This document shows, piece after piece, positions 1 through 31,815 of a DNA stretch of 31,815 nt. How positions within the stretch are numbered: the stretch's first letter is position 1; each line of letters begins with the position of its first letter. A program made the translations under genes and the position numbers. The DNA comes from a virus. Taxonomy: Duplodnaviria > Heunggongvirae > Uroviricota > Caudoviricetes. The notes under the pieces were generated by a model. The model was not told the origin of the DNA. It saw only the letters and a list, made by a program, of their open reading frames with translations, and did no database searches. The DNA lies in IMG/VR virus record IMGVR_UViG_2603880148_000002, positions 1 to 31,815 of that record; one strand, 5' to 3'.

Positions 1-339
1 AAGACGCAATCTCTTTCCGCTTGTACAACCCGTAACTGCGGCGCGTACAGCAAGTGTTTGTGCGGCAAGTATGCCAAACCAGTCGGCGGCATTCCGCAGC
101 CGCTTCAGGAGAGCCACGTCAGATAATGTTGCAACGTCATGGAGCTGAGCCCATGCAGTGACTTCACGTAATGACATCCCCCCGGGGCCGTAAGCCAGCC
201 CCAGACGTAGCAGAGTTGCAGCATCACGAATTTCGCGGCGGCGGGTTAGAGCCCCGGCATTACGTGCCGAAGTATCCAGTTCTTCGGGCTTACCAATATG
301 GGCCAGAATTGCTGACCAGTTATCGTGAGAGTAATTCAT
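1..339 (-). CDS. insL: IS186 transposase InsL, N-terminal 113 codons (partial, runs off window)
   Basis: Reverse-complement translation from ATG at 339-337 reads MNYSHDNWSAILAHIGKPEELDTSARNAGALTRRREIRDAATLLRLGLAYGPGGMSLREVTAWAQLHDV..., which I recognise as the IS186 transposase N-terminus. Not in the ORF track because it is truncated. Confidence 0.85.
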   Translation of the reverse strand, partial: MNYSHDNWSAILAHIGKPEELDTSARNAGALTRRREIRDAATLLRLGLAYGPGGMSLREVTAWAQLHDVATLSDVALLKRLRNAADWFGILAAQTLAVRAAVTGCTSGKRLRL

Positions 340-394
340 CGGCACGTTAAATCATATCAGGCGTAATACCACAACCCTTAAGTTAGCGCTTATG
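1..394 (-). mobile_element. IS186 (IS4 family) insertion sequence, left end only; continues beyond window start
   Basis: Contains the 5' part of the transposase gene; the sequence just before the flanking DNA (about 372-394) matches my recollection of the IS186 terminal repeat, and the flank GGGGCGGGTCCCC (395-407) is the G-run/C-run target type IS186 prefers. End coordinate approximate. Confidence 0.75.
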
Positions 395-431
395 GGGCGG
401 GTCCCCGATGGCGGTCCATTATCGGTATTCA

Positions 432-508
432 GCGTTGTTAGCTCAGCCGGACAGAGCAATTGCCTTCTAAGCAATCGGTCACTGGTTCGAATCCAGTACA
501 GCGCGCCA
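432..508 (+). tRNA. tRNA-Arg, anticodon UCU (reads AGA)
   Basis: Cloverleaf folded by hand: acceptor GCGTTGT/ACAGCGC (one G-U pair), D-stem GCTC/GAGC, anticodon stem ATTGC/GCAAT with loop CTTCTAA, 5-nt variable loop, T-stem ACTGG/CCAGT with TTCGAAT loop, discriminator G and encoded CCA. Differs from host argU at many positions, so phage-type. Confidence 0.85.
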
Positions 509-645
509 TATTCATTCTTCCAGATTCCTTTCGGCAGAGCCTTATACTGAAATATACCTGGCTCAGGATATTGTTGAAAATATTATATGTTTGTCAAAAA
601 TAAAAGTTCTGTTAAGTGTTGATTGAGTGTTTGTTATACGGTCTA

Positions 646-972
646 ATGGTTTTTTCAGCATTAAATATTTATCATTCATATGGTGTGGGTAGAGTGAATA
701 TTGATGAGGCGTCGGGGTGTTTCATCCTTAGGCAGCGTATTGATATAGTCAATGCAGAACGAGCAAAGGCCTTCAGCCGTTTGACAGTTTTGTTCTGTAC
801 TCCTGATCGTCTTTCGGGAAGAGACGTTATTATTCTGAATAGTGATGCTATACAGAGGGTTTGCGATGAGTTCATGGTGGCTAATTCAGAATTATTTGCT
901 CTTGTTCAGGAGTACAACAGAATAGCCAGGACCTGTGGTATGGATGAACTTCGGATTACTCATCTGGGGTAG
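646..972 (+). CDS. hypothetical protein in AT-rich island (start uncertain; track ORF begins at 616)
   Basis: Track ORF 616..972; first in-frame ATG at 646. No recognisable motif. Weak promoter-like TTGATT-17-TCTAAT overlaps the ATG. Confidence 0.3.
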   Translation: MVFSALNIYHSYGVGRVNIDEASGCFILRQRIDIVNAERAKAFSRLTVLFCTPDRLSGRDVIILNSDAIQRVCDEFMVANSELFALVQEYNRIARTCGMDELRITHLG

Positions 973-1364
973 ATACATATCTGGATTATCACCGGTTACG
1001 GTAAAAAGTGATTGCTTACTGTTTTTGTGAATGGCATTGCAGCAGCCGGATAATGTCAGTGCTGGCTGACGGTGTGCTGGTGGCGGGTGTGGTGGTTGCT
1101 GCTTTCCCGTTGCTGAAAAAGAAAACGCCAGACTGTTAGCCGGGTATCAGTTAGCGGGAGAAATTTTTAAATACTTCACAATTCAGGCGGTTGACTGTTG
1201 TCTGGTTTGCGGGGAGTTTGTTAAAAGAAACTGGCATGGTGAATCCCCCTGTGCGGAGGGGCAATCAGCGAGTAGGTATATGGGATAATCGCGGATTCAG
1301 GTGCTGGTACTGAATTCACCGGGAGGCACCCGGCACCATGCAATGGCACATAGCGCCACTCTCC

Positions 1365-1398
1365 AGCCCCTCTCCGGAGGGGCTGTTTATATTGATTT
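1365..1398 (+). terminator. intrinsic terminator-like hairpin
   Basis: Perfect 8-bp stem AGCCCCTC/GAGGGGCT with TCCG loop (1365-1384) followed by GTTTATATTGATTTTG. Confidence 0.45.
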
Positions 1399-1419
1399 TG
1401 TCAGATGTGAGTAAACTCC

Positions 1420-1755
1420 TTATGGACTTTGTTGTTTTAGCCCATAAGGACATATTTGCAGAGTGCAACGGTTATTAAAGCATTCATTCAATACGTTATC
1501 TGTATTTGTAGGGCATTCCTGGCTGTTTTTGATTAAATTCCAGAATGTTTTATTGAATGGTACTACGTTGTAAATGGTTACAGGCAGCACTTTGTTATTG
1601 AGCATGATGCCTGTGTGAGTCAGTGTAAATATACTTTCAGGAGGTAAGAAAGCATCCGATTGATACCAGATTATTAATTTTATTTTACTCCATATGACTG
1701 AAAAAGATATTCCGCATGATGGCTGGATAACTGTATCAATCACAATCCACTTCAT
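1420..1755 (-). CDS. hypothetical protein, 111 aa, AT-rich cargo gene
   Basis: Track ORF; good RBS AAGGAA 6-9 nt upstream of the ATG on the - strand. No recognisable domain. Confidence 0.35.
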
Positions 1756-2015
1756 TTAGTTTCCTTGTTTATGCCTTGCTGGTGATGTTCTGAAAAGTAT
1801 AAATGATATTTTTGATTGTAAACCATAGAGCAGAATTATTTTTCTGATGTTGTTTATTGTTTATTTAAATGCAGGGTGGTTTATATCTCGTCTTGTAGTT
1901 TATCCATGCATATCTGCTTGATGATGAGGTTTTTAATTAAGGTATGGTTTTGTGTTTTTTCTGTATTACATGTCAGGTATTTTAAAGAATCATTTTTCAG
2001 ATGGTGGAAAGAACC

Positions 2016-3872
2016 ATGGCATTTAAACACTATGATGTTGTCAGGGCGGCGTCGCCGTCAGATCTTGCGGAAAAGCTGACACATAAACTGAAAGAGGGCT
2101 GGCAGCCGTTTGGTAGTCCGGTGGCCATAACCCCTTATACCCTGATGCAGGCGATTGCAGCAGAAGGTGATGTGGTCGTCAGTGGTGCAACTGAGCCGGA
2201 GTGGTACTACGTCATCGTACTGGCCGGGCAATCCAATGCCATGGCTTACGGTGAAGGGCTTCCGCTTCCGGATTCTTACGATGCGCCCCACCCACGCATT
2301 AAGCAACTGGCCCGTCGCAACACAGTGACTCCCGGTGGTAAAGCATGCGCATTTAACGACATCATTCCGGCAGACCACTGCCTGCATGATGTTCAGGATA
2401 TGAGCGCACTGAATCATCCGAAGGCAGACCTGAGCAAAGGGCAGTACGGCTGTGTCGGCCAGGGCTTACATATTGCCAAAAAACTGCTTCCGTATATCCC
2501 GAATAACGCGGGGATCCTGCTGGTACCATGCTGTCGTGGTGGTTCGGCATTCACCCAGGGCGCGGAGGGGACATTCAGTGCGGACACGGGGGCCAGCCAG
2601 GATTCGGCACGCTGGGGTGTGGGTAAACCGTTATATCAGGACCTGATCGCACGCACCAAAGCGGCATTACAGAAGAACCCGAAAAATGTGTTGCTGGCGG
2701 TGTGCTGGATGCAGGGCGAATTTGACATGAGCGCTGCCACCTACGCACAGCAACCGGACCTGTTCACGGCCATGCTGAAGCAGTTCCGTACTGACCTTTC
2801 CGGATTTAACGCGCAGTGCCATGGCGGCAGTGCTGCAGTTGTACCGTGGATTTGTGGCGACACGACGTATTACTGGAAAAACACATACGGCACACAGTAT
2901 GACTCCGTCTACGGCGCGTACAAAAACAGGGAGAGCGACAACGTTTTCTTTGTGCCGTTCATGACCGACGGTAACGGCAACAACACGCCCACCAACTTAC
3001 CGGCAGAAGACCCGGATATTGCTGATGCAGGTTATTACGGCGCGCAATCCCGTAGTAATGGTAATTGGGTATCGTCAAATCGTCCGACACATTTCAGTTC
3101 ATGGGCGCGCAGGGGCATTATTTCGGATCGCCTGGCAACCGCTATTCTGAACGCAGTTGGTCGAACCAGCGCCTTCATCAGCGGTACCGCACCGGAGATT
3201 AAACCCTCGCCCGGCGGCGACACGCCATCGGGGCCGTCTGATGGTGACACATCCGTTCGTACAGTCTCCCTGCTGCCGACAGCCGGAGAGGCTGCTGCGC
3301 AGGGCTGGACCATCACCGGCGGCAGTGTTGCGCTGGAAGATGGTGTGTTTAAGGTTACCAAGCAGAGCAATAAAACCTGGTCCCTGATGCATCCGGTGGA
3401 TGACGCGGTCTCCCTGCTGACACGGGGTGGCAGACTGAGCTGTAAGTTTCGACTGTCAGGCGCACTGACCAACAACCAGTTCGGTCTGGGAATTTATCTG
3501 TATACCGATGTAGCGTTACCTGACGTCGTGGCGATGACCGGGACTGGTAACCCGTTCCTGATGTCGTTCTTCACCCAGACCACAGACGGCAAACTGAATC
3601 TGATGCATCACAAGAAAGCCGGAAACACAAAGTTGGGCGAGTTCGGGAATTACAGTAACGACTGGCAGACGCTGGAGCTGGTGTTCACCGCCGGCAGTGC
3701 CACGGTTACTCCGAAACTGAATGGAGTGGCTGGCCCGGCATTCCAGGTCATAAAAGACAGTCTGACACTGGGGCTGAATGCGCTGACGCTGACGGATATT
3801 ACCAAAAATGCAGCGTATGGCGTTGAGATAGAAAGTCTGGTGCTGGAGATAAATGCACCGGCATCATCATAA
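2016..3872 (+). CDS. nanS: prophage sialate O-acetylesterase (NanS-p-like) with C-terminal extension
   Basis: N-terminus MAFKHYDVVRAASPSDLAEKLTHKLKEGWQPFGSPVAI... followed by VIVLAGQSNAMAYGEG (SGNH/SASA-type esterase block) as in NanS-p proteins found next to lysis genes in EHEC lambdoid phages. Start taken at the second ATG (2016), which has a GGTGGA RBS; the track ORF starts at 2001. Confidence 0.8.
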   Translation: MAFKHYDVVRAASPSDLAEKLTHKLKEGWQPFGSPVAITPYTLMQAIAAEGDVVVSGATEPEWYYVIVLAGQSNAMAYGEGLPLPDSYDAPHPRIKQLARRNTVTPGGKACAFNDIIPADHCLHDVQDMSALNHPKADLSKGQYGCVGQGLHIAKKLLPYIPNNAGILLVPCCRGGSAFTQGAEGTFSADTGASQDSARWGVGKPLYQDLIARTKAALQKNPKNVLLAVCWMQGEFDMSAATYAQQPDLFTAMLKQFRTDLSGFNAQCHGGSAAVVPWICGDTTYYWKNTYGTQYDSVYGAYKNRESDNVFFVPFMTDGNGNNTPTNLPAEDPDIADAGYYGAQSRSNGNWVSSNRPTHFSSWARRGIISDRLATAILNAVGRTSAFISGTAPEIKPSPGGDTPSGPSDGDTSVRTVSLLPTAGEAAAQGWTITGGSVALEDGVFKVTKQSNKTWSLMHPVDDAVSLLTRGGRLSCKFRLSGALTNNQFGLGIYLYTDVALPDVVAMTGTGNPFLMSFFTQTTDGKLNLMHHKKAGNTKLGEFGNYSNDWQTLELVFTAGSATVTPKLNGVAGPAFQVIKDSLTLGLNALTLTDITKNAAYGVEIESLVLEINAPASS

Positions 3873-3956
3873 AAAGTGAGCCAGTCAAATGGAAGGTATC
3901 GTTAAACTCACCGGTAGTGTCAGTGGGTCGTCTGAGATGCCTGCATGAGTTATCAG

Positions 3957-3988
3957 AGCCATCAGTACTTAACTGGTGGCTTTTTTTA
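3957..3988 (+). terminator. intrinsic terminator-like hairpin upstream of the holin gene
   Basis: Stem AGCCATCAG/CTGGTGGCT (9 bp, one G-U) with 7-nt loop followed by TTTTTTT. Confidence 0.5.
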
Positions 3989-4022
3989 TTGTTGTCAGCT
4001 TCCGGATAACGGGAGACGGGGT

Positions 4023-4238
4023 ATGTACCAGATGGAAAAAATCACAACAGGTGTGTCATACACCACGTCAGCGGTGGGAACGGGCTACTGGTTCCTGCAG
4101 TTGCTGGACAGGGTTTCCCCGTCTCAGTGGGCGGCAATAGGCGTGCTGGGGAGTCTGCTGTTTGGGCTGCTGACATATCTGACTAACCTGTATTTCAAAA
4201 TCAGAGAGGACCGTCGTAAGGCTGCACGGGGAGAGTAA
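4023..4238 (+). CDS. S: class II holin (phage 21 S-like pinholin), 71 aa, with dual-start motif
   Basis: [71 protein letters not shown] closely resembles the phage 21 S pinholin as I recall it. Met1 and Met4 give the usual two starts; RBS GGGAGA upstream of 4023. The track ORF extends further upstream, to 3945. Confidence 0.85.
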
Positions 4239-4242
4239 TTCA

Positions 4243-4587
4243 ATGACTCAAAACTATGAACTGATTGTGAAAGGGATCCGCAATTTTGAGAATAAAGTTA
4301 CGATAACTTTAGCGTTACGGGACAAAAAACGCTTTGACGGTGAAATTTTTGACCTGGACATCTCGCTGGACCGTGTTGAAGGTGCCGCGCTGGAGTTTTA
4401 TGAGGCAGCAGCCAGAAGGAGCATCAGACAGGTCTTCCTGGATGTTGCTGCCGGGTTATGTGAAGGGGATGAGCAGTCGCCGGAAAAGCGCCCCGTAATT
4501 TTAGAGGCGCAGGATGTGTTGATAACCTACAGAGGAAAACTACCGGGAATAATTACGGGTTCTCTGAAGAGTCCGCCGAAATGGTAA
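4243..4587 (+). CDS. hypothetical protein, 114 aa, inserted between holin and endolysin
   Basis: Track ORF starting 5 nt after the holin stop with a GGAGAG-like RBS. No recognisable motif. Confidence 0.4.
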   Translation: MTQNYELIVKGIRNFENKVTITLALRDKKRFDGEIFDLDISLDRVEGAALEFYEAAARRSIRQVFLDVAAGLCEGDEQSPEKRPVILEAQDVLITYRGKLPGIITGSLKSPPKW

Positions 4588-4825
4588 TTTTACCAGCATA
4601 TTTTTCATCCAGTAATACAGCAAGCCGCCTGAAAGAGTCTTGTTGTTCCTGAGACCATTTGGGATTGCATGATTCAAACTGGATTGATGCCAGCGTTGAT
4701 TGCATCTGTTCCCTTGGAATTGAGAATGCCAGATATGAGAAGGCGACGGTAAGGGTATTCACGTCTTCCCGAAGCCTGGAAATGCTGTCGAGCAACTCCT
4801 GTAGAGAAATGGTGTTATTGTCCAT
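4553..4825 (-). CDS. hypothetical protein, 90 aa, convergent with and overlapping the 3' end of the 114-aa ORF
   Basis: Track ORF; AGGA RBS about 9 nt upstream of the ATG on the - strand. No recognisable motif. Confidence 0.3.
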   Translation of the reverse strand: MDNNTISLQELLDSISRLREDVNTLTVAFSYLAFSIPREQMQSTLASIQFESCNPKWSQEQQDSFRRLAVLLDEKYAGKITISADSSENP

Positions 4826-4930
4826 AAATAATCCTCATGATTGTATTGACCTGTTAGCAGCCTGAGGCAACAGGCTGGAACTGATAAACATATCCAGGGC
4901 TCAGAAACCGATAAATCCTGATAAATATCC

Positions 4931-5464
4931 ATGAACGCAAAAATCAGATACGGCCTGTCGGCTGCCGTTCTGGCGCTGATTGCCGCTGGTGCGCCTGCGC
5001 CTGACATTCTCGACCAGTTTCTGGATGAAAAGGAAGGTAACCACACCACGGCATACCGTGATGGCGCGGGTATCTGGACCATCTGCCGCGGTGCCATCCT
5101 GGTGGATGGCAAACCTGTCGTTCCGGGCATGAAGTTGTCGAAGGAAAAATGCGACCGGGTTAACGCCATTGAGCGTGATAAGGCGCTGGCATGGGTGGAG
5201 AAAAACATCAAAGTGCCATTGAGCGAACCCCAGAAAGCGGGGATCGCGTCATTCTGTCCGTACAACATTGGTCCCGGTAAGTGTTTCCCGTCGACGTTTT
5301 ATAAACGAATTAATGCAGGTGATCGCAGGGGAGCGTGTGAGGCGATTCGCTGGTGGATTAAGGACGGTGGCAGAGACTGCCGTATTCGTTCAAACAACTG
5401 CTACGGTCAGGTATCCCGTCGTGACCAGGAGAGCGCGCTGGCGTGCTGGGGTATCGACAGATAA
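4931..5464 (+). CDS. R: SAR endolysin (phage lysozyme, T4 lysozyme-like fold)
   Basis: N-terminal Gly/Ala-rich hydrophobic stretch GLSAAVLALIAAGAPA typical of a signal-anchor-release domain, then the catalytic block EGNHTTAYRDGAGIWTICRG (E-8aa-D-5aa-T spacing as in phage 21 R-type lysozymes). Pairs functionally with the pinholin. Confidence 0.9.
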   Translation: MNAKIRYGLSAAVLALIAAGAPAPDILDQFLDEKEGNHTTAYRDGAGIWTICRGAILVDGKPVVPGMKLSKEKCDRVNAIERDKALAWVEKNIKVPLSEPQKAGIASFCPYNIGPGKCFPSTFYKRINAGDRRGACEAIRWWIKDGGRDCRIRSNNCYGQVSRRDQESALACWGIDR

Positions 5465-5553
5465 GCAGAATATTTTGCTGAAAAATGCGGTTTGCTTACA
5501 CGGACGGATAACACGAAATCCTGCGAACTGACAAAAACTAAGTGAATAAAAGT

Positions 5554-5593
5554 AAAAACCCCGTTTGTTGGCAGCAAGCGGGGTTTTGTTTTT
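5554..5593 (+). terminator. strong intrinsic terminator-like hairpin after the endolysin gene
   Basis: 9-bp stem CCCCGTTTG/CAAGCGGGG with 7-nt loop (5559-5583), then TTTTGTTTTT. Confidence 0.55.
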
Positions 5594-5658
5594 ATGGCAG
5601 TAAGCTATGGGAGGCTGCCTTGATTGATTTTAGCAAACTGATTAGGGAGTTGCGACTC

Positions 5659-5754
5659 ATGATTAGTCAATTACCAAACTGGAAATTTTTGCTGGTCTGG
5701 AGCATCCCTTTTTTATGGGTAGTATCCCAGTTAATTGTGGCAATTAAGGGGTAG
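5659..5754 (+). CDS. small hydrophobic peptide, 31 aa (MISQLPNWKFLLVWSIPFLWVVSQLIVAIKG)
   Basis: Internal ATG of track ORF 5542..5754 preceded by a GGGAG RBS; predicted single transmembrane helix. Confidence 0.25.
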   Translation: MISQLPNWKFLLVWSIPFLWVVSQLIVAIKG

Positions 5755-5756
5755 CT

Positions 5757-5888
5757 ATGTCAGACAAACTCATAACGCCGGCAAAGGTCCTGTGTGTGAT
5801 TGTCGGTATTTCATTTTCACTAATGCTGGTTGCTCTTTTTCTGTCCCTCGCCTGGGTGATGTTGTCTTCGTCGGGGCTGCTGGGGTGA
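5757..5888 (+). CDS. small hydrophobic peptide, 43 aa (MSDKLITPAKVLCVIVGISFSLMLVALFLSLAWVMLSSSGLLG)
   Basis: Read by hand in the frame the track omits (under 60 aa); ATG 2 nt after the previous stop. Confidence 0.3.
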   Translation: MSDKLITPAKVLCVIVGISFSLMLVALFLSLAWVMLSSSGLLG

Positions 5889-6007
5889 CAGTGACTGATG
5901 ACATCAGCAGAGCGCTGGCTTTTGCTATTAAGTGGGTGGCTGTTGGTATTGCTGTGTCTCCGATGCTGTATGGGCTGGCAAAACTGGTCATTGCGCTGAA
6001 ATCGTGA
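5885..6007 (+). CDS. small hydrophobic peptide, about 40 aa (VTVTDDISRALAFAIKWVAVGIAVSPMLYGLAKLVIALKS), GTG start assumed
   Basis: C-terminal part of track ORF 5735..6007; GTG overlaps the stop of the previous peptide. Paralogous to the next peptide (RALAFAIKWVAVGIAV versus [16 protein letters not shown]). Confidence 0.3.
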   Translation: MTVTDDISRALAFAIKWVAVGIAVSPMLYGLAKLVIALKS

Positions 6008-6018
6008 ACTTTAAAAAG

Positions 6019-6105
6019 ATGAGTGCTGAACTTATTCGGGCAATGGCATTTGCCATTCGTATTGTGGCCATTGCTGTTCTGGTCTGGGCAATCCGTTGGT
6101 GGTGA
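6019..6105 (+). CDS. small hydrophobic peptide, 28 aa ([28 protein letters not shown])
   Basis: Read by hand; stop lies 1 nt before the Rz ATG. Confidence 0.3.
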
Positions 6106-6106
6106 T

Positions 6107-6601
6107 ATGAACCGTGTTCTGTGTGTGGTGATTATTGTCATGCTGGTAGCCTGTGGTGTGCTTAGTCTGGGGCTGAATCATTACCGCGATAACGCCATCA
6201 CCTACAAAGCGCAGCGCGATAAAAAAGTCAGTGAGCTGAAACTGGCGAATGCCACTATTACTGACATGCAGCAGCGCCAGCGAGATGTCGCTGCGCTTGA
6301 TGCCAGATACACGAAGGAATTAGCCGATGCGAGAGCTGAAAATGAAACTCTGCGCGCTGATGTTGCCGCTGGTCGTAAGCGCCTGCGGGTCAACGCCACC
6401 TGCCCCGGTACCGTGCGTGAAGCCACCGGCACCTCCAGCGTGGATAATGCAACCGGCCCCCGACTGGCAGACACCGCTGAACGGGATTATTTCATCCTCA
6501 GAGAACGGTTGATGACAATGCAGAAGCAGCTGGAAGGGGCGCAGGAATATATCCGCACTCAGTGCACTAAGCTGGCTTTTTATTATCCGGAGGATACATG
6601 A
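6107..6601 (+). CDS. Rz: Rz, inner-membrane spanin (i-spanin)
   Basis: [39 protein letters not shown]...[24 protein letters not shown] matches lambda Rz as I recall it: N-terminal TM helix plus coiled-coil periplasmic domain. Start at the internal ATG of track ORF 6023..6601. Confidence 0.9.
6327..6512 (+). CDS. Rz1: Rz1, outer-membrane lipoprotein spanin (o-spanin), embedded in the +1 frame of Rz
   Basis: [61 protein letters not shown]: lipobox VVSAC and proline-rich body very similar to lambda Rz1; fully nested inside Rz. Confidence 0.85.
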
Positions 6602-6822
6602 AGAAATTACGGGTAACCGTAGAACCTTTTCAGGGAACAATTCCGTTCCGTATTTTGCAGCGTGGTCGTGTTCTTGTTGAAGGTTCGTTCAGTGGTAAAT
6701 GTACGCAATTACACTCCCGGACCTTTCAGGTGAATGCCACGAATGAAGAGCTAACCGTGGAGTGTACGATGAATGCCGCTAAATGCCGCATGGTATCCGC
6801 TGCATTACAACCAGTGTGTTGA
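6598..6822 (+). CDS. hypothetical protein, 74 aa, translationally coupled to Rz
   Basis: ATG overlaps the Rz stop (ATGA at 6598-6601). No recognisable motif. Confidence 0.45.
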
Positions 6823-7020
6823 GCGACCTTATTATCCATGCGCGGTATTGTCGCCGTATTCCTGCATTAACAGAGACCGCAGCCCGACAGGGAGACTCCT
6901 CTGCGCGAGTGTGCGGGGATAATCAAAAACGATACACACCGGGGTTTACCGCGTTAACGGAGCGCGGCGTTGTCCCCTCATAGTCGCCTGTCCGGTGCGA
7001 TGGTGGAAGAAACCGAACGT

Positions 7021-7221
7021 TCATTTCTCGTTATTTGTCATGCTGGCCGGGCGCAGATGCGTTGCATCTGTTGCCAGCCTTCTCCTGCAGGCTTCAATAA
7101 CCCACGCTGAAAAGTTACCGGACCCTTTATGCTCAAGGGCGATGTTGATCTGTTCAATTATGTGATTGGGGAAACGGATATTGCGGGTTGTGGTTCTGCG
7201 GGTCCGGTTTTTCGATGACAT
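7021..7221 (-). CDS. ylcI: YlcI-like small protein (DUF3950-type), 66 aa, possible DNA-binding protein
   Basis: MSSKNRTRRTTTRNIRFPNHIIEQINIALEHKGSGNFSAWVIEACRRRL... resembles DLP12 YlcI as I recall it. Start at the internal Met of track ORF 7021..7281, with AAGGAA RBS. Confidence 0.55.
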   Translation of the reverse strand: MSSKNRTRRTTTRNIRFPNHIIEQINIALEHKGSGNFSAWVIEACRRRLATDATHLRPASMTNNEK

Positions 7222-7262
7222 ATTTATTTCCTTTACTGATTGCCATATGACGGGGATTTTAC

Positions 7263-7628
7263 ATGGCTGAGCTTCGTACACTCCAGAGCAGAATCAAAAC
7301 ACTGAATACCCGACGGGTGAATATTCTGAAGGGGGAGCAGCGTCGTGTCAGTGGCAGTGCACGTGTTTCCCTCAAGCGTCATATCTGGCTGAGGGACGCC
7401 GGGCAGTGCTGTATCTGTGGTCGTGTGGTTGACCTCTGTGACAGTGAACTCGATCACCGAATTGCACTTCAGTTCGGTGGTGGTAATGAGGAGACGAATC
7501 TTTGGACGCTCTGTGCCGAATGCCATCGACAAAAGTCTGCTCGTGAAGCGGCGAGTGGTATGCCGGACCCGACGCTGCCGGAGGTGTCCGGAGGTAGTGG
7601 CAGAGAGGACGACATCATCGGACTGTAA
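7263..7628 (+). CDS. HNH endonuclease (terminase-associated)
   Basis: Cys pairs CxxC...CxxC with the HNH core DHRIALQFGG..NLWTLCAECH; located immediately upstream of the terminase genes as in HK97-like cos phages. Confidence 0.85.
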   Translation: MAELRTLQSRIKTLNTRRVNILKGEQRRVSGSARVSLKRHIWLRDAGQCCICGRVVDLCDSELDHRIALQFGGGNEETNLWTLCAECHRQKSAREAASGMPDPTLPEVSGGSGREDDIIGL

Positions 7629-27733: not shown

Positions 27734-27751
27734 ATTTTATAACCCATATAC

Positions 27752-27777
27752 GGGCGCCAGAAATGGCGCCTTTTTTA
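27752..27777 (+). terminator. intrinsic terminator after J
   Basis: GGCGCC-AGAAAT-GGCGCC followed by TTTTTT. Confidence 0.6.
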
Positions 27778-27800
27778 TTGCAGAAAAGCGAGAGGTAATT

Positions 27801-28400
27801 ATGCGTAAAGTTTGTGCAGCCATTTTGTCCGCAGCCATCTGTCTGTCCGTATCCGGTGCGCCTGCATGGGCGTCTGAACATCAGTCCACACTGAGCGCGG
27901 GGTATCTTCATGCCCGTACGAACGCTCCCGGCAGCGATAATCTGAACGGGATTAACGTGAAATACCGTTATGAGTTTACGGACGCGCTGGGGCTGATTAC
28001 GTCCTTCAGTTATGCCAATGCTGAGGATGAGCAAAAAACGCACTACAGCGATACCCGCTGGCATGAAGATTCCGTGCGTAACCGCTGGTTCAGCGTGATG
28101 GCGGGGCCGTCTGTGCGCGTGAATGAATGGTTCAGCGCGTATGTGATGGCGGGTATGGCTTACAGCCGTGTGTCGACTTTCTCCGGGGATTATCTCCGCG
28201 TAACTGACAACAAGGGGAAAACGCACGACGTGCTGACCGGAAGTGATGACGGTCGCCACAGCAACACGTCTCTGGCGTGGGGAGCTGGCGTGCAGTTTAA
28301 CCCGACCGAATCCGTGGCCATTGATATTGCTTATGAAGGCTCCGGCAGTGGCGACTGGCGAACGGATGCATTTATTGTTGGTATCGGATACCGTTTCTGA
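27801..28400 (+). CDS. lom: Lom/Ail/PagC-family outer membrane protein (moron)
   Basis: Signal peptide MRKVCAAILSAAICLSVSGAPAWA, then beta-barrel pattern ending ...VAIDIAYEGSGSGDWRTDAFIVGIGYRF, nearly identical in its C-terminus to lambda Lom. Confidence 0.9.
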   Translation: MRKVCAAILSAAICLSVSGAPAWASEHQSTLSAGYLHARTNAPGSDNLNGINVKYRYEFTDALGLITSFSYANAEDEQKTHYSDTRWHEDSVRNRWFSVMAGPSVRVNEWFSAYVMAGMAYSRVSTFSGDYLRVTDNKGKTHDVLTGSDDGRHSNTSLAWGAGVQFNPTESVAIDIAYEGSGSGDWRTDAFIVGIGYRF

Positions 28401-28505
28401 CAACAGACGCCGATTTATCTTCTGTAAATATTGTTATGATACGCAGGTTCATCCACCTTATGGGGTGAACTGCGTTTGAGGAAACGTAAAGTTACACTGT
28501 CCTGA

Positions 28506-28538
28506 AGCCCGTGGCGTCACTGCTGCGGGCTTTTTTTA
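28506..28538 (+). terminator. intrinsic terminator after lom
   Basis: AGCCCG...CGGGCT stem followed by TTTTTTT. Confidence 0.55.
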
Positions 28539-28551
28539 TTGGTGGAAAAGT

Positions 28552-31500
28552 ATGACAGTAAAAATTTCTGGCGTGCTTAAAGATGGCACAGGAAAACCAG
28601 TACAGAACTGCACCATTGTGCTGAAGGCCAGACGAACCAGCAGCACGGTGGTGGTGAACACGGTGGCCTCTGAAAATCCGGATGAAGCCGGACGTTACAG
28701 CATGGATGTTGAGCATGGTCAGTACAGCGTCACCCTGCTGGTTGAAGGTTTTCCGCCTTCACATGCCGGGACCATTACCGTCTATGAAGGTTCCAGACCA
28801 GGTACGCTGAATGATTTTCTCGGTGCCATGACGGAGGATGATGTCCGACCGGAGGCACTGCGCCGCTTTGAGCAGATGGTGGAAGAGGTGTCACGTAACG
28901 CCTCCGCGGTTGCACAGAACACGGCAGCCGCGAAGAAGTCAGCCAGCGATGCCGGCACATCAGCACGTGAGGCGGCAACCCATGCGACTGATGCTGCAGG
29001 CTCAGCACGCGCAGCCAGCACGTCAGCCGGACAGGCCGCGTCGTCGGCTCAGTCAGCATCTTCCAGCGCAGGAACGGCATCAACAAAGGCCAGTGAAGCA
29101 TCGAAAAGTGCTGCTGCTGCAGAGTCCTCAAAAAGCGCGGCAGCTACCAGTGCCGCTGCGGCGAAAACGTCAGAAACGAATGCGGCAGCGTCACAACAAT
29201 CAGCAGCCACTTCTGCATCCGCCGCGACCACGAAGGCGTCAGAAGCTGCCACCTCGGCACGGGGTGCGGCGGCCTCAAAAGAGGCAGCGAAATCTTCAGA
29301 AACGAATGCATCATCAAGTGCCAGTAGTGCAACTTCCTCGGCAACGGCGGCAGGAAATTCCGCGAAGGCGGCAAAAACGTCCGAGACGAACGCTAAGTCT
29401 TCTGAAACAGCAGCGGGACAGAGCGCCTCAGCTGCGGCAGGTTCAAAAACAGCGGCTGCATTATCTGCCAGTGCCGCGTCAACAAGTGCCGGGCAGGCCT
29501 CAGCCAGTGCCACCGCTGCCGGAAAGTCGGCAGAAAGTGCCGCCTCGTCTGCTTCAACAGCCACAACGAAGGCTGGCGAAGCCACTGAACAGGCCAGTGC
29601 AGCAGCGAGGTCTGCTTCCGCAGCGAAGACATCCGAGACGAACGCGAAAGCGTCGGAAACCAGCGCAGAATCCTCAAAAACGGCTGCCGCATCGTCCGCT
29701 AGTTCGGCGGCGTCATCGGCATCATCGGCGTCAGCTTCAAAAGATGAGGCGACCAGACAGGCGTCAGCAGCGAAGGGCAGCGCCACGACAGCATCCACGA
29801 AGGCGACAGAGGCAACTGGCAGTGCGACGGCGGCAGCACAGAGCAAAAGTACGGCGGAATCCGCGGCAACGCGCGCCGAGACAGCGGCAAAACGGGCAGA
29901 GGATATTGCATCCGCCGTGGCGCTTGAGGATGCAAGTACGACGAAAAAGGGGATAGTACAGCTCAGCAGTGCAACCAACAGCACATCTGAAACGCTTGCC
30001 GCGACACCGAAGGCAGTTAAAGCAGCGAATGACAATGCGAATGGCAGGGTACCATCTAACCGAAAAGTTAACGGGAAAGCACTGACTGCGGATATAACAT
30101 TAACACCGAAAGATATTGGCACTTTAAATTCAGTAACGATCTCTTTCTCTGGCGGGGCAGGGTGGTTCAAACTGGCAACGGTTACCATGCCACAAGCGAG
30201 TTCCATCGTTTACATCGCATTGATTGGTGGCGCTGGTTACAACGTCGGCTCCCCACAGCAGGCAGGCATTTCAGAACTGGTTCTACGAGCAGGCAATGGA
30301 AAGCCCAAAGGGATTACCGGAGCTTTGTGGAAGCGTACAGCCGTCGGATTAACGAATTTCGCCTGGATCAACACATCCGGCGATACATATGATATTTACG
30401 TTGAGATTGGCAATTATGCGACGAGTGTAAATATCCATTGGGATTGTACTACAAATGCGTCAGTTTCTATTTATACCTCGCCAACATATTCAGCGAGTAA
30501 GCCTTCCAGCGTTACCGGTGGTGTTGTTTATACGATGTATAGCTCACATCAGAAACCTACACCATCAGATATTGGAGCGCTGCCAACGACTGGAGGGACT
30601 ATTTCAGGTCCGTTGTCTGTTACTGATGGGATCACCGGGGCACTGAAGGGGAACGCCGATACCGCGACGAAACTTGCGGCAGTCCCAAAAATTAACGGTG
30701 TTAAGTTTGATGGCTCGGCGGATATTAACCTCACGCCGGAAAATATTGGTGCATTTGCCCGACGTTCGACGGGGGCTTATGCGGATTCGGATGGAGCCGT
30801 TCCCTGGAATGCCGAATCAGGCGCTTACAATGTCACCCGCTCTGGCGACAGCTATATTCTGGTTAACTTCTATACCGGAGTCGGAAGTTGCCGGACCCTG
30901 CAGATGAAGGCGCATTACAGAAATCGTGGTCTGTTCTACCGTTCTTCAAGAGACGGTTATGGTTTTGAGGAAGACTGGGCAGAAGTTTATACCTCGAAAA
31001 ATCTTCCACCAGAAAGCTACCCAGTCGGCGCACCAATCCCGTGGCCATCAGATACCGTTCCGTCTGGTTATGCCCTGATGCAGGGGCAGACTTTTGACAA
31101 ATCTGCTTACCCGAAACTTGCAGCTGCTTATCCGTCAGGCGTGATCCCTGATATGCGTGGCTGGACGATTAAGGGCAACCCTGCCAGTGGTCGAGCCGTA
31201 TTATCTCAGGAACAGGACGGCATTAAATCGCACACCCACAGCGCCAGTGCATCCAGTACGGATTTGGGGACGAAAACCACGTCGTCGTTTGATTATGGTA
31301 CTAAGTCTTCAAATGCCACTGGTGACCATAACCACAGCCGAGGCACTATGGAAATTACCGGTACTCTCGGTTACTTCAGAAGTGATAGCGGTAATTTCTA
31401 TACAGCAAGTGGAGCATTTACACTGGGTGGCTCTGCGCCAGCCCATGGATTTACGGGCTCTCAATTTACTTATGGTGTTCCTGTAAACTTTAACGCTTCC

Positions 31501-31680
31501 AGAACCTGGTCTGGTGCCACAAGCACTACAGGTAACCATGCGCACTCTGTTCCAATTGGTGCTCATGCGCACTCCGTTGCGATTGGTTCACATGGACACA
31601 CCATCACCGTTAACGCTGCTGGTAACGCGGAAAACACCGTCAAAAACATCGCATTTAACTATATTGTGAGGCTTGCATAA
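28552..31680 (+). CDS. stf: side tail fibre protein (lambda Stf-like)
   Basis: N-terminus [38 protein letters not shown]... and C-terminus ...[38 protein letters not shown] match lambda Stf as I recall it; long Ala/Ser/Thr-rich low-complexity middle. Confidence 0.9.
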
Positions 31681-31815
31681 TGGCATTCAGAATGAGTGAA
31701 CAAGCACGGACCATAAAAATTTATAATCTGCTGGCCGGAACTAATGAATTTATTGGTGAAGGTGACGCATATATTCCGCCTCATACAGGTCTGCCAGCAA
31801 ACAGTACCGATATTG
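31680..31815 (+). CDS. tfa: tail fibre assembly protein Tfa, N-terminal part (runs off window end)
   Basis: ATG overlaps the stf stop (TAATG); translation [45 protein letters not shown] matches lambda Tfa. Confidence 0.8.

Follow-up and report, generated by a model that had tools for sequence, protein, structure and literature searches.

A recurrent IS186 insertion in the T-arm of a decayed argN gene within the late region of a lambdoid prophage

An IS186 element occupies what is left of an arginine tRNA gene (argN) in the prophage late region studied here, and we hold, at a probability of about three in four, that it arrived by simple target-driven transposition into a lambdoid prophage, with a near-neutral effect on the lytic programme and a probable reduction in the basal expression of the following tRNA gene, argO. 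The stretch of DNA that was analysed (hereafter the window) is 31,815 nucleotides of a Caudoviricetes record (IMGVR_UViG_2603880148_000002). As the left edge of the window falls within the IS, only relatives show its other end, the second copy of the target-site duplication, ileZ, pT, Q, and pR'. The features at the left edge of the window are as follows.

1..394, minus strand: left (transposase-proximal) end of IS186 (IS186/IS421, IS4 family), 394 bp; the rest of the ~1339-bp element lies upstream of the window
1..339, minus strand: first 113 codons of the IS186 transposase (InsL), with ATG at 339 and a translation free of stops up to the window edge
372..394, minus strand: 23-bp terminal inverted repeat of IS186, CATAAGCGCTAACTTAAGGGTTG, an exact match to both IS186 ends in K-12, L001, and L003-L007
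395..404, plus strand: right-hand copy of the target-site duplication, GGGCGGGTCC (GG, the 6-bp core GCGGGT, CC), 10 bp
395..418, plus strand: 3' end of the decayed argN (tRNA-Arg UCG), comprising a T-loop remnant, the 3' strand of the T-stem, the 3' acceptor strand, and CCA
419..431, plus strand: argN-argO intergenic spacer, 13 nt, TTATCGGTATTCA
432..508, plus strand: intact argO-type tRNA-Arg(UCU), anticodon TCT, the only tRNA called in the window by ARAGORN

The element and its target site

Read as its reverse complement, window 1-394 matches the opening 394 nt of E. coli K-12 MG1655 IS186A without a single difference (394/394), so that the original prediction had named the element correctly. 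Of 5426 complete E. coli genomes, 3472 contain this IS DNA at 100% identity, under the RefSeq label "IS4-like element IS421 family transposase". The 113 InsL codons that lie in the window gave no Pfam match, and the full-length transposase of L001 (strain 3502), which is identical over the part present in the window, matches PF01609 (DDE_Tnp_1) at 1.6e-26. Transcription of this gene heads away from the tRNA and is antisense to phage late transcription. The IS186 of L001 measures 1339 bp, and the copies are nearly identical among relatives, with 2 SNPs distinguishing that of L006. The copies of L003 (18708-20045) and L004 (18708-20045) carry a different 1-nt deletion each (alignment columns 212 and 1132), which frameshifts the transposase; the rest of both elements equals the K-12 copy, and the IS site is the same in the two, with prophage backbones and integration sites that differ.

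Researchers have published the target of IS186 as a highly specific 5'-GGGG(N6/N7)CCCC-3' sequence (PMC5009759), and both this consensus and insertion in either orientation have been described (PMC5009759, PMC6925257). A G-run/C-run target of the kind preferred by IS186 had been proposed for the present site from the window alone, and comparison with IS-free relatives, which was suggested at the same time, confirms it. The empty site in the IS-free L002 is GCGGGGGCGGGTCCCCG, and such relatives read ...GTGCGGGGGCGGGTCCCCGATGG... at this position, which gives both the target and the duplication; the reconstructed target, GGGG-GCGGGT-CCCC, fits the published consensus. The sequence quoted in the original prediction as abutting the IS, GGGGCGGGTCCCC, is indeed present; however, the IS ends with the first G of this sequence, which is not part of the target flank. 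The other IS end and the second copy of the duplication, for which a search upstream had been advised, were found in the relatives L001 and L003-L006 only, in all of which the 10-bp GGGCGGGTCC borders both IS ends; in L001, for example, the left flank is ...GCGGGGGCGGGTCC and the right flank is GGGCGGGTCCCCGATGG... Sequence comparison, which for the duplication and the operon position draws on the relatives, shows what the element is, where it sits in the operon, which site it entered, and what it duplicated there.

The insertion agrees closely with what is known of this element. IS186 (copies A/B/C in K-12; IS421 is a synonym, and the family is IS4), for which lon, fimA, and menC are hot spots, has the same sequence, 23-bp inverted repeat, and target, and IS186A itself stands in a target of GGGG-ATCACT-CCCC with the 10-bp duplication geometry that the relatives show at the present site. 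The consensus motif is scarce here. It has one further occurrence in the 31.8-kb window, at 17865, and in the IS-free L002 (17 kb) and L009 (22 kb) it is confined to the argN T-arm; therefore, the position of the insertion is not a matter of chance. The second GGGG(N6)CCCC target in the window (17865-17878, GGGGGCAAAACCCC) is located in ORF 17638-18060, at a place where L004 has a tail assembly chaperone gene.

The duplication also bears on the possibility that the IS marks the boundary of a rearrangement (IS186-IS186 recombination, deletion, or inversion), by which the late region would have been severed from Q and pR' and the prophage reduced to a remnant. Recombination between IS copies happens often in E. 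coli (PMC5009759), large deletions are present nearby in L001 and L007, and the start of the window inside the IS places the upstream DNA outside our view. Nevertheless, all six fully sequenced insertions (L001 and L003-L006 in the relic, L007 in an intact argN) have both inverted repeats, a perfect duplication, and an adjoining ileZ, and the visible 31.8 kb are an uninterrupted late region, which makes a rearrangement quite improbable.

The argN relic and recurrence of the insertion

The distance from the IS end to the tRNA gene had been estimated at about 37 bp, and it is exactly 37 bp (395-431) to the tRNA-Arg(TCT) called by ARAGORN. These 37 bp had been annotated as a spacer, and we correct this annotation to an argN relic followed by a normal spacer. 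Positions 395..418 align with the intact argN of the Stx phage 933W, that of L009, and the reconstructed site of L007, and the subsequent 13-nt spacing is that between the intact argN and argO of 933W and of the reconstructed L007. Window positions 398-516 align with argN/argO of 933W at 92%. The downstream tRNA gene is intact; its counterpart in the IS-free L002 scores 68 bits against the Rfam tRNA model, and its 933W homologue is annotated as argO. When the relic in L002 is compared with intact argN, alignment is limited to the 5' acceptor/D-arm and the 3' T-stem/acceptor/CCA, and the middle is scrambled. We also considered the relic as an unusual functional tRNA and rejected this, because the empty site of L002 is called neither by ARAGORN nor by Rfam at E<=1. 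The argN relic is a pseudogene and not a tRNA. The ileZ-argN-argO cluster is typical of Stx-type lambdoid phages; ileZ, pT, and argO are conserved in the lineage of the window, and argN has decayed. By alignment, the target of IS186 is the surviving T-arm of the argN relic in this cluster. In 933W the argN T-stem reads GGGG...CCTC and is an imperfect IS186 target; the window differs in carrying a relic split by IS186.

Several further observations concern the cluster itself. Phage mEp460_ev081 (LR597641.1) has an IS-free copy of the argN relic with argO at 39421-39547, identical (100%) to window 394-520, which shows that a record of the phage collection shares the relic arrangement. In the relatives whose junction matches at 100% (strains 3502 and TUM2805), homology ends within argO at about window position 473 and most late genes are deleted, and other sequence takes the place of the 3' half of argO in L009 and L010, the relatives nearest in their esterase gene. 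Homology in argO breaks from about 9473 onward in L001 and from about 8528 onward in L009, and the tRNA cluster looks like a frequent breakpoint of recombination or deletion.

The same position has been used more than once. A 126-bp junction probe run against the 5426 complete E. coli genomes detected 9 genomes with the IS orientation of the window, 4 of which are near-identical isolates; 2 genomes match window 1-431 at 100%, and 7 more have the same junction. In about 10 further genomes the match starts no earlier than the 23-bp inverted repeat, a sign of the opposite orientation, and this orientation, with the same position and duplication, was verified in L005 and L006. The opposite orientation also occurs in a near-identical prophage, since L011 (a 5211-bp contig of JGI metagenome 3300029840) is 99.3% identical to window 372-4582 over 4.2 kb, and at its positions 1-60 the other IS186 end abuts the same GGGCGGGTCCCC; the assembly of this contig evidently broke at the IS. 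A distinct insertion is found in L007 (E. coli Z1323PEC0012, 4707-6045), where argN is intact except that IS186 splits its T-arm at GGGG-TTCAAGT-CCCC; the duplication there is 11 bp long, and in silico removal of the IS yields a tRNA-Arg(TCG) that ARAGORN can call. The intact argN site, as it is split in L007, is unoccupied in many STEC genomes. Taken together, the orientations, the variation in the flanks, and the separate site in L007 imply that IS186 inserted independently three times or more, as judged from these alignments. We attempted to separate insertion events by IS sequence as well, and the copies proved too similar to resolve more than these.

In total, the site is occupied in about 19 of the 5426 complete E. 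coli genomes and in one metagenome contig, in both orientations. The same tRNA/accessory-gene module is present in at least 1182 genomes, so that occupancy is of the order of 1-2%. In a megablast search of the same 5426 genomes with window 1-6000, the best match (95.7%) is without the IS, and searches for proteins identical to the esterase and IraM yielded nothing but IS-free relatives and one metagenome contig of opposite orientation. Scans for the exact junction in the GTDB species representatives and in IMG/VR gave no match. No IS186 at this site was found among 50,697 phage records (INPHARED), and the phage collection matches IS186 in a single entry, an unannotated 5-kb fragment whose end coincides with the IS boundary. 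Insertion at one site in either orientation is known from other IS186 hot spots (PMC5009759) and is seen likewise here; only the location differs, being the phage argN T-arm or its relic. We found no published report of the argN T-arm as an IS186 hot spot in the open-access literature. The argN T-arm is a recurrent hot spot of IS186, and this is an only mildly new point, as the element and its behaviour were already known. Target preference alone explains both the position and the recurrence.

Recurrence could also be read as a sign of selection, in which the insertion would shield argO and the accessory and lysis genes against pT or against leaky read-through from pR' and thereby tune basal expression or lower spontaneous lysis; in the opposite orientation, read-out from the transposase gene could drive these genes, and either way the insertion would contribute to domesticating the prophage. 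About 19 genomes, whose prophage backbones differ, have this site occupied, pT is present upstream of ileZ (a start driving the tRNAs is described in PMC7547250), and Lee et al. explicitly raise, without deciding it, the question of selection on retained IS186 targets (PMC5009759). However, recurrence is predicted by target specificity, given that the T-arm is almost the sole consensus site in the region; occupancy is low (about 19 genomes against at least 1182 with the same module); no outward sigma-70-like promoter, which could drive argO, was matched at the IS end; and the occurrence of both orientations speaks against a directional regulatory role. We therefore regard selection for the insertion as highly improbable. 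A related idea is that the argN T-arm is a built-in landing pad for IS186 whose occupancy is meaningful, cutting argO, the accessory genes, and the lysis genes off from pT or attenuating Q-dependent expression, possibly as a reversible host-side switch that tames prophages, and to this we give little credence.

The late operon and the expected consequences

In every relative, the order is Q, pR'/tR', pT, ileZ, the IS (or its site), argO, accessory genes, lysis genes, and morphogenesis genes, and a Q-type antiterminator (PF03589 "Antiterm", DUF1133 with PF06530, or PF06323) lies upstream on the same strand. Directly after Q, the relatives have a promoter-like TTGATT-N16-TAAATT and then a strong intrinsic terminator, AACCCGCCGCCGAGCGGGTT with a T-run, and in some of them a small ORF and a gene for a DNA methyltransferase separate this terminator from pT. 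The pT of the 933W record is conserved in the relatives, and the record itself runs Q, pR', qut, two terminators, pT, ileZ, argN, argO, a terminator, and stx2A. The gene order of 933W (Q - pR' - qut - tR' - pT - tRNAs - stx - lysis) is the same and its sequence is homologous, whereas here there is no stx, and argO is followed by a DUF3927 ORF, iraM (minus strand), and the gene of a 623-aa NanS-p-type esterase. The window then encodes holin, endolysin, spanin, two terminase subunits, capsid-protease, portal, tail genes, J, lom, and tail fibre; those tested, from holin to J, all lie on the plus strand. The prophage is lambdoid and related to Stx phages, without stx. Judging at least from the relatives, the IS appears to lie inside the late transcription unit of such a prophage, downstream of pR'. 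The placement at the entry to the late operon that had been proposed therefore holds up: L001, L003, and L004, whose junction is identical, and L005 and L006, of opposite orientation, place the IS after Q/pR'/tR' and before lysis, and in the relatives the IS neither falls outside the prophage nor precedes the late promoter.

Some details of the late genes were recorded along the way. The portal ORF (12352-15423) contains a 162-bp (54-aa, in-frame) tandem repeat at 13939-14957, with 6.3 copies at 95% identity, which brings the ORF to 1023 aa against the 859 positions of the PHROG profile; the portal homologue of L004 is shorter and annotated as frameshifted, and the repeat copy number seems to vary. 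Between endolysin (4931-5464) and the start of spanin homology (from about 6107) there is a gap of about 640 bp (5465-6100) with short, hydrophobic-looking ORFs at 5542-5754, 5757-5888, and 5932-6105. Window 6565-7011 has no match in L009, the closest relative.

What the insertion does to this operon was the most far-reaching part of the original prediction, which held that it could uncouple the lysis and morphogenesis genes from Q and leave the prophage defective. As a full explanation, the IS would be a polar block between pR' and these genes, so that Q could not activate them and neither lysis nor particles would result. The position of the IS, downstream of pR'/tR' and upstream of all late genes, fits such a block, and in the orientation of the window the IS presents the late transcript with 1.3 kb of untranslated RNA and a hairpin with a U-tract. 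This terminator-like hairpin, GCCGGAAAGGGAGCTCCGGC followed by TTTTTT, is internal to the IS, at 8609-8628 of L001 and thus about 390 bp upstream of the window start; it confronts phage late transcription only in the window's IS orientation, and its stability is not exceptional (z = -1.26). At the same L001 coordinates, GCCGGAAAGGGAGCTCCGGC is followed by TTTTTTATTA, within the transposase gene and on the opposite strand. The absence of IS186 at this site from every sequenced phage record searched and the degradation of several IS-bearing prophages also favor a block. Most IS-bearing prophages inspected are in fact degraded by other ISs, frameshifts, or deletions, which fits neutral decay but also the IS as a first disabling hit.

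The properties of Q argue the other way. Q loads at qut/pR', remains with the polymerase over the whole late operon, and makes it processive and able to pass intrinsic as well as Rho-dependent terminators, and suppression of polarity by lambda Q is proven (PMC12360218, which cites Forbes and Herskowitz 1982, Yang and Roberts 1989, and Roberts et al. 2008), although the available figures for read-through efficiency are those of the Q proteins of lambda, 82, and 21, and the Q types in the relatives differ from these. The polarity of IS insertions in lambda operons is overcome by phage antiterminators (Forbes and Herskowitz 1982 for Q), and the IS here likewise lies in an antitermination operon, downstream of the qut/pR' loading site; read-through is predicted here, where the Q proteins of the relatives are of the PF03589 and DUF1133/PF06530 types and not lambda Q. 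In addition, comparable terminator-like hairpins are native to the sense strand of the operon, at window 1364-1385 and 3955-3983, the latter just before holin, and the annotators of 933W likewise marked several terminators. The late genes are also intact: each of the ten tested against PHROGs (NanS-p-type esterase, holin, endolysin, spanin, TerS, TerL, capsid-protease, portal, tape measure, and J) has its full length, and the reading frames where the other tail genes and the tail fibre lie run without a break, which fits neutrality or a recent event. Both orientations recur, as target preference alone predicts. Thus, Q control probably survives because Q-modified polymerase resists terminators, native hairpins must already be passed, and the late genes are intact; the uncoupling of the late genes from Q is unlikely, and we regard a polar block as improbable. 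The IS hairpin and the 1.3 kb of untranslated RNA are a quantitative and not a qualitative change to the operon.

Under target-driven, near-neutral insertion, the course of events was probably as follows. The argN gene decayed first, with its T-stem persisting as GGGG-GCGGGT-CCCC, and the IS186 transposase, which recognises GGGG(N6/N7)CCCC, found in the argN T-arm almost the only such sequence in these prophages. IS186 then inserted there, duplicated 10 bp, and came to rest 37 bp before argO with its transposase gene antisense to late transcription. After induction, Q-modified polymerase from pR' would read through the IS as it does through tR' and the other terminators, and the lysis and virion genes would remain under Q control, so that the insertion would be close to neutral for the lytic programme.

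In the lysogen, where pR' transcripts stop at tR', the situation would be different. In the Sakai Stx2 phage, the tRNA cluster appears to be driven from its own transcription start, which lies past tR' and ahead of the tRNAs (PMC7547250); the 933W record names this start pT. Since the IS stands between pT-ileZ and argO, constitutive pT transcripts would no longer reach argO and would enter 1.3 kb of untranslated antisense IS RNA with a hairpin and a U-tract, and we infer that basal argO expression in the lysogen is probably lost or reduced. The IS also adds portable homology, and it may excise precisely, so that this state may be reversible; precise excision of IS186 is known at another hot spot (PMC3861542).

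Meaning for lambdoid prophages

An IS186 in its preferred site is ordinary and of little weight alone. Three points go beyond the original prediction, namely the nature of the supposed spacer as an argN relic, the separation of argO from pT and ileZ by the IS, and the use of the site as a hot spot in two orientations. The argN T-arm hot spot in lambdoid and Stx-like prophages helps to interpret breaks in E. coli genome assemblies and the typing of prophages. The insertion also offers a natural test case for how well a non-lambda Q carries polymerase through an IS, and for the dependence of the rare-codon tRNA argO on pT in lysogens.

Follow-up and report, generated by a model that had tools for sequence, protein, structure and literature searches.

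Genes and features of an interval from a phage tRNA gene to an esterase gene

The interval studied here lies between a phage tRNA gene and an esterase gene in a window of 31,815 nucleotides, the whole stretch of DNA that was analysed. It is mostly made up of known prophage cargo, namely IraL, an STnc100 sRNA and a DUF3927 peptide, together with one conserved gene of 92 residues. On the left it is bounded by tRNA-Arg(tct) (432-508, plus strand; ARAGORN; Rfam tRNA, 68 bits). The region around this gene is 93% identical to positions 2265-2380 of phage 933W, and in blastn window positions 401-521 align at 92.6% with the tRNA region of the Stx2c phage 1717 (2515-2634). The tRNA gene corresponds to argO of 933W and anchors the stx slot on its left side. 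The right-hand anchor, which is conserved, is a gene for a nanS-p-type SASA carbohydrate esterase (2001-3872, plus strand). The encoded protein shows the nanS-p architecture in Pfam (DUF1737, 4.7e-16; SASA, 5.2e-13; DUF6645, 2.2e-19), matches phrog_143 and is annotated by PGAP in relatives; here the gene is full length (623 aa). Directly upstream of tRNA-Arg, the end of an IS421 element occupies window 1-393, which could sever the plus-strand genes from the late promoter.

A sequence-only reading of this DNA had pointed out that the interval from the tRNA gene to nanS-p is the position of stx in Stx phages and that stx is absent. The synteny argument is correct and the absence was borne out. 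When Stx2A and Stx2B were searched against the window by tblastn, only scattered short matches were found (best E = 0.04-9), and blastn of the stx2 region of phage 1717 against the window returned zero matches. Neither similarity to StxA or StxB nor similarity to stx DNA, by which membership of the Shiga toxin operon (stxAB) is recognised, was therefore detected in the window. The low GC content that had been noticed was confirmed as well, with 39.7% in 509-2000 against 55.5% in the rest of the window. The block is AT-rich overall but not uniformly so: the spacer between iraL and nanS has 29.4% GC and iraL itself 35.1%, whereas the DUF3927 ORF and STnc100 reach 51.5% and 55.3%, respectively. 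Both convergent ORFs described previously, 646-972 (plus) and 1420-1755 (minus), exist, but a third one at 1008-1139 (plus), encoding the DUF3927 peptide, had been overlooked. The structured stretch noted between the two ORFs turned out to be the STnc100 gene. None of the three small proteins, including that of 92 residues, matched a PADLOC defence-system model at E <= 0.1.

A conserved 92-residue gene and a DUF3927 peptide gene

The frame of the first ORF had been read from an ATG at 646. Start conservation in relatives suggests that the real coding sequence is probably 694-972 (plus strand), which begins with GTG and encodes 92 aa. Of four diverged relatives that were checked, three keep this GTG and the fourth uses ATG. 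In two of the four, an in-frame stop lies five codons upstream of the start, while the other two have a GGAG or GGGAG Shine-Dalgarno sequence ahead of it. An N-terminal extension starting at 616 or 646 was ruled out as the conserved start because of the in-frame stop five codons before the GTG in loci L009 and L010. The window copy itself has only a weak Shine-Dalgarno sequence (GGTGTGGG).

The 92-residue protein matches the phrog_2873 profile over its full length (E = 2.5e-58) and also matches phrog_4827; both are PHROG families without a described function. Compared with a copy that is 62% identical, dN/dS was 0.27 in frame versus 1.16 and 0.91 in the other frames, and third codon positions held 43 of the 88 differences, and the gene is under purifying selection. 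Relatives of 91-106 aa align over the full length at 22-41% identity and share conserved motifs. AlphaFold predicted a two-helix hairpin (helices 3-34 and 50-81) with a pLDDT of 88.6 from 10 sequences only, and the predicted hairpin carries a conserved TPDRxSG loop. The gene is unannotated by PGAP in every RefSeq record inspected, and searches of Pfam and NCBIfam with the protein gave no match. A PDB sequence profile search returned only hits with E >= 0.1 (UPF0335, RAD23), which are regarded as noise. The hits of Foldseek against the PDB, such as designed heterodimers, EmrA and prefoldin, were all helical hairpins of a generic kind (E >= 0.23) and were dismissed as a functional clue.

At all loci inspected, the phrog_2873 gene is located between Q and the lysis genes. 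Five diverged loci were inspected, and four of them have an AraC-type gene upstream, which is directly adjacent in three. In several relatives the gene follows a phrog_1450 AraC-type regulator, which is absent from the window locus. When the sequenced phage collection was searched by tblastn, the 92-aa gene was found in one record only, mEp460_ev081. We infer that the protein is a small factor of regulatory or adaptor type that works by contacting other proteins. Since its gene directly follows an AraC-type gene in diverged prophages, it may work together with such a regulator, although this does not apply in cis here, as the window locus has no AraC-type gene.

Downstream, a gene at 1008-1139 (plus strand) encodes a hydrophobic peptide of 43 aa that belongs to DUF3927 (PF13064, with a score of 92.7 bits and a cut-off of 25; phrog_1470, E = 1.5e-11) and is annotated by PGAP in relatives. 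The label 'TciB-like' for this peptide is best read as an annotation name.

An STnc100 sRNA gene with an intrinsic terminator

The STnc100 sRNA gene (RF02076) extends from 1205 to 1394 on the plus strand. The covariance model was matched over positions 1-206 with 132.4 bits (gathering threshold 47; E = 4.9e-30), and the fold z-score was -2.26. The gene ends in an intrinsic terminator with a stem of nine pairs at 1364-1385 followed by TTTATATT; this hairpin is also present in the MFE fold. No convincing sigma-70 promoter was found in a scan directly upstream of STnc100. The promoter scan gave six sites versus 4.4 expected, which is not above chance, and none of them was assigned to the plus-strand genes or to STnc100.

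STnc100-family RNA has been reported downstream of stx2B (PMC12370729). Copies of the family were found 75 nt past stx2B in 933W and also past stx2cB in 1717. The copies in EDL933 are transcribed, one of them having been verified by Northern blot (PMC5331693), and the Hfq-bound sRNA EcOnc27 overlaps the stx2-adjacent copy (PMC12711010). The evidence for a discrete Hfq-associated transcript concerns paralogous copies in EDL933 and Sakai only (PMC5331693, PMC12711010). The window copy resembles this STnc100/EcOnc27/PasD group in its full-length RF02076 match with terminator, and its esterase-gene neighbour fits the reported synteny. However, it scores lower than the stx2-adjacent copy of 933W (132 versus 208 bits), and its 5′ part is divergent; in Stx2 phages this part carries the reported HUS-associated variants and a stretch complementary to stxB.

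iraL and its mapped transcription start

The ORF at 1420-1755 on the minus strand, which had been listed as uncharacterised, is iraL, encoding an RssB anti-adaptor of the IraM family (111 aa). Its translation is 100% identical to the experimentally characterised IraL of CFT073 (WP_000871291.1). It matches NCBIfam NF007393 over residues 1-110 with 162 bits (cut-off 121), and the IraM structure PDB 8twd was matched with E = 9.1e-32. Over 107 aligned residues the protein is 61.7% identical to IraM of K-12; the published value obtained with ClustalW is 58.9% (PMC4045071). Members of the IraL clade, as opposed to the IraM clade, are recognised by some 59% identity to K-12 IraM and 95% or more to the iraL product of CFT073, and these two values place the protein in the IraL clade. 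The good ribosome binding site ascribed to this ORF is indeed present, as AAGGA lies 7-8 nt before the ATG. The description of the interval's functions as unknown thus falls for iraL and for STnc100, whereas it stands for the phrog_2873 gene and essentially also for the DUF3927 peptide.

The published 30-nt 5′ end of iraL, ACATCACCAGCAAGGCATAAACAAGGAAAC, corresponds to window 1759-1788 (minus strand) with zero mismatches, where zero chance matches were expected. The start mapped by 5′ RACE thus falls on window 1788 and defines a 5′ untranslated region at 1756-1788 (minus strand). The sigma-70 promoter predicted for the window strain would lie just upstream of 1788, at roughly 1789-1830 (minus strand). 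A PhoP-box-like site with one mismatch is present at 1851-1867. Regulation of iraL by PhoP, in analogy to iraM, was kept only as a lead, since such sites are no commoner in the window than in shuffled sequences (4 versus 4.2).

The CFT073 protein, to which that of the window is identical, has been shown experimentally to bind RssB and to protect RpoS from ClpXP (PMC4045071), and the IraL of the window is predicted to do the same. In IraM, RssB is contacted by nine residues of clusters I and II (I4, I6, W22, K26, I42; T13, C14, F18, W30) (bioRxiv 10.1101/2023.01.07.523045). Eight of these nine are identical in IraL, with T13S as the exception, a conservation that does not prove the same binding mode. 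IraM of K-12 (PDB 8twd) belongs to the same family as IraL but differs in genomic context, being located beside the e14 prophage and not in a lambdoid late region. Regulation and the mode of RssB binding differ as well: Mg2+ starvation induces IraM, which contacts both domains of RssB, while IraL is active during log phase and contacts only the N-terminal one (PMC4045071).

Comparison with Stx2 phages, the CFT073 prophage and other genomes

In 933W and 1717 the order is the same as in the window, with tRNA-Arg, cargo, STnc100, a second cargo, nanS-p and holin, and the flanks are homologous. Besides the match at 401-521, window 1176-2100 aligns by blastn at 68.7% with the DNA of phage 1717 downstream of stx2B, and in this phage stx2AB sits between the two matching stretches. 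The left and right junctions with 933W are identical to those with 1717. On the basis of these alignment junctions and the stx2AB annotation, only window 522-1175 (654 bp, 41.4% GC) stands in for stxAB, and this segment is the genuine alternative cargo at the position of stx. STnc100 and nanS-p coexist with stx in both phages, and an Ira-family gene is present in 1717 as well. In the first slot, from tRNA-Arg to STnc100 (slot A), both phages have stx2AB where the window has phrog_2873 and DUF3927. In the second, from STnc100 to nanS-p (slot B), the iraL of the window is replaced by the anti-sRNA AsxR in 933W and in 1717 by a member of a third Ira clade, which shares 74.8% identity with IraL.

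A close likeness was seen with the potB prophage of CFT073, which shows 98.4% DNA identity over window 398-2100. Its iraL locus (Hryckowian et al. 2014, mBio, PMC4045071) has the same protein, 5′ untranslated region and mapped transcription start, and its neighbours tRNA-Arg, DUF3927, STnc100, an esterase gene, a class II holin and YdfR are shared. It differs in having three tRNA genes and IS200C upstream, where the window has the IS421 end and a single tRNA-Arg. Moreover, the CFT073 esterase gene is a truncated DUF1737 fragment and not the full-length gene of 623 aa.

Among 5426 complete E. coli genomes, the slot A segment 522-1175 was found in 1389 and the iraL block in 1446; in 864 genomes the two are contiguous. 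More than a thousand genomes have the three ORFs intact and at least 95% conserved. Phage mEp460_ev081 has only 400-1342 in common with the window, and in three further phages the shared part is limited to 1176-2100. The locus is an ordinary one and largely explained, being essentially the published CFT073 potB iraL locus together with a known multicopy prophage sRNA, and there is little new in it.

Discussion

We consider it very probable that the interval is a mosaic cluster of morons, or accessory genes, located between Q and the lysis genes of a lambdoid prophage, with two cargo slots flanking a conserved sRNA gene. The identities, junctions, coding constraint and distribution behind this reading were computed here; the biochemistry of IraL and the expression and Hfq binding of STnc100 are taken from the literature. 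Slot A would contribute a helical-hairpin protein of 92 aa and a DUF3927/TciB-like membrane peptide of 43 aa, both encoded along the direction of late transcription. STnc100 would be a multicopy prophage sRNA ending in an intrinsic terminator, EHEC copies of which are expressed and bound by Hfq. In slot B, iraL, read from the opposite strand under a sigma-70 promoter of its own, would be a typical moron expressed in the lysogen. Its product would bind RssB at its N-terminal domain and thereby block the delivery of RpoS to ClpXP, so that RpoS is stable in log phase.

The sequence-only reading had treated the whole of 509-2015 as a single, uncharacterised and separately acquired block that replaces stx. 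The missing stx, the low GC content and the position between the phage tRNA gene and nanS-p all fit this idea, yet as an account of the whole stretch it is improbable. For window 1176-2100, homologous DNA is found alongside stx2 in 1717 and, for part of it, in 933W; IraL and STnc100 are already in the literature, and the parts of the mosaic differ in distribution, as seen in mEp460_ev081 and the three phages that share the right-hand part. The alignments thus refute uncharacterised cargo in the place of stx for 1176-2015, and the claim stands only for 522-1175. The mosaic junctions and the GC contrast do favour separate acquisition, which is a reasonable idea. It is very unlikely that the region represents the decay of a known gene or operon, such as stx or an AraC-type regulator, and holds no functional cargo. 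An AraC-type gene immediately precedes the phrog_2873 gene in related prophages and is missing here, and PGAP calls a partial pseudogene at 1224-1349 (minus strand). However, this call is antisense to STnc100, with an annotation artefact as its simplest explanation, and similarity to stx was detected neither in nucleotide nor in protein searches. Homology with the AraC-carrying locus L009 starts only past the AraC stop (window 619 corresponds to L009 4716, and AraC ends at 4694), and the three ORFs are kept intact in many genomes.

Could the frame ending at 972, whether opened at 616, 646 or 694, be a chance open frame in an AT-rich spacer? This is unlikely. The lack of a PGAP annotation in the records inspected and of Pfam or NCBIfam matches would agree with it, as would the weak Shine-Dalgarno sequence of the window copy and promoter-like sites that are not above chance. 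Against it stand a dN/dS well below the value of about 1 in the other frames, the excess of third-position changes, the full-length relatives, the two PHROG matches, a confident structure model and the conserved position between Q and the lysis genes. It is also conceivable, though rather doubtful, that DUF3927 and STnc100 form one functional unit, neither of them being a module on its own. In it, the sRNA could arise by processing from the 3′ end of the peptide mRNA or regulate that mRNA in cis, in the manner of toxin-type peptide/RNA pairs. STnc100 follows the DUF3927 gene within about 65 nt in the window, no convincing sigma-70 promoter directly precedes it, phage vB_EcoS-640R1 has a tandem duplication of the pair, and the pair recurs in loci L009 and L005. 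In Stx2 phages, on the other hand, STnc100 follows stx2B without a DUF3927 gene, and locus L013 has DUF3927 beside the holin gene with no STnc100 detected. The peptide gene and STnc100 share a strand without overlapping, so that there is no evident antisense pairing.

Within the two-slot mosaic, we suggest only tentatively that the 92-residue protein is a real lysogenic-conversion factor in the exact slot of Shiga toxin and could be a small protein-binding regulator. It might be a partner or modulator of the Psr/PatE-like AraC-type prophage regulators encoded ahead of it in related prophages, or it might modulate a host regulator alongside IraL. Over the loci compared, slot A holds stx, phrog_2873 with DUF3927, or an AraC-type regulator with phrog_2873, and slot B holds iraL, another Ira clade or AsxR. 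On this two-slot map, Ira-family stabilisers of RpoS accompany stx2c rather than replacing it. The 92-aa gene is widespread and has been missed by annotation, which makes it a cheap target for work on prophage morons.

Composition and gene layout of the interval

The first 393 nt of the window are the end of an IS421 (IS4-like) element, whose transposase is encoded on the minus strand with its ATG at 339; it lies immediately upstream of a tRNA-Arg(tct) gene (432-508). In close relatives, tRNA-Ile, further tRNAs or a methylase gene occupy this site instead. On the other side, the interval is bordered by a 623-aa esterase gene with nanS-p architecture (2001-3872; DUF1737, SASA and DUF6645), followed by a holin, a YdfR-family gene, a lysozyme and then lambdoid prophage late genes. 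The sequence-only reading had described the interval as AT-rich cargo in the place of stx, and its low GC was borne out: 39.7% for 509-2000 versus 55.5% in the remainder of the window. The GC content is uneven between segments, with 30.8% in 509-615, 44.1% in ORF 694-972, 51.5% in the DUF3927 ORF, 55.3% in STnc100, 35.1% in iraL and 29.4% in the spacer between iraL and the esterase gene. As had been stated, no stx-like sequence was found in the window at either the protein or the DNA level. Both proposed ORFs (646-972, plus strand, and 1420-1755, minus strand) are present, but a third (1008-1139) had been missed and the first needs a corrected start (GTG 694). Given the GC contrast, the absence of stx and the gene layout, the observation is real and confirmed with corrections, while its interpretation is partly supported.

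The stx position and two cargo slots

To the left, window 401-521 matches Stx2c phage 1717 (2515-2634 of its locus) with 92.6% identity, and to the right, window 1176-2100 matches 4001-4903 with 68.7% identity. The stx2cAB genes of phage 1717 (2715-3955) lie inside the gap between both segments. Stx2 phage 933W shares the left junction (window 401-516), and on the right it matches window 1176-1342 and 2015-2098. These junctions restrict the stx position to window 522-1175; the idea of a replacement thus holds for this segment, but not for the remainder of the interval, which is matched downstream of stx2 in phage 1717 and in part in 933W.

Two cargo slots flanking STnc100 describe the region best, slot A reaching from tRNA-Arg to STnc100 and slot B from STnc100 to the esterase gene. 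In 933W, these hold stx2AB and the anti-sRNA AsxR (3985-4037 of its locus, minus strand), respectively, and in phage 1717 stx2cAB and a third-clade Ira gene. In this window and in CFT073, slot A carries a phrog_2873 gene plus DUF3927 and slot B carries iraL, whereas slot A of the diverged prophage loci L009 and L010 additionally contains an AraC-type regulator. Phage vB_EcoS-640R1 harbours duplicated DUF3927-STnc100 units in slot A and an iraL-type gene in slot B. As phage 1717 has both stx2cAB and an Ira gene, an Ira-family gene here accompanies stx2c and is no substitute for it.

Of 5426 complete E. coli genomes, 1389 carry segment 522-1175, but among the sequenced phages of the collection mEp460_ev081 was the only one with it. 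The whole block shares 98.4% identity with the published locus of the CFT073 potB prophage and is already known, except for the unannotated phrog_2873 gene.

The second ORF is iraL

ORF 1420-1755 (minus strand), previously taken to be of no known function, matches the NCBIfam IraM model with 162 bits (cut-off 121) and the crystallised IraM fragment PDB 8twd with E = 9e-32. In 100%-identical genomes it is annotated in RefSeq as WP_000871291.1, a protein also present in the CFT073 potB prophage, flanked there by a DUF3927 gene and a DUF1737 fragment. Both translations are identical, and the CFT073 gene is iraL (PMC4045071). Window 1759-1788 (minus strand) matches the published 5′ RACE end of iraL without mismatch, by which the transcription start is placed at 1788. 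Eight of the nine RssB-contacting residues in the IraM crystal structure are identical in IraL, the ninth being T13 to S. Overall, IraL is 61.7% identical to K-12 IraM and 74.8% to the phage 1717 protein (4252-4575 of its locus, minus strand), which is itself 65.4% identical to IraM; no characterisation of this third clade was found in the literature. The iraL block is common, occurring in 1446 of 5426 complete E. coli genomes.

A direct repeat resembling a PhoP box, TGTTTATTGTTTATTTA, with one mismatch is located at 1851-1867 (plus strand), 63-79 nt before the point where iraL transcription starts. PhoP control of the paralogue iraM prompted the search for this candidate site, but it is a lead only, as the window holds no more such matches than chance would give.

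The first ORF is a member of phrog_2873

For frame 616-972, the database gave 21 relatives, and every one with a source name comes from E. coli or Shigella. Among the 21 is a clade of ~57-62% identity in which the frame is kept open. Compared with L009 of this clade, dN/dS was 0.27 for this frame and 1.16 and 0.91 for the other two, and third codon positions hold 43 of the 88 differences. An exhaustive profile search added relatives of 91-106 aa with 22-41% identity. They have in common ER-x-x-AFS-x-L-x-V, a loop with P-D/E that reads TPDRxSG among the closest members, AN-x-EL and EYN-x-IA. The ten aligned members all match phrog_2873, and phrog_4827 is matched by nine of them as well; the earlier statement that the function is unknown stands in so far as neither family has a described function. 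GTG 694 is the beginning of the conserved core, a stop interrupts the frame five codons before it in L009 and L010, and in L013 and L015 a GGAG or GGGAG Shine-Dalgarno sequence precedes the equivalent start, so that the coding sequence is likely 694-972 (92 aa). Judged by its sequence, this frame is a real gene. It is unannotated in every inspected RefSeq E. coli record, and in the full-length matches to 522-1175 that were listed, the DUF3927 gene was the sole annotation beneath.

The AlphaFold model is confident (pLDDT 88.6) and predicts two long antiparallel helices with the conserved loop as joint. Structure and profile searches with the protein returned nothing but generic coiled-coil matches, and PADLOC gave no match. 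In all five diverged loci that could be placed, the gene lies between antiterminator and lysis genes. Four of these have an AraC/HTH_18 gene (241-242 aa, phrog_1450) upstream: L009 (3969-4694), L010 (164-889), L013 (3142-3870) and L005 (2933-3658). It adjoins the phrog_2873 gene in the first three, while in L005 an IS3-family element is inserted between them. The two genes may form a functional pair. The AraC-type gene is missing in the window, where homology with those loci begins only past its stop codon. From the predicted fold and the linkage to AraC-type regulators, we tentatively suggest a protein-binding, regulatory or adaptor-type role for the 92-aa protein.

STnc100 and the DUF3927 peptide

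The stretch between the ORFs, described before as structured and non-coding, does fold (z = -2.3) but is not uncharacterised, since it is STnc100 (RF02076; 1205-1394, plus strand; Rfam full-model match, 132 bits, E = 5e-30), ending in an intrinsic terminator (1364-1385). STnc100 copies are widespread in EHEC prophages; the eleven copies of EDL933 are transcribed, with Northern blot confirmation for one of them (PMC5331693). One copy sits 75 nt downstream of stx2B (PMC12370729) and overlaps the Hfq-bound sRNA EcOnc27/sRNA103 (PMC12711010), and in a 2026 preprint STnc100 is linked to PasD and described as associated with esterase genes. We found STnc100 directly 3′ of stx2B in 933W (208 bits) and phage 1717 (159 bits). 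A partial 'hypothetical protein' pseudogene that PGAP places antisense over STnc100 in relatives (AR_0069, CFT073; 1224-1349, minus strand) is probably an annotation artefact.

The missed ORF, 1008-1139, encodes a hydrophobic DUF3927 peptide of 43 aa (PF13064, 92.7 bits; phrog_1470 'TciB-like'), for which no functional study was found in the literature. DUF3927 tends to stand before STnc100, whereas Stx phages have STnc100 without it. In vB_EcoS-640R1 (3119-3940 of its locus), two tandem units of a small DUF3927-like ORF and STnc100 (138 and 132.5 bits) stand ahead of the iraL-type gene, which suggests that peptide gene and sRNA were copied as a single unit. In L013 (4392-5038), a TerB-like gene is directly upstream of the DUF3927 gene and overlaps it, in agreement with the 'TciA/TciB' naming of phrog_1470; the window has no TerB-like gene.

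Proposed functional output

In an intact prophage, Q-dependent late transcription would extend through the small plus-strand genes (694-972 and 1008-1139). Here it may be interrupted by the IS421 end that directly precedes tRNA-Arg, and the insertion may have uncoupled these genes from the late promoter. By analogy with its paralogues, STnc100 is most likely an Hfq-dependent sRNA. The best-supported output of the interval would be the stabilisation of RpoS by IraL, with iraL probably transcribed from its own promoter, counter to late transcription, an arrangement typical of a moron expressed in the lysogen.

Follow-up and report, generated by a model that had tools for sequence, protein, structure and literature searches.

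We have found that the stretch of about 690 bp between the pinholin and the SAR endolysin genes of this prophage probably holds a forward/reverse moron pair, made up of ydfR, transcribed with the late genes, and ORF90, an autonomous reverse gene. The slot that the pair would occupy, flanked by an S21-type holin and an R21-type SAR endolysin, is variable in content. The pair is an instance of the already described and annotated forward/reverse moron architecture, found here in the lysis cassette instead of the tail module. Since such an accessory gene pair is common and already annotated, the stretch should be regarded as ordinary and not as a new lysis regulator. The main value of the analysis lies in the false lead that is avoided: few accessory arrangements are as common in the lysis cassettes of E. 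coli prophages as this apparent insertion, and many complete E. coli genomes, laboratory B strains included, carry ydfR (81%) and ORF90 (about 20%). The features are listed below, in the coordinates of the window, i.e., the whole 31.8-kb stretch of DNA that was analysed.

2001-3872, tRNA-Arg, iraM and SASA esterase genes, ahead of the lysis cassette
4023-4238, plus strand, S21-type class II holin (pinholin), gene S, 71 aa, left flank of the slot
4228-4235, plus strand, Shine-Dalgarno sequence of ydfR, GGGGAGAG, within the last holin codons, read directly
4243-4587, plus strand, ydfR-family gene (DUF1327), ORF114, 114 aa, co-oriented with the late/lysis operon
4553-4587, convergent overlap of the ydfR and ORF90 3' ends, 35 nt
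4553-4825, minus strand, ORF90, reverse-oriented moron gene, PHROG 2411, 90 aa
4832-4836, minus strand, Shine-Dalgarno sequence of ORF90, GAGGA, 6 nt ahead of the ATG, read directly
4858-4864 and 4871-4877, minus strand, perfect inverted repeat CAGCCTG-N6-CAGGCTG, at the leader outer stem CAGCC/GGCUG
4871-4927, minus strand, promoter-like region ahead of ORF90, with homology to the conserved sequence that precedes reverse morons of the HK97/HK022/ES18 type
4887-4892, minus strand, putative -10 element TATGTT, 17-nt spacer
4910-4915, minus strand, putative -35 element TTTATC
4931-5464, plus strand, R21-type SAR endolysin, gene R, 177 aa, right flank of the slot
Beyond the lysis cassette, terminase, head genes and lambda-like tail genes

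The window corresponds to the late region of an E. coli prophage of the lambdoid type, and the prophages of E. coli C11 and NCTC86 match it at 99.9–100% identity over the tested segments. The original prediction had assigned the flanks to a phage-21-type lysis cassette, and this assignment holds. The holin, which sits in a longer ORF (3945-4238) and has a dual start (M1/M4, MYQM), matches PF04971 (9e-33, 112 bits) and the holin profiles phrog_9876/phrog_20, and is named 'class II holin family protein' in RefSeq (WP_000284510.1). The lysozyme matches PF00959 (5.5e-24) and phrog_7, and its translation, read directly, contains an Ala/Gly-rich N-terminal segment and the pattern E-x8-D-x5-T. The holin is of the S21 kind, class II, and the lysozyme begins with a SAR segment. 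The two ORFs, their 35-nt overlap and the 7-bp inverted repeat had also been located correctly.

The cassette resembles the S-R-Rz cassette of the phage 21/DLP12 type in its holin and endolysin families, in the dual-start holin and in the SAR N-terminus with the E-D-T triad. In the minimal cassette of that type, however, S abuts R, as in phage 21 and DLP12, while 692 bp and two extra genes lie between them here. Abutment of the two genes, on which the original prediction was built, is also suggested by phage records such as 2851, 1W, Ayreon and phi467, where the holin and endolysin features are listed together under a match to the holin gene alone. To our knowledge, neither ydfR nor ORF90 has been found necessary for lysis.

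The forward gene had been described as coding for a protein with no recognisable motif, which turned out to be wrong. ORF114 belongs to the DUF1327/YdfR family, with a score of 143.8 bits against PF07041 (E 2e-42, gathering score 25; residues 1-111 on profile positions 1-91 of 93), a match of 1e-67 to phrog_406, and the RefSeq entry WP_000193278.1 'YdfR family protein'. Its dN/dS values are 0.20–0.47. The AF2 model of YdfR has a beta-beta-beta-helix N-domain (residues 4-71) and a low-confidence C-terminus, and a PDB sequence search returned no match.

The gene lies directly downstream of the S21-type holin, in the same position as in Qin, and the layout places it for co-expression with the lysis genes, as had been proposed. 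A correction is needed for the ribosome binding site, which had been put after the holin stop: the Shine-Dalgarno sequence is inside the holin end, and it is the ATG that begins 5 nt past the stop, with the 4-nt spacer TTCA. Lacking an evident promoter of its own and starting 4 nt after the holin stop, ydfR would be made together with the lysis genes from the Q-dependent late transcript.

In Qin of K-12, with the order essQ-ydfR-rrrQ-rzpQ (YdfR P76160, DUF1327), a gene of the same family takes the same place after an S21-type holin and before the lysozyme. The N-terminal 68 residues of the window YdfR are 82% identical to those of K-12. After about residue 68 the K-12 protein departs; it has 103 aa, the stop of its gene overlaps the rrrQ start, and there is no reverse ORF. 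The window allele, on the other hand, has 114 aa, ends in ...ITGSLKSPPKW and has ORF90 next to it. Among the sampled alleles, all except K-12 have residues 1-112 in common and split right after ...SLKTPP, where they end in KW-stop (with ORF90), in ESQP-stop, or in long coiled-coil extensions.

According to a report of 2026, two-hybrid and pull-down experiments have K-12 YdfR binding to RNase E residues 1-597, the N-terminal catalytic half of the enzyme, with the contact made through YdfR residues 1-72; RNA co-purifies with the protein, and few transcripts changed on its overproduction (PMC13232886). Considering this binding and the 82% identity of the N-domain, the window YdfR most likely acts on host RNA decay, late in infection, and would not act on lysis itself. 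The binding to RNase E is the sole experimental lead for YdfR, and it points to host RNA decay as a process that the phage may influence through a protein made along with the lysis genes.

We have then counted the arrangement in other genomes. The two genes had been taken for an unusual insertion, and this view could not be maintained, as the order holin-ydfR-lysozyme is standard in Qin-type cassettes such as essQ-ydfR-rrrQ. Overall, of the 5426 complete E. coli genomes, 4411 contain ydfR-like DNA. The full ydfR-ORF90-R arrangement is present in 1128, among them O55:H7 and derivatives of BL21. ORF90 DNA is found in 1053 genomes; from these two numbers, nearly all ORF90 copies should lie in the full arrangement. 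The same layout, with the same 35-nt overlap and about 86–88% DNA identity, occurs in the Qin-like prophage of O55:H7 CB9615 and in the Rac remnant of a BL21(DE3) derivative. Only 3 of the 405 phage records that carry a holin of the same type have ORF90. A comparison with related prophages that lack the insert had been suggested as a check; K-12 and EC32 keep ydfR in the slot, the contents of which vary as follows.

K-12: 103-aa ydfR with its stop overlapping R, no reverse gene
EC32: 116-aa ydfR, no reverse gene
Stx2 phage 86: 268-aa YdfR and an unrelated reverse ORF of 104 aa
K56-43: ydfR pseudogene and another unrelated reverse ORF, of 86 aa
STEC17-190: 185-aa protein with a C-terminal domain in common with the long YdfR of phage 86

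In the ydfR-R spacer of EC32, about 65 bp still show homology to the promoter region of ORF90, although the hexamer resembling a -10 element carries mutations. This residual homology suggests that many cassettes lacking ORF90 may be deletion derivatives.

The product of the reverse gene had likewise been described as without a recognised motif. A family could be found: ORF90 matches phrog_2411 over its full length (1.1e-58, residues 1-90 on profile positions 1-90 of 90), and the RefSeq entry is the hypothetical protein WP_000369850.1. Fold searches gave nothing specific, and the best PDB hit of the ORF90 profile had an E of 1.5, with nothing significant. NCBIfam returned only a 15-residue sub-threshold match for ORF114/ORF90, and PADLOC matched neither YdfR nor ORF90. 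The exhaustive profile search retrieved only 20 cluster representatives, all of them small proteins bar a repetitive one of 971 aa, which we rejected as a chance match, and a scan of genome contigs for relatives retrieved only 2 loci.

Altogether 62 homologues of ORF90 were collected, mostly from Escherichia/Shigella, plus Citrobacter. Most homologues of 71–99% identity keep the length of 90 aa, and the substitutions are conservative. The dN/dS of ORF90 in its own frame is 0.20–0.40, while three of the other five frames have values of 0.74–3.0 and contain stops; the remaining two are the pair that shares the third codon positions of ORF90 and are not independent controls. The AF2 model (pLDDT 72) consists of helices at residues 8-35, 38-52 and 59-77 followed by a low-confidence tail (80-90), so that a small cytoplasmic three-helix protein is predicted. 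The GAGGA ahead of the gene is kept in the O55:H7, BL21 and E. ruysiae copies.

Upstream of ORF90, the putative -35 and -10 hexamers are conserved across all E. coli copies, the iha-linked one included; a generic sigma-70 scan placed the promoter-like region below its threshold and made no call. An nhmmer profile built from 78 distinct viral leaders has one match in the whole window, at 4927-4871 on the minus strand and directly upstream of ORF90, with a modest E-value of 0.0032. The conserved upstream element TATCAGG..CCCTGG..TCAGCC is present in the window. Of the leader itself only the outer stem CAGCC/GGCUG is left; about 50 nt have been lost, and with them the inner hairpin with its GUGGGA loop and the one formed by AGAGG/CCUCU. 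Since two of the three conserved helices are missing, the window leader may behave unlike the full leader, which is kept by the ORF90 homologues of Citrobacter and of the loci L013 and L020. The Rfam search returned nothing at 4826-4930 at E up to 5, and no match for the full leaders of six loci at E up to 0.1.

The perfect inverted repeat noticed ahead of ORF90 is present as predicted, but by itself it is not beyond chance. For perfect repeats of at least 7 bp with loops of 3–10 nt, Markov simulations give an expectation of 0.35 per 692 bp, the average over the window being 0.70 for the same length, and one or more turn up in about 5% of simulated spacers of 105 bp. A second perfect repeat of the same class is found at 4293, within ydfR. 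Going by the sequence comparison, the repeat near ORF90 gains meaning only from its alignment with the outer stem of the conserved leader, of which it would be a remnant. Its stem has 8 of 9 pairs in the O55:H7 copy, is reduced to a 5-bp core in the BL21 copy, and is absent in the iha-linked copy. We also considered the repeat as a terminator, and rejected this as no T-run is found on either strand. With the putative -35 and -10 elements, an ORF90 mRNA would have the stem close to its 5' end. Hairpins in such a position are known to protect mRNAs from RNase E, and the ORF90 stem might do the same for its own message. In this scheme, the expression of ORF90 would depend on a promoter-like element, on a short leader with some structure, both descended from the conserved reverse-moron cassette of HK97/HK022/ES18, and on a good Shine-Dalgarno sequence.

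The same kind of cassette is found in other phages and at other places. Distant ORF90 relatives lie antisense to phage late genes, and their upstream regions carry a strongly conserved element; those between the tail genes M and L are convergent with small forward genes and overlap them. The homologues in Citrobacter and in two tail-module contexts are each convergent with a small forward gene, with overlaps of 7–15 nt, and a fourth one faces a block of genes near the terminase, where the contig ends without showing a partner. The forward genes paired with ORF90 homologues, of 238, 71 and 60 aa, are unrelated ones. In addition, ORF90 homologues stand alone in chromosomes, next to iha and between dinI and bssS.

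The leader pattern matches at least 120 IMG/VR viral contigs, and the element lies upstream of at least 22 unrelated cargo families of 65–211 aa. Among the matches listed, those with identifiable flanks have the cassette running antisense to tail genes, namely L/M, I/J or H. The element is also found upstream of HK97 gp23 ('reverse moron product'), HK022 gp23 ('srb', moron) and ES18 gp25 ('possible moron'). HK97 gp22/gp23 are annotated as 'moron product'/'reverse moron product', and HK022 gp22/gp23 and ES18 gp24/gp25 likewise as morons.

These three pairs are similar to that of the window: two small genes, one forward and one reverse, run towards each other and in most cases overlap, their insertion separates late genes which are neighbours in related phages, and a conserved promoter and leader stand ahead of the reverse gene. 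They differ in lying in the tail module (I/J or M/L junctions) and not in the lysis cassette, and their reverse cargo proteins have no detectable similarity to ORF90. They also keep the full three-helix leader and a flanking terminator, whereas the window has the promoter-like part and the outer stem, without a terminator. A single hypervariable cargo superfamily including ORF90 was considered and rejected, with hhalign probabilities of no more than 1.4%. The forward partners are not always YdfR-like either: only ES18 gp24, a DUF1327 protein (YdfR HMM match 1.2e-9), and, among the matches listed, the 76-aa partner in 8 of the 111 IMG/VR loci are of this kind, and the Citrobacter 238-aa and the L013 71-aa partners have no similarity to YdfR beyond the last ~12 codons.

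In HK97 and HK022, a moron is said to lie between two genes that are adjacent in related phages, to have its own sigma-70-type promoter and a factor-independent terminator after the gene, and to be expressed from the repressed prophage. At the position in question, ydfR and R are adjacent in K-12 Qin and 63 bp apart in EC32. ORF90 is oriented opposite to the surrounding late genes and is convergent with a small forward gene; the classical terminator after the gene is absent. An unrelated moron had been named as one alternative at the outset, and for ORF90 the evidence favours such a reading, namely the conserved upstream region of reverse morons and the homologues in other contexts. As the gene faces against the late operon, its expression would come from the resident prophage, for the benefit of the lysogen. 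ORF90 is best read as an autonomous moron, the expression of which most likely does not depend on lytic induction. A possible parallel is the HK97 moron gp15, reportedly responsible for superinfection exclusion, which is said to be likewise a small, prophage-expressed accessory gene among the late genes of a lambdoid phage; gp15 is a membrane protein, while ORF90 is modelled as three soluble-looking helices.

The convergent overlap had been given particular weight in the original prediction. It is not special to the lysis cassette, as moron pairs in tail clusters overlap too (123 nt in HK97 and 81 nt in HK022), and among the matches listed, forward and reverse morons overlap by 4–92 nt in 50 of 111 IMG/VR loci. 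In the window, the overlap holds the final 11 codons of ydfR and codes, on the other strand, for residues 80-90 of ORF90, i.e., its low-confidence and poorly conserved tail. Alleles of ydfR without ORF90 have the tail ITGSLKxPP as well. With the low-confidence tail of ORF90 located exactly there, the overlap seems to result from an extension of ORF90 into the end of ydfR and does not look like a designed arrangement. In Citrobacter, where the ORF90 homologue converges on the unrelated 238-aa gene, the last ~12 codons of that gene (ITGSL..P.K. and stop) are common with ydfR. Since this homologue keeps a ydfR tail fused to an unrelated gene, the ydfR/ORF90 junction should have moved with the cassette.

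Several other explanations need to be weighed against that of two independent morons. If ydfR and ORF90 worked as a functional pair, for example with ORF90 neutralising leaky YdfR in the lysogen or with both proteins acting jointly, as in a toxin-antidote or effector-modulator module, it would be explained why the two genes travel together, and in E. coli they essentially do: the ORF90 copies adjoin ydfR (1053 vs 1128 genomes), and it is the KW-stop allele of ydfR that accompanies ORF90. A YdfR-like gene is met again beside a reverse moron in ES18 and, among the matches listed, in 8 IMG/VR loci, but the reverse cargo there is unrelated to ORF90. About three quarters of ydfR genes have no ORF90, and ORF90 homologues are found beside the unrelated forward genes of 238, 71 and 60 aa or are solitary, as between dinI and bssS and beside iha. 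With the Citrobacter homologue, the last ~12 codons of ydfR are retained and could be taken as a trace of a former partnership, although they are more simply explained by the ORF90 coding sequence extending into them. PADLOC has no match for such a system. Since each gene is widespread without the other and with unrelated partners, we regard a functional pair as unlikely. It is even less plausible that one or both ORFs are non-functional remnants, i.e., pseudogene fragments or chance ORFs, which we consider highly improbable. Frameshifted or truncated ORF90 variants do exist (P0061, and several fragments of 50–61 aa), some ydfR copies are annotated as pseudogenes in other strains, and the cassette often resides in decaying cryptic prophages. 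Yet the window copies are intact and identical to widespread alleles, both ORFs match their profiles over the full length, and for ORF90 the 90-aa length held by most homologues down to 71% identity and the in-frame dN/dS of 0.2–0.4 speak for a maintained gene. The pseudogene outcome foreseen as fatal to the original prediction was checked for, and both genes proved intact and conserved.

It had also been speculated that convergent transcription might modulate lysis timing. Here, the promoter of ORF90 would give rise to an antisense RNA that reaches across the end of ydfR and perhaps S. Polymerases that start 16–55 nt ahead of the R start codon would run into those transcribing the late genes, so that leaky holin or endolysin expression is damped in lysogens or the lysis time is tuned. 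The geometry fits this, with the -35-like element 16 nt from the R ATG. On the minus strand from 4553 to the holin, we found no terminator-like site except a weak 5-bp stem at 4064-4050, and, as no terminator was found downstream of ORF90, an antisense transcript may run into ydfR and S. ORF90 is also far commoner in resident prophages (in roughly a quarter of ydfR-carrying E. coli genomes) than in phages (3/405). However, the same reverse-moron cassette is also met among tail genes and beside those of the terminase, so that a site within the lysis genes is not a specific property of it. Many functional cassettes do without ORF90, and the purifying selection on ORF90 acts at the protein level, which argues that the protein is the selected product. 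Control of the lysis genes by antisense transcription is thus unlikely in our estimation, none of the results speaking for a part in lysis timing, and we retain the reading of a late-transcribed ydfR and an autonomous ORF90.

The most interesting by-product of the analysis is the promoter/leader of the reverse morons, which is widespread, covarying, without an Rfam match, and associated with at least 22 unrelated small proteins. Our literature search found nothing on DUF1327 function, ybl58, reverse morons, HK022 srb or the leader sequence. We would advance, only tentatively and as a possibility with the odds against it, that the conserved element of ~115 nt is an undescribed cis-regulatory unit, consisting of a promoter and a structured 5' leader, which drives lysogen-specific or conditional expression of hypervariable small cargo antisense in the late operons of enterobacterial temperate phages, ORF90 being one such cargo that was relocated to the lysis cassette with a decayed leader. 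In the full leader, the outer stem UCAGCC/GGCUGA crosses the hairpin in which the Shine-Dalgarno-like AGAGG pairs with CCUCU, so the two may compete. The recurrent pairing with YdfR-like (RNase E-binding) forward genes might mean that the pair acts on RNA stability. The leader would offer a tractable system for how prophages express cargo against the direction of the late operon.

For the full leaders, we have evaluated the covariation in the helices. The outer stem is invariant, which is partly accounted for by the search pattern, as it fixed the 5' arm of this stem. In the two inner helices, changes on both sides are seen in 5 of 8 and 4 of 6 pairs, respectively, with 95% of cells paired. 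None of the 500 shuffles reaches the observed values, and the scores are far lower when the 3' partners are slid by 1–3 columns.

Reverse morons, i.e., small genes that face against the late operon, are preceded by a conserved unit of ~115 nt, which comprises a putative promoter and a structured leader. Its conserved blocks are arranged in the order AATATCAGGGTGTT..CCCTGGTTAAGGT..TCAGCCCGTCAGTGGTGGGACACTGGCGC..GAGGGATGGCTGATTACCTCTG..SD..ATG. We have found this unit in at least 120 IMG/VR contigs, as well as in 27 GenBank phage records, and the cargo genes 3' of it belong to at least 22 mutually unrelated families. Two helices of the leader show covariation, and its outer stem crosses an AGAGG/CCUCU hairpin, of which AGAGG is Shine-Dalgarno-like. 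No Rfam family matches the leader. The copies are as follows.

Window 4826-4930: promoter/leader, decayed copy
Compared loci L025-L144: promoter/leader
L145:1501-1640: promoter/leader of HK97
L146:1501-1640: promoter/leader of HK022
L147:1501-1635: promoter/leader of ES18

In one IMG/VR phage group (locus L031:5101-7872), the reverse-moron cassette is flanked by two glycosyltransferase-like genes, with HNH and terminase genes downstream of them, and has a 47-nt overlap with a forward gene of 111 aa.

ORF90 also has relatives outside lysis cassettes. A homologue with 72% identity in E. coli GF43 (L009:1446-1718) is solitary, with IS remnants on one side, the iha adhesin gene on the other and no lysis genes in the neighbourhood; the TTTATC-17-TATGTT element is retained there and the inverted repeat is absent. 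The distant family members P0077 and P0072 are chromosomal (L018:3001-3279, L019, L017) and lack the conserved leader; one of them, in an enterobacterium, lies between dinI and bssS, with rne a few kb away.

Where ORF90 is missing, the ydfR-R spacers still hold ~65 bp of its promoter region (L002:3694-3756 versus window 4865-4930), in which the -10-like hexamer is mutated (plus strand: AACCTG in place of AACATA). These spacers look like scars left by ORF90 loss. A second perfect inverted repeat, inside ydfR (window 4293-4313, AAAGTTAC-GA-TAACTTT region), is probably due to chance.

In long YdfR forms of 176, 183 and 268 aa, DUF1327 is fused with a coiled-coil segment (motif ..LE.R...L.KKLS..), which is similar to the stand-alone coiled-coil proteins (53-95 aa) that are the forward partners of tail-module reverse morons at 43 of 111 loci. 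The long YdfR of phage 86 has a C-terminal domain that is found again in a 185-aa STEC17-190 protein.

L004:1844-2650, L007:1270-1827, proteins P0107/P0111: long YdfR forms and the recurring C-terminal domain

The R-Rz spacer (window 5465-6106) is a second variable slot. A terminator-like hairpin, which is strong, lies in it at 5555-5587, along with three ORFs for small hydrophobic proteins that the NCTC86 annotation lists as hypothetical. The spacer differs and is shorter in the elsewhere near-identical C11 prophage, and is occupied by ant in Stx phages.

Follow-up and report, generated by a model that had tools for sequence, protein, structure and literature searches.

Small predicted membrane protein genes in a modular cassette between the endolysin and spanin genes of an E. 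coli prophage

The locus and its annotation

Are the small open reading frames that lie between the endolysin gene and the Rz spanin gene of an E. coli prophage genes, and what might their products do? The window, i.e., the whole 31,815-nt stretch of DNA that was analyzed, has a phage-21-like lysis operon with the order pinholin, YdfR, SAR endolysin, a cassette of four small ORFs (O1 to O4), and the spanins Rz/Rz1. Coordinates are in Table 1. The original prediction placed four ORFs between a strong terminator that follows the endolysin and the start of Rz. The terminator hairpin is present, as are all four ORFs, on the + strand. The proposed lengths of 31, 43, about 40 and 28 codons hold for the last three, the third being a truncated ORF (O3') of 38-40 codons, but O1 most likely has 44 codons. 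The Rz start is also displaced by one nucleotide, to ATG 6107 from 6108, with a 1-nt gap between it and the O4 stop.

Table 1. Positions of lysis genes, small ORFs and candidate signals in the window
Feature	Position	Strand	Remarks
Pinholin of the same lysis operon	4023-4238		Upstream of the cassette
R21-like SAR endolysin	4931-5464	+	177-aa ORF; PGAP 'lysozyme rrrQ'; phrog_7 endolysin match; upstream neighbour of the cassette
Endolysin 3' UTR	5465-5554	+	Hypervariable stretch 5480-5538
Intrinsic-terminator hairpin, bidirectional	5555-5587	both	15 pairs; T-runs on both strands
Leader hairpin GGCAG...CUGCC	5596-5619	+	Predicted to expose SD GGGAGG (5609-5614), 5 nt before the O1 start; from sequence and fold
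O1	5620-5754	+	44 aa, TTG start; phrog_6632; N-terminal amphipathic helix and TM helix
Speculative promoter within O1 codons 3-12	5627-5655	-	Extended -10 TGCTAAAAT, reverse complement of 5627-5635
O2	5757-5888	+	43 aa, single TM; SD AAGGGG 5746-5751; WP_001280935; phrog_4906, E = 4.5e-21
O3'	5885/5891-6007	+	38-40 aa, 5'-truncated O3 family member; GTG 5885 or GTG 5891; phrog_1115/3246/4493
O4	6019-6105	+	28 aa, single TM, ends RWW-stop; WP_032140280; phrog_4493, E = 3.8e-6
Rz i-spanin	6107-6601	+	phrog_13 Rz-like spanin, E = 1.4e-77; PGAP 'lysis protein'; downstream neighbour of the cassette
Rz1, embedded in Rz	6327-6512	+	ORF with lipobox

The ORFs had been thought to be missing from annotation, which is not the case. 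In PGAP three or four of them are annotated as 'hypothetical protein', and all match PHROG families that are labelled function unknown: phrog_6632 for O1, phrog_4906 for O2, and phrog_1115/3246/4493 for O3 and O4, with E values as low as 1e-41 for native O3. RefSeq also lists these proteins or close homologues of them (WP_001043230, WP_001280935, WP_042004856 and WP_032140280). However, the databases list them as unrelated singletons and do not show that they form a cassette, that O3 and O4 are paralogs, that O1 likely has 44 aa or that O3' is truncated, and no description of these ORFs was found in the literature on lysis cassettes and morons or with the peptide sequences and WP accessions. 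The analysis adds to the annotation a portable module, three peptide families, corrected starts and a testable antisense-RNA prediction.

The start of O1 is most likely TTG 5620, which follows a leader with a good SD, because homologues in other genera begin with M/V-IDFSKLIRELR at that position; O1 homologues are found in Enterobacter, Klebsiella, Citrobacter and Providencia. ATG 5659, inside O1, is a conserved candidate for an internal start that would give a 31-aa form. It has its own SD, AGGGAG (5644-5649), and M14 is invariant. The AF2 model of O1 displays helices at residues 4-16 and 21-43 (pLDDT 84).

The O1 stop, TAG 5752-5754, is followed after 2 nt by the O2 ATG. The O2 stop, TGA 5886-5888, either overlaps the O3' start (GTG 5885, a GTGA overlap) or lies 2 nt from it (GTG 5891), and 11 nt separate the O3' stop (6005-6007) from the O4 ATG. 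Good SDs are found ahead of O1 and O2, whereas O4, which stops at 6103-6105, has no recognisable SD. The last O4 codons, CGT TGG TGG TGA, hold an SD-like GGTGGTGA for Rz, and GGTGGTGATATG is the stretch that would serve Rz.

Conservation of the reading frames

The stop-start packing had been proposed as unlikely to arise by chance. The ORFs are indeed packed, with junctions of 1-11 nt or overlaps, but chains of at least four ORFs arise in 1.3% of dinucleotide shuffles, and chance chains of three to six ORFs are present elsewhere in the window. As a statistical argument, packing is too permissive and was discarded.

The comparison of relatives is more informative. For each of the four families dN/dS is lower in the sense frame than in any of the other five, at 0.27 for the O1 family (p = 9e-5), 0.33 for O2 (p = 3e-14), 0.22 for O3 (p = 6e-9) and 0.38 for O4 (p = 0.015), the modest O4 signal being due to few independent variants. 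Breakage of the frames in related prophages had been put forward as the observation that would count against coding. Frames and lengths are instead kept in relatives of as little as about 60% identity, and most changes are synonymous. It is this comparative evidence, decisive where packing is not, by which O1-O4 can be regarded as genuine conserved genes.

Alleles of the window type are too similar for a test of selection within the type, with 5 synonymous versus 4 non-synonymous changes. Among 20 distinct alleles of this type there are 34 variable sites, 26 of them within 5480-5538. The 485-nt array has 9 variable sites and the adjoining stretch of about 60 nt in the endolysin 3' UTR has 26. 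The first ~86 nt of this UTR are common to Stx-phage loci.

The prediction of one transmembrane helix per ORF is borne out by hydropathy. The 19-residue Kyte-Doolittle maxima are 2.19 (O1), 2.87 (O2), 1.90 (O3') and 2.21 (O4), and the usual transmembrane threshold on this scale is 1.6. The AF2 models, for O1 and native O3, are helical, with pLDDT of 79-84.

Two other interpretations of the frames were rejected. A minus-strand ORF of 123 aa (5770-6141) is a by-product, as T-rich sense codons leave the antisense frame open and its low dN/dS merely mirrors, as is usual, that of the sense frame; moreover, with the modules in a different order at other loci, it could not be kept as a unit. The ORFs are not fragments of one decayed larger gene, since every family keeps a start, stop and length of its own and is also found by itself at other loci.

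O2 is widespread. Its homologues form 103 clusters, nearly all of 43-44 aa, and O2 DNA is present in 1702 of 5426 complete E. coli genomes (31%), in up to 11 copies per genome. Nearly all Stx-converting phage records that match the query also have O2-family DNA in their lysis region, and in the reference 933W record this DNA is unannotated. For the O2 homologue XECs191/ECs_1966 of O157 Sakai, RIBOseq data from uninduced LB cultures show weak footprints (RPKM 12.6, RCV 0.43, coverage 0.55). Relatives of O2 and O3 found by protein search are from E. coli and Salmonella. Outside enteric bacteria, two scans of GTDB species-representative genomes revealed no convincing relative of O2 or O3; they yielded only chance pattern matches, a 328-nt contig that is a probable contaminant, and a weak partial match in Tumebacillus (residues 8-25).

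Modular arrangement and origin of the array

The cassette ORFs are drawn from three families, O1, O2 and O3/O4, and related prophages carry other combinations or none. With R the endolysin gene and ant a further filling, the orders between endolysin and Rz are R-O1-O2-O3'-O4-Rz (as in the window), R-O3-O2-Rz, R-ant-O2-Rz, R-O1-O2-Rz and R-O3-O4-Rz. In the syntenic K-12 prophages Qin and DLP12 the block is absent and R abuts Rz. The cassette follows unrelated endolysin types, namely the SAR lysozyme of the window, GH108 (L166), GH19 (L249-L251) and an M15 peptidase (L256). In L257/258 its neighbours are a lambda-type holin with an unassigned 161-aa gene product on one side and a DUF2514 Rz-like gene on the other. 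A gene for a small lipoprotein, phrog_7528, comes after D-type arrays.

Other copies are not at the endolysin-spanin junction. The L205 array lies two genes after the spanins, and O1 relatives are present in two tail operons, one in Citrobacter, as a stand-alone insert between tail genes I and J, and one in a Klebsiella baseplate cluster. The Citrobacter copy has terminators on both flanks and a promoter-like site upstream. The tail-operon copies argue against a strictly lysis-bound role and, together with the position of the L205 array, indicate that the small ORFs lie often, but not always, next to lysis genes.

In all contexts that were looked at, tail operons included, a GC-rich equivalent of the terminator hairpin precedes the first small ORF by about 30-45 nt, and one pair of the stem shows compensatory changes. 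The portable unit begins with a GC-rich terminator hairpin, continues with a short leader that has a strong SD, and ends in one to four stop-start-coupled ORFs. GC content of the cassette is slightly below that of the flanking genes.

O3' and O4 had been proposed, from a shared motif, to be paralogs that arose by tandem duplication. The motif is present, and the paralogy is supported by a Smith-Waterman score of 47, against 23 +/- 4.5 for shuffled sequences (p = 1.5e-4), and by bridging proteins that link the two (P0048 and P0199). The tandem duplication is not: nucleotide identity is 58% over 22 aligned codons, and in other cassettes O3 and O4 occur separately or together. An O3/O4 profile run against 1.84 billion representative proteins gave 15 clusters only, with no larger or annotated relatives.

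Native forms of the O3 family have 48/60 aa, with an SD and an ATG start, and the native AF2 model displays helices at 3-16 and 22-59. In O3' the native 20-22 N-terminal codons, start and SD are missing, and only a G-run precedes the start. In the window O3' may thus be poorly expressed or inactive. The origin of the truncation is suggested by similarity to two other loci. The segment 5465-5894 resembles L096 (O1-O2-Rz) and 5889-6300 resembles L207 (O3-O4-Rz), which places a recombination joint at about 5889-5894. On this evidence the window array is a recombinant in which an O1-O2 cassette has been joined to an O3-O4 cassette.

Variants of O4 include a divergent copy of 75% identity in L205 and an in-frame addition of 3 nt in L009, the only indel seen in O4. 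The L205 copy keeps its frame and length in a different context, where the next gene is not Rz. The RWW-stop ending tends to mark whichever family precedes Rz. In O1, an in-frame stop is found in L144, and in PhiR5_1 a truncated O1 has gained a new ATG that overlaps the upstream stop, which suggests that the transmembrane part is kept translated.

Possible roles and comparison with known systems

The reading that we favour is that of a mosaic cassette of four genuine inner-membrane protein genes, expressed late by Q antitermination, which would tune the membrane step of lysis. Taken as a whole we give it an even chance. Q-antiterminated late transcription would yield the cassette together with holin, endolysin and spanins; this is inferred from the position of the cassette behind a terminator and from the lack of a recognisable sigma-70 promoter in lysis-operon contexts, where, in the contexts scanned, the stretch from the terminator to the first ORF has no + strand promoter-like site. 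In the window cassette no terminator precedes Rz. The ORFs would be translated by coupling into Rz, and the peptides would sit in the inner membrane and hardly extend into the periplasm, with a short cytoplasmic amphipathic helix added in O1 and native O3. The promoter-like site of the Citrobacter copy indicates that promoterless co-transcription is not universal for the O1 family. It should be noted that the terminator at the head of the cassette is not explained by late tuning of lysis.

The proposed tuning function itself falls somewhat short of an even chance. Its target could be the timing or efficiency of pinholin/holin triggering, release of the SAR endolysin, or spanin action. We do not think that the cassette proteins are essential lysis components, and any lysis role would be accessory, since many lambdoid phages lyse normally without a cassette. 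Searches of Pfam, NCBIfam, PADLOC and PDB sequences with the four peptides and the longer frames gave nothing usable (for PADLOC, none at E <= 1). Antiholins, spanin accessory proteins and toxins had been suggested; O1-O4 match no holin, antiholin, releasin, spanin or defence model. With respect to holins, there is no Pfam, NCBIfam or PHROG holin match, each protein has one transmembrane helix, and the C-termini are KG, SSSGLLG, KS and RWW. There is also no PF10805 match, the releasin family, for these ORFs of 28-44 aa, and O1-O4 have neither the periplasmic domain nor the lipobox of spanins. In Stx phages, transcription from the late promoter covers both the lysis genes and the stx genes (PMC8065619). 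If the peptides do tune lysis timing, they could influence burst size and perhaps toxin release in these phages. If they have no lysis role, the locus is still a clean example of microprotein genes shuffled as modules in phage late operons.

A role unrelated to lysis should also be considered. The proteins could be moron-type membrane proteins that act in lysogens or late infection in superinfection exclusion, anti-defence or modulation of host membrane proteins, with the endolysin-spanin junction serving as a tolerated insertion hot spot. The presence or absence of the block at a fixed junction that has alternative fillings, its slightly lower GC, the Citrobacter insert with its flanking terminators and upstream promoter-like site, and the O1 relative of the Klebsiella baseplate cluster are all consistent with this, as are the O2-homologue footprints in uninduced Sakai cultures and the lipoprotein gene behind D-type arrays. 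However, no promoter-like site precedes the cassette in the lysis-operon contexts scanned, and the terminator heads the cassette rather than ending it, so that expression in lysogens is not expected. Recurrence after several unrelated endolysin types also exceeds what a random hot spot predicts, and there is no PADLOC match. We consider this reading unlikely, although several of the observations fit it.

A functional role at the RNA level is a further, doubtful proposal. The hairpin described as following the endolysin would be the terminator of a conserved cis-antisense RNA of about 74 nt, with its promoter in the first small ORF, and the locus would be an antisense-gated membrane-peptide module. 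Quite doubtful is the specific form in which the first ORF encodes a toxic or dose-sensitive membrane peptide, gated by the antisense RNA over its start codon and SD in a manner like type I TA systems or P22 sar/ant. The predicted RNA would start at about 5620, from the TGCTAAAAT element and a candidate -35, TCGCAA (reverse complement of 5650-5655), would end at the hairpin and its U-tract (about 5548), and would carry an anti-SD.

Several features point to such an RNA. The hairpin has T-runs on both strands; its terminator is called on the + strand in the window and on the minus strand only in L117, and it keeps a roughly constant short distance to the first ORF even in tail operons. Nucleotide-level conservation is seen over codons 1-14 of O1, with 11 of 14 third codon positions invariant across 7 lineages as against 4 of 28 downstream (p = 8e-5). 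The TGCTAAAAT element, with its extended TG, is the sole -10-like hexamer on the minus strand of the array and lies inside this conserved block, and O3-type modules carry TATACT/TATAAT at the same +8..+13 offset, where a promoter is called in L117. The predicted RNA folds well (z = -3.6), and the peptides, hydrophobic and below 60 aa, have the size and hydrophobicity of type I toxins, for which HokW/SokW, a small membrane toxin system aiding Stx-phage release, is a precedent.

On the other hand, the promoter was found post hoc, its -35 matches at 3 of 6 positions, and it is not called in the window by the criteria of the tool. The -10 of O3-type modules varies, some alleles having TACACT, and a dual start (the internal SD and ATG) or a recombination linker could account for the nucleotide conservation just as well. 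No separate promoter was found for the peptide mRNA, Rfam gave no antitoxin, sRNA or other RNA family at the locus (locus at E <= 1, whole window at gathering score), and among the entries listed in the EDL933 TSS tables no sequence matches the predicted antisense promoter. The Pas sRNAs were examined as candidates and map elsewhere, between esterase and holin. Were the RNA real, an antisense module would exist in the late operons of many enterobacterial prophages, Stx phages included, and would set a threshold for making the peptides and the translationally coupled spanin.

That some or all of the window ORFs are inert, as recombination remnants (especially O3' and O4) or as hitch-hikers kept for Rz expression signals, is very improbable: the truncation of O3', an O4 that lacks an SD and whose 3' end doubles as the SD of Rz, the RWW-stop ending ahead of Rz, the L144 stop and the near-equal change counts among window-type alleles would fit, but purifying selection acts on the sense frame family-wide in all four families, the L205 copy of O4 is intact away from Rz, and PhiR5_1 O1 appears to have regained a start.

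Of known systems, the Mu gp25 releasin (DUF2730, PF10805) belongs to a lysis cluster and has a single TM segment; it is not a holin and acts on a SAR endolysin. It has 99 aa, an N-out/C-in topology and a 73-aa cytoplasmic domain (PMC9239132). The window likewise has a SAR endolysin. However, its ORFs have 28-44 aa and no Pfam match, and the cassette is also found beside GH108, GH19 and M15-peptidase endolysins.

The predicted antisense RNA resembles Sok, SymR and P22 sar in a promoter inside the 5' coding region, coverage of the SD and a length of about 70 nt. In hokW-sokW of the Stx2 prophage Sp5, a small hydrophobic peptide advances growth arrest and phage release (PMC8621323). The cassette differs in that its peptides have no homology to Hok, no Sok-like family of Rfam matches, the antisense RNA is a prediction only, and the peptide gene has no promoter of its own, the ORFs forming an operon chain with Rz.

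Morons of lambdoid phages, such as bor, lom and HK97 gp15 (the concept of Juhala/Hendrix), are classically transcribed from a promoter of their own, have a terminator behind them and are expressed in lysogens. The cassette is like them as an extra block, present or absent at a fixed junction of conserved late genes, that encodes membrane proteins and is slightly lower in GC. The lysis-operon copies scanned are unlike them, with the terminator upstream and no promoter found, whereas the Citrobacter tail-operon copy, with its promoter-like site and flanking terminators, comes closer.

Holin/antiholin pairs with dual starts are lambda S107/S105 and phage 21 S71/S68. Like these, the cassette ORFs encode small inner-membrane proteins of a lysis cassette, and O1 offers two in-frame starts, both conserved and both preceded by an SD (5620 and 5659). 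They differ from dual-start holins in having one transmembrane helix, no charged C-terminal tail and no match to a holin model.

In phage P2, a membrane protein gene, lysA, lies between endolysin K and the spanin genes lysB/lysC, and LysA is reportedly non-essential but affects lysis timing, as Ziermann et al. are said to have described in 1994. LysA is much larger and has several transmembrane segments, whereas the cassette is a shuffled array of proteins with one segment each, and no sequence relation between them is known or came to light. They are alike in the gene order of endolysin, small membrane protein and spanins, in dispensability and, if the expression proposed here is correct, in late expression. 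By analogy, P2 LysA would be the best positional counterpart for a role of the cassette in tuning lysis.

Small genes between the endolysin gene and Rz

The window is an E. coli lambdoid prophage, and the query region displays 100% identity with strain NCTC86. Four small open reading frames (O1, O2, O3′ and O4) form a tight plus-strand array upstream of Rz, as described in the original prediction. The junctions are 2 nt for O1/O2, an overlap or 2 nt for O2/O3′ (a 5′-truncated copy of the O3 family), 11 nt for O3′/O4 and 1 nt for O4/Rz.

Features of the lysis region in the window
Feature	Position	Remarks
S21-like pinholin	4023-4238	lysis operon
YdfR	4243-4587	lysis operon
R21-like SAR endolysin	4931-5464	lysis operon
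Endolysin 3′ UTR		~90 nt, between endolysin and hairpin
Hairpin terminator	5555-5587	15 bp, T-runs on both sides
O1	5620-5754	
O2	5757-5888	
O3′	5885 or 5891 to 6007	
O4	6019-6105	
Rz	6107-6601	Rz1 embedded at 6327-6512
74-aa ORF	6598-6822	overlaps Rz stop (ATGA); phrog_2571 match (unknown function)

The 74-aa ORF is found again 3′ of Rz in many related loci. On the minus strand a 90-aa ORF (4553-4825; PGAP hypothetical protein WP_000369850) is antisense to the ydfR 3′ end and the ydfR-R spacer. Upstream of the sialate-esterase gene (2001-3872), Rfam gives two gathering-score matches, the sRNA STnc100 at 1205-1394 (132 bits) and a tRNA at 432-505. According to a 2026 preprint, the prophage sRNAs PasA/PasC are encoded between the holin-lysozyme operon and the gene for the sialic-acid esterase, a position that corresponds to the window gap at about 3873-4022.

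Each small ORF encodes one hydrophobic helix, as predicted (Kyte-Doolittle maxima over 19 residues of 1.9-2.9 for all four), and AF2 models of O1 and native O3 have a short helix at the N-terminus and a long one after it. The stop-start packing had been considered unlikely by chance. Chains of at least four such ORFs do occur in only 1.3% of dinucleotide-preserving shuffles, but runs of 3-6 ORFs also arise by chance elsewhere in the same window when permissive start codons are allowed, and packing by itself is weak evidence of genes.

The comparative sequence evidence is strong. The comparison covered about 250 related loci, drawn from IMG/VR, RefSeq and assemblies, and dN/dS was obtained for each family in all six frames by the Nei-Gojobori method, with changes counted along minimum spanning trees. 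In all four families the lowest value is that of the proposed frame: 0.33 in O2 (synonymous/non-synonymous 97.5/92.5, p = 3e-14), 0.22 in O3 (37/23, p = 6e-9), 0.27 in O1 (19.2/18.8, p = 9e-5) and 0.38 in O4 (9.5/11.5, p = 0.015). Values for the other frames on the sense strand are 0.65-4.8; the mirror antisense frame (-1 in O2 and O3, -0 in O1 and O4) is low, at 0.36-0.45, an expected by-product of the sense frame. O2 is 43-44 aa long across about 100 protein clusters, and O3 variable sites are distributed 12/2/20 by codon position. Frame-breaking indels, named in the original prediction as the mark of spurious frames, were looked for in relatives and did not appear; the sole indel seen in O4 is +3 nt. 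O1-O4 are genuine genes for single-helix hydrophobic peptides.

These genes had been taken as unannotated, but PGAP lists O2, O4 and O3 (the last from a doubtful start that gives 51 aa), and at times O1 as a 70-aa product, each under the name “hypothetical protein”, and all four match PHROGs of unknown function. What is new is therefore the picture of a cassette, together with the corrections to the gene models and the predicted antisense RNA. Pfam, NCBIfam, PADLOC, PDB and Rfam gave no matches for the small ORFs or locus, and no functional study of them was found in the literature. O2 DNA is present in 1702 of 5426 complete E. coli genomes. It also occurs in the large majority of matching Stx-converting phage records; the 933W reference leaves it without annotation. 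Hücker et al. 2017 (PMC5597208) listed the Sakai O2 homologue as novel and translated, under the name XECs191 (now ECs_1966); its RIBOseq signal was modest, in uninduced cultures.

Gene models and origin of the array

O1 had been read as 31 codons from ATG 5659. The start is most likely TTG 5620, giving 44 aa; GGGAGG lies upstream at 5-nt spacing, and homologues from Enterobacter, Klebsiella, Citrobacter, Providencia and Salmonella open with M/V-IDFSKLIRELR exactly at this position. ATG 5659 is itself invariant in all O1 homologues and follows a conserved SD of its own (AGGGAG), which makes a dual start (44/31 aa) possible. Phage PhiR5_1 has a 31-aa form whose new ATG overlaps the stop codon of an inserted gene of 231 aa. 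Codons 1-14 (5620-5661), which include the internal SD and ATG, hardly vary in nucleotide sequence among seven lineages from E. coli, Enterobacter, Citrobacter and Klebsiella, with 11/14 invariant third positions versus 4/28 downstream (p = 8e-5); the TM half diverges strongly over the same lineages. The O1 copy of locus L144 (1864-1998) has an in-frame TGA at codon 24, beyond which codons are still conserved in frame; this could reflect a pseudogene, read-through or a sequencing error.

Native O3 is 48 or 60 aa (M-x-KYKRILLRLT-MKNGLELKAPVTDD...), with conserved SD and ATG; O3′ is without this N-terminus. The section 5465-5894 resembles the O1-O2-Rz cassette of locus L096 (85.6%), and 5889-6300 the O3-O4-Rz cassette of L207 (96.4%). 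Judged by these similarities, the window array is a recombinant of the two cassette types. O3 and O4 are paralogues, as first read (p = 1.5e-4), and the chimeric relatives P0048 and P0199 bridge them. The proposed local tandem duplication is rejected: O3 and O4 are members of one family that diverged long ago, and cassette exchange has placed them side by side.

In L205, O3 and O4 are separated by another single-TM ORF of 49 aa (MIKAETTPQGADD...; 2182-2331). The N-terminus of this ORF is found again, fused to an O3 body, in Salmonella protein P0050, which shows that N-terminal modules are swapped among these peptides.

A module usually adjoining lysis genes

Related prophages display O1-O2-O3′-O4, O3-O2, ant-O2 (the Stx-phage type), O1-O2, O3-O4 or nothing between R and Rz; K-12 Qin and DLP12 have no cassette there. 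The small ORFs also follow endolysins of unrelated types: a GH108 endolysin (L166), a GH19 endolysin in Enterobacter (L249-251, with an i-/o-spanin pair next) and an M15 peptidase (L256). In L257/8 a lambda-type holin, a 161-aa gene without assignment and a small ORF precede a DUF2514 Rz-like gene, and in L205 the array lies two genes past the spanins. O1 relatives are found in tail regions too: in Citrobacter they lie between tail genes I and J, and in Klebsiella within a baseplate cluster. The small ORFs are thus modular, usually adjoining lysis genes. The predicted terminator after the endolysin is present. In every context examined the first ORF has a strong SD and, roughly 30-45 nt upstream, a GC-rich hairpin with T-runs, so the hairpin belongs to the cassette and not to the endolysin gene.

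Between endolysin and hairpin, a hypervariable section of the 3′ UTR, ~60 nt long (5480-5538), has 26/34 variable sites among window-type alleles within conserved flanks, a pattern suggestive of allelic exchange or of a structured element. Arrays outside R-Rz are followed by a small lipoprotein (L166 2289-2486; L205 2416-2691) with lipobox LVGC/LVSC (phrog_7528, unknown function); no two-component spanin was found within the L166 sequence examined. An O2 homologue on a 328-nt contig of the Xanthomonas pisi DSM 18956 assembly (L246) is most likely enterobacterial contamination.

Antisense prediction and possible role

The minus strand of the O1 5′ block has the only -10-like hexamer on that strand in the whole array (TGCTAAAAT, extended -10), with a weak -35. 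At the same +8..+13 offset O3-type modules read TATACT/TATAAT, and a promoter is predicted there in L117. A transcript from this site would begin at the O1 start codon, include the anti-SD and stop at the hairpin (~74 nt; fold z = -3.6), and its ending there would explain the hairpin at the head of every module. An antisense RNA from a promoter in the O1 5′ codons, proposed post hoc, is nevertheless unlikely.

No promoter-like site was found between hairpin and first ORF in the lysis-operon contexts scanned, so transcription of the cassette probably depends entirely on Q-antiterminated late RNA polymerase. The cassette would then probably be produced along with holin, endolysin and spanins, and translation is probably coupled through the array into Rz. 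The Rz SD-like sequence lies within the last codons of the preceding small ORF, and the ORF just before Rz, of any family, tends to end RWW* (CGT TGG TGG TGA). This ending, seen in the window (6094-6109) and in homologues P0182, P0184, P0186, P0191 and P0199, resembles a conserved junction or recombination joint.

During lysis the peptides would reside in the inner membrane. The best guess, a tentative one that falls a little short of probable, is that they tune the membrane step of lysis without being essential to it. Tail-operon copies of O1 relatives favour instead a moron function unrelated to lysis, e.g., exclusion or anti-defence. Other explanations are a toxic peptide gated by the antisense RNA, and partial inertness, above all of O3′ and O4. 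For the tuning role, P2 LysA is the positional analogue. Mu releasin (PMC9239132) and HokW (PMC8621323) are non-holin membrane proteins able to modulate endolysin release or lysis timing.
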